Source: Oligoflexia bacterium (GTDB lineage Bacteria; Bdellovibrionota; UBA1018). From it: a stretch of 64,000 bases of DNA. Under the pieces are notes generated by a model, which saw only the letters and a list, made by a program, of their open reading frames with translations, was not told the DNA's origin and searched no databases. The translations under genes were made by a program, and so were the position numbers. The stretch lies in NCBI GenBank assembly GCA_023701205.1, contig JAMPXJ010000021.1:10054-74053 (forward strand), in the 5' to 3' direction. Each line of letters starts with the position of its first letter. The stretch's first letter is position 1. Positions 1-64,000 of this stretch are shown here, piece by piece.

Positions 1-689
1 TGCTGCTCGTCGCGGCGACCCTGGTGTTCACGACGGCCTCGGCCTTTGCCGGCAAGCCGGCGGCGCAGCTGCTGACCCCGACGAACCATTCGCTCATCCT
101 GATCGATCACCAGCCCCAGATGGCGTTCGCGACACGCTCGATCGACATCGCGGAGCTTCGCAACAACACGACCGGTCTGGCGAAGTCGGCGAAGGCCTTC
201 AAAGTCCCGACCCTGCTTACGACCGTCGCCGAGAAGCAGTTTTCGGGACCGATCTTCCCCGAGGTCCAAGCCGTGTTCCCCGACCAGAAGCCCCTCGATC
301 GCTCGACGATGAACGCCTGGGAAGACGACCGGGTTTCGAGGTTCGTGAAGGAGACGGGCAGGAAGAAAGTCGTGATGGCTGCGCTGTGGACCGAGGTTTG
401 CGGAGTCGAGCCCGTTTTGTCAGCTCTCGCCGACGGGTATGAGGTCTACTTCGTGGTGGATGCCTCCGGCGGCGTCAGCAGCGCCGCCCATGACATGGCC
501 GTCCAGCGGATGATCCAGGCGGGAGCCCGTCCGCTCACCTGGATCCAGTATCTCCTGGAGCTGCAGCGCGACTGGGCGCGCGGCGAGACCTATGGCGCGG
601 TCATGTCGATCGTCAAGGAGCACGCCGGTGGCTACGGTCTGGGCGTGATCTACGCCGGCGAGATGTTCAAGGCCAAAGAAGGCAAGTGA
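1..689 (+). CDS. YcaC-like isochorismatase-family hydrolase, copy 1; 5' end lies outside the window, probable signal peptide
   Basis: LILIDHQPQM, DRSTMNAW, LWTEVC and LLELQRDW motifs; frame is open to the window edge and reads LLVAATLVFTTASAFA (signal-like). Confidence 0.9.
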   Translation, partial: LLVAATLVFTTASAFAGKPAAQLLTPTNHSLILIDHQPQMAFATRSIDIAELRNNTTGLAKSAKAFKVPTLLTTVAEKQFSGPIFPEVQAVFPDQKPLDRSTMNAWEDDRVSRFVKETGRKKVVMAALWTEVCGVEPVLSALADGYEVYFVVDASGGVSSAAHDMAVQRMIQAGARPLTWIQYLLELQRDWARGETYGAVMSIVKEHAGGYGLGVIYAGEMFKAKEGK

Positions 690-710
690 TTCATCCGCAA
701 CCCAGTGGCT

Positions 711-745
711 CGGGCCGGCGTTAAGTCGGCCCGGTCCCCTTTTTT
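711..745 (+). terminator. Intergenic hairpin followed by a T-run (terminator, attenuator or mRNA stabiliser)
   Basis: CGGGCCGGC-gttaa-GTCGGCCCG then gtcccctttttt. Confidence 0.55.
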
Positions 746-759
746 CCAGGAGGAAGATC

Positions 760-2580
760 ATGACCAGGAAATATCGGAAGGTTACAGTCGTCGCTCAGTT
801 TCTGATTCTGGGCGCGGCGCTCGCGAGTTGTTCCCAGCCCGGAAGTGCGCCGGAAGGCGAAGCGGAAGCCGGTCCCGCGGAGCTGATCGTGAGAAACGGC
901 AAGGTGTTCACGCATAAAGCGGGCATTCAGCAGGCTTTCGCGGTCCGCAACGGACGTTTCGTCGAGGTGGGCGCGAATGAGCGCATCATGAGGCTGCAGG
1001 GTCCCGCGACCCAGGTGATCGATGCGGGGGGCAGGACGGTGATTCCCGGCCTGATCGATACGCATCTGCACCCGATTCGAGCGGGGCTCAATTACAACCT
1101 GGAGCTTCGTTGGGATGGGGTCAGCTCGCTCAAGGAAGGCCTCAAGATGATCAAGGAGCAGGCGCGCCGCACTCCCGAAGGACAGTGGGTACGCGTGGTC
1201 GGAGGGTGGTCGCCGCATCAGTTCAAGGAAAAGCGACTGCCGACGGTCCAGGAGCTGACCGAAGCCTCGCCGGAGCGGCCGGTGATGGTGCTTTATCTCT
1301 ACTCCCGAGCCCTCTTGAACAAGGCGGGCGTGCGGGCCCTGGGCTATACCGGCCAGACGAAGTTCGCGGGCGGCGAGGTGGCGCTCGACAGCAACGGCGT
1401 TCCGACGGGATTGCTTTCAGCCAAGCCCAACGGACTGATCATCTACAAGACCTTGGTGGGCGCCCCCAAGCTCGCGAGCCTGGAAGAGGAGCGAAACTCC
1501 ACGCTTCAGTTCTTCGGGGAGCTGAGCCGGCTGGGGCTGACCACGGCGATCGACGCGGGCGGAGGCGGATTCTTCTATCCGGAGGATCACCGCGTCGCCA
1601 AGGAGCTTCATGACGCCCGGAAGCTGCCGGTGAAGCTGCCGTTCTATCTCTTCGCTCCCGTGCCCGGCCGCGAGCTTGAGGATTACAAGCGCTGGGCGAC
1701 GATGGTGTCTCTGGCCACCCTGCATGAGATCTCGCACATGATTCCCTATCATCTGGTGGGCGGCGGCGAGAACCTCACGGCGGCGGCGGCGGATTTCGAG
1801 AACTTCCTCGAGCCGCGCCCGGAGCTTCCGCCGAAAATGGAGGCCGAGCTCAAGCCCATTCTTCGTCAGATTTTCCAGAGTCAATGGATCTTCCGAATCC
1901 ATGCCACTTATGACGAGAGCATCTCCCGCGTCCTGAACGTCGTGGAGGAGCTCAAGCGGGAGGGCGGCCCGTTCCCGGAGCGCTTCATCATCGACCATGC
2001 CGAGACGATCTCGAAAGAGAACCTGCGCAGGATCAAGGACCTCGGCGGCGGGATTTCGATCCAGGACCGGATGGCCTTCCAGGCGGAGGAATTCGTCGCG
2101 CGGTATGGGAAGAAGAAGGCCGAGAGCGCCCCGCCCATCGGCGACATCCTCGAAATGGGGATCCCGTTGGGCTCGGGGACGGATGGCACTCGCGTCTCGA
2201 GCTACAATCCTTGGGTGTCGCTCTACTGGATGGTGAGCGGGCGGAGTGTGGGCGGCCTGAAGCATCTGAGCGATCGCAACCGCGTGTCCCGCGAAAAGGC
2301 GCTCTATCTCATGAGCAAAGGCGCCGCCTGGTTCTCCAAGGAGGAGAACGTCAAGGGCGACATCAGCCCGGGCGAGGCCGCGGATTTCGCGATCCTGAGC
2401 GAGGATTACTTCAGCGTCCCCGAACGGCGGATCAAGGATCTTCACTCGGTTCTGACGATGCTGGATGGGAAGACGGTCCACGCCGGCGGGCCGTTTGAGC
2501 GTCTGGCGAGTCCGATGCCGAGGGCGATTCCGGAGTGGTCGCCAGTGAATTACTACGGCGGTTACCAGTATCGCCGGTAA
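760..2580 (+). CDS. YtcJ/NfdA-like amidohydrolase (amidohydrolase_3), predicted lipoprotein
   Basis: PGLIDTHLH, RIHATYDE, IDHAET, GTDGTRV motifs; lipobox LASC; SD aggagg. Confidence 0.9.
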   Translation: MTRKYRKVTVVAQFLILGAALASCSQPGSAPEGEAEAGPAELIVRNGKVFTHKAGIQQAFAVRNGRFVEVGANERIMRLQGPATQVIDAGGRTVIPGLIDTHLHPIRAGLNYNLELRWDGVSSLKEGLKMIKEQARRTPEGQWVRVVGGWSPHQFKEKRLPTVQELTEASPERPVMVLYLYSRALLNKAGVRALGYTGQTKFAGGEVALDSNGVPTGLLSAKPNGLIIYKTLVGAPKLASLEEERNSTLQFFGELSRLGLTTAIDAGGGGFFYPEDHRVAKELHDARKLPVKLPFYLFAPVPGRELEDYKRWATMVSLATLHEISHMIPYHLVGGGENLTAAAADFENFLEPRPELPPKMEAELKPILRQIFQSQWIFRIHATYDESISRVLNVVEELKREGGPFPERFIIDHAETISKENLRRIKDLGGGISIQDRMAFQAEEFVARYGKKKAESAPPIGDILEMGIPLGSGTDGTRVSSYNPWVSLYWMVSGRSVGGLKHLSDRNRVSREKALYLMSKGAAWFSKEENVKGDISPGEAADFAILSEDYFSVPERRIKDLHSVLTMLDGKTVHAGGPFERLASPMPRAIPEWSPVNYYGGYQYRR

Positions 2581-2647
2581 GAGCGCGCTCCGTTTTGGTG
2601 CCTCCGGGTGCGAGTCACGCCCCGGGGGCACTTCTTAAAAGATTCGG

Positions 2648-3541
2648 TCAGGAACGCTGTTTCCCCGTCACTTCACTCACGCAGGCCAGAAAAGCCTTGA
2701 GCTTCGGCGAGACGAAACGCTGGGCCGGATAGACGACATAGAAGGGTTCGCTCCCAGAGGACCATTCCGGAAGGACCCGGACCAGCCTGTCGGCGAAGAC
2801 ACCTTGTCTGGCCACGAAGGTCGGGAGCAGGGCGATTCCAACGGATCTCACGGCCAGGCTTGCGAGAATGGAGAGGTTGCTCGAGGTCACCCGATCGGGA
2901 ACCGCGATCTTGAGGCGGGTTTTCCCGTTCTCCAGCTCCCATTCCGGGCTGTCGCTATGGCCGGTGAAGGCGAGACAGGCGTGGTTGACCAGATCCTTGG
3001 GATGGGCTGGAGAACCGGCACGCTTGAGATAGGCGGCGCTCGCGAAAAGCTGGAACTCGCCACCCCCGATCTTCTTCGCGATCAGCGTGGAATCCGCAAG
3101 GTGGCCGGCCCGCACCGCGACGTCCACGTTCTCTTCCATGAGGTCGACGATCCGATCCGTGAGCAGGAGGTCAACCTGGACGTCCTTGTACGCTTTCAGG
3201 TAACGCTGAAGCACCTCTTCGAGGAGCGCGCTTCCAAGCTCCACCGGAGCGGTGATGCGAAGGAGGCCCGTAGGCGACTCCTGCGTGCTCTTTGCGTTCG
3301 CCTCGGCCTCGGCGAGCTCGGCCAGGATCCTCGTGCAGGTCTGGAAATACTTGCTCCCGACGTCGGTCAGGTGGAGCTTTCGGGTCGTGCGCCGGATCAG
3401 GGCGACGCCCAGGCGATCCTCCAGGAGCGCGACCTTGCGGCTCACGGAGGATTTGGGGAGTTTCAGCTGGCGCGCCGCCTTCGTGAAGCTGCCCGCCTTG
3501 ACGACCGCGGCAAAAACCTCAATTTGATTGATATCCGACAT
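2648..3541 (-). CDS. LysR-family regulator (CrgA/DmlR-like)
   Basis: GSFTKAARQL..KSSVSRKVALLEDRLGVALIRRTTR HTH; start set to ATG 3541 with SD AAGGAG. Confidence 0.93.
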   Translation of the reverse strand: MSDINQIEVFAAVVKAGSFTKAARQLKLPKSSVSRKVALLEDRLGVALIRRTTRKLHLTDVGSKYFQTCTRILAELAEAEANAKSTQESPTGLLRITAPVELGSALLEEVLQRYLKAYKDVQVDLLLTDRIVDLMEENVDVAVRAGHLADSTLIAKKIGGGEFQLFASAAYLKRAGSPAHPKDLVNHACLAFTGHSDSPEWELENGKTRLKIAVPDRVTSSNLSILASLAVRSVGIALLPTFVARQGVFADRLVRVLPEWSSGSEPFYVVYPAQRFVSPKLKAFLACVSEVTGKQRS

Positions 3542-3695
3542 GACGTTCTCCTTCGATGGCGAACCCGGCTTCCATCCAGGCGTCCAGTCCACCTTGCAGC
3601 GGACGCACGCGTGCGAATCCCAACTGCGTAAGAAATACATTGAGGGTGACAAGGGCGGTTCCGTGGGTCTGAACGAGATTGAGCAGCTCTTCCAT
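3519..3695 (-). pseudogene. Internally deleted DedA(VTT)-rhodanese fusion remnant, 58 aa, absent from the ORF track
   Basis: Manual translation MEELLNLVQTHGTALVTLNVFLTQLG|FARVRPLQGGLDAWMEAGFAIE...: DedA N-terminus joined directly to the rhodanese C-terminal GGLDAW motif. Confidence 0.7.
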
Positions 3696-3754
3696 GATTC
3701 CAGCTTAAGTTATTCGATCCCGCAGCGTGACACTAGGAGGGAAAAACGGGAGGC

Positions 3755-3777
3755 ATTGTCCATAAAACAGCAACAAT
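3755..3777. promoter_or_regulatory. Putative LysR binding site
   Basis: ATTGT-N13-ACAAT dyad between divergent lysR and the GST-omega gene; 19/23 identical to 24575-24597. Confidence 0.65.
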
Positions 3778-3865
3778 CTGTGGCTGCGACTGTTGGAAAA
3801 AATGGGACGGACCGTTCCTTTTTGCGCGTCTATGGCTAATCCCCGCGTTGGGATAAGATGGAGAC

Positions 3866-4816
3866 ATGGAAAAGAACTCAGAGAGCGCCTTCGGCTATAA
3901 ATTTCAGGGCGACGAGTTCACGCGCCCGGGCGCGAGATTCCGCGACTGGATTTCCGCAAACGGCGAAAGCCGCTTTCAGCCCGAAATCGGGCGCTACCAC
4001 CTGTATGTCTCGCTGGCCTGCCCGTGGTCGCATCGCACGGTGCTGATGCGCAAGCTTCGCGGGCTGGAGAACGTGATTTCGATGTCCGTCACGAATCCGG
4101 TCTGGGGTGAGGCCGGGTGGTGCTTCGGCGGGGAGCCGGGAGCCACGACGGACTTCGTGAACCACAAACGCGACGTGATCGAGCTGTATCGGATGGTGGA
4201 TCCCTCGTTCTCGGAGCCGGAGACCGTGCCGATCCTCTGGGACAAGAAGACCGCCACGATCGTGAACAACGAGTCGCGCGACATCATGCGAATGCTGGAT
4301 CGGGAGTTCAGAGACCTGGGAAATCCGGCGGTCAATCTCTGCCCGGATCAGTTGCGCGAGAAGATCGATGAGACCATCGATCGCCTTTACGCTCCGGTCA
4401 ACAACGGCGTCTACCGCGCGGGCTTCGCGCGGGCGCAACGGCCCTATGAGCGGAACGTGAAAGCGCTCTTTGACGCCCTGGATGAGTGGGAAGCCGTGCT
4501 GGCCGGGCGGCGCTACGTCTGCGGGGAGGTGCTTACGGAGGCGGATCTTGCGCTCTTTGTGACCCTGATTCGTTTTGACGTGGTCTATTACACCCATTTC
4601 AAATGCAATCTGAAGAGGATCGTCGATTATCCGAATCTCTGGGGCTGGCTGCGGGATGTGTATCAGCATCCGGGTGTGGCCGACACCTGCGATTTCTCTC
4701 ATATCAAGAATCACTACTTCGGCAGCCACCGGGAAATTAATCCGCTGGGGATCGTTCCGCTGGGGCCGGTCATTGATCTCAGTTCACCACATGGCAGGGA
4801 GCGGCGCTTCGGCTGA
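3866..4816 (+). CDS. yqjG: Glutathionyl-hydroquinone reductase (omega/xi-class GST)
   Basis: RYHLYVSLACPWSHR, TVPILWDKK, IVNNES, NNGVYRAGFA, HFKCN. Confidence 0.93.
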   Translation: MEKNSESAFGYKFQGDEFTRPGARFRDWISANGESRFQPEIGRYHLYVSLACPWSHRTVLMRKLRGLENVISMSVTNPVWGEAGWCFGGEPGATTDFVNHKRDVIELYRMVDPSFSEPETVPILWDKKTATIVNNESRDIMRMLDREFRDLGNPAVNLCPDQLREKIDETIDRLYAPVNNGVYRAGFARAQRPYERNVKALFDALDEWEAVLAGRRYVCGEVLTEADLALFVTLIRFDVVYYTHFKCNLKRIVDYPNLWGWLRDVYQHPGVADTCDFSHIKNHYFGSHREINPLGIVPLGPVIDLSSPHGRERRFG

Positions 4817-4893
4817 GGAAGAGTCGCGGCGGCGCGGAGTTAGGGTCCTTAAATTGCAGAGGCCGTGAGAAATCCAGAAACAGGAGCACACTC

Positions 4894-5559
4894 ATGACCA
4901 AAGCCGCAGCGCAGCCGGGAAAATCCCTGCTTGATCCGACGAACCATACGCTCATCCTGATCGATTATCAGCCGCAGATGGCGTTTGCCACCCGCTCGAT
5001 CGACATCGGGCTATTGCGCAATAACGCGGCCGTCGTCGCGAATGCGGCCAAAGAGTTCAAGGTGTCGACGATCGTGACCGCGATCGCCACGCACACGTTC
5101 TCCGGACCCACTTTCAGCGAGATTTCAGAGGCGCATCCCGGCTCCGAAATCCTCGAGAGAACGAGCATGAACTGCTGGGAGGATCGGAATGTGGTGAACG
5201 CGGTCAATGGCTTCAATAAGCCGAAGATCGTCCTTGCCGGGCTTTGGACGTCGGTCTGCATTGCTGACCCTGCGCTATCGGCCATCGAACAGGGTTTCGA
5301 GGTTTACGCGATCGCTGACGCGTGTGGAGACGTGACCGATGAGGCGCACAATCGCGCGATGGAGAGAATGATTCAAGTCGGCGTCAGGCCCTTGACTTCC
5401 ATCACGTATATCCTGGAGCTCCAGCGGGACTGGGCCCGGACCGAAACCTATGACGCGCTCACGGGTGTCATCAAGCGTTACGGCGGAGGTTATGGCTTGG
5501 GGATGATTTACGCGAAGGCGATGTTCCAGGGACAGGAAGGTAAGAAAGCGGCGGCCTAA
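4894..5559 (+). CDS. YcaC-like isochorismatase-family hydrolase, copy 2 (cytoplasmic)
   Basis: LILIDYQPQM, ERTSMNCW, LWTSVC, ELQRDW; clear paralog of 1..689. Confidence 0.92.
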   Translation: MTKAAAQPGKSLLDPTNHTLILIDYQPQMAFATRSIDIGLLRNNAAVVANAAKEFKVSTIVTAIATHTFSGPTFSEISEAHPGSEILERTSMNCWEDRNVVNAVNGFNKPKIVLAGLWTSVCIADPALSAIEQGFEVYAIADACGDVTDEAHNRAMERMIQVGVRPLTSITYILELQRDWARTETYDALTGVIKRYGGGYGLGMIYAKAMFQGQEGKKAAA

Positions 5560-5589
5560 GGCTCTGATGCGCGGGTATCGGGTAGGCGT

Positions 5590-7392
5590 TTGCAGGCGGA
5601 AGGCATCATGATTCTTCGTAACGGCAAAGTGACTACTTTGGACCCCAGAGCGCCGGAGGCGACCGCGATCGCCATCTCCAACGGCAGGATCGTCAAGGTC
5701 GGCTCCGATCGGGAGGTCATGACTTTGAAAGGTCCGACGACGCAGGTGATCGATCTTCAAGGGCGCCGGGTGATTCCGGGCCTGGTCGACAGCCATACTC
5801 ACGTGATCCGTGGCGGCCTCAGTTACAACATGGAGCTTCGGTGGGATGGTGTGGAATCCCTCGCGGTGGCGATGGAGATGTTGCGGAAGCAGGCGCAAGT
5901 CACGCCGCCTCCTCAATGGGTCCGCGTGGTGGGAGGCTTCGTCGAGCACCAGTTCAAGGAGAGGCGGCTGCCGACTCTTGCCGAGCTCAATGAGGCCGCG
6001 CCGGAGACCCCGGTTTTCATCCTTCATCTCTATGACCGCGCGCTTTTGAACCGGGCGGCGGTGCGGATTTGCGGCTTCGGCAAGGAGACGCCGGATCCTC
6101 CGGGTGGGCGATTCGAGCGGGACTCCCGGGGCAACCCTACGGGTCTTTTGCTCGCGAATCCCAACGCTACGATCCTTTACTCGACTTTGGCCAAAGGCCC
6201 GAAGCTTTCACGAGAGTATCAGGTCAACTCAACCCTGCACTTCATGCGGGAGCTGAACCGGCTCGGCGTGACCGGCGTGATTGACGCGGGCGGAGGGTCC
6301 CAGCGCTTTCCGGAGGATTACGAGATCATCACGGAGCTGGCCAAAGAGGGAAAGCTGACCTTGAGGATCGCTTACAACCTTTTCACTCAGCACCCCAAGG
6401 CCGAGCTCGAGGATTTCTCGAGCTGGACGAAGGGGCTCAAGATCGGGCAGGGTGACGGCTTTTACCGGCTCAATGGCGGGGGGGAGATGCTGGTATACTC
6501 GGCGGCTGACTTCGAGGACTTCCGCGTCGACCGGCCGGAAATGCCTCCGAACATGGAGACCGAGCTCGAGGGCGTCGTCCGGGTGCTGGTGGAGAGTCGA
6601 TGGCCGTTCCGCCTTCACGCCACCTATGATGAGACCATCAGCCGGGCGCTCGACGTTTTCGAGAAAGTGAATCGCGACGTCCCGTTCGGTGGGCTTCACT
6701 GGTTTTTCGACCACGCCGAAACCATCTCGAAGAAAAATATCGAGCGGGTCAGTGCATTGTCCGGAGGAATCGCGATCCAGAATCGGATGGCCTTTCAAGG
6801 CGAATATTTCGTGGCGCGGTACGGGGAAGCGGCCGCGAGGCGCTCGCCGCCGATCCACGAGATGCTGGCCGCGGGAATACCCGTCGGAGCGGGAACCGAT
6901 GCGACGCGTGTTTCGAGCTATAATCCCTGGCTGAGCCTGTACTGGCTGGTGGCGGGCAAAACTCTGGGCGGTCTGCGGCTCTATCGCGAGGACCATTGCC
7001 TGGATCGCACCCAGGCGCTTCGCCTCTGGACCGAGGCCAATAGCTGGTTCTCGAATGAAGAAGGCGTGAGGGGAAGAATCGCCGAAGGCCAGCTGGCGGA
7101 CTTCATCGCGTTGAGTGACGATTATTTCTCGGTCGACGTCGAGGAGATCAAGAACCTGAGTTCGGTTCTCACCGTGGTTGGAGGCGAGGTGGTTTACGGA
7201 AGCGATATCTTCGAGAGTCTGTCTCCGCCTCTGCCCCCGGTCATGCCGGACTGGTCGCCAGTCAAGAAGTTCGGCGGATACCCATTGGGGGATTCCCTGC
7301 GTCCCCGCCACGCGGCGTTCGAGGGCCATCGTCATGAGGCCGGGAGTTGCGGGAACCATTGGAGTTTGGGATGTCAGTGCTGGGCGTTCTGA
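5590..7392 (+). CDS. YtcJ/NfdA-like amidohydrolase, copy 2 (cytoplasmic)
   Basis: PGLVDSHTH, RLHATYDE, FDHAET, GTDATRV; C-terminal GCQCWAF; start may be ATG 5608. Confidence 0.92.
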   Translation: MQAEGIMILRNGKVTTLDPRAPEATAIAISNGRIVKVGSDREVMTLKGPTTQVIDLQGRRVIPGLVDSHTHVIRGGLSYNMELRWDGVESLAVAMEMLRKQAQVTPPPQWVRVVGGFVEHQFKERRLPTLAELNEAAPETPVFILHLYDRALLNRAAVRICGFGKETPDPPGGRFERDSRGNPTGLLLANPNATILYSTLAKGPKLSREYQVNSTLHFMRELNRLGVTGVIDAGGGSQRFPEDYEIITELAKEGKLTLRIAYNLFTQHPKAELEDFSSWTKGLKIGQGDGFYRLNGGGEMLVYSAADFEDFRVDRPEMPPNMETELEGVVRVLVESRWPFRLHATYDETISRALDVFEKVNRDVPFGGLHWFFDHAETISKKNIERVSALSGGIAIQNRMAFQGEYFVARYGEAAARRSPPIHEMLAAGIPVGAGTDATRVSSYNPWLSLYWLVAGKTLGGLRLYREDHCLDRTQALRLWTEANSWFSNEEGVRGRIAEGQLADFIALSDDYFSVDVEEIKNLSSVLTVVGGEVVYGSDIFESLSPPLPPVMPDWSPVKKFGGYPLGDSLRPRHAAFEGHRHEAGSCGNHWSLGCQCWAF

Positions 7393-7411
7393 ATCGTTCT
7401 CATGGAATGAG

Positions 7412-8683
7412 ATGATTTTCAGCGGCCTGTTGTTGCTGCAGACATGCGTGCTCGCCGGGGAGGCGCGGGCCAGCGAGCTGACGTTTGGAGCGGATTTCCG
7501 CGAGCGCTACGAGTTTTTCAGCAACGTCAACTGGGGTCATGAGAAAAGAGATGGGTACCTGTTCCACCGGGTGATGGCACATGGGGACGTGCACCTGGGG
7601 GACCGGTTCCGGGTTTTCCTGCGGCTGAAAAGCGGTCTGGTGTCAGGAATGAAGCCGGAGCCCGGGCCGGCGGATCAGGACAAGCTCGATCTGCATCAGG
7701 GGTTTGTCGATGGGGTGTTGACCGCGGGGGAAGTTCACCCGGGAGAAGCTCAATCGCTCCTCCTTCGGATGGGTCGGCAGGAGTATAGCTATGGCTCACA
7801 ACGGATCGTCTCGATCCGCGAGGTCCCGAACGTGAGGCGCAGCTTTGACGGCGTGACCTTGATCTGGGAGCAGGATGGCGCCCGGGTCGACGCGTTTGCC
7901 TCAAAGCCCGTGAACATCCGGTCAGGTGTGTTTGACGACAACTGGAAGGACGGAAGCGGCTTCTGGGGCATTTACTCCACCGTTTCCGGAGTCATTCCTA
8001 CGGTGCTGGATGCTGATCTTTACTATCTGGGCTTGCGTCAGTCGTCGGCGCGTTACCAGGCCGGCAAAGGCACAGAGCTTCGTCATTCGGCGGGAATTCG
8101 CGTCTTTTCAGAAAAATTTCCGGCGGATTTCAACTTCGAAGGTGTTTACCAGTGGGGCGCGTCCGGAGAGCAGGCGATCCGCGCTTGGACCCTGGCTTTG
8201 GACGTGGGATATACTTGGAGGGATGTTCCGCTGAAGCCCCGCCTTGGACTGAAGGCCGATGTGGCCACAGGCGATCGAGCTCCTGGTGATGGTCGGCTGG
8301 GCACTTTCAATGCGCTTTTTCCGAAAGGCACCTATTTCAATTATGCGGCGGTGCTTGGACCGGCGAACCTCATGGATCTGCATCCGAGCCTGACGGTTCA
8401 GCCGATGCAGGGGGTTTCCGTCATGGCCGACTGGGATTTCGTATGGCGCCATTCCCGTCAGGACGGCATCTATGACCTCGCGGTCAATCTCATCACGCCG
8501 GGTGACGCGGGCCAGGACAAATACGTAGGTAGTCAGCTGTCGTTGAGCGGCAAATATGATCCGGTACCCCGTTGGGAATTCGTGGGGTCGTTCACGCATT
8601 TCTTTACCGGGGGCTTTTTGAAGCAAGCCACGCCGGGAAAGGACTTTGACTATCTGACATTCTGGGTCGCTTATCACCTTTGA
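7412..8683 (+). CDS. Alginate-export-family outer-membrane beta-barrel
   Basis: RERYE, DLHQGF, GRQE..YGSQR, PNVRRSFDG, TFNALFP; terminal aromatic strand; start set to ATG 7412. Confidence 0.85.
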   Translation: MIFSGLLLLQTCVLAGEARASELTFGADFRERYEFFSNVNWGHEKRDGYLFHRVMAHGDVHLGDRFRVFLRLKSGLVSGMKPEPGPADQDKLDLHQGFVDGVLTAGEVHPGEAQSLLLRMGRQEYSYGSQRIVSIREVPNVRRSFDGVTLIWEQDGARVDAFASKPVNIRSGVFDDNWKDGSGFWGIYSTVSGVIPTVLDADLYYLGLRQSSARYQAGKGTELRHSAGIRVFSEKFPADFNFEGVYQWGASGEQAIRAWTLALDVGYTWRDVPLKPRLGLKADVATGDRAPGDGRLGTFNALFPKGTYFNYAAVLGPANLMDLHPSLTVQPMQGVSVMADWDFVWRHSRQDGIYDLAVNLITPGDAGQDKYVGSQLSLSGKYDPVPRWEFVGSFTHFFTGGFLKQATPGKDFDYLTFWVAYHL

Positions 8684-8691
8684 GGGAACGC

Positions 8692-10263
8692 ATGCCGTCA
8701 GCCCTGGCGCCTCTGAGCTCACGCGTATTCAGGACTCTGTGGATCGCGAATACCGCGTCGAACATCGGAACCTGGATGCAGGATGTCGGCGCGGCCTGGT
8801 TCATGACGACGCTGACGGCCTCGCCCGTTTATATCGCGCTCATGCAGGCGGCCACGAGCTTTCCACTCTTCCTTCTTGCGCTTCCCTCCGGCGTGGCGGC
8901 GGACCTCGTGGATCGCAAAAAGCTCCTCATCGCGACGACGGCCTGGATAGCTGTCTTCGCCGCGTTGCTCGGGATTGCGGTCCTGAGCGGGCTTCGCTCG
9001 CCGGGCGTGCTGCTGGGGGTGACGTTCGTCATGAACCTGGGCGCGGCGCTTTTCATTCCGGCATGGCAGGCCAGCGTCCCGGAAATGGTGCCGAAGGAGC
9101 AGCTCGCGGGTGCTTTGGCGCTGAACAGCGCTTCGCTGAACGTGGCGCGCGCGATCGGTCCCGCGATCGGGGGCGCTCTTCTGGTTTCGCTGGGACCTTG
9201 GGCCTGTTTCTTCCTGAATGCGCTGACCTGCCTGGCTCTCGTGATGCTGCTCCGGGGCTGGAAGCGCCCGGCGGCGGGCAATGAGCTTCCGCCCGAGCAG
9301 TTCATCGCGGCGATGAGGATCGGGCTGAGGTACGTGCGGCATTCGGAGGGGGTGAAAGCCACTTTGGTGCGGACAGGCCTTTTCATCGTTCCGGCTGCGG
9401 CCTTGTTTGCGCTGCTTCCGGTTCTCGTCAAGCGGGAGCTTCAGCTTGGCGCGAGCGCTTACGGGACACTCCTGGGTTGCGTGGGAATCGGCGCGTTGGC
9501 GGGTGTCTATTGCCTGGCGCAGCTGCGGGCCCGTTTTTCTTCGGATCAGCTGGTCAACGCCTCGTCCATTGCGCTTGCCGCGGTTTTCTTCGGTCTCCGC
9601 GCGAATACGATGCTCGCCTTGGCGCCGCTGATGCTGATCGGCGGGTTTGCCTGGCTCCTGGGGCTTTCCTCCTTCCACGTCTCGGTCATGGGAGCGGTAC
9701 CGTCCTGGGTCAGGGGACGGGCAGGGGCGGTCTACCTTTTTGTTTTTTATGGAGGGATGTCCGCCGGCGCGGCCGCCTGGGGTCTCCTGGCCTCAAGGCT
9801 CGGGACGCTTGCGGCGCTCGTCGTTGCGGGAGGATTTCTCGCGGCAGGCGCGCTTCTCGGCCTGCGGTTCAGGCTACCGCGAGTAGGAGAGCTGGACCTT
9901 GCTCCCTCGGGCCGGTGGGCGGAACCCGCGGCCGTGCGCGCGATCGAACCCCATGGTCAGGCGGTGATGGTGATGGTCGAATACCGCGTGGATCCGGCAC
10001 GTCATTCCGACTTCAAGCAGGCGATGGCGGCGCTGCGGACGATCCGGCACCGGGATGGGGCGTTCTCGTGGCAGCTGGGTGAAGAGACCTCGGATCCGGA
10101 GCTGTTTCTGGAGATCTTTTTCGTGGAATCATGGACGGAGCACCTTCATCAGCACCAGCGCCCCACGGTCTCGGACCGGGTGATTGAAGATCGCGCCAAA
10201 GCCTTTCACAAAGGCCCGGGCAACCCCAGGGTGGCCCACTTCATGGTGAGCAGGCTCAAGTAG
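8692..10263 (+). CDS. MFS transporter (MFS_3) with soluble C-terminal domain
   Basis: SNIGTWMQDVGAAW, GVAADLVDRKK, ARAIGPAIGG; about 12 hydrophobic segments; ESWTEHLHQH tail. Confidence 0.9.
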   Translation: MPSALAPLSSRVFRTLWIANTASNIGTWMQDVGAAWFMTTLTASPVYIALMQAATSFPLFLLALPSGVAADLVDRKKLLIATTAWIAVFAALLGIAVLSGLRSPGVLLGVTFVMNLGAALFIPAWQASVPEMVPKEQLAGALALNSASLNVARAIGPAIGGALLVSLGPWACFFLNALTCLALVMLLRGWKRPAAGNELPPEQFIAAMRIGLRYVRHSEGVKATLVRTGLFIVPAAALFALLPVLVKRELQLGASAYGTLLGCVGIGALAGVYCLAQLRARFSSDQLVNASSIALAAVFFGLRANTMLALAPLMLIGGFAWLLGLSSFHVSVMGAVPSWVRGRAGAVYLFVFYGGMSAGAAAWGLLASRLGTLAALVVAGGFLAAGALLGLRFRLPRVGELDLAPSGRWAEPAAVRAIEPHGQAVMVMVEYRVDPARHSDFKQAMAALRTIRHRDGAFSWQLGEETSDPELFLEIFFVESWTEHLHQHQRPTVSDRVIEDRAKAFHKGPGNPRVAHFMVSRLK

Positions 10264-10273
10264 CCCGAACTCC

Positions 10274-11023
10274 TCAGGTGCGCGCGGGTGACTCCGCCAT
10301 CTCGATCACGATGAAATGCGCCGCTGAGCCGACCTGACTGAATTCCAGCTCCGCGGGGCCGGTGATTTCCAAACCGTCGCGTTCGGCGAGCTCGGCCACT
10401 TCTTTGACGAGAAGGCGGCCTTCGATCGTGTTGATGTAAGCCTGGCGCCCGGCCTTGAGCTCGAAGCTCACGCGGGCCGCAGGGTCCGTGAGCTCGCAGA
10501 CATAAAGATTCACGTCCTGATTGAGATGAAGCGGGACGTGTTCTTTGTTTCGGGGATTGCCTACGATGTGCAGGAGCCGGTTGGCGCGCTCAGCGGGCTC
10601 GAACTTATGCCGGGTGTAGCGGACCTCGAGACCGGCACTGGGCGGAAGTATCCAGATCTGGAGCAGGCGGCACGGTTCGGCGCCAGTATTCATTTCGGAA
10701 TGCCAGACGCCGGTGCCCGCGGTCACGACCTGAACGTTGCCGCGGCCCAGCGTCTCCTCGGCGTTCGTCGCGCTATCCCAATGGGTGAGCTGGCCACGGA
10801 CGATGTAGCTGATGATCTCCATGTCCCGATGGGGATGGCGCGGAAAGCCGTTGTGCGGCTTGATGTCATCGTCGTTGAGGACGCGCAGGGCGCCGAACTG
10901 CATCCGCTCCGAGTCGCGGTAATGGGCGAAGGAGAAGTGAAAGTAGGTGTCGGCCGGGTGGATCCGGCTTGCGGGGAGGTAATGGAGCGAGGAGCCTTCG
11001 ATTTTCTTGAATTTGGGAGCCAT
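10274..11023 (-). CDS. Pirin-family cupin (YhhW-like)
   Basis: FGALRVLNDD, GFPRHPHRDMEIISY, AGTGVWHSE, LQIW. Confidence 0.92.
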   Translation of the reverse strand: MAPKFKKIEGSSLHYLPASRIHPADTYFHFSFAHYRDSERMQFGALRVLNDDDIKPHNGFPRHPHRDMEIISYIVRGQLTHWDSATNAEETLGRGNVQVVTAGTGVWHSEMNTGAEPCRLLQIWILPPSAGLEVRYTRHKFEPAERANRLLHIVGNPRNKEHVPLHLNQDVNLYVCELTDPAARVSFELKAGRQAYINTIEGRLLVKEVAELAERDGLEITGPAELEFSQVGSAAHFIVIEMAESPART

Positions 11024-11050
11024 GTCTGGAGAGTACTTCAATACCCGTGC

Positions 11051-11082
11051 ACTTTATAAATCGTCAATATAAACAATAAAGT
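11051..11082. promoter_or_regulatory. Inverted repeat flanking a -35-like box upstream of pirin
   Basis: ACTTTAT-N18-ATAAAGT enclosing TTGACG (minus strand, 11062-11067). Confidence 0.4.
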
Positions 11083-11103
11083 AGAAATCTTTTCGCTCCG
11101 CCC

Positions 11104-11128
11104 GTAACCTGGCGGCTCGTTATCCGTT
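11104..11128 (+). promoter_or_regulatory. Putative autoregulatory ECF-sigma promoter
   Basis: GTAAC-N16-CGTT directly upstream of the ECF gene, matching the typical AAC/CGT ECF consensus. Confidence 0.6.
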
Positions 11129-11163
11129 TCAGGAGCATGAAGTTCGAGCGTCGCGAGGTGTGA

Positions 11164-11742
11164 TTGCTGAGGAGCCCTGAGTCGAGTCCCTCGATTCCAT
11201 CAGATCAGGAGATAGCCGACGGACTCCGGCAGGGTTCTCCCGCCGCGTTTCGCGCGCTTTATGGGGCGCAGGGCCGGGCGATTCTCGCCTACCTGACCCG
11301 CTTGACCGGGAGAAAAGAGATGGCTGAAGAGCTGACCCAGGAGACCTTCCTGACCGCTATCCGGAAGATCGGTTTCTTCCGCGCGGGGCCTGATGGGGGC
11401 CTGAAGGCCTGGGTGTTTCGGATTGCCACGAACCTGGCGCTCGATTCGCTACGGCGTGAAAAGCGGCTCGAGTTTCCGTCCGACGAGAGCGCTGATGCGA
11501 GCGCAGCCGTGAACGACGAGAGGCCCGGGCCGCAGGAGGAACTCGAGCGATTTCAGTTCTCGCAGGCGTTGAATTCGGCGCTCCTCGAGTTGACTCCGGC
11601 GCAAAGGATGATTTTCCTTTTGAAGGAACAGGAGGAGCTGAGCCTGCTCGAGATCTCGCGCGTCTGTGGCTGCAGCGAAAACGCCATCAAGCAGAGCCTG
11701 TTCCGTGCCCGCGCGGCTTTGAGGAAGAAGTTATGCGAATAG
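11164..11742 (+). CDS. ECF RNA polymerase sigma factor
   Basis: [27 protein letters not shown] (region 2); LSLLEIS...IKQSLFRAR (region 4). Confidence 0.93.
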
Positions 11743-12176
11743 AGAGGGACTCCCTCGATACGGAGATCAGCAGTGCGCTGAAGCAAAAGCGGAACCCCTC
11801 GGGTGACTTCGAGGCCGCCCTTTTCGCCGAAGCCGAGGACCTGCTCGCGAAACGCCGTGAGCAGCGCGACTCGCGCGAGGACAGGGCCCGCAGGAAGTCG
11901 CTGGCCCGAAAACGCTGGCTCGCCGGGATCGAACTTCTTGCGATTCGCCCTGACCGTCCGGCGACGGCGGCGGTCCTGGCAGCGCTCCTCGTCGCATTCC
12001 TGGCCTTACATGACGGCGGGGGCGACCGGAGCGGCAGGCTCAGCTACGCGGATCTCCCGCCGCTGCCTGAGGACAACGATTTCGCTGCTCAATACGATTC
12101 CCAGGTTCTGGCCGAGAGGCAAGCTTATGAAAGAGAGGTCGAAGATGCTCATGGAAAAGCCAGTGGCGGGATTTAA
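11733..12176 (+). CDS. Putative single-pass membrane anti-sigma factor
   Basis: Overlaps the sigma stop; helical N-terminus, one TM ([14 protein letters not shown]), short acidic tail. Confidence 0.7.
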
Positions 12177-12945
12177 GCCCGTTCTTGTCACGATTGGGAC
12201 GGTCATTGCCCTAATGGGTATAATGACAGGCGGGGCAGGCCCGGGCTATGCCGAGCCCCGGTTCCGGCTGGAGAGCGATCGCGAGGGGAAGATTCGCCCC
12301 TTCAAGGCGATTGCGGTTCCGCTGCCGGATTTCGTGCGGGAGTATGCGCGCCTCGCTTCGAAGCTGATCACCTTGGGCGGGAGCTGGGAGCAGGAGCTGA
12401 AGGGAAGCGTGACTCTCTTCCTGCGACGCCCCCTCAAGCCCGAGGAGCTGACCGAGGTTTTCTACCGGGTGCTGCATGATAACGGTTATGCGGTGGTGGA
12501 CGCGCCCGCGGGAAACGGCTGGGTGGTGATGCGGCAGCGGGACGCACGCGACGCGGCGTTGCCGGTTTACGAAATCGCAGAGGTGCCGGATTCGAGCCGT
12601 TACGTCACCGCCTTGCGCGAGCTGAAGCACAGCGACGCCGAGGTGCTGGCGCGCGTGATGCGGTCATTCATGCCCGCGAACAGCAGGGTCATCCCGGCCA
12701 CGCGGTCGCAGCTCCTCATTACCGATACGGCATCGAATATCCGCAGGCTCAACGGGCTGATCTCGCGAATGGACACGCCCGAGGCCGCCAAAAAGAGCCG
12801 CGAGCTCCCCGCCAGGGCTAGCCGACCGCGCAGTTGCGGTGAGCAGCGTATCGAGAAGCTCGTCGTGGAGAAGTTGGAGATCCAGGACAGCGGGGCGGCT
12901 AGTCCGTCGCAGCTCTCAGCTCCGAAAGGGGGAGGAAAGATATGA
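12145..12945 (+). CDS. Stand-alone secretin (GspD) N0-N1 domain protein 1, exported
   Basis: N-terminal hydrophobic/signal segment; LKGSVTL..F..VLHDNGYAVV (N0); VTALRELKHSDAE..LLITDTASNIRRLNGLISRMDTP (N1); no secretin barrel. Confidence 0.8.
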   Translation: MLMEKPVAGFKPVLVTIGTVIALMGIMTGGAGPGYAEPRFRLESDREGKIRPFKAIAVPLPDFVREYARLASKLITLGGSWEQELKGSVTLFLRRPLKPEELTEVFYRVLHDNGYAVVDAPAGNGWVVMRQRDARDAALPVYEIAEVPDSSRYVTALRELKHSDAEVLARVMRSFMPANSRVIPATRSQLLITDTASNIRRLNGLISRMDTPEAAKKSRELPARASRPRSCGEQRIEKLVVEKLEIQDSGAASPSQLSAPKGGGKI

Positions 12946-13724
12946 GAAACCTGAGAAGCCATCGGAGTGTCGCTATCTTTGTTTTCCTGGTCCTGACTCA
13001 TTTCCTGCAGACAGTGCTGGCGGCGGAGAATCCAGACCGCGTCCGATTCAAGGCCGGGGAGATGGGCCTGCTTCCGTTTCTCGAGATGGTTTCTGAAAGA
13101 CTGGAGATCTCGATCGATGCCTCCGGCCTCGGCAATGGCTCCTCGGAGACCATCGCGGTGCCCGATGCGGGAGAGATGACCCGGGAGCGTGCCAAGGCAC
13201 TCGCCCTGACCTCGCTTTATCTGAGCGGGTATACATGGATACAGGATACCTCCACGGATCTTCATCGCGTGGTACGACAGCGAGACGCGCGGGATCAGGA
13301 GATTCCCGTGATCTCGGCGTCCGCTCCCTTGCCGGATAGCGATTTGCTCGTGACCTATATCCTGCCTGTACGCCACTCGCCGCCGGAGTTCATTGCCCGG
13401 AACATGCGATCGTTCATGCCCGCAGCGAGCCGAATCATTCCTGACGATCTGAACGGCGCCGTTCTCATCACCGACTCAGCTCACAACATCACGAAGCTGA
13501 AGAAGCTGGTGGAGCGGCTGGATACGCCCGAGGCCGCGAAGCAAGCGGTGAAGTGGCTCGCCGATCGGCAGAAGCAAGCGGAAGACGCTTCCTGTCCCTC
13601 TTCGGAATCTGATCGGCCGAGCATGGATACCCCGCTCCTTATCGCATTGTTCTCGCTGATCGCGCTCGTGATCGGTTTTCTGGCGCGCGGCTATGTCATC
13701 CGGAGAATCGAGGGCGGGTTGTGA
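12942..13724 (+). CDS. Stand-alone secretin N0-N1 domain protein 2, with signal peptide and C-terminal TM anchor
   Basis: Paralog of the previous gene (RQRDARD, RSFMP, LITD.A.NI..L..L..RLDTPEAAK); C-terminal LLIALFSLIALVIGFLA; ATGA overlap. Confidence 0.8.
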   Translation: MRNLRSHRSVAIFVFLVLTHFLQTVLAAENPDRVRFKAGEMGLLPFLEMVSERLEISIDASGLGNGSSETIAVPDAGEMTRERAKALALTSLYLSGYTWIQDTSTDLHRVVRQRDARDQEIPVISASAPLPDSDLLVTYILPVRHSPPEFIARNMRSFMPAASRIIPDDLNGAVLITDSAHNITKLKKLVERLDTPEAAKQAVKWLADRQKQAEDASCPSSESDRPSMDTPLLIALFSLIALVIGFLARGYVIRRIEGGL

Positions 13725-14338
13725 GATTCGCGACGCTGCTGCTTCTGGGAATGCTGGCCTGGTTTTCGGAAGCTGCTTTTGCTTTGGAACCCCCTTTGGA
13801 GCAGGATGCTCTCGATAGGAGCCTGCGGCAGGCGGTGATCGCCGGGGCGCCCCTTGCGAAGATCGAGCGCCTGATTCACGCAGGCGCTGCCATCAATGCC
13901 AAGGCGGCCTATGGAGAGACGGCGCTGGAATATGCAGTACGTTTCGGTCGTTACAGGGCGGCGCTGAAGCTCATCGAGTTAGGTGCAGACCCCGATTCAG
14001 AGAACGACTCCGGCATGACGCCTCTTCATTGGGCGGTCCAGGATCTCAATGCTTCGCGAGTCGTTGAGGCGCTTTTGCGTGCCGGCGCCGACGTGAATCG
14101 GCGGGACTTTTATGGCAGGACTGCTCTCATGTTTGCGGCTCAAGCCGATAGCGTCAGGTCCATTGCGGTGATTCTGACTCGGGCCAGGGAACCCGTTGAG
14201 CTGGACGCTCACAACGATCACATGGAGACCGCATCGTCCCTGGCCCGGAGTGAGATGGTTTTGCAGATGCTGGAGCTGGCTCGGAAGCACCAGGAACGCG
14301 GCATCGGCGGGGAGTTGGAGCCAGGAACGCTGAACTAG
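13721..14338 (+). CDS. Secreted ankyrin-repeat protein
   Basis: Signal peptide (AFA); GETALEYA, GMTPLHWA, GRTALMFA repeats; GTGA overlap. Confidence 0.9.
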   Translation: MRFATLLLLGMLAWFSEAAFALEPPLEQDALDRSLRQAVIAGAPLAKIERLIHAGAAINAKAAYGETALEYAVRFGRYRAALKLIELGADPDSENDSGMTPLHWAVQDLNASRVVEALLRAGADVNRRDFYGRTALMFAAQADSVRSIAVILTRAREPVELDAHNDHMETASSLARSEMVLQMLELARKHQERGIGGELEPGTLN

Positions 14339-14383
14339 AGTCCCGGGAGCCCTCCCTGGCCCCCGAGCAGCGAAAGCGTCAGC

Positions 14384-15070
14384 TCAGTTGGTTCCGCAAC
14401 GCTCGGAGCAGGTGGAGCTGCTCCAGCCCTCGGCGCGGCATTGGCTCCAGCAGGCGCTGCTGCCGGCTCCGGTGTCGGTTCCGCAGCGCTGAGAACAGGT
14501 AGAGCTGCTCCAGCCTTCGGAGCGACACTGGTCCCAGCAGGATTCGCTGCCGGGGCCGGTATCGGTTCCGCAGCGCTGAGAGCAGGTGGAGCTGCTCCAA
14601 CCTTCGGAGCGGCACTGATCCCAGCAGGACTCGCTGCCGGCGCCCGTGTCGGTTCCGCAGCGCTCGGAGCAGGTGGAGCTGCTCCAGCCTTCGGAGCGAC
14701 ACGCATCCCAGCAGGACGCGCTTCCCGAGCCCGTGCCGCCCGAGTCTCCCGAGTCATCTGAAGTGCATCCGCGGACGCACGCGGAGATGCACTCGCTATC
14801 GGTATCGAGCGGAGCGATGCCCAGTTGGCGGAGGACGAAGTCGTTGTTGTTCCTGAACTTGAGCCGGGTTCTGAGCTCGCGGGTTTGCTTTTCGGTTCTC
14901 AGCTGCAGAGCCTGGTCCGAGAGCGCGTAGCGGATCGCGAGCTCGGCGTCTGACTTCTTGAATTTCTCGGCCAGGATCCGATCCTTCGGGGTGCTGGCGT
15001 GGGCCATGCCGGAGGCCAGGGCCACTACGGAAAACAGCGAAACTGCCCAGTTCATACGCGTGTTTTTCAT
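14384..15070 (-). CDS. Secreted Cys-rich repeat protein, 4x CWxxCRxEGWSSSTCSxRCGT
   Basis: Signal peptide ending AHA; SD aagga; repeat copies differ mostly at synonymous positions in this frame. Confidence 0.8.
   Translation of the reverse strand: MKNTRMNWAVSLFSVVALASGMAHASTPKDRILAEKFKKSDAELAIRYALSDQALQLRTEKQTRELRTRLKFRNNNDFVLRQLGIAPLDTDSECISACVRGCTSDDSGDSGGTGSGSASCWDACRSEGWSSSTCSERCGTDTGAGSESCWDQCRSEGWSSSTCSQRCGTDTGPGSESCWDQCRSEGWSSSTCSQRCGTDTGAGSSACWSQCRAEGWSSSTCSERCGTN
14387..14713 (-). repeat. Coding tandem repeat, 87-bp unit, about 3.8 copies
   Basis: First-Cys codons of the units start at 14713, 14626, 14539 and 14452. Confidence 0.9.
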
Positions 15071-15099
15071 AAAATTGTCCTTTTCAGAAAGATGAGTTT

Positions 15100-15525
15100 T
15101 CAGAGGCTTTTACAGTCCGAGTACACGTAGCCGGATTTGCGGATCGAGGCGGCTGCGCAACGATCCCCCGCGAAGGTCTTGATCTCCTTGCAGTCGGAGT
15201 AAACGTAGCCGGATCTCGCGATCGCGGCTTCGGCGCAGGCGCCACCCGCCGTGAGGCTCAGGCAGTCCGAGTAGACATAGCCCGATTTACGGATCGAGGC
15301 CGCCGCACAGCGATCCTGAGCCTCGTTCTGGATGTTTTTGCAGTCGGACTGAATGTAACCGGATTTTTCGAGCGAAGCCTCGGCACAGCTCCCGGTGGCG
15401 GGGCCGCTTCCGTCCGAAGGGGTGCAGGTATATTTCTGCCCGTTGTGAACGATCTCGAGGTCATCCGCGGATGCCAGAATCGGAAAAAGACAAAGACCCA
15501 ATAGGACGCTACTTGCTTTCAACAT
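15100..15525 (-). CDS. Secreted Cys-repeat protein, 4x CAxAxxxxSGYxxSDC
   Basis: ATG 15525 with SD aaggag; signal peptide ending ASA; four CX14C units. Confidence 0.8.
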   Translation of the reverse strand: MLKASSVLLGLCLFPILASADDLEIVHNGQKYTCTPSDGSGPATGSCAEASLEKSGYIQSDCKNIQNEAQDRCAAASIRKSGYVYSDCLSLTAGGACAEAAIARSGYVYSDCKEIKTFAGDRCAAASIRKSGYVYSDCKSL

Positions 15526-15552
15526 CGGAAATCTCCTTTTTGCCGGCTGGTG

Positions 15553-15569
15553 TGCAGGGCGTGTGCCCG
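15553..15569 (-). promoter_or_regulatory. Putative sigma54 promoter for the two Cys-repeat genes
   Basis: Minus strand GGCAC-ACGCC-CTGCA (GG-N10-GC), about 30 nt upstream of the ATG. Confidence 0.55.
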
Positions 15570-15763
15570 GGTTTTTGGACGAAAAAGCGGGTTTTTGGGC
15601 CCAGAAAGGGACCGAAATGGGGATCTCTCGCACCTTGCGATGCGGCATTGTTTCTTTTTGTCACCGGGAGCTTCGTCTAGCCGTGGCCGCGATTTCTGGA
15701 TTCCGGGGAACGCGTGAAATTTGCTTGGACCCGCTCCCGCCGCAAGCATATAAACGGAAGGAC

Positions 15764-16093
15764 ATGAAGCGCCTCAAGGTCATCGCAAGCCTGCTGCTCT
15801 TACTGAGTACGGTGAACCTCTTCGCCAGCCCGGGTGAGATTCCGGGTGAGGACGAGGGGGCGAGGGCCGCTTACTCGCAGGCGGCTGATCCTTGCCCGTG
15901 CGAAGACGGGGATGGGGACTGTTCGAGTGACCGGGAAGCCTGTCAAAGCTGTCAGTCCTGCCATGGGGCTTTCATGCTGACCCGGGCCGCGGGCGTTTCG
16001 GTTCTTTTGAGCTTCCAAACCCGCGTGGCCCGGACTGAACCCCTCCTTCAGAGCGAGAAGCTCTCCGATCTGCTCAGGCCTCCTTCGGCCTGA
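15764..16093 (+). CDS. Small exported Cys-rich leader protein of the czc operon (CzcI/DUF2946-like)
   Basis: Signal peptide; CPC, CQSCQSCH; C-terminal LLRPPSA; lies directly upstream of the TolC-family gene. Confidence 0.65.
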   Translation: MKRLKVIASLLLLLSTVNLFASPGEIPGEDEGARAAYSQAADPCPCEDGDGDCSSDREACQSCQSCHGAFMLTRAAGVSVLLSFQTRVARTEPLLQSEKLSDLLRPPSA

Positions 16094-16182
16094 TCCATGG
16101 CCGCGAGCGGCCCTGGCTCCCTTTTCGTTTCGATCAACTTCTTCCATCGTCCCGCTGCTTGATGCGCGGGAGAGGAGCTTTC

Positions 16183-17463
16183 GTGAACTGGGCTTTTTTT
16201 ATCATCTGCTTATGGGCGGGAACCGCCGTCTTGCCGGCAATGGCTTCAGAGCCGGCGGAGTCGGCCTATTGCCTGGCATTGGCGTCCGCGCATGAGAACC
16301 CGCGCCTGGTCCCGCGCGGGATTCTCAGCTGTGTTTTGGAGAACCATCCGGAGCTTCGAAGTTCCCGTCTGGTGCAGAAGCAGGCGGCCGCGCAGGTCGG
16401 CTACGCCGGCCAGAGACCCAATCCCGAGCTCGACGGCCGGGTGGGACTGGCTGCCCTTGGGGGCCAGGAGGCCGCCAATGCGCTTGAGGTGTCGCTTCTT
16501 CATAGGTGGGAGCTCGGAGGGCGGCGCTCGGCGCGAGTCGCGCGCGCACAAGCCGAGCTGAACCTGGCCGCAGCGGACGTTCGCAAGCGTGAGGAGACCG
16601 CTGCCGTTCAGACGCTTCTGGCGCTGCATCGCTTGAGACAGCTCGAAGAGGAAAAGGCCATCCTCGCTGACACGGTGACGACGTTTGAAAAGCAGCTCGC
16701 AGCTCTCGGGGGCCGGCCGGCGCTGACGCCCGAGCAGCAGGTGTCGCATTCGATTTTCGTTTTGGCGAAGGAGGAGGCGGAGCTCAGGGAGGCTTCGCTC
16801 CTGGCGGAAAAGGAAAGATTGATCCGCAGGCTGCAGTTTTGGATGGGATCGGCGATGCCGTATTCGCACGCGTGGCTTCCCTCGGAGCCTTCGCGCTGGC
16901 CCGAGCTGGCGACCGGGTCGCCGGCGCAGGCAGAGCCCGCGGCTTTGCGAGGCGCGGCCGCCGTTTCCGGCCTGGCGCAGGCGGAGCTCGGTCTGGCGCG
17001 TGCGGAAGCCTGGCCGGATCTGAAATTCGGGCCATTCCTCGAAAGGACCGACGCCGTTTCGGGCAGGGCTTACTCGCTTGGGATTCAGCTCTCGCTCACT
17101 TTGCCCGTTTTCAATCAAAACGGTGGCGGCCGAGCAGCCGCGCAAGCCGGAGTGGATCGCGCCGAATCCGACGCCGGCATCGCGCGGGCCGAGCGCGAGT
17201 CGGAGCGCTCTAGCGCGGTCGCGCAGTACCAGAAAATGGTAGGCAGGCTAGGTCAGTCGCGCTGGAAGCGGGAGAGCGGCGGGCGCCAGGAGACGCTCGA
17301 GCGGCTTTTCGCGCGCGGGCTGATCTCGATTCCGCTCGTGATCGAGGCGCATCGGCAACTCCTCGAGCTGCAGAAGACCTTCCATGAGCTGGAGCTTCAG
17401 GCGCTCGAGGCGATCTATCAGATACAGGTGCTCGATGGAAAACTCCCGGAGGCATTCTTATGA
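16183..17463 (+). CDS. czcC: TolC/CzcC-family outer-membrane efflux protein
   Basis: ENHPEL, RPNPEL, WELGGRRSAR, LTLPVFNQNGG; GTG 16183 follows SD gaggag. Confidence 0.85.
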   Translation: MNWAFFIICLWAGTAVLPAMASEPAESAYCLALASAHENPRLVPRGILSCVLENHPELRSSRLVQKQAAAQVGYAGQRPNPELDGRVGLAALGGQEAANALEVSLLHRWELGGRRSARVARAQAELNLAAADVRKREETAAVQTLLALHRLRQLEEEKAILADTVTTFEKQLAALGGRPALTPEQQVSHSIFVLAKEEAELREASLLAEKERLIRRLQFWMGSAMPYSHAWLPSEPSRWPELATGSPAQAEPAALRGAAAVSGLAQAELGLARAEAWPDLKFGPFLERTDAVSGRAYSLGIQLSLTLPVFNQNGGGRAAAQAGVDRAESDAGIARAERESERSSAVAQYQKMVGRLGQSRWKRESGGRQETLERLFARGLISIPLVIEAHRQLLELQKTFHELELQALEAIYQIQVLDGKLPEAFL

Positions 17464-17882
17464 AGAAGCTCGAGCGGTGGGTCGCGCGGGTTGCGCTGAT
17501 GGTGATCACCGCAAGCGCTGCCGCCTGGGGCGCGGACACGAAGAAAGCCGTCACCGACTTCAACCCCGAAGAGGGCTTCAAGATGAGCGAGCGTGCGCTG
17601 CAGGGGTTGGGCGTGAAGTTCGCGAAGCTCGAGGGCCGATCTCCCTGGCTCCTCCCGGCCGAAGCCCTGGTGAGGATCAAGCATTCGACCGGCGTCTATC
17701 GCCGCTACGAGGGCTGGATCAGCCTGGCGCTCGTCACGGTGGCGGCGAAGTCCCAGAAAGGCCTGCGGGTGACCTCCGAGGATCTTCAGGAAGGGGATGA
17801 GGTCGCGGTCACGGGAGGCAGCTTTCTCCGGATGACCGATGCGGATCTGAACTCAGACACCGTGGACAGCTGCGCGCATTGA
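17460..17882 (+). CDS. Miniature CzcB-like periplasmic adaptor (membrane-proximal domain only)
   Basis: Lies between the czcC- and czcA-like genes; LPAEALV and LQEGDEVAVTGGSFLR match the MFP C-terminal domain; only 140 aa. Confidence 0.65.
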   Translation: MKKLERWVARVALMVITASAAAWGADTKKAVTDFNPEEGFKMSERALQGLGVKFAKLEGRSPWLLPAEALVRIKHSTGVYRRYEGWISLALVTVAAKSQKGLRVTSEDLQEGDEVAVTGGSFLRMTDADLNSDTVDSCAH

Positions 17883-17901
17883 GCGAGCGGGGGAATTCGC
17901 C

Positions 17902-20900
17902 ATGATCTCGACCATCGTCGGTGCCTCGATCAAGAACCGCTGGCTCGTCATCCTGCTGGCCGCGATGACAGGCTTCGCGGGCTGGCAGGCGTTCCGGGGA
18001 CTCCCGGTGGATGCCGTCCCGGATGTCACGAGCGTTCTCGTACAGGTGACCACGCAGGTCCCGGCACTGGGTCCTGAGGAGATCGAGCGGACGGTCACGG
18101 TGCCGATCGAGTCAGGTCTCAACGGTGTTCCGGGCGTGGTCCAGGTGCGTTCGATGACGCGCTACGGGCTTTCGGTGGTCTCGGTGGTCTTTGAAGACGG
18201 AACCGAGATTTACCGGGCAAGGCAGCTCGTGTCCGAGCGCCTGCAGGCAATCCGCCCGCAGCTCCCGGCGGAGGTCGAGCCCGCGCTGGCTCCGGTCTCG
18301 AGCGGGCTCGGGGAGATTTTCCATTACATCATCGAGGCGGATCAGGTCGCCCAGGGCGAGGCTCGGCTCGAGCAGCTCAGGGAGCTTCGCGGCCTTCAGG
18401 AGGGTTACGTCAAGCCCCGCCTGCTCGGCGTCAAAGGCGTGGCCGAAGTCAACAGCATCGGCGGCTACGAGCGCCAGTATCACGTGCAGCCCGATCCCGC
18501 GAAGATGGCCCGACATGGCATCCACTTCAGCGATTTCGAGGAGGCCATCGCAAAGGTGAACCGCAACGTCGGCGGCGGCGCGATCGAGCAATCCGGCGAC
18601 CAGTTCATCGTGCAGGGAAGCGGGCTATTCAAGTCGCTTGACGATATCCGGGACGTCCCGGTCAAGACTTTGGAGAACCTCAGAACCGTGCTGATCGGCG
18701 ATGTGGCCACGGTTGGGCCGGGACGGGAGCTGCGGACGGGAGCTGCGCTTCACAATGGGCAGGAAGTCGTCCTGGGCACGGCGATGATGCTGCTCGGGGA
18801 GAACAGCCGAACCGTCGCGTTTCGCGTGGGAGAGCGGATTCGCGAGCTCGAGCCGGGGCTTCCCAAAGGGTTCCACATCAAGACGGTCTATGACCGCGGC
18901 GAGCTGGTGGACTCCACGCTCGAGACGGTGCTGCACAACCTGACCCTGGGCGCGATCCTCGTCATCGGGGTGCTGCTGCTGCTCGTGGGGAATCTCCGCG
19001 CCGCACTGATCACGGCCATCGTGATCCCGCTTTCGCTCCTGATCACCTTCATCGCGATGCGGGCGTTCGGGATCTCCGGGAATCTGGTGAGCCTGGGCGC
19101 GCTGGATTTCGGGATCATCGTCGACGGGGCGGTGATCGTGCTCGATAACTGCGTCCGGCACCTTCACGCTCGCGCCAAGGGGCTCGGGCGGAGCCTGACT
19201 GACGGAGAGCTCCAGGCCACGATCCGGGAGGCCACCCTCGAGATCCGCAAATCCGCCGGCTTCGGGGAGCTGATCATCGTCGTCGTCTTCCTGCCGATCT
19301 TCGCTTTCGTCGGGGTCGAGGGCAGGATGTTCGCGCCCATGGCCGCGACCTTCATCTTCGCCATACTGGCGGCGCTGGTCCTCTCGTTCACCTTCGTGCC
19401 GGCGCTGGCGAGCCTGCTTCTCCAGGGGAGGGTCGCCGACGAGGAGCCCTGGCTGATGAGGCGGCTCAGCCGGCTCTACGAGCCGTTGCTTGGTCGGAGC
19501 CTGGGCCTGCGCAAAGCCGTGCTGAGCCTGGCGGTCGCGGCGGTTCTCGCTGGGGCGCTGCTTTTCACGAGGCTTGGCGGGGAGTTCCTGCCGCAGCTCA
19601 ACGAGGGCTCGATCGCGCTCCAGTTCATCCGGCCGGTCTCGGTGGGGCTCTCCCATTCGGTGGGGCTCGAGCAGAAGTCCCAGGTCCTGCTCTCGAGAGC
19701 GCCCGAGGTGAGCCATGTTTTCGGGCGGATCGGAACCTCCGAGGTCGCGACTGACCCCATGGGGGTCAATATCTCGGACACGTACGTCATGCTCAAGCCG
19801 CGCGAGCAGTGGCCGGAGGTCAACGGCAGGCGCCGGACCAAGGAGGAGCTCGTGCGGTTCCTGCTCGCGGAGCTCGATTCGGAGCTCGCCGGTCAAAGGG
19901 TGCTCGCAAGCCAGCCGATCCAGCTGCGCTTCAACGAGCTCCTCGAAGGAACGCGGGCGGACATCTCGCTGAAGATCTTCGGGGACGATCAGAAAACCAT
20001 CACCGAGCTCGCGCAGAAGGCCGCGACGATTCTGGAAAAAATCACGGGCGCGGGCGATGTGGAACTCGAGGCCAAAGGCGTGATGTCCGTCCTCGAGGTG
20101 ACGCCTCGCAAGGAGCTCCTCAAACGGCTCGGCGTTTCAAGCCAGGAGGTGCTCGAGACGGTGGAAACGGCGGTGGGCGGCCGGGAGGTCGGCACGTTCT
20201 ACGAGGGCACGCGCCGTTACCCGATCGTGGTGCGGCTCGGGGAAAAGGAGCGCTCGGATATCGAAACGCTCAAGGAGCTGCCCGTCGGGATCGCCGGGGC
20301 GGCGACGCTGCCGCTCAAGCAGGTGGCGGAGATCCGTTTCAAGGAAACCTTCAGTGCCTCGAGTCGCGAGCAGACCAAGAAGCGCATCGCTGTGCTGGTG
20401 AACCCGCGGGGAAGGGATACCGAGGGCTTCGTGAAAGAGGCTCAGGCGAAGGTCGCCGCGGGGCTTGAGCTCCCGCCGGGTGCCTACCTGGAATGGGGAG
20501 GGAATTTCAGGAATCTGAAGGAGGCGCGAAGCCGCCTGGCGCTACTGGCGCCCGTGGCGCTCGTGCTGATCCTGCTGATGATCTTCGCCGCGTTCCGGAA
20601 CTGGATCGAAACGGGGCTGATCTTCTTGTGCGTGCCTTTCGCCCTGGTCGGAGGCGTGCTCGCGCTGCTCGCGGGCGGTCTGCCCTTCAGCATCTCGGCG
20701 GGCGTCGGCTTCGTGGCGCTTTCGGGCATCGCCGTCTTGAACGGGGTGGTGCTCGTGAACTACTTCAACGTGCTGCGATCGGCGGGGCGCTCGGGGAGGG
20801 AGCTCGTGCTGCAGGGTTCGCTGCTGAGGCTGCGGCCCGTGCTCATGACGGCACTGGTGGATGTCTTCGGCTTTGTCCCGATGGCGTTGTCGACCGGCGT

Positions 20901-21036
20901 GGGCGCGGAAGTCCAGCGGCCGCTGGCGCTGGTGGTGATCGGCGGCATCCTGTCATCCACGGTATTGACGCTGGTGATCCTGCCGGTGCTCTATCATACT
21001 TTCGAGCGGGCGATTGTCCGGGACAAGACGGTGTAG
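17902..21036 (+). CDS. czcA: CzcA/CusA heavy-metal RND efflux pump
   Basis: LPVDAVPDVT, GLGEIF, SLGALDFGIIVDGAV, RLRPVLMTA, GAEVQRPLA; 1044 aa. Confidence 0.95.
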   Translation: MISTIVGASIKNRWLVILLAAMTGFAGWQAFRGLPVDAVPDVTSVLVQVTTQVPALGPEEIERTVTVPIESGLNGVPGVVQVRSMTRYGLSVVSVVFEDGTEIYRARQLVSERLQAIRPQLPAEVEPALAPVSSGLGEIFHYIIEADQVAQGEARLEQLRELRGLQEGYVKPRLLGVKGVAEVNSIGGYERQYHVQPDPAKMARHGIHFSDFEEAIAKVNRNVGGGAIEQSGDQFIVQGSGLFKSLDDIRDVPVKTLENLRTVLIGDVATVGPGRELRTGAALHNGQEVVLGTAMMLLGENSRTVAFRVGERIRELEPGLPKGFHIKTVYDRGELVDSTLETVLHNLTLGAILVIGVLLLLVGNLRAALITAIVIPLSLLITFIAMRAFGISGNLVSLGALDFGIIVDGAVIVLDNCVRHLHARAKGLGRSLTDGELQATIREATLEIRKSAGFGELIIVVVFLPIFAFVGVEGRMFAPMAATFIFAILAALVLSFTFVPALASLLLQGRVADEEPWLMRRLSRLYEPLLGRSLGLRKAVLSLAVAAVLAGALLFTRLGGEFLPQLNEGSIALQFIRPVSVGLSHSVGLEQKSQVLLSRAPEVSHVFGRIGTSEVATDPMGVNISDTYVMLKPREQWPEVNGRRRTKEELVRFLLAELDSELAGQRVLASQPIQLRFNELLEGTRADISLKIFGDDQKTITELAQKAATILEKITGAGDVELEAKGVMSVLEVTPRKELLKRLGVSSQEVLETVETAVGGREVGTFYEGTRRYPIVVRLGEKERSDIETLKELPVGIAGAATLPLKQVAEIRFKETFSASSREQTKKRIAVLVNPRGRDTEGFVKEAQAKVAAGLELPPGAYLEWGGNFRNLKEARSRLALLAPVALVLILLMIFAAFRNWIETGLIFLCVPFALVGGVLALLAGGLPFSISAGVGFVALSGIAVLNGVVLVNYFNVLRSAGRSGRELVLQGSLLRLRPVLMTALVDVFGFVPMALSTGVGAEVQRPLALVVIGGILSSTVLTLVILPVLYHTFERAIVRDKTV

Positions 21037-21069
21037 GTGGCAGCGGTTCAATTGGAGAGGAGAAATGGG

Positions 21070-21297
21070 ATGAAGAGAATGACGAGTTCGGCTTTGGCGG
21101 TTTTTTGGTTGAGCTTCTCGGCGCTGGCCGAAACGGAGGTCGCGAAGGAGGCTGAGAAAGCTTCGCAGCCGCAGGCTTCGCAAGCCGAGAAAGCGACGAA
21201 GCGGAAAAAGCGCGTCCTGATCTGCAAGGATTGCGGCAAGCCCGAGACGCAGTGCGAGTGCAAAGGCGAGGAGCATCGCAAGGGAGACCCGCACTGA
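21070..21297 (+). CDS. Small secreted protein with a Cys/His metal-binding tail
   Basis: Signal peptide (ALA); CKDC..CEC..H..H; SD ggagagg. Confidence 0.65.
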   Translation: MKRMTSSALAVFWLSFSALAETEVAKEAEKASQPQASQAEKATKRKKRVLICKDCGKPETQCECKGEEHRKGDPH

Positions 21298-21298
21298 T

Positions 21299-21949
21299 AT
21301 GAAGGGCCCGAGTGACTGGACCAGGAGAGTCATCCGGCTTTCCTGGTTCACGATTTTTTATAACCTCCTCGAAGGCCTGGTTTCGATCGGCTTCGGAGTC
21401 GAGGACGAATCCATCGCCTTGGCGGGCTTCGGGGGCGATAGCCTGATCGAGGTCGCCTCGGCGTTTTTCGTGCTTTGGAGGTTTCGGGGAGAGGCGGGGC
21501 TGGGGCACGGGCTCTCCCTGAGCCGGGAACGGAGCGCGACGCGCGGAATCGGAGGGTTGTTCCTGGTACTGGGTTTTCTGACCGCGGCGATCTCCCTGTC
21601 GAACCTGTACCGGGGCGTTCGTCCGGAGACCACCTTGCCCGGGATCGTCATCTCCTGCATCAGCCTGAGCTTCATGTTCGCGCTCTGGCGCGCGAAGAAG
21701 GCCGCGGCGCTGATGCTCGACAGCCGGACGGTGGCCCAGGACGCGGCCTGCTCGCTGGCGTGCATCCAGCTTTCGTTCGTACTCCTGGCGGGGAGTGCCG
21801 TTTACCAGTTCGCGCCGGGCCTGGGTTGGGTCGACGCGGTCGCGGCCTTGGTCATCTCCGGATTCATCCTTCGGGAGGGGGTCGAGGCGGTTCGCAGCGC
21901 GAATCGGCCCGAGTTCAACGGGGGCTGCTGCGGCTGCAGCTGCGAGTAG
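21299..21949 (+). CDS. Short CDF-type cation transporter (TM domain only)
   Basis: YNLLEG, SIALAGFGGDSLIE, WVDAVAALVI; C-terminal GGCCGCSCE. Confidence 0.85.
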   Translation: MKGPSDWTRRVIRLSWFTIFYNLLEGLVSIGFGVEDESIALAGFGGDSLIEVASAFFVLWRFRGEAGLGHGLSLSRERSATRGIGGLFLVLGFLTAAISLSNLYRGVRPETTLPGIVISCISLSFMFALWRAKKAAALMLDSRTVAQDAACSLACIQLSFVLLAGSAVYQFAPGLGWVDAVAALVISGFILREGVEAVRSANRPEFNGGCCGCSCE

Positions 21950-22132
21950 CGCCCCGCAAGCGCACGGAGTGCGCGGCCCGCGCGAAAGGTCTTGTCCCAT
22001 TTTGTCCCGCCCTTTCGGCACCAGGGTCGGAAGGCACCCGAATCCGCGCAGAAGATCCTTTCTCGGTTTGAAAAAATAGCGGAAAAAGCGGGATTTTCTT
22101 CCCGGTTGGGGGCGCGCATCCGTGCGGGCCGC

Positions 22133-22149
22133 CCGGTGCGTTTCTTGCT
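22133..22149 (+). promoter_or_regulatory. Putative sigma54 promoter of the cytochrome c gene
   Basis: CCGGTGCGTTTCTTGCT: GG at 22135-36, N10, GC at 22147-48. Confidence 0.6.
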
Positions 22150-22201
22150 CAACACGGAAGCGCTTTGAAACACCGAAACGTTCCAACCGGAGGGTAGAGT
22201 C

Positions 22202-22771
22202 ATGTCTCGCACCGCTTTCAAGAAATTCCTGATGCTCGGATCCGTTGCCGCGGCTTTCGCTTCTGTCAACGCTTTCGCCTTGCCAGTCATGCAGAGCGCG
22301 TTCCTCGAGAAGTACCCGGCGACGGTCAACACGGCGCTCGCCTCGTGCGCGACCTGCCACCTGCCCATCAAGGAGGGCTTCGTGAACTCCTACGGGCTGG
22401 CGCTCAAGAACGCGAAATTGGATTTCGCGGCGATCGAAGGGCTTCCGTCGGCGGTCGCAGGCAAGACCAATCTGGAGCAGATCACGGCGCTCCTGAATCC
22501 CGGCTCGCAGGCGGTGGATCCCGAGGTGTTCGACTTCCCCAACGAGATGGGAACCGTGCGCTTCAATCACGGCGGTCACATCATGAACGCGAACACCAAG
22601 ATCACCGGGAACTGCGGCGCCTGCCACGGTGAAGGCGAGAAGCAGTTCCCCAAGGTCTTCGATCCGACGGTCGTGCTGAAGGCGGCGGCGCACACCACCT
22701 GCATCGGCTGTCATAAGGCGGTCGCGGTGCCGGCGGCGCCGACGAAGTGCGCCGGCTGCCATCAGGAGTAA
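22202..22771 (+). CDS. Periplasmic tetraheme cytochrome c (monoheme domain plus c7/c3-type triheme domain)
   Basis: Signal peptide; CATCH, CGACH, CIGCH, CAGCH; GTVRFNHGGH and PTKCAGCH typical of cytochrome c7/c3. Confidence 0.88.
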   Translation: MSRTAFKKFLMLGSVAAAFASVNAFALPVMQSAFLEKYPATVNTALASCATCHLPIKEGFVNSYGLALKNAKLDFAAIEGLPSAVAGKTNLEQITALLNPGSQAVDPEVFDFPNEMGTVRFNHGGHIMNANTKITGNCGACHGEGEKQFPKVFDPTVVLKAAAHTTCIGCHKAVAVPAAPTKCAGCHQE

Positions 22772-22785
22772 CGGAGCTGGTCCGG

Positions 22786-23865
22786 TCAGGCGGTCCGGGC
22801 CGGGCGGACGCTTGGAGCTGGGAGCTGCGGGCAGAGCACGAGCTTTCCGTCGAGGCCGCCTTGCTCCAGCCTGCGGTGGGCTTCGACGACTTCCTCGAAG
22901 GAGACCCGCCCGGCGATGCGGGGGTGAATGGAACGGGATTTCAGCAGCGCGAAGAGCCGTTCCAAGTCCTCCTGAAACCAGGCTGGATGGCGTGCCCGCA
23001 TTACGTTGATCGAGTAGATCCGGAGCCGCTTGCCTTGCGGCAGCCAACTTCCGAGCCATCGCCTCAGGGTGATGCGGGAGAGCCGGGCCATAAGGGCGAC
23101 AAGGCGCTCGTTTGCCTGGACGCTCGCGGTATATCCATACGCGCAAAGGAGCCCGCCGGGGCGGAGCGCGGCGAAGGAGCGCCGATATCCGTCCTCACCG
23201 ATGCCATCGAAGATCACGTCAAAACCTCCGGGCAGGACGCGCGTAAAGTCCTCGCGTCGGTAGTCGATCGGGGTCGCGCCGAGCGCGCGAAGGAGCGCCG
23301 CCTGCTCGCCGCGAGCGGTGCCCCAAAGCTCAAGGCCGGCCATCCTGCCCAGGGTGAGCAGCGCCTGACCCACGGCCCCCGCGGCGCCTTGTACGAGCAC
23401 GCGCTGGTCGCGTCGCACGCGGGCAGCGCGATGGAGGAGCTGGTAGGCCGTCGTCCAGCTCAGGATGAGCGCGGCCGCCTCGGCGGGGTCGGCCTCAGGT
23501 GGAACACGGACCAGGCGGTTGGCGCGAAGCGTGACATAGGCGGCGTTCGATCCGGTGACCGTCATATCCGCCACCCGATCGCCGACGCGAAAATCCGTTA
23601 CGCTCTCGCCGAGTTGATCGATCTCGCCCACGAGGTCATAGCCCAGGACAAACGGCGGGCGTCGCGCCGCGGTCTGCGGGTAGAGATGGCGGCGGATCAC
23701 GACGTCGGTGTATTCGAGGCTCGAGGCGAGGACGCGTAACCGTACTTCGCCTCTGCCGGCCTGGGGTAGCGGCGTGTCGCTGATCTTGAGTCCATCGGGG
23801 CCTCCGAAACGGCTGATTTCCACGACGCGGTTACGCGATTCCTTCATGTCAGGCATGTCAGGCAT
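22786..23865 (-). CDS. MDR-family (zinc-free, quinone-reductase-like) oxidoreductase
   Basis: FGGPDGL, PFVLGYDLVG, VLVQGAAGAVG, GKLVL. Confidence 0.9.
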   Translation of the reverse strand: MPDMPDMKESRNRVVEISRFGGPDGLKISDTPLPQAGRGEVRLRVLASSLEYTDVVIRRHLYPQTAARRPPFVLGYDLVGEIDQLGESVTDFRVGDRVADMTVTGSNAAYVTLRANRLVRVPPEADPAEAAALILSWTTAYQLLHRAARVRRDQRVLVQGAAGAVGQALLTLGRMAGLELWGTARGEQAALLRALGATPIDYRREDFTRVLPGGFDVIFDGIGEDGYRRSFAALRPGGLLCAYGYTASVQANERLVALMARLSRITLRRWLGSWLPQGKRLRIYSINVMRARHPAWFQEDLERLFALLKSRSIHPRIAGRVSFEEVVEAHRRLEQGGLDGKLVLCPQLPAPSVRPARTA

Positions 23866-23871
23866 GTCAGG
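23845..23871 (-). repeat. 3x 9-bp tandem repeat (CCTGACATG) at the MDR gene start
   Basis: catgtcagg three times, exact. Confidence 0.9.
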
Positions 23872-23892
23872 GACGAGTTTGCAAAGGGGGAG

Positions 23893-23930
23893 CCGGAGGG
23901 AGCGCGGTATGACCGGCGCGCCCCCTCCGG
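23893..23930 (-). terminator. 14-bp GC-rich hairpin between yceI and the MDR gene
   Basis: Minus strand CCGGAGGGGGCGCG-N10-CGCGCTCCCTCCGG (one G-U pair), weak U-tract. Confidence 0.55.
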
Positions 23931-23944
23931 AAGGCAGGAGTGGC

Positions 23945-24487
23945 TCAGGCTTTTTTCACGAATTGAAGATCCAAGGTGATCGCCACGTCGTCTCCGACGA
24001 GCACTCCGCCGGCTTCGAGCGCCGCGTTCCACGTCAGCCCGAAGTCCTTTCTCTTGATTTTCGTCGTCGCCGATGCGCCGAGCTTGAGGTTGCCCCAGGG
24101 GTCCTTGAGCGCCGGGCCGATCGGCTCCACGTCCAGGCTCACTTCTTTCGTCACGCCGTGGATCGTGAGTTCGCCCACGAGCAGGAAGCCTTCGGAAGCC
24201 GAGCCGGTCACCTTCTTGGACTTGAAGGTGAGATGGGGATACTTCTCGACGTCAAAAAAGTCGGCGCTCTTGAGGTGGGCGTCGCGTTGCGGCTCGCGCG
24301 TGTCGATGCTCGCGGCATCGATCACGGCTTCGATGACGGCGCTGCCGGGATTCCTCTCGTCGTAGACGAGGCTGCCTGAGAGCTTCTGGAAGCCGCCGTG
24401 GACCTTCGCGATCATCATGTGTTTGACGCTGAAGTTGGCGCTGGAGTGGGCGGGGTCGATTTGCCAGTTGGCGGTTGAGGTGGTCAT
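23945..24487 (-). CDS. yceI: YceI-family polyisoprenoid-binding protein
   Basis: WQIDPAHS, FSVKHMMI, RDAHLKSADFFD, GELTIHGVTK, RKDFGLTWN. Confidence 0.95.
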   Translation of the reverse strand: MTTSTANWQIDPAHSSANFSVKHMMIAKVHGGFQKLSGSLVYDERNPGSAVIEAVIDAASIDTREPQRDAHLKSADFFDVEKYPHLTFKSKKVTGSASEGFLLVGELTIHGVTKEVSLDVEPIGPALKDPWGNLKLGASATTKIKRKDFGLTWNAALEAGGVLVGDDVAITLDLQFVKKA

Positions 24488-24574
24488 TTTCGGTTCTCCT
24501 TGAGGTTGTGTGTTCTTCTTGAACTCAAGTTAACCGAATTTCGCATAGTCTATTAGACGGTAAAAATGGAAATC

Positions 24575-24597
24575 ATTGTCCATTAGATAGGAACAAT
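24575..24597. promoter_or_regulatory. Putative LysR binding site upstream of yceI
   Basis: ATTGTCCATTAGATAGGAACAAT; near-copy of 3755-3777 at almost the same distance from the start codon. Confidence 0.65.
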
Positions 24598-24653
24598 GCG
24601 TGAGCTGCTGATTTGAAGGCGTTTCGCGCGTTTCAGGCGCGCTCCGGCCGCGT

Positions 24654-24998
24654 TCAGGGACAGGCGCGGGAGCGTCTCAGCTGCTCGAGGATGTTTTCGA
24701 GCATCGCCAGCTCCTTGGTGCAGTCCCAGCGAGTGACCCAGCCCGTGTCGGTGCGGACCTGGCGCGAGCTGCAGGAACGAACGACGATCTCCTGCTCGCG
24801 CCCGAAAGCGGGGTTGATGGCGTAGGGCACAGCCAGGATGGAAACGCGGTTATAGGATTCGAGGACCGAGCAGGCCATGTAGTCGGTATCCTTCTCGACG
24901 GCTCCGGCGGAAGGGATTCCGAGCGCCAGGCTGAGCAGGGCTCCGGTGAAAAGATTCGTGAGCGGATGTTGCTTGGGGTCGTTCCTGAGTTTTTCCAT
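24654..24998 (-). CDS. Hypothetical secreted protein (4 Cys)
   Basis: ATG 24998 with SD gagg; hydrophobic signal ending AGA. Confidence 0.6.
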   Translation of the reverse strand: MEKLRNDPKQHPLTNLFTGALLSLALGIPSAGAVEKDTDYMACSVLESYNRVSILAVPYAINPAFGREQEIVVRSCSSRQVRTDTGWVTRWDCTKELAMLENILEQLRRSRACP

Positions 24999-25104
24999 GA
25001 CTTCCTCGTTTCGCTTCCGTCGTGTATGCCTTGCTCTCGTCGCTGTCAAATCGCGATTGCCGTGACCGGGGGGCTCTGGTACTCCGTGTTCCCCGGGGGA
25101 TTTC

Positions 25105-25605
25105 ATGAAGATCCGCTTGATCACTGTTTTTTCCGTCGTAGCACTGGTTTTGAGCTTCCCAGCGGAGCTGTTCGGAGGCTCGCCCGAGCAGGATGCCGCC
25201 ACGCGGCATCTCCGGGAAAGCTTCAGCTCGGCCAGAAACCCGGGTTTCGAGTCCTTTCCCCTCGGGGAAGCCTTGCGCTGCTTTTCCCGCTCCGCCGTGC
25301 TGGATGACTTTCGCATCACCTACGGTGAGATCTATCCGCTCGAGGTCCTGGGAGGCGTGCTGCGGGTACGGTATTTCATGGCGACCAACAACGATAACGA
25401 GCAGGACGGGATCATTGTTCCGACGCAGATTGGGATGACTCTCGATACCCAATACGTCGAACTGGTGCTTCGGGTCCTGCCCTCGGGCGAGCTCGTCGCG
25501 GAGACCACCGTCCCCACCTCCTACGGTATCGAAAAGGCCGGTCGCGCGGTCAGCAATCCGGGACGGCTGGCACTTTATTACAGCGTCTGCAAGCTCAAGG
25601 AGTAA
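25105..25605 (+). CDS. Hypothetical secreted protein
   Basis: MKIRLITVFSVVALVL signal; genome-like codon usage. Confidence 0.65.
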   Translation: MKIRLITVFSVVALVLSFPAELFGGSPEQDAATRHLRESFSSARNPGFESFPLGEALRCFSRSAVLDDFRITYGEIYPLEVLGGVLRVRYFMATNNDNEQDGIIVPTQIGMTLDTQYVELVLRVLPSGELVAETTVPTSYGIEKAGRAVSNPGRLALYYSVCKLKE

Positions 25606-26086
25606 AGCTGGGGGTATAAGGCGAGGGCTCCGGCCCCACGCAGGTCACGGTCGTCTGCGTGATCGGCTCGGTGAGCGTGAAATTCAGCGACGGACTCAGA
25701 CGCTCCTTGGCGAAGGCGAGGTACTGGCCGTAGTCGTTCTCGAGCTGCGGCAGCGCTCCCATCATCTCCAGGTAGCCGATCGCGAGATAAAAAGTGTCGC
25801 CGTTGCGCCAGGGCTGGCAGCCTTCGTCGAGATCCGGATGAAGCGAGGCGAAGACGTAGACCGTCTCGTCAGGAAGCCCTGGGTAGCTCCGTGCGTTACA
25901 CATCTGAAAATCGCCAAAGGGCCCCACGGGATACCCGACCGCCAGGCTTCCCAGGGTGCTGCCGGGGCCAAAGATGGTGCACTGGATGGTGTAATCGATG
26001 AGGTCAGGAGCCGCGTGCGCCGGGGTGTCGCCCAGAGACGGAAGCAGGAGGAAGGCGGCGAGGAAAACGTCTTTAGTACGCCTCAT
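25595..26086 (-). CDS. Hypothetical secreted protein
   Basis: Signal peptide ending AHA; 4 Cys. Confidence 0.6.
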   Translation of the reverse strand: MRRTKDVFLAAFLLLPSLGDTPAHAAPDLIDYTIQCTIFGPGSTLGSLAVGYPVGPFGDFQMCNARSYPGLPDETVYVFASLHPDLDEGCQPWRNGDTFYLAIGYLEMMGALPQLENDYGQYLAFAKERLSPSLNFTLTEPITQTTVTCVGPEPSPYTPSFTP

Positions 26087-26174
26087 TTTCGAGCGGTAAC
26101 ATCCCGGATGGCGGAAATCCAGTGTGCTTTCGGGAAAGAATGAGTTAGCTTCCGGTGAAAATCACGGGGGTTTC

Positions 26175-26642
26175 ATGATCGCATTCATCGCACTGGTCTT
26201 GTTTGCACAGAACGCCGCGCACGCCGACTCGTTTTATGAAGAGCGAAACGGCAAGCGCTACTACTGCAAGCAGGTCGGCTCGGCGCCGGCGCTGCCCTCG
26301 TGCACGGCCGAGTGCCAGCACTTCGATACCTTCAATAACGTCTGCGATTATCAGAGCACCTGCGAATACAACGGGGATTGCGTGCGCGCGAAGGTCTGCG
26401 ACGTGTTCGATACCTCTGATCGCATCTGCCGCACGGAGAAGAGCACGCTTACCTGCGCCTCCGATCGCGGCTCGATCAGCTGCGTCGCGCAGTGCCAACG
26501 CTACGATTCCTACAGCCAGACCTGCCTTTACCAGAGCTCCTGCACGGAGAACGGCAACTGCATCGTCTCGAAGACCTGCGATCGCTGGGACTCCTTCAAC
26601 AACATCTGCCTGTCCGAGAAAAGCGTCACGACCTGCCGCTGA
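26175..26642 (+). CDS. Secreted Cys-rich protein with two 8-Cys repeats
   Basis: Signal ending AHA; SCxAxCQxxDxxxxxCxYQSxCxxNGxC...EKSxxTC occurs twice. Confidence 0.8.
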   Translation: MIAFIALVLFAQNAAHADSFYEERNGKRYYCKQVGSAPALPSCTAECQHFDTFNNVCDYQSTCEYNGDCVRAKVCDVFDTSDRICRTEKSTLTCASDRGSISCVAQCQRYDSYSQTCLYQSSCTENGNCIVSKTCDRWDSFNNICLSEKSVTTCR

Positions 26643-26649
26643 GCGCGGT

Positions 26650-27240
26650 TCAGAAAGCCGCGATGGCGGAAACCTGTTCCGCGGTCAGGGCGGGCTCTTC
26701 GAACGTTTCGGCCGGAACTGCTTTCAGTCCGGCCAGGTCTGACTTCGCGGGCGCGGCCGGTTCGCAGGATTTAAGCGCGCTCAAGGCGACCACCTCGGGG
26801 AACTGGAACACCCGCAGGAGCGTGCCCGTGAGTCCGCCCCGTTCGACTTCGGCGGAGTGGTTGGCGAAGACATGATTGATCCGGACGCGGGTGCCCTGCT
26901 CCAGGCGGGAGGTCGGACCGGCCAGGCAGCGCTCCTCGCGGCTGCCGATTCCCGCGCGATCCGGAAGTTCCCGGATCACCTGGGACTCGTGAACGAGCCA
27001 GTATTTTTCCTGGTGCCGCCCGCCGGTCAAAAGCTCGGATTTGAATACGTGTTCGGAAACTTCGAGAAGCCCATCCGAAGCCACGGACCAGACTCGGCTC
27101 GAGGTCCACTTGCCGGTGGTAGGGCTCTTCCAGAGCACCGCGCTCTTGCGGGGGACCAGGCCTCGGGTGTCGGCGAGGGCGCCGGTACTCATGAGGGCCG
27201 TGACGGACAATCCCACGATGGCAAGAAGGCGTGCTCCCAT
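26650..27240 (-). CDS. Hypothetical secreted protein
   Basis: SD gagga; signal ending ALA. Confidence 0.65.
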   Translation of the reverse strand: MGARLLAIVGLSVTALMSTGALADTRGLVPRKSAVLWKSPTTGKWTSSRVWSVASDGLLEVSEHVFKSELLTGGRHQEKYWLVHESQVIRELPDRAGIGSREERCLAGPTSRLEQGTRVRINHVFANHSAEVERGGLTGTLLRVFQFPEVVALSALKSCEPAAPAKSDLAGLKAVPAETFEEPALTAEQVSAIAAF

Positions 27241-27359
27241 GCTTCAGTCCTCTTGGAGAGGAATACAGCAAGGAACGTGCTCGGCGTGGCCGCGGAATAC
27301 CTGGGCTTGAGCCGCAAGCCGGCCCGGAAGGGTGTCGAAGCTTTTGATAGCGAGCTGGC

Positions 27360-28394
27360 TCAGCGCCAGCGGAACAATGCCGACGCCAGCAGCGTGAAAA
27401 CGCCCGTAAAGCCGAGGAGGATTCCACACTGCGGCAGGAGGGTGCCCAGCCCGGCGCCGTCGATCATGATGGCGCGCAGCCCATTGACCACGTGGGTGAG
27501 TGGCATCAGCTTCGCGCCGAAGAGCACCCAGGAGTTGGCGCCCTCGAGCGAGAACCAGATTCCCGAAAGAAAGATCATGGGCCAGGTCATCAGATTGAGG
27601 ACGCCATCAGCGACCTCTTCGCTCGAGATCCGTGCCGCGATGACCAGGCCCAGCGAGATCATGGCCGCCGAGCCCAACCCCAGGAAGAGCAGCAGGTCGA
27701 ACCAGGAGCCCTGCTGACGGAAGCCGATGAGGAGCAGGGCGCCGGCGATGACGAGCAGGGAGGTGACGACCATGAGGAGCAGGCGGGAAGCCACCTGCGC
27801 GGTCAGAAAGAGAAAAGCCGACAGCGGAGTCGCGCGCAGGCGCTTGAGCACGCCGTTCTTGCGATAGCGCACGATCACGTAGCCCACTCCGAACATCGAG
27901 CCGAACATGATGTTCATCGCGAGCAGGCCGGGCAAGAGCCAGTCGGCGTAGCGCAGGGGGCGGCCCGTGAGCGCGCGCGGCTCGACCCTGGGCCGGGGCT
28001 CGGGCAGTCGCGCGAGGGTGTCCAGGAGGAGGCGTTCCGCGAGCTTTCCCTTTTCGGAGCCGCGGTTGAACGAATAGGCGAGGCGCTGCCCGTCAGCCGA
28101 GAATTCCAGGCTCAGGTCGCTTTCGAAGTGTTCGAGCTTCCTTGCGGCGCGGGCCGCATCCTCCATGGGGAGCAGCTGCAGCCCGGGCGTGGCTTGCAGC
28201 AGGCGCAGCGCCGGGGTCTCAATGGCCGAAGCGGGCGAGACGCTGAGCTTGAGCAGCGGTTCCTGCCGGCCCGAATAGCCATAGGTGAAACCCGCGAGCA
28301 CGATGAATGGGAAGAGCAATGTCCAGGCAAGCGTGCTGCGATCGCGATAGAATTCCTTGTTGCGGGCGACGATCAGGGCCCAGAGCTTTCTCAT
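27360..28394 (-). CDS. ABC-2 type transporter permease
   Basis: EFYRDR, LLPGLLAMNI, RKNGVLKRLRATP, FLSGIWF, PLTH. Confidence 0.92.
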   Translation of the reverse strand: MRKLWALIVARNKEFYRDRSTLAWTLLFPFIVLAGFTYGYSGRQEPLLKLSVSPASAIETPALRLLQATPGLQLLPMEDAARAARKLEHFESDLSLEFSADGQRLAYSFNRGSEKGKLAERLLLDTLARLPEPRPRVEPRALTGRPLRYADWLLPGLLAMNIMFGSMFGVGYVIVRYRKNGVLKRLRATPLSAFLFLTAQVASRLLLMVVTSLLVIAGALLLIGFRQQGSWFDLLLFLGLGSAAMISLGLVIAARISSEEVADGVLNLMTWPMIFLSGIWFSLEGANSWVLFGAKLMPLTHVVNGLRAIMIDGAGLGTLLPQCGILLGFTGVFTLLASALFRWR

Positions 28395-29290
28395 GCTTCA
28401 AAACCTTTTCCGGTGAGCTTCAGGAAAAGGTCCTCCAGGTTCCGCGTGCGGATTTGGATCCCCTGGAGGGGAATGCTTCGATCCAGCAGCGCGCGCATCG
28501 TGGCCTCGGGCTGCTCCGTAAGCAGCTCGTAGGACTCGGGGCGTTCGAAGATCTCGCAGCCCGGAATCGGGCCGAGGCTCGTCCCGGCCGGGCCATCCTT
28601 GGGCAGGCGGATCGATAGCCCGCGGAAGTGCTCCTTGAGCAGCTGATCGGGCGAGTTTTGCGCGATGATGCGCCCGTGGTCCATGATCGCGATCTCGTCG
28701 CAAAGCTCGTAGGCCTCTTCCATGTAATGCGTCGTGAGGACGACCGTCTTGCCCCGCCGGCGGATCAGGCGGACCAGTTCCCAGAACCGCCGGCGCGCCT
28801 GGGGGTCCAGCCCGGTCGTGGGCTCGTCCAGAAATACGATCTCGGGATCGTTCACGAGCGCGAGCGCCAGGAGCAGCCGCTGGCGTTGGCCGCCGGAGAG
28901 CTGGGAGGCGTCCTTGTCCCAGAGCTCATCGAGGTCGCAAAGGGTACGGACCTCGGCGAGCGGCGCGCGCCTGCGATAGAATGACGAGAAAAGCGCCAGA
29001 ACCTCGCTCACGCGCAGGAGCTCCGGGAGCGAGGTGGACTGGAACTGGATTCCCATCCGCTCGCGAAAGTCGCGGTCTACGGGCTTGCCATGAAACAGGA
29101 TTTCTCCGCCATCCGGCGGGAGAATTCCCTCGATCATCTCCAGCGTCGTCGTTTTGCCGGCTCCATTCGGTCCAAGAAGCCCGAAGCAGATACCCGGACG
29201 GATCGACAGATCCAGCCGATCCACGGCCGTGAGGCTTTTGTAGCGCTTCGTCAGGGAGCGCGTTTCGAGAACGCGAACGGAAGCGTTCAG
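28391..29290 (-). CDS. ABC transporter ATP-binding protein (start uncertain, possibly CTG 29290)
   Basis: GPNGAGKTT, LSGGQ, FLDEPT, TTH; in-frame VLETRSLTKRY lies upstream of the track start. Confidence 0.9.
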   Translation of the reverse strand: MNASVRVLETRSLTKRYKSLTAVDRLDLSIRPGICFGLLGPNGAGKTTTLEMIEGILPPDGGEILFHGKPVDRDFRERMGIQFQSTSLPELLRVSEVLALFSSFYRRRAPLAEVRTLCDLDELWDKDASQLSGGQRQRLLLALALVNDPEIVFLDEPTTGLDPQARRRFWELVRLIRRRGKTVVLTTHYMEEAYELCDEIAIMDHGRIIAQNSPDQLLKEHFRGLSIRLPKDGPAGTSLGPIPGCEIFERPESYELLTEQPEATMRALLDRSIPLQGIQIRTRNLEDLFLKLTGKGFEA

Positions 29291-29913
29291 GTGAGTCCTT
29301 CTTCCTTGAGGACCTTGGCGACCGCGGGACGAGCGGCGACGCGGGCCAGGTATTTCTGGATCGTGGGGTAAGGCGTGAGGGGAATCTCAAGCCATTGGCA
29401 CCAGCCCAGGACAACGAAGGCGTAGGCGTCAGCTGCCGTGAAGACTTTGTCCATGAGGTAGTCTTTTCCGGCGAGGCGCGCCTCCAGATAGGTCAGCAGC
29501 TCGTTGGACTTATCCACGAGGTGGCCGCGAACGGCGGCTTGCACCGCGGGATCCTCGGAGTACGACTTGACCCCGAAAAGTCCTCCGATGGACTTGTGCA
29601 GGTCGGAGCACACGAAAGATAGCCAGTTCAGCGCTTCGGCGCGCTCGACGGAGCCTGCCGGCGGCAGCAGCTCTTTGCGCGGTGCCTTGTCGGCGACATA
29701 AGCGTGGATGGCGAGGTTCTGGTCGAGCTGCGCTCCTTCGTCGGTGATCAGGATCGGCAGGGTGCCGAGCGGATTGAGCTTCGTGACGAGTGCGACGTTG
29801 GGGTCGGACGGGTTGTCCCAGTCCACCGCGACTGCTTCGTATTTCAGTCCGGACTCTTCGAGCGTGATGTGGCAGGAGGTCGAGCAGGAACCAGCGGAGT
29901 AATAGAGTTTCAT
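29287..29913 (-). CDS. Glutathione S-transferase (beta-class-like)
   Basis: MKLYYSAGSCS, NPLGTLP, WLSFVCSDLHK, FTAADAY; this is the real part of the 1012-aa track ORF. Confidence 0.92.
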   Translation of the reverse strand: MKLYYSAGSCSTSCHITLEESGLKYEAVAVDWDNPSDPNVALVTKLNPLGTLPILITDEGAQLDQNLAIHAYVADKAPRKELLPPAGSVERAEALNWLSFVCSDLHKSIGGLFGVKSYSEDPAVQAAVRGHLVDKSNELLTYLEARLAGKDYLMDKVFTAADAYAFVVLGWCQWLEIPLTPYPTIQKYLARVAARPAVAKVLKEEGLT

Positions 29914-30039
29914 GTCGAGGAATCTACCGAGGGGGCTGAGGAGAGTCAAGCCGGGGAATTTGAAACGGTGGGTCTCCGCGGATGATATGCCGTTGGCTGC
30001 AGCGGCCTCGTTCGATAAGGTGAGGCGCAGGGGGGTTTT

Positions 30040-30603
30040 ATGCGCGCGGACACTGCGAACCGGATGATCTGGATGGCCTTGTTGCTGGTCCTTGTTCCGG
30101 GGTCGGCGCTCGCCGCGAGCGGCGGCTGCGAGGACGAGATCTTCGATCAGGAGCATGCGATCCGTTCCGCCGTTTTTCAGGAGAAGGTTTCCCTCGAGGC
30201 GGGACTCCTTCCGCTGCTCGCGGACCGGAACGCGCGCGATACGGAGATCTGTCTCGGTGTCGGCGTGCACTTCCAGCGGCTCGAGGATCTTTCCAACCGG
30301 ATCGCGGCGCTCAGTAACCTGCGCTACCGGTGCGGGGCCGGGGACGAGAATCTCCATCGGCTCGCGCAGGAGCTTTTCCTGACCTATCGCCAGATGACCT
30401 ATTTTTGCGGGGACGGGGGGCCGGGGAGCCCCGTCCAACCGGGTAATCGCCCTCAACTGCGAGCGGCGATCGGGCGGATTCTGGCGTTCCTGGAAAAGCT
30501 CGCGGAGTATTTCGCCGTCGCGCCGGGGCTCGGAGCCAAACTGTCCCTGGACTCGTTTCGCCCGCTTGATCCGGCAGGTCCGGTATCGCTGAATATCCGC
30601 TGA
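30040..30603 (+). CDS. Hypothetical secreted helical protein
   Basis: Signal peptide ending ALA; fills the gap before oppA. Confidence 0.55.
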   Translation: MRADTANRMIWMALLLVLVPGSALAASGGCEDEIFDQEHAIRSAVFQEKVSLEAGLLPLLADRNARDTEICLGVGVHFQRLEDLSNRIAALSNLRYRCGAGDENLHRLAQELFLTYRQMTYFCGDGGPGSPVQPGNRPQLRAAIGRILAFLEKLAEYFAVAPGLGAKLSLDSFRPLDPAGPVSLNIR

Positions 30604-30690
30604 TTTGCCGAGAAATTCCTTCATTTCCGCCCCGTCTCCGCGTTGGCGCCCGCCTTGCACAAGGCGTTGGAATCGCTTGACGCGAGGGGG

Positions 30691-32310
30691 ATGATGAAAA
30701 TGAGGGACCGATTGCTGAGAGTCGCCGCATTCACGCTGGGGTTGCTGCTGGCCGGAGCCCAAGGGGCATTCGCCGCCAAGAACGTGCTCACTTACGCGCT
30801 TTCGACTGAGCCGCCGCAGCTCAACTCCACGAAGGCTACGGACACGGAAAGTTTCTTCATCCTGGGCCACATCATGGAGGGCCTGACCCGCAACGGACGG
30901 GATGGCGAGACGCTCCCGGGCGTGGCCGAAAAGTGGGAGATCAGCGATCGCGGCGCGACGTTTCATCTGCGCGCGAACGCCCGCTGGAGTGACGGCAAGC
31001 CCGTGACCGCCCGAGACTTCGTCTTTGCCTGGCGCACGGCGGTCGATCCGAAGAACGCCTCGGAATACGCCTTCATCCTTTACCCGGTCCGGAACGCCGA
31101 AAAGATCAACAAAGGCCAGCTCCCTGTCACGGAACTGGGCGTGACCGCCGTGGATGAGCGCACGCTCAAGGTGGTCTTCGAAAAACCATGCGGCTACTTC
31201 CTGGGGCTCACCTCCTTCGGTACGTTCATGCCCGTGCGCGAGGATGTCTACAAGGCCAAGGGCGAGCGCTATGCCGCCGAGGCCGCCGACCTCGTCAGCA
31301 ACGGTCCCTTCAAGCTCACCTCCTGGGTGCATGGCGCCTCGCTCAGGATGGACAGGAATCCCCATTACTGGAACTCCGCGCAGATCAGCCTCGAGGCGAT
31401 CGATATTCCCTACATCACGCCGGATAACAGCGCGCGCTTCAACTTCTTCAAGGCGGGGAAGGTCGACATCCTCGCGGGCCTCGGCAAGGACGACCTGCCG
31501 AAGGCGCAGTCCGAGCGGATGAAGATGCGCAACTTCTCGGATGGGACGTTGCTCTTTCTGGAGTTCAACTTCCGCGAGGGGCGCGTGACGCGCAACAAGA
31601 AGCTTCGGCAGGCGATCGCGGCCGTGTTCAATCCGCAGGAGTACATCTCGCGCGTGGTAGGGATTCCCGGAACGAAGCCCGGCCGCGGGCTCATTCCGGC
31701 CTGGCTGCGGGGCAAGAAGGATCTCTTCCGCAAGGAGTATCCGATCGCCGATCGCCGGCCCGATCTCGCCCGGGCGCGCGCGCTCGTGGCCGAGGCCCGC
31801 AAGGAGCTCGGGGTTGCGCAGCTGCCGCCGCTGGTGTGGCTGACGGGCGATACGCCCACGGCCGCGAAGGAGGCGGAGTACTTCCAGAGCGTGTTCAAGA
31901 ACGCGCTCGGGATCGACCTTCGCATCGACAAGCAGATCTTCAAGCAGCGCCTGGCGAAGATGAGCACCGGCGACTTCGATATCGTCGCGGCGGGCTGGGG
32001 CCCGGATTACGCCGATCCGATGACTTTCGCCGAGCTGTTCACGAGCTGGAACGAGAACAACCGCGGCAAGTACGTGAGCGCGGAGTATGACCGGCTGATC
32101 CGCGCGGCGCAGGCGACCTCGGACGCCGGAGCGCGGATGGATGCGATGGCGCAGGCCGAGCGGCTTGCGCTCGAGGACGTGGCGCTGCTGCCGACCTACG
32201 AGCGGGCGGTGGTCTTCGTGATGAACGATTCCCTGGACGGAGTGATCCGCCACGCGGTGGGACCCGACCCGGACTTCACGCGTGCGCGGTTCGTCTCCAA
32301 CGGCCGCTGA
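30691..32310 (+). CDS. oppA: Oligopeptide ABC transporter substrate-binding protein
   Basis: PGVAEKW, ARWSDGKPVTARDFVFAW, NGPFKL, GWGPDYADP. Confidence 0.94.
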   Translation: MMKMRDRLLRVAAFTLGLLLAGAQGAFAAKNVLTYALSTEPPQLNSTKATDTESFFILGHIMEGLTRNGRDGETLPGVAEKWEISDRGATFHLRANARWSDGKPVTARDFVFAWRTAVDPKNASEYAFILYPVRNAEKINKGQLPVTELGVTAVDERTLKVVFEKPCGYFLGLTSFGTFMPVREDVYKAKGERYAAEAADLVSNGPFKLTSWVHGASLRMDRNPHYWNSAQISLEAIDIPYITPDNSARFNFFKAGKVDILAGLGKDDLPKAQSERMKMRNFSDGTLLFLEFNFREGRVTRNKKLRQAIAAVFNPQEYISRVVGIPGTKPGRGLIPAWLRGKKDLFRKEYPIADRRPDLARARALVAEARKELGVAQLPPLVWLTGDTPTAAKEAEYFQSVFKNALGIDLRIDKQIFKQRLAKMSTGDFDIVAAGWGPDYADPMTFAELFTSWNENNRGKYVSAEYDRLIRAAQATSDAGARMDAMAQAERLALEDVALLPTYERAVVFVMNDSLDGVIRHAVGPDPDFTRARFVSNGR

Positions 32311-32324
32311 ACAGGAGGTCGTCA

Positions 32325-33266
32325 ATGGCCAGCTACATCCTGAAACGAGTGCTCTGGGGCCTGCTCACCGTGTACTTCATCGCGACCGCCACCTTCGTGG
32401 CGATGCATTCGGTGCCGGGGGATCCGATCATGGGTGCCAAGGCGATGTCCCCGGAGATCCGGGCCAACCTCGAGCGGCGCTACGGGCTGGATCAGCCACT
32501 CGGGGTGCAGTACGGGATCTTTCTCGCCAACATGGCCCGAGGGGATTTCGGGATCTCCTACACCCAGCAGAACCGCTCGGTGAATGACATCATCCGCGAG
32601 CACTTTCCGGTTTCGGCGCTCCTGGGGATTCTCGCGGTGGTCGTCGCGACGGCGGGGGGAATCCTCTTCGGATCGATCACGGCGCTCTATCGCAATAAAA
32701 GACCCGACCGGCTCATCATGCTGGGCGTGATCCTGGGGATCTCGGTCCCGGGCTTCGTCTTCGCGGCGCTGGGGCAGTTCGGCCTGACGGAGCTCAACGC
32801 GCTTTCGGGACGCGAGGTGCTGCCGGTGGGCGGCTGGGGGACCTTCTCGCACATGGTCCTTCCCGCGCTGGTGCTGGGCCTGGGGACGATGGCGTTTTTC
32901 ACGCGGCTCATGCGCTCGTCGCTGCTGGAGATCGTGAGCCAGGATTTCGTGCGCACCGCCCGGGCCAAGGGGCTTTCGCCGGTCCGGATCTTCTTCTCGC
33001 ATCAACTTCGTAACGCGATCCTGCCCGTGATCACGATCCTGGGGCCGGCCATCGCCACGATCACGACCGGAGGCTTCGTGGTGGAGAGCGTCTTCGCGAT
33101 CCCCGGACTGGGCCGCTACTTCGTCCAGGCGGTGCAGCAGCTGGATTACACCGTCATCATGGGGCTCACCGTGTTCTACGGAGCGTTCCTGGTCTTCATG
33201 GTGATCGCGGTCGATATCGTTTACGGGCTGGTCGACCCCCGGATCAGCCTGGGAAAGGAAACCTAA
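32325..33266 (+). CDS. oppB: Oligopeptide ABC permease
   Basis: PGDP, YGLDQPL, DFVRTARAKGL, VESVFAIPGLG, VDPRI. Confidence 0.94.
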   Translation: MASYILKRVLWGLLTVYFIATATFVAMHSVPGDPIMGAKAMSPEIRANLERRYGLDQPLGVQYGIFLANMARGDFGISYTQQNRSVNDIIREHFPVSALLGILAVVVATAGGILFGSITALYRNKRPDRLIMLGVILGISVPGFVFAALGQFGLTELNALSGREVLPVGGWGTFSHMVLPALVLGLGTMAFFTRLMRSSLLEIVSQDFVRTARAKGLSPVRIFFSHQLRNAILPVITILGPAIATITTGGFVVESVFAIPGLGRYFVQAVQQLDYTVIMGLTVFYGAFLVFMVIAVDIVYGLVDPRISLGKET

Positions 33267-34683
33267 TGGAAATGACGCCCGCGCTGCCGCGCATGCACGA
33301 AAGGGAAGTGGGAACGCATCCGGATTTCCTGCCAGCCGGGCGGCGGACGGCGGCACAGGTCATCTCGCGGCCCTCGCTGACCTATTGGGAGGATGCCTGG
33401 CTGCGCCTGAAGCGCAACCGCCAGGCGCTGGCTTCGCTCGGGATCGTATCGGCGCTGCTGCTTCTCACGCTCGTCGGGCCCTTGTTCTGGAGGGTAGACC
33501 CCGCGGCGCAGGAGCTCAACCGGATCTCCGAGTCGCCGAGCTTCGGCGTTCGTGCGCGGGTGATCGAGGAGCCCGGGACGTACGAGGAGCTCACGCGAAG
33601 CGACTGGCCCGAAAGTCCGGCTGCTCCGGAGAGGGCCCTGGAGATTCCGCGTGCGATCGGGCTTCTGGACGAGCCCTCGATTCTCGCCGTGCGCCTCAGA
33701 TGGGAACCGGTCGAGGGCGCGGCGGGGTACGTGATCTATCGCTCGGATCGCGCGCCAGAAGGGGCGGGGTCGTACGGTGTTCCGGTGGGGGAGGTGCTCG
33801 GGGGGAACCGCCTGAGCTACGAGGATCGGTTCAATCTCTCCCCAGGCGAATACTATTACACCATAGTCGCGAAAAACGGCATGGAAGCGGACCGGGGCAT
33901 CACACGCAAGGTCGTGCTCGAGCCCGGCATCAGTCTGGCGGACGCGCAGCTCCTGCGCGCGGACGCGCGGGTGGGTGAGATCCTCTCGCTGCCCTCCCAT
34001 CCGCTTGGAACCGATTACCTGGGCCGCGACCTCCTGGCTCGCCTCATGGCGGGCGCGCGGATCTCGCTTTTCATCGGCATACTCGCGCCGCTGCTCTGGA
34101 CTTTCACCGGCGTGCTGCTCGGCGGGTTCGCGGGCTATGCCGGCGGGCGGGTCGACGGCGTGCTGATGCGGGTCACCGACCTGGTCATGGCGCTGCCCTT
34201 CCTGCTTTTCATGATTCTCTTCAAGGTGGTCCTGGGCGGCGGGCCGGGAGAGAGCGGGATCGTGCCGATGCTGCTTTCCATGGTCGTGCTCTCGTGGACG
34301 GGGCCGGCGCGTCTTGCCCGAGGGCAGGTCCTGCAGCTCCGCGAGAGCGAGTTCATCCAGGCGTCGCGGCTTCTGGGGGCGTCGCCCGCCTGGCTGCTCT
34401 TCCGTCACCTGCTGCCCAATACACTCGGGGTCATCCTCGTTTCACTGACCTTCTCCATCCCGAGCGCGATCTTCACCGAGGCGTTCCTCTCGTTCATCGG
34501 AATGGGCGTCGTGCCGCCGACGCCTTCCTGGGGAAGCATGTGCAACGACGGGATCCAGCGCTTTCTCACTTATCCCCATGAGTTTCTTTTTCCGGCGGTT
34601 TTCATCAGCGTGACGGTACTGGCCTTCAATCTGCTCGGCGACGGGCTGCGCGACGCGCTGGATCCCAAGATGAGGAGCGTGTC

Positions 34684-34687
<4 letters not shown>
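33266..34687 (+). CDS. oppC: Oligopeptide ABC permease with an inserted periplasmic FN3-like domain
   Basis: YWEDAWLRLKRN, HPLGTDYLGRD, EAFLSFIG, GDGLRDALDP; insert LRWEPVEGAAGYVIYRS...YYYTIVA. Confidence 0.92.
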
Positions 34688-35705
<1,018 letters not shown>

Positions 35706-35709
<4 letters not shown>

Positions 35710-36677
35710 CGATCCTGGAGCTTCGGAATCTCAAGAAGCACTTCCCGCTCAAAGGCGGCCACACGCTTCATGCCGTGGACGGGGTGAGCTTCTCGCTCCG
35801 GCGCAACGAGGTCCTCGGGCTGGTGGGCGAGAGCGGCTGCGGCAAATCGACGCTCGGGCGCACGCTCGTCGGCCTGTACGAGAAGACCTCGGGAGAGGTG
35901 GTCTACCAGGGGAGGGTGCTGCCGAAAAGGTACGAGGCGGCGGATTTCCGGAAGTATTCGCGCGAGATCCAGATGATTTTCCAGGACCCTTACTCCTCGT
36001 TGAATCCCCGCATGACGGTGAAGGATATCGTCTCGGAGGGACCGCTCCTGCACGGTCTATGGACGCGCGCGCAGGCGCATGAGAGGGCGGGCCAGTGGCT
36101 CGAGCGCGTCGGGCTGCTCCGTGATCACCTTTCGCGCTATCCGCATGAGTTCTCCGGCGGGCAGCGCCAGCGTATCGGCATCGCGCGCGCCCTGGCGCTC
36201 GAGCCCCAGGTCGTCGTGTGCGATGAGCCGATCTCGGCGCTCGACGTCTCGGTTCAGGCGCAGGTGGTGAATCTGCTCGGAGAGCTCAAGGAGACGTTGG
36301 GGCTCACGATCCTCTTCATCGCCCATGATCTCTCGATGGTGCGCTTCATCTCCGACCGCATGGCCGTGATGTATCTCGGGTCCCTCGTCGAGCTGGGAAA
36401 CTCCGAAGCGCTCTGCGCCCGGCCGCTGCACCCCTACACGCAGTCGCTGATCGCATCGAACCCCGAGCCGGATCCCATCCGCGAACGGGCCCGCGCGCAT
36501 CAGGCGCCTCAGGGCGAGATCCCTTCCCCACTGGATCTCAAGCCGGGGTGCCGCTTCGCGGGACGTTGCCCCAGGGCCTCGGCGGAGTGCGCCTCGCGCG
36601 ACCCGCAATGGACCGAGGTGGGCGCGGGTCATTTCGTGGCCTGTCACCTTTTCTCGTCGGGAGGGCGCGACTGCTGA
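35706..36677 (+). CDS. oppF: Oligopeptide ABC ATPase
   Basis: [38 protein letters not shown]. Confidence 0.95.
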
Positions 36678-36680
36678 TTT

Positions 36681-38447
36681 TCAGGCCGGCGGCTCGGATC
36701 CGAACCGGCAAAGCAGGAAAGTCACGTCGTCCTCGAGCGTGGCCCCGGCCCGGAGGCCCAGGAGGTTCTCGCGCGTCTTCTGAACGGCTGCTTCCAGGGC
36801 GGAATGGGATGTCAGCAGAGCCTGGGTGTCCTTCAGCAGTTTCTTGCGGCCATACTGCGCGCCATCGGAGCCCCGCGCCTCGGTCAGGCCATCGGTGAAG
36901 AGTGCCAGGACATCGCCCTCCTGAAGCTGGAATACGGCTTCCTCGAAGACGCCGTCGGGATCATGCCCGAGCGGAGGGTTGGCCGAGCCCGCCAGGGCCT
37001 TCGTCCCTTTCCTCACCACGAAGGGCATGGGATGCCCGGCGCTGCAGTAGCGCATGGCGCCGGTGCGCTTGTCGATCACCAGCAGGCAGAAGGTCATCGC
37101 CATGCGGCCTTTGGAGGTCTCGAAGATCGCCTTGTTGAGGAGCCCGAGGATCCGGCTCGGGGAGGTGATCCGCTGCTGTTCCAGGATCGACGCGGCGGAT
37201 CTGGCGGCGCTCGTGATCAGGGCTGCCGGTGCGCCATGCCCGGTAGCATCCCCGATCCAGAGCAGGACGCGGTCGTCGATCTCGCAGCAATGCCACCAGT
37301 CGCCGCCGCACTCGGAGGCGGGCTCGTAAAACGCGGCGAGCTCGAGCTTTCCCGCCCGAAACCGCGGCGCGGGAAAGAGCGTCTCCTGGACTGTCTTCGC
37401 CGTCTTCAGTTCGCTTTCCATCCGGCTCTTCTCGGCGGTCTCCCGGATCAGCGCCTGGATTTTGACGGCCATCGTGTCGAAGGCGCGAGCCAGGCCATCG
37501 AGCTCGTCGCGGGAACGCCCCTTGAGCCTCATGCGGACAGAGAAGTCGCCCGAGCTGACTCGTTGGGTCATCTTCCAGAGCTGCTGGATCTTGCGAGTCA
37601 GGCTGCGCGCGAGAAGCAGGGACATTCCGATGGCGAAAAGAAGGATGCTGATGCCCAGCACCAGCGAGCGCCGGGAGAGCTCCCGGGCCGCGCCGAAGGC
37701 TTCTTGCTTGGAGATGAGGCTTTTCAGGACCAGTGAGCCGCCGAGAAGCTTCTGGTAACCCACGATGTAGCTGTGACCGCGAAAGGAAAGCTCTTGCATT
37801 CCCGAGTCGAATTCCGATGCGGCAAGCGTTCGCCCCAAGGCGGAGAGGTCCTGGCGAACCCCGCCTTCAGCGACGTTGCTGAAGACCGTGTTTCCATCGG
37901 AATCAGTCAGGTGAACCCGCGTGCCTTCCGAGAGTCTCTCGAAAAGACGGCGCTCCAGCCGAAATAGCAGCGCGAAGCGGCTCGGTGCGTTCCCCGCATG
38001 CCCGGTCTCCGAGGCGGCGCCGATGGCGAGCGCGCCCGAGCCGGCCACGCCGACGAGCTGCCGGTTTTCCGCAAAGGAGCGGTCGTTCCAGCCCAGCTTC
38101 GGAAGAAGCGCCGCGAGCCGCTCCGCCCCGGGGCCGAAACGGGCGCGGGCGGGGGAAAGGATCAGGATTCCCTCAACCCCGAGCTCCTGCACCTCGGCGC
38201 GGTAAATCGACGCGCGACTTTCGTAACTATCCGAGGAGGCCATGATTCGAACGGACCTCGTGGCGAGCTCGACGCGGTCTTCGATCGCGGAGGAGATTCC
38301 CCGCAGGAGGTTCAGGTTATGATCGTAGATATAAGACGCCTTGTCGTCGACCAGGAGCCGGGTGCCGAAGTAGAGGTACGACGACAGGCTGGCCACGAGC
38401 GAGGCCGTGATGAGCAGCGCGATTTTGAGACGTATCGGAATAACCAT
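36681..38447 (-). CDS. Membrane sensor with HAMP and SpoIIE/PP2C phosphatase domains
   Basis: Two TMs; HAMP (DELDGLARAFDTM); GGDWW, GDATGHG, FTDGLTE, DDVT. Confidence 0.92.
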   Translation of the reverse strand: MVIPIRLKIALLITASLVASLSSYLYFGTRLLVDDKASYIYDHNLNLLRGISSAIEDRVELATRSVRIMASSDSYESRASIYRAEVQELGVEGILILSPARARFGPGAERLAALLPKLGWNDRSFAENRQLVGVAGSGALAIGAASETGHAGNAPSRFALLFRLERRLFERLSEGTRVHLTDSDGNTVFSNVAEGGVRQDLSALGRTLAASEFDSGMQELSFRGHSYIVGYQKLLGGSLVLKSLISKQEAFGAARELSRRSLVLGISILLFAIGMSLLLARSLTRKIQQLWKMTQRVSSGDFSVRMRLKGRSRDELDGLARAFDTMAVKIQALIRETAEKSRMESELKTAKTVQETLFPAPRFRAGKLELAAFYEPASECGGDWWHCCEIDDRVLLWIGDATGHGAPAALITSAARSAASILEQQRITSPSRILGLLNKAIFETSKGRMAMTFCLLVIDKRTGAMRYCSAGHPMPFVVRKGTKALAGSANPPLGHDPDGVFEEAVFQLQEGDVLALFTDGLTEARGSDGAQYGRKKLLKDTQALLTSHSALEAAVQKTRENLLGLRAGATLEDDVTFLLCRFGSEPPA

Positions 38448-38496
38448 GTCGCCCGCTCAGTATTCTAAGCTAGAATGGCTGGCGAGGTAATCCTCT

Positions 38497-39855
38497 TTGC
38501 GGGAAAAATCGATAGGCGCAAACTGGGACGTTCTCCTCGGCATCGCGATGGTCTTGCTTTCGCTGCCGGGGTTCCGTCTCGTGAATGACTCCGAGCTCTG
38601 GAGCCGGATCTCCCGCCCGCAGTCGGTCCGTCCCGCGGGCCTGCTGAGCAAGAAGCAGGGAGGCGTCCGGCACCGTTTTTACGGGACGATGGCCTGGCAT
38701 GATCTTTGGTCTGACAGCGAAACGGTCTATCCCGGGGATGCCGTTCATACCGCTCGGGATGGACGGGCCGAGCTGGATTTGCTTCACTCCCGCGTGCGGG
38801 CGTCGGTCGAACCCAATAGCCTCGTGCTGATCCAGGCGCCTCCCGAGGAGCTGCCGCGCGGATCCCTGCTGCAGCGGTTTTTGCGGCCTTTTGTCGCCCC
38901 GGAGCGCCGGGCGTTGTCATTTGAGCTGCAAAAGGGGGAGTTGGGGCTGAGTCTCCGCGACGCTTCGGACCCGGTCGAGGTGAGTCTCGGGGGAAAGCGC
39001 CTGCGCGTGCTGCCGCGGTCCGCCTCGGGGCGGGTGACCCTCGCGCTGGACTCCGGAAAACCCGGAATGCTCAAGATGGAGACGGAGGAATTCGCCCCGA
39101 TGTCCCTGGCATGGGTGGAGGAAACCGGGCTGAGGCCGGTTGAGCTGAAGGCGGGACAGCCCCTGTTGGCGAAGATCGCCGCGCCAGAGAGCTTTCCGAG
39201 CCCGGCCGGCGTTCGGTCGCGACCGCCGTCGAAGCCGCGTTCGCAGCCGCGAATCGAGCGCCGGGCGCGTGTTCAGGCCGGCGCGCCGGAGCTCCGCGCT
39301 TATCCGGAGATGAGCGAGACGGAACCGGGAAGGCTACGGACGTTGCTCTGGTGGAACGAGCTCAAAGGCGCCGTCGGCTATGATGTCGTAATCCTCGCAA
39401 AGGATGGGGCCCTCCGCCAACGGGCACGGGTTCAGGCACCGCCGTTCGAAGTGCCGGAGGCGATGCTCCGGCAGGAGGTGCTGGAGTTCGAGGTTACGGC
39501 GATGCTTTCCGGGGGCGCCCCTCCCGTCACCAGCCCGCGCGTGCCGATCGATCGGCTTTACCACTTTCCGTTGCCCTACCAGCCGAGCGACGGCGGGCAG
39601 GTCTCGGGGAAGATCCTGGAGGATGGTCTGGGGATCATCCTCTCCTGGCGACTGATGGCCCTTACCGAGAGTTATTCTATCGAGGTTGCGAGCGATAGCG
39701 AGTTCAAGGAGATTCTCGTGGAAGAAACAGTGATTTCCAATTTCTACTCCTTCAAGCCGCCTGAACCTTCCGGACGCTACTACTGGCGGCTTCGCAGAAG
39801 CGGGCAGGGGCGCCGAAGCGAATGGAGTCCAGGGGCCGCGTTCGAGATTCGTTGA
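38497..39855 (+). CDS. Membrane-anchored FecR-like N-domain plus FN3/Ig-like domain protein
   Basis: GDAVHT..GRAEL..VEPNSLVLI (FecR-like); YSIEVASDSEF, GRYYWRL (FN3-like). Confidence 0.65.
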   Translation: MREKSIGANWDVLLGIAMVLLSLPGFRLVNDSELWSRISRPQSVRPAGLLSKKQGGVRHRFYGTMAWHDLWSDSETVYPGDAVHTARDGRAELDLLHSRVRASVEPNSLVLIQAPPEELPRGSLLQRFLRPFVAPERRALSFELQKGELGLSLRDASDPVEVSLGGKRLRVLPRSASGRVTLALDSGKPGMLKMETEEFAPMSLAWVEETGLRPVELKAGQPLLAKIAAPESFPSPAGVRSRPPSKPRSQPRIERRARVQAGAPELRAYPEMSETEPGRLRTLLWWNELKGAVGYDVVILAKDGALRQRARVQAPPFEVPEAMLRQEVLEFEVTAMLSGGAPPVTSPRVPIDRLYHFPLPYQPSDGGQVSGKILEDGLGIILSWRLMALTESYSIEVASDSEFKEILVEETVISNFYSFKPPEPSGRYYWRLRRSGQGRRSEWSPGAAFEIR

Positions 39856-39937
39856 GCCCGGCCGGCACGCGGAAGCGGAGCCGTGCATGAGGATGGTGAA
39901 AAAAACTCCGCCGCCGCCTGAGCGCGCGTCGGGTCGC

Positions 39938-40708
39938 TCAATCCACCTTCAAGCCGAAGCTCCTGAAGATCTCGGTCGCGCGCGCCACCTGCTCGGGCGC
40001 GGCCTCGGGCGTCGCGCGGAGCCTATATTCGATGCCCAGCCGATCCCACTTCGCCTCGCCCAGCTTGTGAAAGGGGAGGATTTGCACTTTTTCCACGTTG
40101 GCCAGTTCGCTCGAAATGAAGCGCGCGATGCCTGCGACATTTTCGGGATCGTCCGTGAGGCCGGGCACCAGGACGAAGCGGATCCACACCGGCTTGCCGA
40201 TGGAAGAGAGGAGGCGCGCGGTGGCGAGCGTGGGCTCGATCGATACGGCAGTCACCCGGCGATAGATCAGCGGGTCGGAGGACTTCAGATCGAGCAGCAC
40301 GAGATCGCAAAGCTCCAACACGGGGCGCGCGCGGGGCAGCGCGCAGAATCCCGAGGTATCGAGCGCCGTGTGGATGCCCTGATCCCGGCAGAGCCGGAGG
40401 ATGGCCGCGGCGAACTCGGGCTGGAGCAGAGGCTCGCCGCCGCTCAAGGTGACGCCGCCCCCGGAGGCCCGGAAATAGCGGCGATAGCGCGAAGCCTGCT
40501 CGACGATCTCTCCGGCCGAGAGATTCATCCCGGTCCTGGCCGCGCGCGCGTCGGGATTGTGGCAGTACTGGCAGGCGAGCGGGCAGCCCTGGAAGAAGAC
40601 GATGAAACGCACGCCGGGCCCGTCGACCGTCCCGAGGGATTCGAAGGAGTGCACCCAGCCGCGGACGGCGGGCTCAGGCTGCGCCGTGGAACGTGCGATG
40701 GATGACAT
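39938..40708 (-). CDS. pflA: Pyruvate formate-lyase activating enzyme (radical SAM)
   Basis: [34 protein letters not shown]. Confidence 0.96.
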
Positions 40709-42917
40709 CGAGCTGCTGCTCCCGGGTGAGCTTCGTGAAGTTCACGGCATAGCCGGAGACGCGGACCGTGAGCTGCGGATATTCCTCCGGATGCTCCATC
40801 GCCTCGAGCAGGGTCTGCCGGTCGAGCACGTTGACATTCATATGCTGGCCTCCGTCGGCGAAATACGCGTCGAGCAGGCCCACGAGGTTGGCCACGCGAT
40901 CGGCGGCGCTTTTTCCCAGCGCTTGCGGCACGATCGAGAAGGTGTAAGAGATCCCGTCCTGCGCGTAGTTGTAGGGGAGCTTCGCGACCGAGGCCATCGA
41001 CGCCACGGCGCCTTTGCGGTCGCGCCCGTGCATGGGGTTGGCGCCCGGAGCGAAGGGCTCGCCCTGCTTGCGCCCGTCGGGCGTGCTCCCCGTCTTCTTG
41101 CCGTAGACCACGTTCGAGGTGATGGTCAGGATCGAGAGCGTCGGAACGGCTTCGCGGTAGGTTCGCTGGCGCCGGAGCTTGGACATGAAGCGCTTGACGA
41201 TCTCGACGGCGATCTGGTCCACGCGATCGTCGTTATTGCCGAATTTCGGATAATCCCCCTGCACCTCGTAGTCGCGCGCGAGGCCGGAGGCGTCGCGGAG
41301 CACGCGGACCTTGGCGTGGCGGATCGCCGAGAGCGAGTCGGCCACGACCGAGAGACCGGCGATGCCGCAGGCCAGGAAGCGCCTCACCTCCGTGTCATGA
41401 AGCGCCATCTCCAGGCGCTCGTAGCAGTACTTGTCATGCATGAAGTGGATGATGTTGAGGGTCTTAACGTAAAGCTCGGCGAGCCAGTCCATGGCGCGGT
41501 CGAACTTCTTGAGGGTTTCTTCGTAATCCAGGTACTCCGAGGTGATGGGCGCAAGCTCGGGGCCGATCTGCTCGCCGGTGAGCTCGTCGCGGCCGCCGTT
41601 GATCGCATAGAGCAGGAGCTTGGCGATGTTCGCGCGCGCGCCGAAGAACTGCATCTGCTTGCCCACCTTCATCGCCGAGACGCAGCAGGCGATCGCATAA
41701 TCGTCGCCGAAGCAGTGCCGCATCAGCTCGTCGCTCTCGTACTGGATCGACGAGGTGTCTATGGACACCCGTGCGCAGAACTCCTTGTAGGCACGCGGGA
41801 GACGCTCGGACCAGAGTACGGTGAGATTGGGCTCGGGCGCGGGTCCCAGGTTGTAAAGGGTCTGCAGGAAACGGAAGCTCGTCTTGGTCACCAGCGGGCG
41901 CCCGTCCTCGCCGATGCCGCCGATCGCCTCGGTGACCCACGTCGGGTCGCCCGAGAAGAGCTCGTTGTACTCGGGGATCCTCAGAAACCGGATCATCCGG
42001 AGCTTCATCACGAAATGATCAATGAGCTCCTGGACCTCCGCTTCGGTGAGCGCGCCCTGGGCCAGGTCACGCTCGAAGTAGGCGTCAAAAAAAGTCGAGA
42101 TCCGGCCGATGGACATCGCCGCGCCGTTTTGCTCCTTGGCCGCGGCGAGATAGGCAAAGTAGGTCCACTGCACTGCTTCCCGGCCGTTTCTCGCCGGGTG
42201 GCTCAGATCGAAGCCGTAACCGCGCGCCATGGCCTTGAGCTCCTTGAGCGCGTCGATCTGCTCGGAAAGCTCCTCGCGCAGAAGGATCATCGCATCATCC
42301 ATCGCGGGGATATCGAGTGCCGCCCGATCCCGGGACTTCGCTTCAATGAGCCGATCCACGCCGTACAGCGCCACTCTGCGGTAATCGCCGATGATGCGCC
42401 CGCGGCCATAGGCGTCGGGAAGACCTGTGATGATGCCGGACTTCCGGGCTCTGAGCATGTCCGGCGTGTAGGCGTGAAAAACTCCCGCATTATGCGTCTT
42501 GCGATGGCGGGTGAAGATCTCCTCGGCCGTTTCGTCGAGCGAGTAGCCATAGGCTTCGAGCGCGGTTTTCGCCAGTCGGATACCTCCGTACGCGATGATC
42601 GCCCGCTTGAGCGGTTTCTCCGTCTGCAGTCCCACGATCTGTTCGAGGTCGCGATCGATGTAGCCTGGCGGGTGAGTGTTGATCCCCGAGATGATCCGGG
42701 TGTCCGCGTCGAGCACGCCGCGGCGACTTTCCTCTTTCAAGAGTTCTGATACCCGGTCCCAGAGCTTCCGGGTCCGTTCCGTCGGGCCGCTCAGGAATTC
42801 GGCGTTTCCCAGGTAAGGCGTCGCGTTGTTCTGGATGAAGTCGCGGACATTGATCTCCGAGCTCCAGCGGCCGGGCTGGAACTCAAACGAGCGAACTGCG
42901 CGCAATGGTGCACCCAT
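40674..42917 (-). CDS. pflB: Formate C-acetyltransferase (pyruvate formate-lyase); start uncertain
   Basis: [31 protein letters not shown] catalytic cysteines, glycyl-radical motif RVSGYAV. Confidence 0.97.
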
Positions 42918-43005
42918 CCGCGCAAGCAATGCATTCGCGCTGCCATAATCACCGCCCGGGCATGGCTGATGAAGCGAATTTTGAGGCAGGGAATGGAGGC
43001 GGGAA

Positions 43006-43740
43006 ATGCGCACGGAATTGCACGGGAACGGTTCCAGAAGCAGACTGGTGGGCAGGCATCCGGAAGGCCACAAGGCCGGACGCATCGGCTGGCTGCGCGC
43101 GGCCGTGCTAGGCGCGAACGACGGGATCGTCTCCACGGCAAGCCTGATCGTAGGCGTCGCGGCGGCGAACGCCCCGTTTGCGGATATTCTCCTGAGCGGG
43201 ACGGCCGGGCTGGTGGCAGGCGCGATGTCGATGGCCGCCGGCGAATACGTCTCCGTCAGCTCGCAGGCCGATATTGAGCGCTCGGATCTCGCGCGCGAAC
43301 GGAAGGAGCTTGCCTCGAATCCGACCTACGAGACGGAGGAGCTCGCGCAGATCTATGTCAGTCGCGGACTCGAGCCTGGGCTGGCCCGCCGGGTGGCCGA
43401 GCAGCTCATGTCCCATGATGCCTTGGGAAGCCATGCCCGCGATGAGCTTGGAATCACCGAGACCGGCGCCGCGCGCCCGTTGCAGGCGGCGCTGGCCTCG
43501 GCCGCTACGTTCTCGGCAGGCGCGGCGCTTCCGCTGGCCGTGGTGTTGCTCGTACCGCGGAGCGCGTTGATTCCGAGCGTCTCGGCGGCATCGCTGGCGT
43601 TTCTCATCGCCCTCGGGACGATCGCGGCGTGGGCCGGGGGCGCGAGCGTTTCAAAAGGCGCTTTGCGCGTGGGCTTCTGGGGCGCGTTCGCGATGGCGGC
43701 GACAGCGGCGATCGGGAGGCTGTTCGGGGTGGCGACGTGA
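43006..43740 (+). CDS. VIT1/CCC1-family Fe/Mn transporter
   Basis: [38 protein letters not shown]. Confidence 0.93.
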
Positions 43741-44131
43741 TGCGGGATTCCGCCCAGTCGAGCACCGGAAGAAGGCGGGGCGCGACGAGCTTTCGCGCGC
43801 CTTCGAAGCTGACCCAGCGGTACTCATGATGCTCGGGACGGCCCAGCTCCGGCGAAAACGGGAGCGTGACTTCGGGGCTCGGGCATTCGGCCAGGTAGTA
43901 GCGCGAGGTTTTCTGGGGCGTGACGGTTTCGCGATAGTCTTTGCCGAAGGAAATGGAGACGTGTTCGATCGACGCCTCTTCCTTGAGCTCCCGGAGCGCG
44001 GCTTGAAGCGGGGATTCATCCGGATCGACAAGGCCTTTCGGGAAATCCCAGTTTTGGTACGCGCGCAGGAGCAGGACCTGGCGGCCGTTGGCTGTGCGGA
44101 GGATGGGGATGATTCCGGCGGAGAGGCGCAT
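43604..44131 (-). CDS. Nudix hydrolase (Ap4A-hydrolase-like)
   Basis: WDFPKGLVDPDESPLQAALRELKEE Nudix box; PEHHEYRW; tail overlaps the VIT gene. Confidence 0.88.
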   Translation of the reverse strand: MRLSAGIIPILRTANGRQVLLLRAYQNWDFPKGLVDPDESPLQAALRELKEEASIEHVSISFGKDYRETVTPQKTSRYYLAECPSPEVTLPFSPELGRPEHHEYRWVSFEGARKLVAPRLLPVLDWAESRITSPPRTASRSPLSPPSRTRPRSPRAKRLLKRSRPRPTPRSSRGR

Positions 44132-44519
44132 GGGGGCGGAGCACTCCGATCTGCCGCGGAAGGGCAAGGCTCACGGCGATGCGGGGCTCCTTTTTGTCGG
44201 GGGTTCAAGTTTTGGGCCGGGCTTTGGTTTTTGCTCTTGCCCGCGTCATTGGGTCTGGAGGTGGGCGCCGATTTCATTTCGGCGCATCTGCGTGAGCGCG
44301 CGTGATTTGTCACTGCTGCATTGGCGTCGTCGCTGCGTACGGTGAAGACCTCGCGGCGGGTGAGGTGGTTCTGCGTGTTTCGGTGGTGGCGAATTATGCT
44401 CGATTCGGTTCTTTTTGCGGCGAGGGGGCGGGGTTGGGGAATCGGCGGGGTTCATCTCTATTGGAATAGGTCTTGACAAGGGTTGGATTTATTTTCGGGA
44501 GGTGAGTGGTCTATTTTGA

Positions 44520-45023
44520 AAGTGCCTCGAAAAACCCTGGGAAAGGTCTTGGTTTGGCTCGCATCGAGTCGATGCGCATCTTCATTCGGAATCATCATGG
44601 CGGGTCCACGAGAGCTCTCGAATCGAGTCTAAAAACCCAAGGAAGAATCCGGCAGCGAAGGAGGAGCTGGCGGCGCAAGAGAATCAGGGGACAGGGCGGC
44701 CAGCGGCAGAGCTGCAAACAACAAAGCAGTCGACTGAAACACTCAAAACACCCACGGCACCCGAGGTTCTCGACCGGCGCGAGCCTTCAAAGCCGCTGCA
44801 GCACGAGCTGATCTGGAAGCACGGATACCAATGCGCGTATATCGACGCGAGCACTCAAAAACGCTGTCAGTCAAAACACGCTTTGCAGATCGATCATCAA
44901 GGGCCCTGGTCCTTGGGCGGCAAGACAACCCTGGAAAATATCCGGCTGCTCTGCCCCGGTCATCATCGGCGCGTTTCTTTTCTGCAGTTCGGGGAAAGCG
45001 CACGATACTTCCGGCGGGAATGA
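44520..45023 (+). pseudogene. Start-less C-terminal remnant of an HNH endonuclease, absent from the ORF track
   Basis: Manual translation ...KHGYQCAYIDASTQKRCQSKHALQIDHQGPWSLGGKTTLENIRLLCPGHHRR...RRE*; no ATG/GTG/TTG between the upstream stop and the domain. Confidence 0.75.
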
Positions 45024-45165
45024 GCTTCGCGCATGGAAACGCTCGTTGTTTCGAGTAATCCACCTGGGCAAAGGCCGGAGAGTTATGCGCTAAGCGTCAT
45101 CCCGCCCGAGCCTCCCCAGCTTTGGCGTTTACAACCCAACATCGATAAGGCCAAACTGAGCTCCG

Positions 45166-46389
45166 ATGGGTTTCGCCTCTTTCCTCCTTCCGCTGCTGTA
45201 CCTGCTTGCGAGCGCCCACGCGGCGCTTCCGGTGACCCAGCCCGAGGACGTGGGCATGAGCGCCGCACGGCTTAGAGCGATCGGACCACTCATCGACAGC
45301 GCGATCGCGCGCAAGGTCTTCCCGAGTGCCGTGGTGGTCGTGGTCCGCGAGGGAAAAATCGTTTATCGCGGCGGCTTCAGGACGGCGCCGGAGACGGTTT
45401 TCGACTTGGCCTCGCTCACGAAGGTCGTGGCGACCGCGCCGGCGGTGCTGGCGCTTTTGGATTCCGGGGAGCTCGCGCTCTCGGATCGCCTTCAGGAGCT
45501 GCGTCCCGGGATCACAGGGACGGGCACCTTCGAAATCACGCTCGAGCAGCTGCTTCGTCACCGCTCCGGCTATCCCGCCGGCAATCCGATGAGCGATTAT
45601 GCGGGATCGCCTGCCGAGGTCCTTGCGCGGCTCGATCAGGTGGGGACGCGCCGCGCTCCGGGTTCGAAGTTCGTATACTCGGACGTGGGCTTTTTGCAGC
45701 TCGGCAGAGTGGTGGAGCAGCTGAGTGGCGAGCGACTCGATCGGTTCGTGAGCGCACGGATTTTCGCGCCGCTGGAGATGCGCGATACCGGTTTCCGACC
45801 CCTGAACGAGGCGCCGTCCTGCGAGCGCTGCGCACCGACATCTCCGGGCGGCGTGCCGGGCCGGGTGCATGACGGGCGGGCCTTGGCGCTGGAAGGGATT
45901 GCGGGACACGCCGGTGTCTTCTCGACCGCGGATGATCTGGCGGTCTTCGCTCAGATGATCCTCGGCTGCGGTGAGTGGAATGGCGTGCGCGTGCTCAGTC
46001 GCGCGACCGTGCGAAAGATGATGGAGCTGCGGCCGGAGCTGCCCGAAGGCGAGAAGCGCGGCCTGGGCTGGGATATCGATACGCCTTATTCGATTCCGCG
46101 CGGGGAAGTTTTCCCGGTGGGGAGCTTTGGACATACCGGCTACACCGGGACCTCGGTCTGGATCGATCCTTCGAGCGCGACGGCCGTGATCCTGCTTGCC
46201 AATCGCAGCTACTTCGAGGCACAGGGCCCAGCCGGGGGCAGTCTGCGCGAAATGGGAAAGCTGCGACGCGCCCTGGCAACACTCGTGGCGAAGGCGATCG
46301 TGGCGGAGCCTCGGCCCCGGGCTGAAGGCCTCAAAGGGTTCTGCTCGGACTTGCGCGTTCGGCGGAACTTGGATATCCGGAAAAGATGA
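45166..46389 (+). CDS. Secreted beta-lactamase-fold serine hydrolase (AmiE/YbbE-like)
   Basis: FDLASLTK (SxxK), FVYSD, GHAGVFS, FGHTGYTG. Confidence 0.9.
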   Translation: MGFASFLLPLLYLLASAHAALPVTQPEDVGMSAARLRAIGPLIDSAIARKVFPSAVVVVVREGKIVYRGGFRTAPETVFDLASLTKVVATAPAVLALLDSGELALSDRLQELRPGITGTGTFEITLEQLLRHRSGYPAGNPMSDYAGSPAEVLARLDQVGTRRAPGSKFVYSDVGFLQLGRVVEQLSGERLDRFVSARIFAPLEMRDTGFRPLNEAPSCERCAPTSPGGVPGRVHDGRALALEGIAGHAGVFSTADDLAVFAQMILGCGEWNGVRVLSRATVRKMMELRPELPEGEKRGLGWDIDTPYSIPRGEVFPVGSFGHTGYTGTSVWIDPSSATAVILLANRSYFEAQGPAGGSLREMGKLRRALATLVAKAIVAEPRPRAEGLKGFCSDLRVRRNLDIRKR

Positions 46390-47591
46390 TGCTATTCGCG
46401 AAAAGTCGGGTACTGGCGCTGGGATTCCTGGTGATGGTTTGCGAACCGTTTGCGCAAGCCGAGGCCACAGGCCCGTTTCGCAAGGTCGATCCTTCGGCGC
46501 TGCCGGAGATCGGGGTCGAAGGCGATCTGGAATCCTTCAAGACCGCGCTTCGCAGGCAATCGGCCAAATGCGCGACCCAGGATCCGGAGGCGCGCTTCCG
46601 TTTCGGGGATCGCGTGGTCACGCGCCGGAAATGGTGCACCGAGACCAGCAGCGAATTTCTGCGCCTGGCGGAGAGCGCGACGTCGTTTGCCGATTTGACA
46701 AAAGCCGCGCGCACGCGCTTCGAGTGGTACCAGTCCGAAGGCCGCGATGGCAAAGGCGACGTGATGTTCACCGGCTATCATTCGCCCGTGCTCGAGGCCG
46801 TGCTGCCGTCGGATCGAGCGTTGCTCAGCCAAGCGGAGCGGGAACAATACACGGTGCCTTTGTATGGCCGTCCGGCGGAGCTCGTGCAGGTCACCATCGA
46901 CGGACGCAAGGTCTGGAGAAAGCGCAATCCCGATGGCTCGCTGAGCTCTTTTTTCACGCGAGAGGAGATTGACCAGGGAAACGCGCTTCAGGGCCGCGGA
47001 CTGGAACTCGCGTACACACGTGACTGGTTCGATGCGTTCATCCTGCAGATGGAAGGCTCGGGCGTCCTGATGCTGCAGCGGCCGGATGGCTCGCGCGAGC
47101 GGCGATTTTTCAACTATGCCGCGCAGAACGGGCATTTTTACGTCTCCATCACGCAGTACCTTCGCGAGCAAGGCGTGCCCGAGGAGTCGCTCTCCATCCC
47201 GGGGATCCGTGCCTACTTCCAGGCGAATCCCGAGAAAATGATGCCGACTCTGAGCAAGAACCCGAGCTACGTGTTCTTTCAGTTCGGCGACAACGGTCCC
47301 TACGGCGTCGACTCCGTGCTGCTTTCGCCGCGCCACTCGGTGGCCATTGACCTGAGCATCTTTCCGCTCCAGGCGGTGATGCTTTTCCAGACGGAGCGCC
47401 CCGAAATGAACGGGGCCGAGGTCGCGGGCTGGAAGAAGTTCACCTCGCTTGCCGTGACCCAGGACACCGGTGGCGCGATCAAAGGCCCCGGCCGGGTCGA
47501 TGTGTACTGGGGCGAAGACGCTTACGCCGAGCAGGCCTCGGGCCGGATGCATCACTCGGGGTCGCTGTTCCTCGCGGTATTGCCTCCGTAA
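46386..47591 (+). CDS. mltA: MltA-family lytic transglycosylase
   Basis: FTGYHSP, LQMEGSG, YAAQNGH, NPSYVFF, QDTGGAIKGPGRVDVYWG (3D domain). Confidence 0.93.
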   Translation: MMLFAKSRVLALGFLVMVCEPFAQAEATGPFRKVDPSALPEIGVEGDLESFKTALRRQSAKCATQDPEARFRFGDRVVTRRKWCTETSSEFLRLAESATSFADLTKAARTRFEWYQSEGRDGKGDVMFTGYHSPVLEAVLPSDRALLSQAEREQYTVPLYGRPAELVQVTIDGRKVWRKRNPDGSLSSFFTREEIDQGNALQGRGLELAYTRDWFDAFILQMEGSGVLMLQRPDGSRERRFFNYAAQNGHFYVSITQYLREQGVPEESLSIPGIRAYFQANPEKMMPTLSKNPSYVFFQFGDNGPYGVDSVLLSPRHSVAIDLSIFPLQAVMLFQTERPEMNGAEVAGWKKFTSLAVTQDTGGAIKGPGRVDVYWGEDAYAEQASGRMHHSGSLFLAVLPP

Positions 47592-47608
47592 CTGCCTCCG
47601 CTACAGGC

Positions 47609-48574
47609 TCAGCGCAGGATATCAACCCGCACTCCCGAAGGCAGCTCCTCGCGCAGCTCCTGGCGCAGGCGCGCGGGCACGGAGACCGTCTGAGGATCGC
47701 CGTCGCTCACGAAGCGCTGCTCCGGATGCTCGTCGAAATACTTGAGCGCCTGCTGGAAGTAAGGATCCGAGCCGCGGATGCGGGGGATGTGCAGCGGGCG
47801 GAACTTCTTCGAGAAGGGTGAAGGCGAGGGGCCAGAGCCCACCTCGAGCAACCCGGCGTTGTGATAGCGGATGCCGCGCGACTCGCCTTTTTCGGCCCAG
47901 GTGTCGACCTTCGGATAAATTCCAAAAGGCATGGCCATGGTGCGGATCACGTAGCCTGGCACGTTGAGGCTAAGCCAGCCCTGCAGGCCGGCGATCTCGT
48001 GCTCGACCTGTTCCTGGCTGAGCTTTTTGAGCTGCGGATGATTGACCGTGTGGTTGCCAAGCTCGAAGCCCATTTCCACCATCTCCCGGAGCATGCCGCT
48101 CCAGGCGGTCGAGCGCTTGCGGTCAGGGTTGAGATAGAAGCTCCCAGCGATCCCGAACTCGGGATGGCGCTCGTGGACGGCCTGGATCATGCCCACGGCC
48201 GAATCGGGCGACCACTTTCCGTCGGCTTTCGAGAACTGGCCGCGCGCGGCGTCGTCGAAGGTCAGCACCACGGGAGTCCGGCCCGCCGGGACGTCAATCC
48301 GGCCATCGACCACATCCGCCAGGTTCACCAGCGTGTAGCCTTTCTTGGCCAGGAGCTCGAGATCCTGCAAAAAAGCCTGCGGGGTACGTGACCACTCCGC
48401 CTCGGGCTCGCGGATCTGATGATACATGAGCACCATGATCTTGCCGAGCTCGTTTGGTTCCGGACGACGAGCCTCCGGTGTTGCCTTCGCGAAGGGCGAG
48501 AGCGCCACGAGGCCGCCCATCAGAAGCCCGGTGAGGCTGAAACTCGCCAGGCGCAGGCCAAGCTTCTTTTTCAC
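47609..48574 (-). CDS. Secreted polysaccharide deacetylase (CE4/NodB)
   Basis: VLMYHQI, VLTFDDA, GNHTVNH, MPFG. Confidence 0.9.
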   Translation of the reverse strand: MKKKLGLRLASFSLTGLLMGGLVALSPFAKATPEARRPEPNELGKIMVLMYHQIREPEAEWSRTPQAFLQDLELLAKKGYTLVNLADVVDGRIDVPAGRTPVVLTFDDAARGQFSKADGKWSPDSAVGMIQAVHERHPEFGIAGSFYLNPDRKRSTAWSGMLREMVEMGFELGNHTVNHPQLKKLSQEQVEHEIAGLQGWLSLNVPGYVIRTMAMPFGIYPKVDTWAEKGESRGIRYHNAGLLEVGSGPSPSPFSKKFRPLHIPRIRGSDPYFQQALKYFDEHPEQRFVSDGDPQTVSVPARLRQELREELPSGVRVDILR

Positions 48575-49914
48575 AGCAGGCCTCGCTTTCCGCCGCGAGT
48601 GCGGACCGACTTGGATTTCTTCTTCAATCCATCCTGCTTGTAGCGGCTCGCCGCGTTCCAGAGCAGGAAGCCTTGGCCGTTCTGCCGATCAGATCCGTCG
48701 ATCTGGGCGCGGATATCCGCGCCGGTGTAATCGCGGCGACTATAGGCATAATCGCGGAACGCCTGGAGCCAGGGACGGATAATCACATCCGGATCCGAGC
48801 GCAGGCGGTAGCGCCGCACGCTATCCTCGACGATATCGCCGGGCTGTGCGACCGGGTCTTTGACTCCGCCGGTGCCTTTGGCGTAGCCCGAGGGGTAGAC
48901 CATGGGGCACACGTAATCGAGGTAAGGCGTGATGTCCTCGACGCGCTGGCCGATGCCGCTGTCGTTCTTGTCATAAGCGGTGATGCCGAAGACATCCGCC
49001 GCGACGAACGCGCCCATCGGCGAGAGCGCCGCGCGCGCCTTCTTGAGGAATCCCGCGATGGCAGCGGTCCGGGTCTTCGAGTTCAGCTCGCCGCGGATAT
49101 CGTAGCGTATCGCGGAACGATCGCCATCGGTGGGGAAGCGGACGTAATCGAACTGGATCTCGTCGAAGCCCTGCTCCACGGCGGCCTTCGCCACGCCGAT
49201 CACGTGATCCCAGGCTGCTTCGTTGAAGGGGTCGAGATAGGTGACGCGGTTGCGGTCTTCCCACGGTTTGCCGGTCTTGCCGTTGATGACGGCGAGATTC
49301 GGGTTCTTGCGGGGGGCGATGTTGTCCTTGAAGGTCACGATGCGTGCGATGGTGTAGATGCCCTGGGCACGGAGCTCGTCGATATAGGGGCGCAGGCCTG
49401 TCGAGATGCGGCCTTCGTCGTCCTTGACGTCGATGGTGAGCGCGTTGAGCTCGGTCGTGCGCAGGAGCTCCATGATGTTCTGGTAGGTCTCGCCTTTTTT
49501 GCGCAGGAGTCCGGTTTGAAGGTACACGCCTTTGATCTCATGAGGCTCAAGCGTGATCTGCAAGGCGCCGCGGCGAGGATAGATGAGCGCCTTGCGGAAG
49601 CCGGCCTTTTTCACCAGCAGCGGGGAGTTCGTCGACTCGCTCACGACCCGGAAGACGCCTTGCTCGTCGCTCAGGGTTTCGACCCCGTTGAGGATGAGGG
49701 AAACGGAGGGCACGGGCCGCCCCTCGCGATCGGAGATCTCGCCTTGGATATCGAAGCCCCAGGAAGGCAAGCCATCCGACTCCTGAACGAGGACCAGTGG
49801 GTCTTCGATCGGCTGCTGGTTATCCGCAGCTCGTGAGCTGATCAGCGCCACGGTGAGCGCCAGCGGAATCAGAAAAAGAGCGAAATTCAGCTTGCTCAGG
49901 TTCAACTTTCTCAC
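48571..49914 (-). CDS. DUF4015 putative glycoside hydrolase with an N-terminal carboxypeptidase-regulatory-like domain
   Basis: IDVKDDEG, IARIVTFKD, GFDEIQFDYVRFP, PMVYPS, RPWLQAF; GTG 49914 after SD ggagg. Confidence 0.85.
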   Translation of the reverse strand: MRKLNLSKLNFALFLIPLALTVALISSRAADNQQPIEDPLVLVQESDGLPSWGFDIQGEISDREGRPVPSVSLILNGVETLSDEQGVFRVVSESTNSPLLVKKAGFRKALIYPRRGALQITLEPHEIKGVYLQTGLLRKKGETYQNIMELLRTTELNALTIDVKDDEGRISTGLRPYIDELRAQGIYTIARIVTFKDNIAPRKNPNLAVINGKTGKPWEDRNRVTYLDPFNEAAWDHVIGVAKAAVEQGFDEIQFDYVRFPTDGDRSAIRYDIRGELNSKTRTAAIAGFLKKARAALSPMGAFVAADVFGITAYDKNDSGIGQRVEDITPYLDYVCPMVYPSGYAKGTGGVKDPVAQPGDIVEDSVRRYRLRSDPDVIIRPWLQAFRDYAYSRRDYTGADIRAQIDGSDRQNGQGFLLWNAASRYKQDGLKKKSKSVRTRGGKRGLL

Positions 49915-49953
49915 GGCAATTCCTCCACGACGCGGGTCGGTCCGCGTTGACAC

Positions 49954-49982
49954 AGAGTAAGCTGGGAGTGCCTTTTAGGCAA
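49954..49982 (-). promoter_or_regulatory. Putative sigma70 promoter of the DUF4015-deacetylase pair
   Basis: TTGCCT-N17-TACTCT with an AT-rich upstream tract. Confidence 0.4.
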
Positions 49983-50083
49983 CTAAAATAGTCAGGAATT
50001 AGAAAAATTATCCATCTTTCCAATGCCTTGTAATTAGATTGAACAGCTGTAAAAGGTTTAGACAGGAACTCGCGGGCTTCAGC

Positions 50084-50698
50084 TCACTTGCAGTGAGGTG
50101 TCGCTCCACGCGGAGTGCATTGGATCGTCTGGATTTTTTCATCTTTGACGAGCTTCAGTTGGAGAAGGGAGCCTTTCCACTTCGCGCTCCGCCCGGCACC
50201 TTCGCCGTTCCAGATGCGTTTGCAGCCTTCGGCGGGCCTGGCGCAATACCAGAGCGAGGCTTCGTCTCGCGTGCGTCCCGAGCCTCCGTCTTCATTCAGC
50301 GCGATGAAGTAACGGCCGTTCTTCGACCACACGGGGCAGCCGTCGAGTTCTTCCGCGGCTCCCGATTTCAGGTGCACCACGCGGTAATTCATGGAATCAA
50401 AGCGCGGCTCATAGAGCGCGACCCAATCCTCCGTGAGCGCGATCACGCGATGAAGCTCGAAGGCGCCTTCCGGATTCGCGTCATCGAATTCCAGTGACTT
50501 GCCGTTTTGAAGCCGGATCGCGAGTTTCCCCTCCTCGCGTCGGGCGATGCCCGGCTTCGCCTGGAGCACGCGGGCTTCGCTCTTGAGTTCCCGCCATTTT
50601 CCCGGAGTGCAGGAATCCGAAGCCCGAAGAGCGCTCCCGCTCAGTGCCATGCCAAGAAAAGAGAATACCGTCATCGCGAAAAACCGTGAGTGCCGCAT
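50084..50698 (-). CDS. Hypothetical secreted protein
   Basis: Signal peptide; PVWSKNGRYF beta-propeller-like motif; starts 4 nt after the namZ stop. Confidence 0.65.
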   Translation of the reverse strand: MRHSRFFAMTVFSFLGMALSGSALRASDSCTPGKWRELKSEARVLQAKPGIARREEGKLAIRLQNGKSLEFDDANPEGAFELHRVIALTEDWVALYEPRFDSMNYRVVHLKSGAAEELDGCPVWSKNGRYFIALNEDGGSGRTRDEASLWYCARPAEGCKRIWNGEGAGRSAKWKGSLLQLKLVKDEKIQTIQCTPRGATPHCK

Positions 50699-50702
50699 TT
50701 TT

Positions 50703-51956
50703 TCAATAAAGCAGCGCGCGTGAGCGCTGTCGAAGAAAATCCGTCGTTTCGGCCTTGGCCCGGGCCTCAAGCGCCTCCGTCGGAGCGTCGGCCAGGATCC
50801 CGTCAAGGAGCCAGCCGCTGCCGAGCATCACCTTCGTGCCCGTGATCGACAGGCGATCGCCCAGGACGCGCCGGAGCGCCTTCATCGTCTCGATCAGGGC
50901 GCGGAAGCTTTCCACTCGCGAGGAGTCGGTGACCCGCACGCGAAAGCCGCGGCAAAGCTTCCCTTGGAAGATGGCGCGATCAGGCTTCCAGCTGAAGGAG
51001 TCGAACGCCAGGCCCGGAAGCCCGAGCCCCTGCAGCGCGGGAACGAGCCGGAGCTGATCCTCGGCCGTGATCCAGGGCGCGCCGTAGACCCGAAAGGCGA
51101 GCGCGTTGGACTTGCCGCGGCCGACGGCGAGGTTCGCCGACTCGAGCGTGCCGAATGCGGCATAAAGCTCGGCCTGGTCGGGGGCGGTGAGCGCCGGAGA
51201 CGGCGGAACCCAGGGCAGCCCGGTTTCGTCCCAGCTCATCGTGCGTTCCCAGTCTCGCATCGGAATCACGGTAAGTTCCGCCCGGATCTCGAGCAGCTCG
51301 TTGAGCAGCAGCGAAAGTTCTCCAAGCGTCATCCCATGGCGCGTGGGAATCGGCGCGAGATTGGTGAGGCCACCCGTGGCGAGCGCTCTCTCGAGTACCG
51401 CCCCCTCCACTTTCGCGCCGCCGATCGGGATCGGCCGATCCAAGAGGATGGCGGGCTTGCCCGCGTTCTTGCAGGCACGCAGCGTGTAGGCAACCGTCGC
51501 GGGATAGGTGTAGTACCGGAGGCCGACGTCCTGAAGGTCGATCAGCACCGCGTCGACCTGGGCCAGCATCTCGGGGGTGGGGGCTTTTCGCGGGCCATAG
51601 AGCGAGTAAACGGGAAGGCCCGTCATCGGGTCCCGTGAGTCGGGCAAGAGCTCGTCATCCGTGCTGCGGTAACCATGCTCCGGCGCGAAGATCATCTTGA
51701 GCTTGAAATGCCCTAGGCCCGCAAGCTGATCCACCAGGTGCGTCCCATCGGGCAGTCGGCTGGCGTTATGCGCGAGCACGGCGATACGCTTGCCGCGGAG
51801 CAGCTCGACGAACTCGGGCTCCTGAAGCCTGGCGGCGCCGGGCAGAATCCTGGTCTCGGGTGCGGGAACCGGGGTTTCGGCCGAAGAGGTGGAGAAGGTG
51901 AGCGTCAACGCGCCAAGCAGAGAAGCGAGGGCGCCTGTTCTTTTGAGGATACTCAT
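50703..51956 (-). CDS. namZ: Exo-beta-N-acetylmuramidase (DUF1343/YbbC)
   Basis: IFAPEHG, PVYSLYG, DLQDVGLRYYTY, LDRPIP, RHGMTLGE, WVPPSP; start set to ATG 51956. Confidence 0.9.
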   Translation of the reverse strand: MSILKRTGALASLLGALTLTFSTSSAETPVPAPETRILPGAARLQEPEFVELLRGKRIAVLAHNASRLPDGTHLVDQLAGLGHFKLKMIFAPEHGYRSTDDELLPDSRDPMTGLPVYSLYGPRKAPTPEMLAQVDAVLIDLQDVGLRYYTYPATVAYTLRACKNAGKPAILLDRPIPIGGAKVEGAVLERALATGGLTNLAPIPTRHGMTLGELSLLLNELLEIRAELTVIPMRDWERTMSWDETGLPWVPPSPALTAPDQAELYAAFGTLESANLAVGRGKSNALAFRVYGAPWITAEDQLRLVPALQGLGLPGLAFDSFSWKPDRAIFQGKLCRGFRVRVTDSSRVESFRALIETMKALRRVLGDRLSITGTKVMLGSGWLLDGILADAPTEALEARAKAETTDFLRQRSRALLY

Positions 51957-52057
51957 CGACCGGATGCTCTCATCGCGCAGACTGGAACTCAATGGGGAAG
52001 TGGCGCCGCGGGAAGTGCTACGGGAGTTGCATCGCGTGGACGGGCCGGAGGCGAGAT

Positions 52058-52495
52058 ATGGATCACTTCGATGTCCTGAAGAATCAGCATAGGTCGATGC
52101 GAAAGCGGATCGACGAGCTGCGTGTAGCCGGGGGTGGCAGCGCGCGGCAGGAACCTTTGGATGAGCTGCGAGTCGAGCTTGAGTTTCATGCATCGCTCGA
52201 AGAGACCTACGTCTATCCCGTGCTGGAACGATTCGACGATATGCGGTCCTGGATACGGATGTTGTGGGAGAGCCACGATGAGCTCAGGCAGCTGATCGAA
52301 GAGCTGGCCGGGTGCCCCGAGGACGACGCGGCGTTCGCGACCCGCCTGAGCCGGCTCTCCGAGGCGATCGAAAAGCACGTCGGCGACGAGGAAATGCACG
52401 TTTATCCGAACGCGCGGCTGCTGGCGGGCGACGTCGAGCTCGGCTCGATCTCCCGAAATATTGAAGCGGCGATCCGGAAACGACAGGCTGCGTAG
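52058..52495 (+). CDS. Hemerythrin/HHE cation-binding domain protein
   Basis: LKNQH, HASLEETYVYP, ESHDE, HVGDEEMHVYP; SD ggagg. Confidence 0.88.
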   Translation: MDHFDVLKNQHRSMRKRIDELRVAGGGSARQEPLDELRVELEFHASLEETYVYPVLERFDDMRSWIRMLWESHDELRQLIEELAGCPEDDAAFATRLSRLSEAIEKHVGDEEMHVYPNARLLAGDVELGSISRNIEAAIRKRQAA

Positions 52496-52513
52496 CATCC
52501 GAAGGAGCGGCGT

Positions 52514-54961
52514 ATGGGAACCCAACGACGATTCATTCGCCGGTTCGATGAGCTCACGCTCGAGGACGTCGGACTGGTGGGTGGGAAAAATGCTTCGCTC
52601 GGCGAGCTGTACCGGGAGCTTTCCAAAGCCGGCGTGCAGGTACCCGACGGGTTTGCCATCACTGCAGAGGCCTACTGGCATTTTCTCGGGAGCGCGGGGC
52701 TCATCCCGCGCCTTGACGCGATCTTCTCCGGGCTTGACGCGCGAAATGTCGAAAGTCTCAGGCGGTGCGGCGGCCAGGCGCGACAGCTCATCGTGGATGC
52801 CGAACTTCCCCCGGACCTGCGTGCCGAGATCGTGGACGCTTATGACGATTTGACGGGGCGAGGGCCGGCGACGCTGGACGTCGCGGTCCGGAGCAGCGCC
52901 ACGGCGGAGGACCTGCCTCAGGCGAGCTTCGCCGGGCAGCAGGAAACCTATCTGAACGTGCAAGGGCATCAGGCGCTGGTGGACGCCTGCCGGCGTTGCT
53001 TCGCCTCGCTCTTCACGGATCGCGCGATCTCCTATCGCGCGGACATGGGCTTCGATTACCGCAAGATCGGCCTCTCCGTCGGGATCCAGCGCATGGTCCG
53101 GTCCGATCTGGCCTGCTCGGGAGTGATGTTTTCCATCGACACGGAGACCGGATTCCCCGACGTGGTATTGATCAACTCCGCTTACGGCTTGGGCGAGAAC
53201 GTGGTGCAGGGCGCGGTGAACCCCGACGAGATCACCGTCTTCAAGCCGGCTCTGAGACAGGGCTTCCGGCCCATCCTGCGGAGGAAAGCGGGAACCAAGG
53301 AATTCAAGCTCGTCTACGACGTGGGCGGAGGGAAGAGGGTCAGAAACGTGCCGGTCGCGCCGGAGGAAAGGGCGAAGCTCTCGCTCCAGGATGACGAGAT
53401 CCTGAGGCTGGCCGAATGGGCTTGCCTGATTGAGGAGCATTACAGCCGGAAATCCCGCCGGACGGTACCCGTCGATATCGAGTGGGCCAAAGATGGCCGC
53501 AGCGGCGAGCTTTTCATCGTCCAGGCGAGGCCCGAGACCGTCCATGCGAAAGCCGGGAAGCCGGATACCCTGGAGATCCATGAGCTGCAAGGCCAGCCGC
53601 CGCGCCCGATCGTGACCGGGCGCAGTGTGGGCGAGAAAATCGCCCACGGCCGGGTGAAGGTGATCCGAAGCGTTCGCGATCTCCAGCGGCTTCAGCCCGG
53701 GGAGATCCTCGTGACCGACAGGACGGACCCTGACTGGGAACCCATCATGAAGATCGCGGGCGGCGTCATCACGAACCGGGGCGGGCGGACCTGTCATGCC
53801 GCCATCGTGAGCCGCGAGCTCGGCCTCCCGGCGGTCGTCGGCGCCGAGAATGCGACCGAGCTGCTCTCGGACGGTCAGGAGATCACGCTATCGTGCGCGG
53901 AGGGTGAGACCGGCAAGGCGTATCCGGGTTTCGTGCCTTTCGGCTCGAGAAAGGTCTCGCTGCGCGGACTGGAGCGCCCGCGCACCCGGATCATGATGAA
54001 TCTGGCCAATCCGGAAGAGGCGCTGCGGTTGTCGTTGCTCCCGAACGACGGAGTGGGACTTGCCAGGATCGAGTTCATCATCGGGAATTCGATCCGCGTT
54101 CACCCCATGGCGCTTTTGCGTTTCGACGAGGTCAGGGACCGGGGATCCAGAAAGGAGATCGAAGCCCTGACCGCCGGTTATCGCGCGAAATCCGACTACT
54201 TCGTCGACCGGCTGGCCGAGGGGGTGGCGATGATCGCCGCGGCCTTCCATCCGAAGGAGGTCATCGCGCGGATGAGCGACTTCAAGACGAACGAGTACGC
54301 GAACCTGCTCGGGGGAAAGGCCTTCGAACCCGACGAGGAAAATCCGATGCTCGGGTTCCGGGGGGCCAGCCGCTATTACCATCCGCGCTACCGCGAAGGA
54401 TTCGCGCTCGAGTGCGAGGCGATGCGGAGGGTCCGGGAAGAGATGGGCTTGCGCAACCTGAAGCTCATGATCCCGTTCTGTCGGACCCCCGAGGAGGGGC
54501 GGAAGGTGCTCGTCGAGCTCGAAAGAAACGGCCTCGTGCGCGGTCGGGACGGGCTGGAGGTCTACGTGATGTGCGAGATCCCGAGCAACGTGATCCTGGC
54601 CGAAGAGTTCGCGGAGATCTTCGACGGCTTTTCGATCGGTTCGAACGATCTCACGCAGCTCGTCCTGGGCGTGGATCGCGACTCAGAGATCGTCGCGCCG
54701 CTTTTCGACGAGAGGAATCCGGCTGTGATGAGGATGATCGATCGCGTGATCTCGATCGCCAGGAGTCGCGGCAGGAAGATCGGCATCTGCGGCCAGGCGC
54801 CGAGCGATTATCCCGAGTTCGCCCGATTCCTGGTCAGCGCTGGAATCGACAGCATCTCCTTGAATCCCGATGCCGTGCTGAAGACCACGCTCACCGTCAT
54901 GGAGCAGGAAAGGGAGCAGGAAAAGGAGCGGGAGAGGGGCTCGGCTGCGGGAGCGGCTTGA
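52514..54961 (+). CDS. ppsA: Phosphoenolpyruvate synthase
   Basis: VGGKNASLGE, VAVRSSATAED, GGRTCHAAIVSRE (phospho-His), GFSIGSNDLTQL, ICGQAPSD. Confidence 0.97.
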   Translation: MGTQRRFIRRFDELTLEDVGLVGGKNASLGELYRELSKAGVQVPDGFAITAEAYWHFLGSAGLIPRLDAIFSGLDARNVESLRRCGGQARQLIVDAELPPDLRAEIVDAYDDLTGRGPATLDVAVRSSATAEDLPQASFAGQQETYLNVQGHQALVDACRRCFASLFTDRAISYRADMGFDYRKIGLSVGIQRMVRSDLACSGVMFSIDTETGFPDVVLINSAYGLGENVVQGAVNPDEITVFKPALRQGFRPILRRKAGTKEFKLVYDVGGGKRVRNVPVAPEERAKLSLQDDEILRLAEWACLIEEHYSRKSRRTVPVDIEWAKDGRSGELFIVQARPETVHAKAGKPDTLEIHELQGQPPRPIVTGRSVGEKIAHGRVKVIRSVRDLQRLQPGEILVTDRTDPDWEPIMKIAGGVITNRGGRTCHAAIVSRELGLPAVVGAENATELLSDGQEITLSCAEGETGKAYPGFVPFGSRKVSLRGLERPRTRIMMNLANPEEALRLSLLPNDGVGLARIEFIIGNSIRVHPMALLRFDEVRDRGSRKEIEALTAGYRAKSDYFVDRLAEGVAMIAAAFHPKEVIARMSDFKTNEYANLLGGKAFEPDEENPMLGFRGASRYYHPRYREGFALECEAMRRVREEMGLRNLKLMIPFCRTPEEGRKVLVELERNGLVRGRDGLEVYVMCEIPSNVILAEEFAEIFDGFSIGSNDLTQLVLGVDRDSEIVAPLFDERNPAVMRMIDRVISIARSRGRKIGICGQAPSDYPEFARFLVSAGIDSISLNPDAVLKTTLTVMEQEREQEKERERGSAAGAA

Positions 54962-55010
54962 GGCGGGTCGATCGCGCCGTCTGCGACCGTGTTCAGACCC
55001 TGACCGGTGC

Positions 55011-55343
55011 CTACTCCGGATTCTCGTCATGAGGCGCGTTCACGTCTTTTGATTCCGGAGAGCCTTTCTCACGCAGAAAGATCGAGAGGACGACGAGCAC
55101 CCCGACCGAGAGAAACTCGCTTTGCCAGTTTTGAAACGACTCGAACTTCTCCCAGTTCTCGAAGACCGTCTCGATGAACTCCCCGGAAAGCAGAAACTGG
55201 AAATAGGTGACGGCTTGCTGGCCGTGTTCCTGCTGCTCTTGGTTGTGGTTGTGCAAGCCAACGATGCTTTGGCCAACGAGGAATATCGCAAAGAGAAGGA
55301 AAGTCACGATCCCCAGGCCGTTATTGCGCAGGAATTGGCGCAT
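55011..55343 (-). pseudogene. DUF6766-like membrane protein, apparently internally deleted to about half length
   Basis: NNGLGIV, FENWE joined directly to KFESFQNWQSEFL, KGSPESK..APH. Confidence 0.6.
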
Positions 55344-55400
55344 CTTGCTTCCCTTTCGCACCGGGAAATCACCCGCAAGTCTCAGAGGCGCACGCTGGTT

Positions 55401-57161
55401 TCAAAGCGCCCATCGCTCGAGCTCCGCCTGAGTTCCGATGGCGCAATTTCCCGTCCAGAAGCCGCCGCGAACCCGATAGCTGCGTTGATGACCATCGAGT
55501 ATGAGGGGCCCGCCTGTTCCGAGCTGGAGACTGCGGCACTGCGCGCTCAGTGACTGAATATTCGAGAGTGTCAGGCCAGGGCTCAGGGTCACCGGCAAAG
55601 CAGGATCGAGATCGAGTTTCACATTCAGCAAGCTCAGGTTTTCGAGCGCCTTGCCTCCGAGATCGCCGAGGGAGGCGAGCTCCGAGCCCCGAATCTCGAC
55701 GTTCTGGCCTCGCAGGTGGTTCATCGCGCCGCTCAAGCCGGAGTCCTCGATGCGAACATCCGTGCCAGTGAAAGACGAGCCAGGAAGGAGACGCGTGCGG
55801 ACGATCCGGAGGCCCGTGCCATCCAGTAAGGCCTTCTTGAAAGCGCTCTCTGAAAGTTTTCCGGCAACGAGATTGACCTCTTTCAGATAGATCCCGGAGC
55901 CCCGGATCTCGGCGCCCACGAGCTGCGTCCCCAGGAGGGCCACGTCATTGGCTTCGACCCGGGATTCGACGCACAACGGGTAGGGGTGGGCATTCGGGAG
56001 ATTCAGACAGCCGATCAGCGAGCTCTCGATCTGGATATCGTCCCCGATCACCCTCGAAACCCCATCCTGCCAGCCATTCACGCTCAATTTGGAGTCGAGG
56101 ATCCGGATCCTTTGACCTTGGATCACGCTGCTGCCGCCTTGCGTGTTGTCGATGATGATATCGCTTCCGGTGACTTCAGAGGCGAAGATTGCCGAGTCCT
56201 TGATACGGATCCGATCGCCGGTAACGCGTGCGGCCTGCGTATTCACCAGCGAGATCTCGTTGCCCATGATTTCCGGGACGGAAGCGCTTTCAAGCCGGAT
56301 GGAGTTGCCCTGAATTCGGGCGGTTTCCCGGAGGGTGGAGTTGAAGATCTCGATGCCGTTGCCCTCGATGGACGGAGCCGAATAGTTTTCTGAAAGGACA
56401 AACGTGCCTAACCCCAAGGTGACTCCAGCGGGAACCGCGTAAGCGGCGGGGATCACCGCTCCGGTTTCGTTGATGCGGTGGCGCGGGTGGGAGTCCTGGC
56501 AAAGCTGGGCGACCCGCTTGTGGATAACGCCGATGCTCCGCATCTCCTCGGGCGTGAAGCGGAAGTCCCATTTCCTGGCCAGAAGTGCGGGCTGGTAACG
56601 GGTTCTCAGGTAATGAAGGCCGTTGATGAAATCCGTCTTCACTTCATAAGGCTGCTCCGGGGCGAAGGCATGGAGCCGCTCATGGAGGATAAGGAGCGCG
56701 GTTTGCTCCAGATCCAGGCGCGCCAGCGCCGCCGGAAGCAGATACGTGATGGATCCCCGCGTGCAGCCTACGGGCTCGACAAGAGTGCCGTAAGGCAAGT
56801 TTTCGCTTGGAATGAAAGCGCAGCCCGCGGGAAGCTTGCTGACCAACCGGTACTCGACCGTGGGCCCGAAGACCTCATCCTGCAGAAGGGAACCGAACCG
56901 ATAGCCCGAAGCGCGAAACATGCGGATACCGATGTCCCTGAGCAGGGAGAACATCTGCTGGAGCTCCGCGACGAGCTTCTCATCCATTTGCCAGAGCTCG
57001 TGCTCCAGGGGGCGGAACTTGAGATCGGCAAGTTGGTAGGTCGAGCCATCGATGATGACGGAGCCGCCGTTCTGGGTTTCTCCGCCTGCGGCGCATGCCG
57101 AAGAGGCGGAGGCACCAAGAATAAGCGCGGCCAGAAGGGCGTGCGGGAGGGATGCTTTCAT
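55401..57161 (-). CDS. Secreted protein: GGETQNGG N-terminus, HExxH motif, beta-helix-like repetitive C-terminal half
   Basis: Signal peptide; LILHERLHA; repeated I.G..I.I.(D/N)S units; ATGA overlap with the TIGR02147 gene. Confidence 0.75.
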   Translation of the reverse strand: MKASLPHALLAALILGASASSACAAGGETQNGGSVIIDGSTYQLADLKFRPLEHELWQMDEKLVAELQQMFSLLRDIGIRMFRASGYRFGSLLQDEVFGPTVEYRLVSKLPAGCAFIPSENLPYGTLVEPVGCTRGSITYLLPAALARLDLEQTALLILHERLHAFAPEQPYEVKTDFINGLHYLRTRYQPALLARKWDFRFTPEEMRSIGVIHKRVAQLCQDSHPRHRINETGAVIPAAYAVPAGVTLGLGTFVLSENYSAPSIEGNGIEIFNSTLRETARIQGNSIRLESASVPEIMGNEISLVNTQAARVTGDRIRIKDSAIFASEVTGSDIIIDNTQGGSSVIQGQRIRILDSKLSVNGWQDGVSRVIGDDIQIESSLIGCLNLPNAHPYPLCVESRVEANDVALLGTQLVGAEIRGSGIYLKEVNLVAGKLSESAFKKALLDGTGLRIVRTRLLPGSSFTGTDVRIEDSGLSGAMNHLRGQNVEIRGSELASLGDLGGKALENLSLLNVKLDLDPALPVTLSPGLTLSNIQSLSAQCRSLQLGTGGPLILDGHQRSYRVRGGFWTGNCAIGTQAELERWAL

Positions 57162-57991
57162 TTCAGAGTTCCTTTTTGTTCAGGTTCGGATAGGCGGAAG
57201 AACTGGATGGCCAGTGAGTAGACCTCTTCGCGCTGGTGGCGGGGGACGGCGCTCTCCGCGAATCGGTTGAAATCGCGGCGAAAGCGCTTGATGCGCTCCC
57301 GAAAGAGCGGGAGATCCGACTTGCGAATGGAGACCGTCACGGTCGAGATGTCTCTTTCTTCGACGGATTGCAGGGATATCGCGCGCGAGGCTTTCTCGAG
57401 GATCTGCTGATTGAATCGGCGGATCGCTTCGGAAGGGACGCCGTTGGTGGTCGTCGGGGCCTCGGGCGTGGCTTCGAGCTTGCCGGACTCCAGGCGCAGG
57501 AGCTTGAGCCGAAGCAGGCGCTCGATCGCGAGCTCAGCCTCGACCTGCGAGATGCCCAGGCGCCGGGCGATCCAGGCGGGGTTGGATTTGAAACCCCGCG
57601 TGGCCGTGAGCTCGAGCAGCGCGTAATGGTACCAATCGGAAATCGCTCGAAAGGAGTCCTCCTCGAGCTGCCGGTAACGGTCGCGAGCCTGATCGAGCTG
57701 GCTTTGGATCCGCTGGAGAGCTGCCTCCCGGGCGCCCTTGGAGCGGGCATCCTCCGAGGCCACCAGGTCCTGGAAGCGCACGATCTCACCTTTTGAGAGC
57801 CCCAGGCGCATGCCGATCCCCGCGGCGGAAGCCGCCGAAAGCCCCTGCTTCCGGTTCAGCACCTCGCTGAGGCGCGCGGAGGAGACGCCCAGGTCCCGTG
57901 CGAACGCGCGAAGCGAATAGCGGGGGTTGGCCCGGCAACGGCTTTCGAGTCGTTCGCGCAGGAAGCGGCGGTAGTCCGAGGTTTCTCGCAT
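57158..57991 (-). CDS. TIGR02147-family protein (HTH + DUF4423), copy 1
   Basis: NPRYSLRAFARDLG, ISDWYHYALLEL, WIARRLGIS, EERDIS, VYSLAIQFF. Confidence 0.9.
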   Translation of the reverse strand: MRETSDYRRFLRERLESRCRANPRYSLRAFARDLGVSSARLSEVLNRKQGLSAASAAGIGMRLGLSKGEIVRFQDLVASEDARSKGAREAALQRIQSQLDQARDRYRQLEEDSFRAISDWYHYALLELTATRGFKSNPAWIARRLGISQVEAELAIERLLRLKLLRLESGKLEATPEAPTTTNGVPSEAIRRFNQQILEKASRAISLQSVEERDISTVTVSIRKSDLPLFRERIKRFRRDFNRFAESAVPRHQREEVYSLAIQFFRLSEPEQKGTLK

Positions 57992-57995
57992 GACG

Positions 57996-58027
57996 GGCCA
58001 TTAATCATGGCCTGGGCGCTTGGTCAA
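57996..58027 (-). promoter_or_regulatory. Putative promoter with an overlapping dyad operator
   Basis: TTGACC-N16-ATTAAT, 8 nt before the ATG, no SD; GGCCAT-N5-ATGGCC at 57996-58012. Confidence 0.5.
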
Positions 58028-58069
58028 TAGTTCGCGGAGCAATGTGCTCTGTGAGTGGGAGAGCGGCGA

Positions 58070-58814
58070 CTAGCCCGTTTTCACATAGACCACGTGACGG
58101 ACTTCTCTTTTCATTAACCGACCCAGAGTCTTAATGGCTGGCTGAGAGGTCCCGCCGCGAAACTCGGCGACAGCAAGAGGTGACCCGTCTTGCTGATGCC
58201 CAGACCTTGGATCTAAGGATGCAGGCAGAACGTGAATCCTCCTGTCCGCGCGCCTCCCTCCTGTGCGACATACGTGAATGCGCCCATGAACCCAAGGGCG
58301 GAGCTTTCTTTTTAACTAAGGTCATCAGGGCAAGATCAGTGCGCCCAAAAAGGACATCGTATCGGATGCCGAAGCCAAGGCGACGCAGCAGCAGCCCGAA
58401 ATCAACGTCGTCCGCCAATGACACTCCGATGCGGACATTCCGCGGTACTTTGCCAGCTACCTCCTTGAGCGTCCGCTTGAGCCACGGAATGGCTTGATGT
58501 CTTTTTCTCGGGTCATATTCAAAGAAGATCACGCTTTCGCCGCGGACTCTTGGCTTCTTTGCTTTCATGGTCAGCAGGACTGCCAGAGGAGCGCCTTTCA
58601 CCCGGAAAATCCGAATCGTACCCGTGCTCCTGGCCTGAGATAGGATTTGCGAAGCGATGGCCTCTTGCGCGGCTTCTGCCTTTTTGCTCGGCGCCCGCCT
58701 AACTCCGGAGTGCTTTAACCGACTCATCGCCATCCACTTGGCGAGATTCTGAATCAGGGCTGACGTTTCGGCATCACTGAGGTGACCCATTGTTTTCTTT
58801 GTTCGTGCTCTCAT
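58070..58814 (-). pseudogene. Decayed GNAT-fold-like gene
   Basis: After KKKAPP, coding sense continues in other frames: GFTFCLHP*IQGLGISKTG (in-frame TAG) and FRGGTSQPAIKTLGRLMKR...KTG*. Confidence 0.55.
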
Positions 58815-58827
58815 TGCGGGTTCAATT

Positions 58828-59543
58828 TTAAGTTCGAACGCCACTTTCCAAAAAGGCGATCTCGGGCTTTTTTGTGTCAACCTGACACATCACCCCGAGC
58901 GGGAAGGTGATCAACGGATCGGAATGCCCGAAGTCCACGCCGGTGATGACGGGGAAGCGATAACCCCGAAGGGCGTCATCGAGAATCATCTCCAGGCTGT
59001 CATCCGCTTTGAAACCAACGGAGCTGACGAAGCGACCGACGACCAACCCCGCGATCTGATCAAAGACGCCCATATGGCGAAGTTGCGTGAACATTCGGTC
59101 GATCGTTCGGGAGGACTCGGCTTCGTCGTCCTCGACAAAGAGGATTCTGCCCTTCATCTTCGGCCAATAGGGCGTTCCCGCCAGGAGGAGCAGGGTGCCG
59201 ACGTTGCCTCCGATGATCGGGCCTTTCGCTTTTCCTTTGCGGTAAACGCGCCAGCCCTCATTGGGTCTGATGGGAATTATATCCGCCCCAATAAGCCAAG
59301 ATTCCATCGATCTTCGGGTTGCGGAAAAAATCATGGAGCGCTTTGCCGCTCTTTGATCGTCCCGGCGGCGTGGCCCACCGTCTTTCGGCAATTCGCAGCC
59401 TCCACCACCTGGAAGCCCTTGCTCCGGAGAAAGCCGTAACTTCGTTGAATCGCTTCCTCGGAGCTGACCGAGATCGGCGTGGAAAACGCGACGATGCCGA
59501 GAGTGTCACCCGGCTTGAGCGCCTTGGGTTTGAGCAGCTTCAA
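58828..59543 (-). pseudogene. S66 LD-carboxypeptidase/MccF-family gene, frameshifted and internally deleted
   Basis: KPKALKPGDTLGIVA (frame a), NPKIDGILAYWGGYNS (frame b), GPIIGGN..ILFVED..DFGHSDP (frame c); the GYSD nucleophile segment is absent. Confidence 0.88.
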
Positions 59544-60145
59544 ACCTGCCCTCCAAGCTCGAACCGGAAGATCGACCGCTCCGCCTCCGGGTTGCTGAGC
59601 CAGTGAGCGCCGATTCGATGGTACCCGGCCTGTTCAAATCCCTTCGTCAATCCGGGCCACAGGACGTGCTCTTTGTGCTTCTCGACGGCGCTGGCATCGA
59701 AGGGATAGCCCTCGATGGCTTTCCAGCCTCTTTCGCGGCCATAGGCTTTCAGCGCCTCGAGGATCCTGGACTGAAGGCCCGCGCCTCGAAAGGCTTTCGC
59801 GATGGTGAAACAGGTGATCCCCGCAACCGTGTTCGCGCTCTCGCCGACCTGAGCAACCCGCTTCCAGGTCCAATGAAACTCCGAAAGCGGACCCACGGAG
59901 AGCCACGCCACGAGCTGCTCGCCCTGATAGGCCAGCGCGCCGACGTGAAATCCTGAGCGGACTTTTTCAAATACCGCTGCTCGATTTTGATCCGGGCGGT
60001 CCTTTTGCCGCTGCTTCCACTCATCCATGGATGTGACTTTCACGTGCCAGAAGGCGCAGTAGCAACCGCCATCGGACTGACATGCGGTGAGCGACTCATA
60101 GTCGGCGAAATTATCGAGAGTAAGCTGGCGGATCGTGATTTTCAT
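59540..60145 (-). CDS. GNAT-family acetyltransferase-like protein
   Basis: GGCYCAFW, ITCFTIAKAFRGAGL, AIEGYP; ATGA overlap. Confidence 0.85.
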   Translation of the reverse strand: MKITIRQLTLDNFADYESLTACQSDGGCYCAFWHVKVTSMDEWKQRQKDRPDQNRAAVFEKVRSGFHVGALAYQGEQLVAWLSVGPLSEFHWTWKRVAQVGESANTVAGITCFTIAKAFRGAGLQSRILEALKAYGRERGWKAIEGYPFDASAVEKHKEHVLWPGLTKGFEQAGYHRIGAHWLSNPEAERSIFRFELGGQV

Positions 60146-61026
60146 GGGCATTTCTCCTGAGGCTTCAGCAAAAATATAACAGCGATACCATAAAGCAAGG
60201 TTGGAATAATGCCGGTATCTGCCGCGACAGTTTCAAACATCCCGATTCGGGAGCCGGGAATCGCAAAAAAGATGGCCGGAAACAGAAACTGGAATGAGAA
60301 GTTATGGACTGCATGCATCAGACTTGCGGTCCATACGCTTCCGGAGCGCATGCGAAGCCATCCAATCACAACGGAGATTGCCAGAATGGAAAGGAGGTAC
60401 AGCGCGCCCATCAGAACTGGCGAATCGGTGCGATAATAGCCTCCGTACATGATCAGGGGCAGATGCCATAGCGCCCAGATCACACCAGAAACAAGGACTG
60501 GAAACCTGATCCGCGTCACATACAGTTTCGGGAGCAAGAACCCGCGCCACCCGAGCTCCTCGCCAATGGCACCGAGGAGTCCAAGGACGAGGACAAGGAT
60601 TCCCGTTTTTATGCGTCCGTGCAGGACGGCCTGCTCGGGCAGACCGAAGTTTCTGATGTCAAGTAAATCGCAGATGATGGAAGAGGAGAGGCAGAGGATC
60701 AGGGGGATGCCTATGGCGAGAAGCCAATATCTCCGACGGCCCAGGGCAAGTCCGACATCACCGTATCCCGTGCCGGTCCAATATCGGACGGCGAGGGATA
60801 CTAGCCCTGGCACCCACATGATCGCCGTTAAGATCAGAAGAGAGTGGAGACCCGAGAATGAGCGAATGCCTCCATGGTGAATGATCGCACCCATCGCGAT
60901 GTAGGTGATTCCAAAAGTAGTACACAAAAAGAGCAAGAGGGCTCGACGTGTTTTGGTGGCGGATATATTTCCGCCACTTATCCGAAATCTGTTTCGTAGT
61001 TCGCTCATCATACCCGTTGATACCAT
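60142..61026 (-). CDS. CPBP/Abi (CAAX) intramembrane metalloprotease
   Basis: GEELGWRGFL, WALWHLP, SGSVW...HAVHN. Confidence 0.92.
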   Translation of the reverse strand: MVSTGMMSELRNRFRISGGNISATKTRRALLLFLCTTFGITYIAMGAIIHHGGIRSFSGLHSLLILTAIMWVPGLVSLAVRYWTGTGYGDVGLALGRRRYWLLAIGIPLILCLSSSIICDLLDIRNFGLPEQAVLHGRIKTGILVLVLGLLGAIGEELGWRGFLLPKLYVTRIRFPVLVSGVIWALWHLPLIMYGGYYRTDSPVLMGALYLLSILAISVVIGWLRMRSGSVWTASLMHAVHNFSFQFLFPAIFFAIPGSRIGMFETVAADTGIIPTLLYGIAVIFLLKPQEKCP

Positions 61027-61147
61027 AATAATGGTGGCTGTGGAGTGCAGCCTTACGATCCGTCGCCCTGTTTCTCTTTAGTAGACTTCCCTAGCCAACC
61101 CGGGCGTGATAGCAGTTTGCGCTGACTCGGATCGAAGGGGGTATCAG

Positions 61148-61888
61148 ATGCGGCTGCTTTGGCTTGGTTTATTTGTTTTTGGCTCTTGCGCGAATGCTTT
61201 CGCTGCCTTCGAGGAGGCTGAGCTCGCCCGATTGGATGATTCGAGAATTACCTTTTACCTCGATCGTCCCTCATCTCAGTCGACGTATCCGATTCTTCTT
61301 TTCCTGCAGGGTTCCGAATGCAGGTCCATTCGGAGTCGCTCCTTCATGCCCGAGAATCCGGCGTCACTCTACGGTGTGGGCATCGTCCTTATAGAGAAGT
61401 ACGGAATCACCCACCGGCAGAATTCCGAAAACGATTCCTCGAACTGTACGACCGAGTACCGCCAGGGCAATACGCTCGATCAGCGTCTCACTGATGCCCT
61501 TCAGGTGATCGCTCATCTGCGGAAGGCGGAGCCCGGCTGGAATCGAAAGCTTATCATCCTCGGTGGCTCCGAGGGGGCGGCGTTGGCGCCGTTGGTCGGA
61601 GCGTTGACGCCTGAAACGGCGAAAGTCGCCATGCTCGCGGGCGGCAATGGCCGTCTCATGCTCGAGGACATGCGTGAGTCGCTTGAGCTCACGGCCCGGG
61701 CCAACAAGTTGCCGGAGGAGCAGCTCAAAGAGCTCCTGATGGAGTTTGATCAGAAGGTCTTGGAGATCAAAGCTCATCCGCGAACAGATGTCCTTTATCT
61801 TGGCCAGTCTGGCAGCGAGCTTTGGAGTGGTTGCAGTGCTGCACTTGGTGACGCCGCTCAGGAGCGCGCGCGATCAGTAGTGGTCTAG
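61148..61888 (+). pseudogene. Secreted alpha/beta hydrolase, probably 3'-truncated
   Basis: LLFLQGS, IEKYG, GGSEG nucleophile elbow; ends without recognisable catalytic Asp/His segments. Confidence 0.6.
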
Positions 61889-61986
61889 AGTTCAACTCAA
61901 AAGAGTAGTAGGTACAATGACCTAAATGGTATGAGCACGAGCTTCGTAGTGCGCATGTGCTGGGTTCCCACGTTCGTAGATACTCG

Positions 61987-62038
61987 TAGATCAGTTTGAT
62001 CTATAACAATTGCGCATTGCGAGCGGCCGGACTATATA
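61987..62038 (+). promoter_or_regulatory. Putative promoter and upstream dyad for TIGR02147 copy 2
   Basis: TAGATCA-N3-TGATCTA (61987-62003); TTGCGC-N17-TATATA ending 9 nt before the ATG; no SD. Confidence 0.45.
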
Positions 62039-62047
62039 CAGCTTCGA

Positions 62048-62866
62048 ATGAACACGGAAAGTAGCGATTACCGCGATGTCCTGCGGACCGAATATGCGCG
62101 CCGACGCAATAGAAATCCCTCGTATTCTCTCAGGGCGTTCGCTCGCGATCTAGACATCGCGTACTCTCGTTTGAATGAAGTTATAAATGCTAAGCGCGGC
62201 ATTTCTGCTGTTGCTGCTGATCGTTTAGCGATGAACTTGGGATTAAGCGAAACTGAAAAAAACATCTTTGTTGCCCAGGTGGAAGCTAGTCACGGCCGCA
62301 GTAATGCGGTTCGAAATCGGGCACAGGCGAGAGCTCGCGAACTTCGCGCTCAAACTGAACAGAATTCGATTCAGCTCGATGCCTTTGAGATGATTTCTCA
62401 CTGGTATCACTATGCGATTTTAGAGCTTCCTGCGCTTAAGGAATTCCAAGCAGACCCACAGTGGATCGCAGACCGGCTTGGTATCTCAAGGACCGAAGCG
62501 GAAGGAGCGATATCCCGCCTTTTCCGAGTGGGACTGTTAAGGAAAACTAAGACGGGTTTTGAGCCAGCACGTGATTTCACATTCTCAACAACGGATATTC
62601 CGTCCGCAGGGCTAAAACGACATCATGAACAAATCCTTGCCAAGGCCACTGACGCAATTCATTTTCAAGACATCCACGAGCGCGATCTTTCTGCCGTCAC
62701 GGTGGCTATCGATCGTAAGGACATCCCTAAAGCTAAAGAAATGCTGAAAACATTTCGACGGCAATTCATGCGTGAAATGGAAAAAAGCGCAGATCGGGAT
62801 GCAGTTTACAGCTTGGCGCTGCAATTTTTTAGAATCGATAAAACACCTAGGGGGAAAAATGAGTAA
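62048..62866 (+). CDS. TIGR02147-family protein, copy 2 (lower GC)
   Basis: NPSYSLRAFARDL, ISHWYHYAILEL, WIADRLGIS, HERDLS, VYSLALQFF. Confidence 0.9.
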   Translation: MNTESSDYRDVLRTEYARRRNRNPSYSLRAFARDLDIAYSRLNEVINAKRGISAVAADRLAMNLGLSETEKNIFVAQVEASHGRSNAVRNRAQARARELRAQTEQNSIQLDAFEMISHWYHYAILELPALKEFQADPQWIADRLGISRTEAEGAISRLFRVGLLRKTKTGFEPARDFTFSTTDIPSAGLKRHHEQILAKATDAIHFQDIHERDLSAVTVAIDRKDIPKAKEMLKTFRRQFMREMEKSADRDAVYSLALQFFRIDKTPRGKNE

Positions 62867-63401
62867 TATAATCGTCGCGGTTCTTTGTTTGATCGCACTA
62901 ACTCAAGTTGGTTACGCAGGGACAGAAGCTGGGAATGGTGGACAAGACGTTGCGGCACAATTTGTTCAAGCGGCTTACGGCGCTCTAAATGACTTAGATA
63001 ACTACTTTACAGGGCCGGAGAATTATTGCCGCTACAAGGTGTATGCAAGTCTATGTGAGTTGGATCGTGTGGCGGTCAGGGGTGCGATTTCTGAGGCAAA
63101 GGTCCTGGCAGTACCGTCTCTCGTTGAGCAAGATCCAAATACGGGTGAACTAGTCGAATATGCGGCGCTGAATTTTCCTGAGCAAAAGTTGATTAAGGTA
63201 AGTATCGCGTATTGGAAGCGTCCCACGAGCTGCGTAATGAGAAAGATGAATATAGCGTTTCATGAATTTCTCGGCGTAATGCGTTTGGAGGAAACGACGT
63301 ATCAGTACTCATCTCTGTTACGGAATTGGTGGACCAGTAACCACGGAATGATGAGTTTTAAAGGGTGTGAAGAAGAGCGTGGGACTGGTAGTGGCCCATA
63401 G
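62859..63401 (+). CDS. Secreted protein with GTEAGNGG N-terminus and HEFLG motif
   Basis: MSNIIVAVLCLIALTQVGYA signal; 8-bp overlap with the TIGR02147 stop; AALNFP, IAFHEFLGV. Confidence 0.75.
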   Translation: MSNIIVAVLCLIALTQVGYAGTEAGNGGQDVAAQFVQAAYGALNDLDNYFTGPENYCRYKVYASLCELDRVAVRGAISEAKVLAVPSLVEQDPNTGELVEYAALNFPEQKLIKVSIAYWKRPTSCVMRKMNIAFHEFLGVMRLEETTYQYSSLLRNWWTSNHGMMSFKGCEEERGTGSGP

Positions 63402-63439
63402 AGCGATGCGTGCAGCTTGCATTTAAGGGATGGTGAATT

Positions 63440-63574
63440 TCAGGATGGTTTTATGAGACTACGTTTGTCCAATAGGATGGTGATCTGTTGCTTGAGTTGT
63501 TTCGAGTATCCGAGCTGGGCGGCAAGCGAGACTATATCAGGCAGATCCGCCTTTTGCATTCGATCGATGTTCAT
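63440..63574 (-). pseudogene. Truncated GNAT N-terminal fragment
   Basis: MNIDRMQKADLPDIVSLAAQLGY..., ATGA-coupled to the restored ASCH stop, ends after 44 codons. Confidence 0.5.
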
Positions 63575-63953
63575 GGCTCATCCTCAGGGCCAAGAGCAGC
63601 CAGATCCAAGTCGAGTTCGTAAATGCCGCGCGCAGCGACCACGGTCTGGCTCGAGTTCACCGGCCTCACGTCAAAAAGCTCCCAAGTATAATAGCCAGGA
63701 TCCCAGCGGGTCGCGCATGCCGCCGGAATGTCCCTTTGACGTATTCTCTGACTTTCCCGATTTTAACCAAAGCGACAGGCTTCCCGTCCGGATCAACGGC
63801 TTCTTCTTCCCGTAAGAAGGTATGGTTCTCCACGACCAAAAGGTCCTCCTCGGACTCCAGGTTTGGCATCCATGATCGGATTTCCAGAGTCTTCTCGCCT
63901 CGGGCTATTCGAGCCCCATTGGGGCTGACGATAGAAATGCATTTGATCTTCAC
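63571..63953 (-). pseudogene. ASCH/PUA-domain protein with a single frameshift
   Basis: ISIVSP.G..IARGEKTLEIRSW; after about 63735 the family-like tail DIPAACATRWDPGYYTWELFDVRPV..VVAARGIYEL is in another frame. Confidence 0.8.
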
Positions 63954-64000
63954 GACAGTCCTTTCGGTCCAGGCGCAACGACTTCAACCTTAATTCGATC

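Follow-up and report, generated by a model that had tools for sequence, protein, structure and literature searches.

A conserved ECF sigma factor operon encoding two barrel-less secretin N0-N1 proteins in a few lineages of Bdellovibrionota

An operon on contig C10 of an Oligoflexia bacterium encodes an ECF sigma factor, a short single-pass candidate anti-sigma, two proteins – N0N1-A and N0N1-B – built from the N0 and N1 domains of a GspD-like secretin without the barrel, and a secreted ankyrin-repeat protein. The five-gene architecture is real, conserved and lineage-restricted, being confined to a few lineages of uncultured or little-studied Bdellovibrionota. A prior sequence-only reading of the window (the whole stretch of 64,000 nucleotides that was analysed) knew of no system with this architecture, and we likewise found no description of an ECF sigma/anti-sigma pair combined with two barrel-less N0-N1 proteins in the literature searched.

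The operon spans positions 11104-14338 of the window, where the open reading frames and the sequence agree on five overlapping plus-strand genes behind an ECF-type promoter, as had been claimed (Table 1). The start of N0N1-A was set at 12145 from the starts of its homologues, with an alternative ATG at 12127. Overlaps of 4 to 32 nt between neighbouring genes suggest that their translation is coupled. The neighbourhood in other genomes bears out the arrangement: N0N1-A lies directly 5′ of N0N1-B in all 14 loci having that region, and the sigma gene is upstream of both in all 12 with enough sequence. These 12 loci also have an anti-sigma open reading frame between the sigma gene and the N0-N1 pair (tblastn detects ten); that of L052 is backed by its position, a membrane helix and a weak zf-HC2 match (E 0.03), and that of L053 by position and helix only. 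Among the loci compared the fifth gene varies or is missing, N0N1-A and N0N1-B are never missing, the flanking genes differ from locus to locus, and no other structural or ATPase genes were found accompanying the operon.

Table 1. Features of the operon, in window coordinates
Feature	Position	Strand	Remarks
ECF-type promoter GTAAC-N16-CGTT (= GTAACC-N15-CGTT)	11104-11128	+	35 nt 5′ of sigma start
ECF sigma factor	11164-11742	+	192 aa, TTG start
Anti-sigma	11733-12176	+	147 aa; 10-nt overlap with sigma gene
N0N1-A	12145-12945	+	Overlaps anti-sigma gene by 32 nt
N0N1-B	12942-13724	+	ATGA overlap with N0N1-A gene
Ankyrin-repeat protein	13721-14338	+	205 aa; GTGA overlap with N0N1-B gene

The sigma factor carries the sigma2 and sigma4 regions only, as is usual for the ECF type (Sigma70_r2, E 3.2e-15; Sigma70_r4_2, E 7.6e-15), and matches TIGR02937 (sigma70-ECF) at E 6.8e-29, with 100.6 bits vs a cut-off of 42.9. 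Its nearest solved relatives are SigE, SigW and RpoE, and it is 62-88% identical across related loci. The anti-sigma has about 75 cytoplasmic residues, a membrane helix at approximately 76-93 and a 54-aa periplasmic tail bearing a conserved 10-residue motif (letters not shown) that is nearly invariant in alignment A3; its homologue set comprises 22 sequences of 140-170 aa. The anti-sigma of the window has no Pfam match, and an H-x3-C-x2-C zinc finger survives in its L064 homologue (zf-HC2, E 2.8e-4, 21.3 bits vs a cut-off of 22.2). For all operon proteins, membrane helices and signal peptides were judged from sequence and from helices in the AF2 models.

The promoter motif GTAAC-N16-CGTT has a single match in the window, against an expectation of 0.16, and one or more matches arise in 14 of 100 shuffles; taken alone, this uniqueness is weak evidence. 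The motif is kept at the same place 5′ of the sigma gene in all nine loci compared, however, as GTAACC-N15/16-CGTT in six (the window, L042, L043, L044, L045 and L064) and as an ATAAC variant in three (L041, L052 and L053), and is predicted to be the autoregulatory AAC...CGT-type promoter of the sigma gene. There are six matches genome-wide, and that of the operon alone lies outside any 200-aa open frame, i.e. is apparently intergenic. The same holds in five relatives, in which the motif is intergenic solely at the operon and does not outnumber its reversed control (32 matches vs 61). Because the motif is intergenic only at the operon, N0N1-A and N0N1-B must, if the promoter prediction holds, be at least part of the sigma output, and not sensors alone.

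Both N0-N1 proteins had been described as GspD-like N0 and N1 domains and nothing more of the secretin, and profile and structural matches agree. N0N1-A consists of a signal peptide, N0 and N1, and a poorly ordered C-terminal tail holding the conserved motif CGEQRIEKLVVEKLEIQD (alignment A2); it has no membrane helix and is predicted to be soluble. It matches PF21305 (N0, E 1.3e-6) and PF03958 (Secretin_N, E 9.7e-6), and aligns to positions 28-171 of the 600 in the GspD model TIGR02517 (E 1.9e-19; 69.6 bits vs a cut-off of 351). Its AF2 model has a mean pLDDT of 83, exceeding 95 over residues ~50-225 and falling to 50-58 in the tail (residues counted from the alternative start), and Foldseek matches it to the N0-N1 domains of PulD, GspD and XcpQ (rmsd 2.4 Å over 160 columns with 6hcg_A). 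The N0N1-A homologue set contains 52 sequences of 150-285 aa.

N0N1-B is organised as a signal peptide, N0-N1 (~33-193), a helix at 196-215, a linker with a conserved C218, a membrane helix at 230-257 and a predicted cytoplasmic tail of 12 residues with the terminus RGYVIRRIEGGL. It matches PF03958 (E 4.9e-6) and TIGR02517 positions 33-164 (E 1.1e-13; 50.6 bits vs a cut-off of 351), and its AF2 model (mean pLDDT 91) likewise matches the N0-N1 domains of XcpQ, GspD and PulD (rmsd 3.2 Å over 166 columns with 6hcg_A). Sequence and AF2 model both place a C-terminal membrane helix in N0N1-B and none in N0N1-A, the distinction that the sequence-only reading had drawn. The helix, in which a small-residue A-x3-G pattern can be read off the sequence, and the tail are invariant or nearly so in 41 sequences, including a distant family at 26% identity, and the tail motif is found nowhere else in this genome. 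Helix and tail are identical between families that are only 26% identical overall, which argues for a conserved partner within the membrane or at its surface. The membrane helix of the anti-sigma differs between the two lineages, whereas that of N0N1-B is kept.

The N0-N1 pair resembles what a duplicated gspD might leave behind, in that both proteins cover only the first ~170 positions of the GspD model with no barrel after: each stops 60-70 aa past N1, and neither matches the PF00263 secretin barrel at E <= 1. The earlier observation that the window has no barrel and no other type II secretion (T2SS) or T4P gene also holds: searches of contig C10 found neither a secretin barrel nor a gene for the T2SS E ATPase or T2SS F. 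The four secretins of the genome sit on contigs C51, C6, C23 and C49; a complete-looking T2SS is on C51, and its GspD is the nearest full-length relative of N0N1-A and N0N1-B, at 34% identity. The RDARD and RSFMPANSRIIP motifs of the linker and N1 are common to N0N1-A, N0N1-B and the family's own GspD. However, that the pair are functionless decaying pieces is very improbable. Frames are intact (233-285 aa for N0N1-A and 240-271 aa for N0N1-B) in nearly all of the ~50 and ~45 homologues, dN/dS is 0.18-0.19, indicating purifying selection, and each protein has its own conserved C-terminal features. In the tree, N0N1-A and N0N1-B each form a well-supported clade of their own, apart from the family's GspD sequences, which cluster tightly (100/100 support). 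With the constant linkage to each other (14/14) and to the sigma gene (12/12), a dN/dS of ~0.2 and this branching, a broken gspD was rejected. A few homologue matches are shorter, at 143-219 aa, and were probably cut by contig ends.

The ankyrin gene is a variable fifth gene, or cargo. Its product has an N-terminal signal peptide and ankyrin repeats (Ank_2, E 8.7e-21; ankyrin repeats, E 1e-21), and the gene follows N0N1-B in 8 of 15 evaluable loci, the position in the others being empty or occupied by an LprI-like protein or by uncharacterised proteins. The operons of L043 and L072 have no fifth gene, and there N0N1-A and N0N1-B are the sole non-regulatory products. The suggestion that the system offers decoys for phage proteins gained nothing from PADLOC: the sigma factor, the anti-sigma, N0N1-A and N0N1-B match no model at E <= 0.01, and the ankyrin protein matches only models that contain ankyrin repeats.

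We tentatively favour a reading that we hold to be plausible, if short of probable, in which the operon is a self-contained, self-amplifying ECF module and the short-tailed anti-sigma has N0N1-B, with N0N1-A, as its partner in the periplasm. The sigma factor would recognise its own GTAACC-N15-CGTT promoter and be tethered at the inner membrane by a single-pass anti-sigma of zinc-finger-class descent, and two old duplicates of the T2SS secretin N0-N1 module would be co-translated with the pair. N0N1-B would be fixed in the inner membrane by its invariant C-terminal helix and 12-residue cytoplasmic tail, with N0 projecting into the periplasm, and N0N1-A would be a soluble periplasmic protein. 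Together they may hold or protect the anti-sigma tail, or N0N1-B may pass a conformational change to the anti-sigma through helices that touch within the membrane, modelled on CnrX acting on CnrY, RseB on RseA and the STN subdomain of FecR-type regulators. Binding of a periplasmic ligand to N0-N1 would then release the sigma factor, which would amplify the operon and yield more N0N1-A, N0N1-B and periplasmic cargo particular to the lineage; this cargo is usually an ankyrin-repeat protein and may be an enzyme inhibitor. The genes, their folds and conservation, the conserved promoter and the purifying selection are observed, whereas all contacts between the proteins, the ligand and which component controls which are our inference.

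A link between the two pairs is consistent with the lineage pattern of their motifs. The window-type lineage has the tail motif of the anti-sigma as well as that of N0N1-A, L052 and L053 have neither, and one cysteine in the N0N1-A tail and one in the N0N1-B linker follow the same pattern, although this co-occurrence spans two clades only and so represents one evolutionary event. Because the pairing with sigma and anti-sigma is strict and the tail motifs match in presence and absence, the bond suggested is closer than that of regulator and target. Several observations count against a sensor role. No fusion of an anti-sigma to N0-N1 was seen among the 9 mid-length matches examined of 150 listed, the L053 anti-sigma has only ~25 periplasmic residues, and the anti-sigma helix is unconserved between lineages; the confinement of the intergenic promoter to the operon also fits a pure effector role. 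A more specific version is, taken jointly, unlikely: that N0N1-A and N0N1-B form a split FecR-like sensor for a periplasmic protein ligand (e.g. a T2SS component, a misassembled secretin or an invading enzyme), needing no outer-membrane transducer and signalling through the N0N1-B tail to the sigma/anti-sigma pair, with the self-amplifying operon delivering a periplasmic inhibitor that is an ankyrin protein in most lineages and LprI-like in one.

Two other readings give N0N1-A and N0N1-B no part in control. They may be output only, with the anti-sigma sensing alone, e.g. by regulated proteolysis of its tail, and the sigma factor inducing them for a role in the envelope. As such they might act as decoys or competitors for whatever binds the N0-N1 of the genuine GspD, for example secretion substrates or the HR domain of GspC, and would then be a stress-induced brake or buffer on the T2SS alongside the cargo protein. 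The sole intergenic promoter match in this genome and five relatives, the L043 and L072 operons that leave them as the only non-regulatory products, the shared GspD linker and N1 motifs, and the complete-looking T2SS with its 34% identical GspD all fit such a role. It nonetheless seems to us rather unlikely, since a mere periplasmic decoy does not readily account for the invariant membrane helix and cytoplasmic tail of N0N1-B, and since the two are strictly paired with one sigma/anti-sigma and share matched tail motifs with it.

The layout of N0N1-B, with a signal peptide, two alpha/beta domains and a C-terminal membrane helix, is reminiscent of SctJ-type ring proteins. N1 has a ring-building fold, Foldseek also matches the N0-N1 domains of InvG, MxiD and EscC in injectisome basal bodies, and the invariant N0N1-B helix, with its A-x3-G pattern, would lend itself to packing against other helices in an oligomer. 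That the two build a periplasmic ring or scaffold, anchored in the inner membrane as part of an envelope structure and with the sigma pair doing no more than timing its expression, is nevertheless distinctly unlikely, as there are no accompanying structural or ATPase genes, the flanks differ between loci, and the sigma and anti-sigma are always there, which is unusual for a purely structural pair.

RseB/MucB, encoded just after its anti-sigma, binds the periplasmic part of that protein and sets the threshold for release. The sigma factor of the window is of the same general RpoE/SigW/SigE kind, as in RpoE-RseA-RseB and AlgU-MucA-MucB, but N0N1-A and N0N1-B have no RseB/MucB domain – their sole Pfam matches at E <= 1 are N0 and Secretin_N – and the periplasmic domain of RseA is far longer than the 54-aa tail. 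In its genes and topology the operon fits the three-component pattern of CnrYXH of Cupriavidus metallidurans, in which the ECF sigma CnrH, the short single-pass anti-sigma CnrY and the membrane-anchored periplasmic CnrX are encoded together and autoregulated; in the available text of that account, a C-terminal periplasmic stretch of CnrY docks in the inner-membrane sensor CnrX (PMC6851896). CnrX is a four-helix-bundle metal sensor with an N-terminal anchor, whereas the candidate partner here is an N0-N1 protein with a C-terminal anchor and a soluble paralogue, and there is no sequence relation (no Pfam family in common). CnrH also drives efflux genes, whereas no target was found outside the window operon.

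The N0 fold had been likened to the STN signalling domain, and the PupB N-terminal signalling domain (NTSD, chain 6ovk_B) does match N0N1-B, at rank 50 among its Foldseek matches (rmsd 3.0 Å over 82 columns). In the available text on these regulators, FecR-type proteins carry an STN subdomain, that of PupR is needed for signalling, and the N-terminal signalling domain of the transducer and the C-terminal STN subdomain of the regulator have one fold (PMC7186176). The operon shares with FecIRA and PupIRB an STN/N0 fold in a sigma-linked setting, with the N0 of N0N1-B superposing on the PupB NTSD. Unlike FecIRA, its anti-sigma has a 54-aa periplasmic part with no FecR-type domain (no Pfam match), and by sequence N0N1-A and N0N1-B derive from GspD N0-N1, not from STN domains. 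A FecA-type pathway was rejected because no TonB-dependent transducer with an STN domain was found in the whole genome, the only PF07660 match being a 636-aa secretin on C6.

With GspD, PulD and XcpQ the two proteins share the clear homology and fold of N0-N1, but they have no N2, N3, barrel, S-domain or T2SS neighbours, and N0N1-B, anchored in the inner membrane with N0 pointing away, would reverse the secretin orientation. DotD of the Legionella Dot/Icm system is a stand-alone N0-like lipoprotein of a single domain, part of a secretion machine and without sigma linkage; chains of the Dot/Icm outer-membrane complex (subunit unspecified) are among the weaker Foldseek matches of N0N1-A and N0N1-B.

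Few signalling devices in bacteria are as common as ECF sigma factors, and the sensing partner is unknown for most groups. Here, two obligate partners of a sigma pair are the periplasmic entry domains of a secretin minus the pore. Because the carriers are only uncultured or little-studied Bdellovibrionota, the practical reach is narrow; the invariant 12-residue tail of N0N1-B is a sharp experimental handle, whichever role holds. As output, N0N1-A and N0N1-B would provide the first natural case of barrel-less proteins competing with the periplasmic domains of a T2SS secretin. If they govern the anti-sigma, use of the N0/STN fold as a module of sigma control would be general and reach beyond TonB-dependent iron uptake, and this would be a third wiring of the fold to transcription, after FecR fusion and transducer fusion.

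The operon at window positions 11104-14338 consists of five plus-strand genes whose stops overlap the next starts, and ORF calls and sequence agree with the sequence-only reading, which also placed a GTAAC-N16-CGTT promoter motif ahead of it. Its third and fourth genes encode the GspD-like proteins N0N1-A and N0N1-B (hereafter A, with a C-terminal tail, and B, with a C-terminal membrane helix), which that reading took to be secretin N0-N1 domains without a barrel; this stands, because domain matches and predicted folds agree. Of the 600 positions in the NCBIfam model for GspD, 28-171 match A (E 1.9e-19) and 33-164 match B (E 1.1e-13), both scoring far below the model's cut-off, and Pfam and NCBIfam models detect no secretin barrel in either protein at E <= 1. 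Signal peptides and topology are taken from sequence and AlphaFold2 helices.

Features of the operon and its surroundings (window coordinates), and members of a third barrel-less N0-N1 family (coordinates within loci, L-numbers, from genomes of the phylum)
Feature	Position	Strand	Basis
ECF sigma factor	11164-11742	+	Sigma70_r2 + Sigma70_r4_2 (Pfam/NCBIfam)
Anti-sigma, single-pass, 147 aa	11733-12176	+	ORF; homologue comparison
N0N1-A	12145-12945 (alternative ATG 12127)	+	GspD N0 E 1.3e-6; Secretin_N E 9.7e-6
N0N1-B	12942-13724	+	Secretin_N E 4.9e-6
Ankyrin-repeat protein with signal peptide	13721-14338	+	Fifth gene
Pirin-family protein	10274-11041	-	E 5e-26
Secreted Cys-rich repeat protein	14384-15070	-	
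Secreted Cys-rich repeat protein	15100-15648	-	
TolC-like outer-membrane efflux protein (OEP)	16159-17463	+	E 4.6e-14
Third family, L046	5890-6567	-	
Third family, L047	2153-2881	-	
Third family, L048	835-1494	+	
Third family, L049	2825-3487	+	
Third family, L050	5801-6490	+	
Third family, L051	6001-6744	+	
Third family, L055	5910-6590	+	
Third family, L056	3472-4221	+	
Third family, L057	584-1255	+	
Third family, L058	1994-2740	-	
Third family, L059	5924-6379	-	

AlphaFold2 models built from family alignments have a mean pLDDT of 83 for A (above 95 in the core at approximately 50-225, and 50-58 in the C-terminal tail) and 91 for B. For both models, Foldseek searches of the PDB rank type II secretion system (T2SS) secretin N0-N1 structures at the top (PulD 6hcg_A, GspD 3ezj, XcpQ 4e9j, and 5ngi), followed by N-domains of T3SS and T4P secretins; superposition on 6hcg_A gives rmsd values of 2.4 A for A (160 columns) and 3.2 A for B (166 columns). 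The PupB signalling domain (6ovk_B) appears at rank 50 for B, with an rmsd of 3.0 A over 82 columns. Beyond N0-N1, the B model contains a helix (196-215) and, after a linker, a membrane helix predicted with confidence (230-257). Searching the protein atlas with residues 196-260 of B returned no usable match.

A and B are very unlikely to be gene debris, and we reject the reading of them as a broken gspD: their frames are intact in nearly all homologues, they form clades of their own outside GspD, and the dN/dS values against a same-genus relative, which are rough with dS near 1, are 0.18 and 0.19 (sigma 0.08, anti-sigma 0.33, ankyrin 0.20). When 57 N0-N1 segments are placed in a tree, the 25 from GspD proteins of the window's family cluster tightly in a single clade (100/100). 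Outside it, window-type A (8), window-type B (8), and a third family of solitary short proteins (11) each form a supported clade of their own; the A and B proteins of a more distant family group together on long branches, with unsure placement. A and B share their linker and N1 motifs with the family's own GspD, so the short proteins branched off long ago from the lineage of the T2SS secretin and are not recent fragments. The window's genome encodes four full secretins (contigs C51, C6, C49, and C23), each adjoining a T2SS E-type ATPase gene; the T2SS operon on C51 is apparently complete, with a gene for a GspC-like protein next to gspD, and among full-length proteins the GspD encoded there is the one most closely related to A (34% identity).

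Other departures from the usual secretin layout were also seen. The third N0-N1 family (approximately 220-250 aa; own clade, 95/86) has a signal peptide, a CPDIP-x-CAK-like Cys pair before N0, and a charged tail, and occurs in at least 11 genomes from several families of the phylum, with varying neighbours and no sigma factor nearby. Three proteins from the profile search (P0124, P0141, and P0158) are giant secretins: at 1947-3491 aa, they combine a C-terminal barrel with 9 to 23 Secretin_N repeats in tandem, and in two of them an N0 domain is seen as well. No barrel was detected in P0161 (1204 aa, with 16 Secretin_N repeats) or in P0166 (833 aa, with N0 and six Secretin_N); these two could be additional barrel-less forms, or their genes could be truncated at contig edges.

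Searches found 52 homologues of A (150-285 aa) and 45 of B (143-271 aa); those with a name carry the label hypothetical, 'secretin N-terminal domain-containing', or GspD, and come from Oligoflexia or Bdellovibrionota. In a survey of 401 genomes across the phylum, at least six have a close orthologue of A (E < 1e-60), those listed all belonging to the window's family, and distant A-B pairs occur in at least three genomes of another family; these counts are lower bounds, there being 291 further matches beyond those listed. A scan across 185,579 species, each represented by a single genome, gave nine loci, all labelled Bdellovibrionota, Bdellovibrionales, Bacteriovoracaceae, or Oligoflexia, and metagenomes gave eight, about half of them repeats of these. 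Altogether 16 distinct loci are counted: B lies directly downstream of A in all 14 that include the region, and a sigma gene lies upstream of the pair in all 12 with enough sequence, each time with an anti-sigma ORF between. The position after B, evaluable at 15 loci, holds an ankyrin gene at eight, nothing at four, unknown proteins at two, and at one (L063) a hint of an LprI-like protein (E 9e-4; 20 bits against a cut-off of 22). Flanking ORFs vary as well, so that the conserved unit comprises the sigma and anti-sigma genes together with A and B, any cargo gene being optional, and the pirin and OEP neighbours in the window look unrelated to the operon. Just 3' of the operon, and convergent with it, are the two Cys-rich proteins, one with four copies of a three-Cys motif of approximately 24 aa (weak Pfam Ole_e_6 match, E 6.7e-7) and the other with repeats ending in SGYVYSDC; neither has a clear family or is kept beside the operon at other loci.

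Across 41 sequences, including copies from a family at only 26% overall identity, the membrane helix of B and the C-terminal 12 residues of the protein, RGYVIRRIEGGL, vary little or not at all, and tblastn and six-frame regex searches of the window's genome find RGYVIRRIEGGL only in B itself. Window-type A proteins have a conserved CGEQRIEKLVVEKLEIQD segment at the C-terminus, and the periplasmic tail of the anti-sigma in that lineage has a near-invariant 10-residue segment; the distant lineage lacks both. A Cys in the tail of A and another in the linker of B show the same presence and absence, and this co-occurrence counts as a single evolutionary contrast and not as a statistic. The second gene is, from homologue comparison, probably a true anti-sigma relative: a more distant homologue (L064, 3579-4148) keeps H-x3-C-x2-C (zf-HC2 E 2.8e-4, just short of the cut-off), and the zinc-finger N-terminus has been lost in the window's lineage. 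The start of A shares its nucleotides, in a different frame, with the last 10 codons and stop of the anti-sigma gene (12145-12176), and homologues keep both frames, the anti-sigma ending in TSGGI and A beginning M-L/P-I-K/R-E-P; these 32 nt are under double constraint.

The putative promoter (11104-11128), with transcription predicted to begin near 11135, is the sole GTAAC-N16-CGTT match in the window, against a chance expectation of 0.16 and at least one match in 14 of 100 shuffles; GTAACC-N15/16-CGTT lies 5' of the sigma gene in the window and at five other loci, with ATAAC variants at three more. Throughout the genome there are six GTAAC-N16-17-CGTT matches, the operon copy alone being intergenic, and a candidate on contig C21 was dropped because it sits inside a long open frame. 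A looser pattern gives 15 matches, three of which, besides the operon's, are not covered by a 200-aa open frame; these have no downstream ORF or a doubtful 476-aa ORF (C40). Across five relatives the motif shows no excess over its reversed control (32 matches against 61), and copies besides the operon promoters all lie within long frames, except for weak cases at L098 and L101. The strict motif reveals no sigma targets besides the operon itself, and divergent promoters would escape it. A scan for sigma-70 promoters and terminators gave nothing exceeding shuffles. The sequencing runs listed for 11000-14400 are all DNA metagenomes, with no RNA run among them.

Because the operon is seemingly its own only target and two loci are without cargo, A and B must be at least partly output of the system. 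It is for this reason that we hold only tentatively, somewhat short of an even chance, that they are a periplasmic sensor-partner of the anti-sigma, and weigh this against a somewhat less likely alternative in which they are output only, perhaps acting on ligands of true GspD N0-N1 domains as decoys or as a brake; that they form a ring or scaffold is improbable. With A and B as sensor-partner, the operon would encode an ECF system of three or four parts of the CnrYXH kind, B being anchored in the inner membrane and the anti-sigma having a short tail. The tight four-gene core, apparently coupled translation, short anti-sigma tail, and inner-membrane anchor of B fit such a system, and also fit the RseA-RseB kind. 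In CnrYXH, the anti-sigma is small and its C-terminal periplasmic part docks in an inner-membrane sensor that has a gene of its own, with helix contacts relaying the signal (PMC6851896). No anti-sigma/N0-N1 fusions were present in nine mid-length proteins scanned from the best 150 of 6457 profile matches, all nine having N0 and Secretin_N domains only; fusions ranked below these 150 would be missed.

FecR-type regulators already use the N0/STN fold for sigma control (PMC7186176). Identity with FecIRA is excluded: unlike FecIRA, the anti-sigma here has no FecR-type domain (Pfam) and the sigma factor belongs with the general RpoE/SigW type, the whole genome shows no STN-bearing transducer, and A and B descend from GspD. 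PADLOC matched no defence family, and the suggested role as decoys for phage proteins has no support. PDB searches with the ankyrin protein gave uninformative matches to generic ankyrins and DARPins, and the Bdellovibrio self-protection ankyrin Bd3460 (PMC4686830) offers an analogy only. In its main text, the ECF reclassification (PMC7826278) does not mention secretin, Bdellovibrio, type II secretion, GspD, STN, or Oligoflexia; its supplementary context tables may name this sigma group. The literature searched on ECF sigma factors with secretin or N0 domains, on ECF context in Bdellovibrionota, and on truncated or barrel-less secretins does not describe the arrangement, in keeping with the sequence-only reading, which knew of no such system. 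The module, new in its arrangement within that literature, would be an ECF system with accessory periplasmic partners, a kind already known.

Follow-up and report, generated by a model that had tools for sequence, protein, structure and literature searches.

What links the genes of a pair that occurs twice, in diverged form, within one bacterial locus? Each copy in the window (the whole 64,000-nucleotide stretch of Oligoflexia bacterium DNA that was analysed) consists, by ORF calling, of a TIGR02147/DUF4423 helix-turn-helix (HTH) gene and an overlapping downstream gene for a signal-peptide protein, here termed the cargo. The features are as follows, the signal peptides being assigned by eye from a hydrophobic stretch at the N-terminus with an AxA-type site.

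57158-57991, minus strand: copy 1 regulator, 277 aa, TIGR02147/DUF4423, from profile matches and ORF call
55401-57161, minus strand: copy 1 cargo ORF, 586 aa
57087-57161, minus strand: copy 1 putative signal peptide
57063-57086, minus strand: copy 1 tag GGETQNGG, directly after the signal peptide
56670-56684, minus strand: copy 1 HERLH, within the head domain
minus strand, about 340 aa: copy 1 cargo tail, repeat-rich, with no family match
62048-62866, plus strand: copy 2 regulator, 272 aa, TIGR02147/DUF4423, from profile matches
62859-63401, plus strand: copy 2 cargo ORF, 180 aa
62859-62918, plus strand: copy 2 putative signal peptide
62919-62942, plus strand: copy 2 tag GTEAGNGG, directly after the signal peptide
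63261-63275, plus strand: copy 2 HEFLG, within the head domain

The initial annotation had noted the overlapping stop and start codons, the differing base composition and a later hydrophobic-HE motif in each cargo, and all three hold. The regulator TGA and cargo ATG of copy 1 overlap as ATGA, and the 5′ end of the copy 2 cargo shares 8 nt with the 3′ end of its regulator. GC content is 0.60-0.64 in copy 1 and 0.47-0.48 in copy 2 (0.48 in the regulator gene) as against 0.625 for the genome, whose 1-kb windows have a first percentile of 0.505. The HE motifs are the HERLH and HEFLG listed above.

We consider it somewhat better than an even bet that each pair is a self-contained cassette, an autoregulating DNA-binding protein with a Sec-exported cargo that carries a modular tag acting after export. 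The unit is a previously undescribed one of predatory Bdellovibrio-type bacteria.

Both regulators belong to TIGR02147 (141.1 bits for copy 1 and 134.3 for copy 2, cut-off 50) and to PF14394, DUF4423 (149 and 154.4 bits, cut-off 30). The copy 1 protein has an N-terminal HigA/XRE-type HTH followed by a second, winged-helix-like region; positions 26-83 of the regulator profile align with HigA (E 2.8e-4, PDB 2icp), and positions 108-184 with winged helices of the ArsR/CzrA type (E 2.5e-3). No hydrophobic or membrane segment was found in the copy 1 regulator. TIGR02147 matches number 33 in this genome and are present in 104 of 121 genomes sampled across the phylum. A literature search on the TIGR02147/DUF4423 family found a single table entry, Bd3700, listed as up-regulated during growth in prey (PMC12546842).

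Is the pairing general? Fourteen of the 33 TIGR02147 genes in this genome are followed by a co-directional ORF in which a [GQ]N tag accompanies a signal-like segment; the overlap is ATGA in ten of these pairs. Six more have variant or differently oriented partners, two of them with variant tags, and 13 lack a recognisable tagged neighbour. A crude whole-genome screen for a hydrophobic segment plus [GQ]NGG returned 16 ORFs, nine of them directly downstream of a TIGR02147 match. With ORFs called mechanically and a signal-peptide heuristic of our own, the pattern G-x2-3-GN follows a signal-like segment in 9 of 28 TIGR02147-adjacent ORFs versus 16 of 1629 others (Fisher p 4.7e-11), an association far beyond chance and in line with the enrichment that the initial annotation had proposed as a test. 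Likewise, of the 15 ORFs matching cargo-head HMMs, 14 have a TIGR02147 match no more than 70 bp away.

Elsewhere, 23 of 25 downstream ORFs are tagged at 28 loci of relatives, and 70 of 77 at 78 usable loci (Bdellovibrionales, Bacteriovoracaceae, Oligoflexus and similar by name); sampling of other families in the phylum showed the pairing at 17 of 20 loci. A complete genome from another family has co-directional tagged partners for just 5 of its 17 TIGR02147 genes. Of 21 related genomes, 12 contain cargo-head matches, and each of these also has TIGR02147; outside our genome, 29 of the 30 such matches have a listed TIGR02147 match at a distance of about 1.5 kb or less. The observation of a tagged cargo beside a TIGR02147 gene is thus confirmed as real and general. 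The cassette is widespread and heavily multiplied in Bdellovibrionota, and the earlier picture of a modular unit, a dedicated regulator with a variable exported protein, stands.

What might the first gene do? Two palindromes lie upstream of the window regulators.

58035-58051, minus strand: copy 1 candidate operator, palindrome CAGAGCA-cat-TGCTCCG, 6 of 7 arm pairs, centre about 52 nt upstream of the HTH start
61987-62003, plus strand: copy 2 candidate operator, perfect 7-3-7 palindrome TAGATCA-gtt-TGATCTA, centre about 53 nt upstream of the HTH start

Such palindromes have a CA-N3-TG core with arms that differ among paralogs. Each full 17-mer occurs once in its own genome, and that of copy 2 recurs, identical and in the same position, at a locus of another genome (L063). 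Nine palindromes were found upstream of 8 of 29 regulator genes in our genome, all within -60 to -40, and none in the remainder of the -400 to -10 interval at these 29 genes; across the whole genome there are 324 per 4.11 Mb. In other genomes a palindrome is centred between -85 and -35 at 30 of 76 loci, and 31 of 35 matches fall within -90 to -31. At the chosen threshold no palindrome was detected for 21 of the 29 paralogs or 46 of the 76 foreign loci, the high-scoring lipoprotein-type cassettes being among those without one. A consensus scan returned no sigma-70-like site upstream of either window regulator, leaving promoter hexamers picked out by eye unsupported. A palindrome specific in position and to each paralog supports autoregulation, and DNA binding by the regulator appears probable. 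The first reading had left the choice between regulator and chaperone open; the palindromes favour the regulator and make the chaperone less likely.

The chaperone idea survives in a form in which translational coupling would help the TIGR02147 protein to bind the cytoplasmic precursor of its own cargo, so that cargo export sets regulator activity or the protein serves as an export chaperone more than as a transcription factor. The strict 1:1 pairing with overlapping stop and start codons fits this, as do the co-diversification of regulator subfamily and cargo class (classes assigned by bit score) and, at one locus (L175), a single 944-aa reading frame holding regulator, signal-like segment, tag and cargo. 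We nevertheless think it improbable. The position-specific palindromes point to a protein that acts mainly by binding DNA, some pairs are arranged divergently or convergently, which is incompatible with translational coupling, and no fused forms were found among longer proteins, in a search that is weak evidence by the tool's own account. The likeness of the HTH to HigA raises the further thought of an antitoxin-like regulator with a harmful partner. Its HigA matches (22.3 and 26.2 bits, NCBIfam, besides the hit to 2icp) are below the 47.7-bit cut-off, however, PADLOC models gave no meaningful match, and the partners have signal peptides, come from many unrelated families and reach 586 aa, so that we regard this as very improbable.

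The second question concerns the tag. The annotation had taken NGG as the shared element; the part common to unrelated cargo groups proves to be G-x4-N, NGG being particular to one cargo class. In general form the tag is G-x-[E/D]-[I/V]-G-N, with the asparagine about six residues past the cleavage site, and the next residue is G, P or A. Class a follows the pattern A(-8) x A(-6) | G(-5) x E V G N G G D, and the tag asparagine is at residue 20-34 in 172 of 222 proteins. The 32 tagged cargos without a class-a HMM match at E<=10 form six BLAST clusters; G(-5), a position absent from the search pattern, is present in 31 of them, and the asparagine can be followed by G, P, A, F, I, V, S, H or R. 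The tag is conserved as protein rather than DNA, as free variation at third codon positions shows. It occurs on at least seven cargo groups without detectable sequence similarity and is tandemly duplicated in two proteins (L158 and L149), which marks it as a modular linear motif. Its sequence is degenerate: the literal G-E-I-G-N coding pattern gave 7 matches in five complete genomes versus 6 in the control, none close to a TIGR02147 gene.

Could G-x4-N instead be no independent tag, only the first structural element of old, diverged homologous domains, a turn before the first β-strand kept for folding? The cassette would then be a regulator and its target gene, with no sorting or signalling role for the motif. 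The class-a motif leads directly into a conserved strand, GNGGD-VVC, and residues 11-20 are the most confident part of the predicted model (mean pLDDT 86); a hydrophobic, strand-like stretch follows the tag in every cargo class, and in Oligoflexus forms the motif lies 60-100 residues into the protein. Against this stand the 32 cargos beyond reach of the class-a HMM, the tandem duplications and the constant spacing from tag to signal-peptide cleavage site or lipoprotein cysteine in unrelated groups. On balance we find it rather unlikely.

The window on its own would not separate tag from domain, because its two cargos share a homologous head. The family to which both belong is large and unnamed (at E<=1e-3 it has 2668 cluster representatives); it is the commonest cargo class, built of an N-terminal GNGG...HE head with swapped tails. 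The head, about 165-170 aa with invariant G, D, D and H-E, has its start between residues 18 and 30 in almost all of the best 150 among the 2668 representatives; the copy 2 cargo is a short form without the variable tail found in relatives. The two cargo bodies, earlier described as otherwise dissimilar, thus have a diverged head in common, with homology that is thin on the copy 1 side. Profile-profile comparison of the copy 1 subfamily with the family aligns just 24 columns around HE (probability 95.5%), and direct alignment of copy 1 with copy 2 aligns the tag alone (probability 44%).

The suggestion of a zincin motif fares less well. Position HE+3 is occupied by tyrosine in 154 and by histidine in 10 of the 194 tagged relatives that have the HE helix, so that the consensus is HExxY, and in the window HExxH occurs in copy 1 only. 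The cargos resemble zincin metallopeptidases in a hydrophobic helix ending in H-E, as HERLH in copy 1, and differ in this consensus and in the HEFLG of copy 2. No match was found in family databases or PDB sequences, a fold search with the cargo model yielded nothing that would establish a zincin fold, and complex prediction and a search for RNA data likewise yielded nothing. One paralog carries HEIGHILGCAH.

Tagged exported proteins are found almost only beside TIGR02147-type regulators, which is more easily explained by a link between tag and regulator than by a general secretion signal. One such link would be feedback, in which a tag-bearing N-terminal peptide is clipped from the cargo and detected, with or without intermediates, by the DUF4423 region of the neighbouring regulator; the cassette would report its own export, or neighbouring cells, in analogy to the RRNPP regulator-propeptide pairs of Firmicutes. 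An XRE-type HTH with a second domain would suit this role, and some cargos are very small (lipoproteins of 68-69 aa at L139 and L142). Yet the family search found no TPR or other known peptide-binding domain in the window regulators, the window cargos are full-sized, and no cleavage site is evident past the tag since the residue after the asparagine varies. Readings that need a free N-terminus are further weakened by 27 of 222 class-a tags that lie more than 45 residues in (e.g. Oligoflexus ...HWGVGNGGD). We judge such feedback unlikely.

In the cassette that we favour, the first gene would encode a soluble cytoplasmic DNA-binding protein, an XRE/HigA-type HTH plus DUF4423 with its winged-helix-like stretch. 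The protein would most likely bind as a dimer to the 7-3-7 palindrome about 50 bp upstream of its own start and from there control its operon, as activator or repressor. The second gene would be co-transcribed and translationally coupled through the overlapping codons, and its product would leave via Sec. In the window copies signal peptidase I would cut at the predicted site to leave G-x-E-x-[G/Q]-N-G-G as the new N-terminus, which a hypothetical factor might recognise after export so that the cargo is sorted, released or processed. In the head, the invariant G, D, D and H-E probably form a metal-dependent or otherwise catalytic site; exchangeable tails follow.

How does such a cassette compare with known systems? 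The window regulators are full-length members of TIGR02147 ('Fsuc_second')/PF14394, well above the curated cut-offs, in a family that is multiplied here too; the entry states no function, partner or binding site, and the tagged cargo and upstream palindrome are additions here. Controller (C) proteins of restriction-modification systems are small XRE autoregulators of about 80 aa with a short palindromic operator just upstream of their own gene. The likeness lies in the XRE-type HTH and a short upstream palindrome whose arms differ among paralogs, and the PADLOC 'Control_protein' model matches copy 2 faintly (E 0.028). Unlike C proteins, the window regulators have 272-277 aa with the extra DUF4423 region, the regulated gene encodes an exported protein, and no restriction-modification genes were found linked to them.

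The RRNPP pairs (Rap/Phr, PlcR/PapR, NprR/NprX) combine a TPR regulator with a small propeptide whose motif is near the C-terminus. They too have an XRE-type HTH gene directly followed by one for a Sec-exported product with a short conserved peptide motif, whereas here no TPR domain was found, the partner is full-sized, the motif is at the mature N-terminus, the hosts are Gram-negative, and any processing or import would be hypothetical. DUF397 proteins are small and are not known to carry a signal peptide. The XRE-DUF397 pairs of Streptomyces (Scr1/Scr2; PMC6262351) are likewise many-copy two-gene units in which an XRE regulator precedes a small partner gene. The partner in our cassettes differs in being exported, variable and tagged. 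The tag itself recalls LPXTG/sortase, PEP-CTERM/exosortase and the Bacteroidota lipoprotein export signal, short sorting signals with dedicated machinery: all are short motifs that keep a constant distance to a processing site and recur on many exported proteins that are otherwise unrelated, and the present one is set apart by its N-terminal position and by its occurrence almost only on genes beside one regulator family.

The window holds two cassettes, each made up of a TIGR02147/DUF4423 regulator gene and, downstream of it, a gene for a tagged protein, here called the cargo. Their features are as follows.

55401-57161, minus strand: copy 1 cargo, a 586-residue ORF whose start overlaps the regulator stop as ATGA
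56670-56684, minus strand: HERLH of the copy 1 cargo, read from the sequence
57063-57086, minus strand: tag GGETQNGG of the copy 1 cargo, after a hydrophobic segment and an AxA-like site
57158-57991, minus strand: copy 1 regulator, a 277-residue ORF matching TIGR02147 and PF14394
58035-58051, minus strand: copy 1 candidate operator, CAGAGCA-cat-TGCTCCG
61987-62003, plus strand: copy 2 candidate operator, the perfect palindrome TAGATCA-gtt-TGATCTA
62048-62866, plus strand: copy 2 regulator, a 272-residue ORF matching TIGR02147 and PF14394
from 62859 (cassette end 63401), plus strand: copy 2 cargo, a 180-residue ORF with an 8-nt overlap with the regulator gene
62919-62942, plus strand: tag GTEAGNGG of the copy 2 cargo, after a hydrophobic segment and an AxA-like site
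63261-63275, plus strand: HEFLG of the copy 2 cargo, read from the sequence

Both cargos are predicted to be exported, given their signal-peptide-like N-termini. The two regulators are assigned by sequence to a known family without characterised function. Copy 1 and copy 2 score 141.1 and 134.3 bits, respectively, against TIGR02147 (cut-off 50) over profile positions 8-271 of 272, and the window regulators score 149 and 154.4 bits against PF14394, DUF4423 (cut-off 30). A profile of ten paralogs matches the HigA-type helix-turn-helix (HTH) of 2icp at positions 26-83 (E 2.8e-4) and, more weakly, ArsR/CzrA/MarR winged helices at positions 108-184. Pfam HTH matches of the single window regulators fall under their cut-offs, and neither protein has a membrane-like segment. 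TIGR02147/DUF4423 is among the most multiplied gene families of predatory Bdellovibrio-type bacteria. There are 33 TIGR02147 matches in the source genome (4.1 Mb, 51 contigs), 30 of them over the cut-off, and the family is present in 16 of the 21 genomes of a set of relatives, the source genome counted, and in 104 of 121 genomes sampled across the phylum, being absent from 17. In the excerpts of the literature available, the family figures as a table entry of one paper only; the papers listed by literature searches contain no description of the cassette and nothing for Bdellovibrio together with GNGG.

The GC content of copy 2 is 0.47-0.48, against 0.625 for the genome. Because this is below the 1st percentile of the genome's 1-kb windows, acquisition of the cassette by transfer is suggested, and cassettes may move between lineages. 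A GC content of 0.50 or less is seen in four of the 33 regulator paralogs of the genome. The neighbours of the cassettes in the window are LD-carboxypeptidase, GNAT, CPBP protease and DUF6766 genes and unassigned ORFs. The stretch that separates the cassettes encodes a CPBP/Rce1-like membrane protease (60142-61026, minus strand; PF02517, E 1.1e-18) and a 260-residue signal-peptide protein without family match (61106-61888, plus strand). The LD-carboxypeptidase (58828-59543, minus strand) is seemingly divided over two frames: ORF 58828-59391 has the C-terminal domain PF17676 (E 1.5e-33), and ORF 59331-59543, which overlaps it, has a piece that looks N-terminal. A frameshift, a pseudogene or a misassembly could account for this. 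Immediately downstream from the copy 1 cargo gene, a 116-residue ORF (55011-55361, minus strand) matches only the first 65 of 221 DUF6766 model positions (E 1e-41) and is possibly truncated.

How general is the pairing of regulator and tagged partner? The tag reads G-x-[E/D]-[I/V]-G-N after the signal peptide, with positions counted from the asparagine. The initial annotation had proposed enrichment of tagged genes downstream of TIGR02147 as a test; such genes are enriched there in the source genome, and the pairing recurs in related genomes. A crude screen of the 20,922 ORFs of the source genome for a hydrophobic segment and [GQ]NGG returned 16, nine of them directly downstream of TIGR02147; a broader tag motif is present in nine of the 28 signal-like ORFs next to TIGR02147, compared with 16 of the 1629 others (p 4.7e-11). 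Fourteen of the 33 TIGR02147 genes are followed on the same strand by an ORF that has a signal-like start and carries a [G/Q]-N tag, the two genes overlapping as ATGA in ten cases, and the partners of two further genes carry variant tags. Among relatives, 28 loci gave a downstream ORF in 25 and the tag on 23 of these. A sample of named assemblies (Bdellovibrionales, Bacteriovoracaceae, Oligoflexus including O. tunisiensis, and Pseudobdellovibrionaceae) provided 80 loci, 78 with room downstream; an ORF follows in 77 of the 78, with the relaxed motif in 70 and a literal NGG in 61. For other families of the phylum, in which the highest-scoring regulators were sampled, 17 of 20 loci have a tagged partner. 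The pairing has exceptions: of the 17 regulator genes counted in one complete genome, only five have a co-directional tagged partner.

Members of the cargo family also stand divergent (contigs C13 and C18) or convergent (C20 and C51) to further paralogs in the source genome. The regulators at C13:1766-3422 and C18:54753-56749 belong to a TIGR02147 subfamily with lower scores (42-63 bits) and are head-to-head with cargo-family genes, in which the tag reads S-G-G-G-x-A-x-V-C, not G-N-G-G, and this divergent layout is found again in the genomes of relatives. At C51:19211-20897 the layout is unusual: a tagged cargo-like ORF (GIVGNGGG, 296 residues, minus strand, 20007-20897) runs convergently into the end of a TIGR02147 gene, with an overlap, and the regulator frame is open for 485 codons across the antisense strand of the cargo. 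In another genome, locus L175 (G049:C31:17800-21800) has one 944-residue frame without internal stop (ORF 673-3507, minus strand), running from a full TIGR02147 regulator through a signal-peptide-like hydrophobic segment and the tag GGDVKNGGGG to a cargo with HELTH. This is either a rare natural fusion, of ToxR-like topology, or a lost stop codon. It is the sole fused regulator-cargo form seen, a search among longer proteins, weak evidence in itself, having returned none.

In class a, the commonest cargo class and that of both window cargos, the pattern is A(-8) x A(-6) / G(-5) x E(-3) V(-2) G(-1) N G G D, then a hydrophobic strand. Of 222 class-a proteins, 172 have the asparagine at residues 20-34; the mature protein would therefore start at G(-5). 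For 27 of the 222, mostly Oligoflexus forms, the motif is more than 45 residues in, which weakens a strict N-terminal role. The tag is conserved as protein, since the third positions of its codons vary freely, and the same variation rules out a reading at the DNA level, for example as a second operator.

The motif had been described in the initial annotation as G-x4-N followed by GG, of which the first part stands and the second applies to one class. Thirty-two cargos of other cassettes, which BLAST groups into six clusters, are not matched by the class-a HMM (E<=10), yet all 32 have G-N or G-Q and 31 have G(-5), a position absent from the search pattern that collected them. It is this persistence in unrelated cargos that upholds G-x4-N and makes the GG class-specific. 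The clusters include small lipoproteins, DUF4382-like lipoproteins, a group that looks PsbP-like, so labelled from a YP..W pattern read by eye without a backing family search or model, and others. In lipoprotein cargos the lipobox cysteine is followed at once by the tag, the L158 and L149 proteins carry the tag twice, in tandem, and the small lipoprotein partners at L139 and L142 have 68-69 residues. A literal G-E-I-G-N coding pattern proved too narrow, with seven matches against six for a control in five complete genomes, none near a regulator gene.

Class-a cargos begin with a GNGG...HE domain, the head, to which exchangeable tails are attached. In an alignment of ten paralogs from the source genome G, H and E are invariant and G, G, N and G near-invariant; with the derived profile, 2668 cluster representatives are found at E<=1e-3 and 969 at E<=1e-10. 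In nearly all of the best 150 of the 2668 the head begins at residue 18-30, and full lengths run from 180 to 744 residues. After the signal peptide the consensus reads AGxEVGNGGDxVVC ... ELLDYYEA ... IPDS ... PxGC and continues FPxDKRYxINKDLW ... AGLxLHExIYRE ... H..S...RY, with G, D, D, H and E invariant among 88 members. Membership is secure for the copy 2 cargo (profile-profile probability 98.4%, E 8e-15, 126 columns). The copy 1 cargo has a clear homolog in locus L131 (E 3e-38), but the profile-profile alignment of its subfamily with the family is confined to the surroundings of the HE helix (95.5%, 24 columns) and a separate stretch at the tag.

The HExxH zincin motif noted in the initial annotation is present in copy 1 (HERLH) and absent from copy 2 (HEFLG). 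It is an exception in the head family, since the residue at HE+3 (n=194) is H in only ten proteins, copy 1 included; Y occurs in 154, F in 13 and G in eight. A paralogous cargo (C23:127706-128926, L019:2031-3248) has the complete metzincin-like signature HEIGHILGCAH, a hint that the head may descend from a zinc protease.

The head keeps close company with the regulator. In the source genome 14 of 15 head HMM matches are 70 bp or less from a TIGR02147 match. The exception (C4:21135-22088, minus strand, E 4.8e-7) is the sole head match without TIGR02147 on the same contig, and its regulator may have diverged or been lost. The head occurs in 12 of the 21 genomes of the set of relatives, the source genome included, all 12 with the regulator, and the five genomes of this set without regulator gave no head HMM match. 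Outside the source genome 29 of 30 head matches are within about 1.5 kb of one of the TIGR02147 matches listed, the listing leaving out 31 regulator matches.

Pfam and NCBIfam have no model for the head, nor did these collections provide a family for 12 cargos. Pfam finds sporadic tail domains only in the 88 members (MORN_2 in four; Beta_helix, NosD, He_PIG, VWA_2 and Big_9 in one each), and ten members have the source name 'hypothetical protein' or none. A word-indexed homolog search with either window cargo returned the query itself only, PADLOC models gave nothing meaningful for the cassettes, and the cargo profile had a single match among PDB sequences (E 1.1). The protein atlas returned solely unnamed Bdellovibrionota clusters (0.86-0.88). 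A single-sequence AlphaFold model of the copy 2 cargo is unusable (pLDDT 35.7). For the copy 1 head (residues 24-250) an alignment-based model reached pLDDT 59.9 and pTM 0.50; with it, Foldseek found nothing in the PDB at E<=1e-3 (best E 2.8), a minigluzincin at rank 3 (E 3) being not significant, and the wide VIA search gave a best Z of 5.0, for a helical hairpin only. Prediction of a complex between the copy 2 regulator and its mature cargo scored 0.00, which carries no weight either way.

Class-a regulator genes are preceded by a 7-3-7 palindrome whose core is CA-N3-TG and whose arms are paralog-specific. In the source genome nine matches precede eight of 29 regulator genes, all between -60 and -40, with no palindrome elsewhere in the -400..-10 regions of those 29 genes; the density genome-wide is 324 per 4.11 Mb, and the full 17-mers are unique in this genome. 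At 76 foreign loci the palindrome is centred between -85 and -35 in 30, and 31 of 35 matches lie between -90 and -31. The TIGR02147 protein had been annotated as a regulator or a chaperone, and these position-specific candidate operators support a DNA-binding autoregulator over a chaperone. In another genome, locus L063 has the same 17-nt palindrome as copy 2 upstream of a regulator 48% identical. A consensus promoter scan found no site upstream of either window regulator, which reduces promoter hexamers read by eye, and the idea of near-leaderless transcripts, to speculation. A look-up of sequencing runs containing this DNA listed a single one, a DNA run of a groundwater metagenome, and no RNA run.

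The most puzzling point is that the tag is confined almost wholly to TIGR02147-adjacent genes. Were it a general signal for secretion, many unlinked genes should carry it as well, and for this reason tag and regulator may be linked directly in function. We consider it rather unlikely that the two are halves of one mechanism, in which a short N-terminal peptide of an exported, fast-evolving protein would be recognised and feed back on the regulator encoded just upstream, each Bdellovibrionota genome then having dozens of autonomous export-sensing or self-signalling cassettes. The peptide could serve as a released ligand or as a handle for a tag-specific sorting or release factor. Such a mechanism, if true, would make the motif a regulator-coupled protein tag of a new kind, one that may serve to deploy variable hydrolase-like proteins in predation.

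Should the tag act in sorting, release or signalling, it would mark a new secreted-protein route in these predators and supply a simple sequence rule for spotting substrates. Should it be only structural, the cassettes would be a large undescribed set of one-regulator-one-target switches for fast-evolving exported proteins. Three handles on TIGR02147/DUF4423 are provided: a candidate operator with paralog-specific arms, a six-residue tag that unrelated exported proteins have in common, and a nearly obligatory partner, the cargo head, so called because the 2668 representatives of its family occur almost exclusively next to TIGR02147 regulators.

The cassette fails defining features of C-protein and RRNPP systems and appears to do so for sorting-signal systems as well. 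In gene order and in having an exported, motif-bearing partner it resembles RRNPP pairs, but the TPR peptide-binding domain is absent from the window regulators (no TPR among Pfam matches at E<=0.1) and, in place of a small exported propeptide, the window partners have 586 and 180 residues (68-69 elsewhere). A candidate palindromic operator upstream of the own gene, as in both window copies, eight of 29 paralogs and 30 of 76 foreign loci, is reminiscent of C proteins; these are small, single-domain and linked to restriction-modification, whereas the window regulators have 272-277 residues, DUF4423 and other neighbours. Scores against the HigA antitoxin model are 22.3 and 26.2 bits, under the 47.7 cut-off, and the toxin of a HigA type II toxin-antitoxin system is cytoplasmic, whereas the cassette partner has a signal-peptide-like N-terminus. 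Sorting-signal systems join a motif to a dedicated processing or sorting enzyme, and what the cassette has in common with them is the motif side, a short sequence whose position is constant in exported proteins that are not related to each other (172 of 222; 31 of 32).
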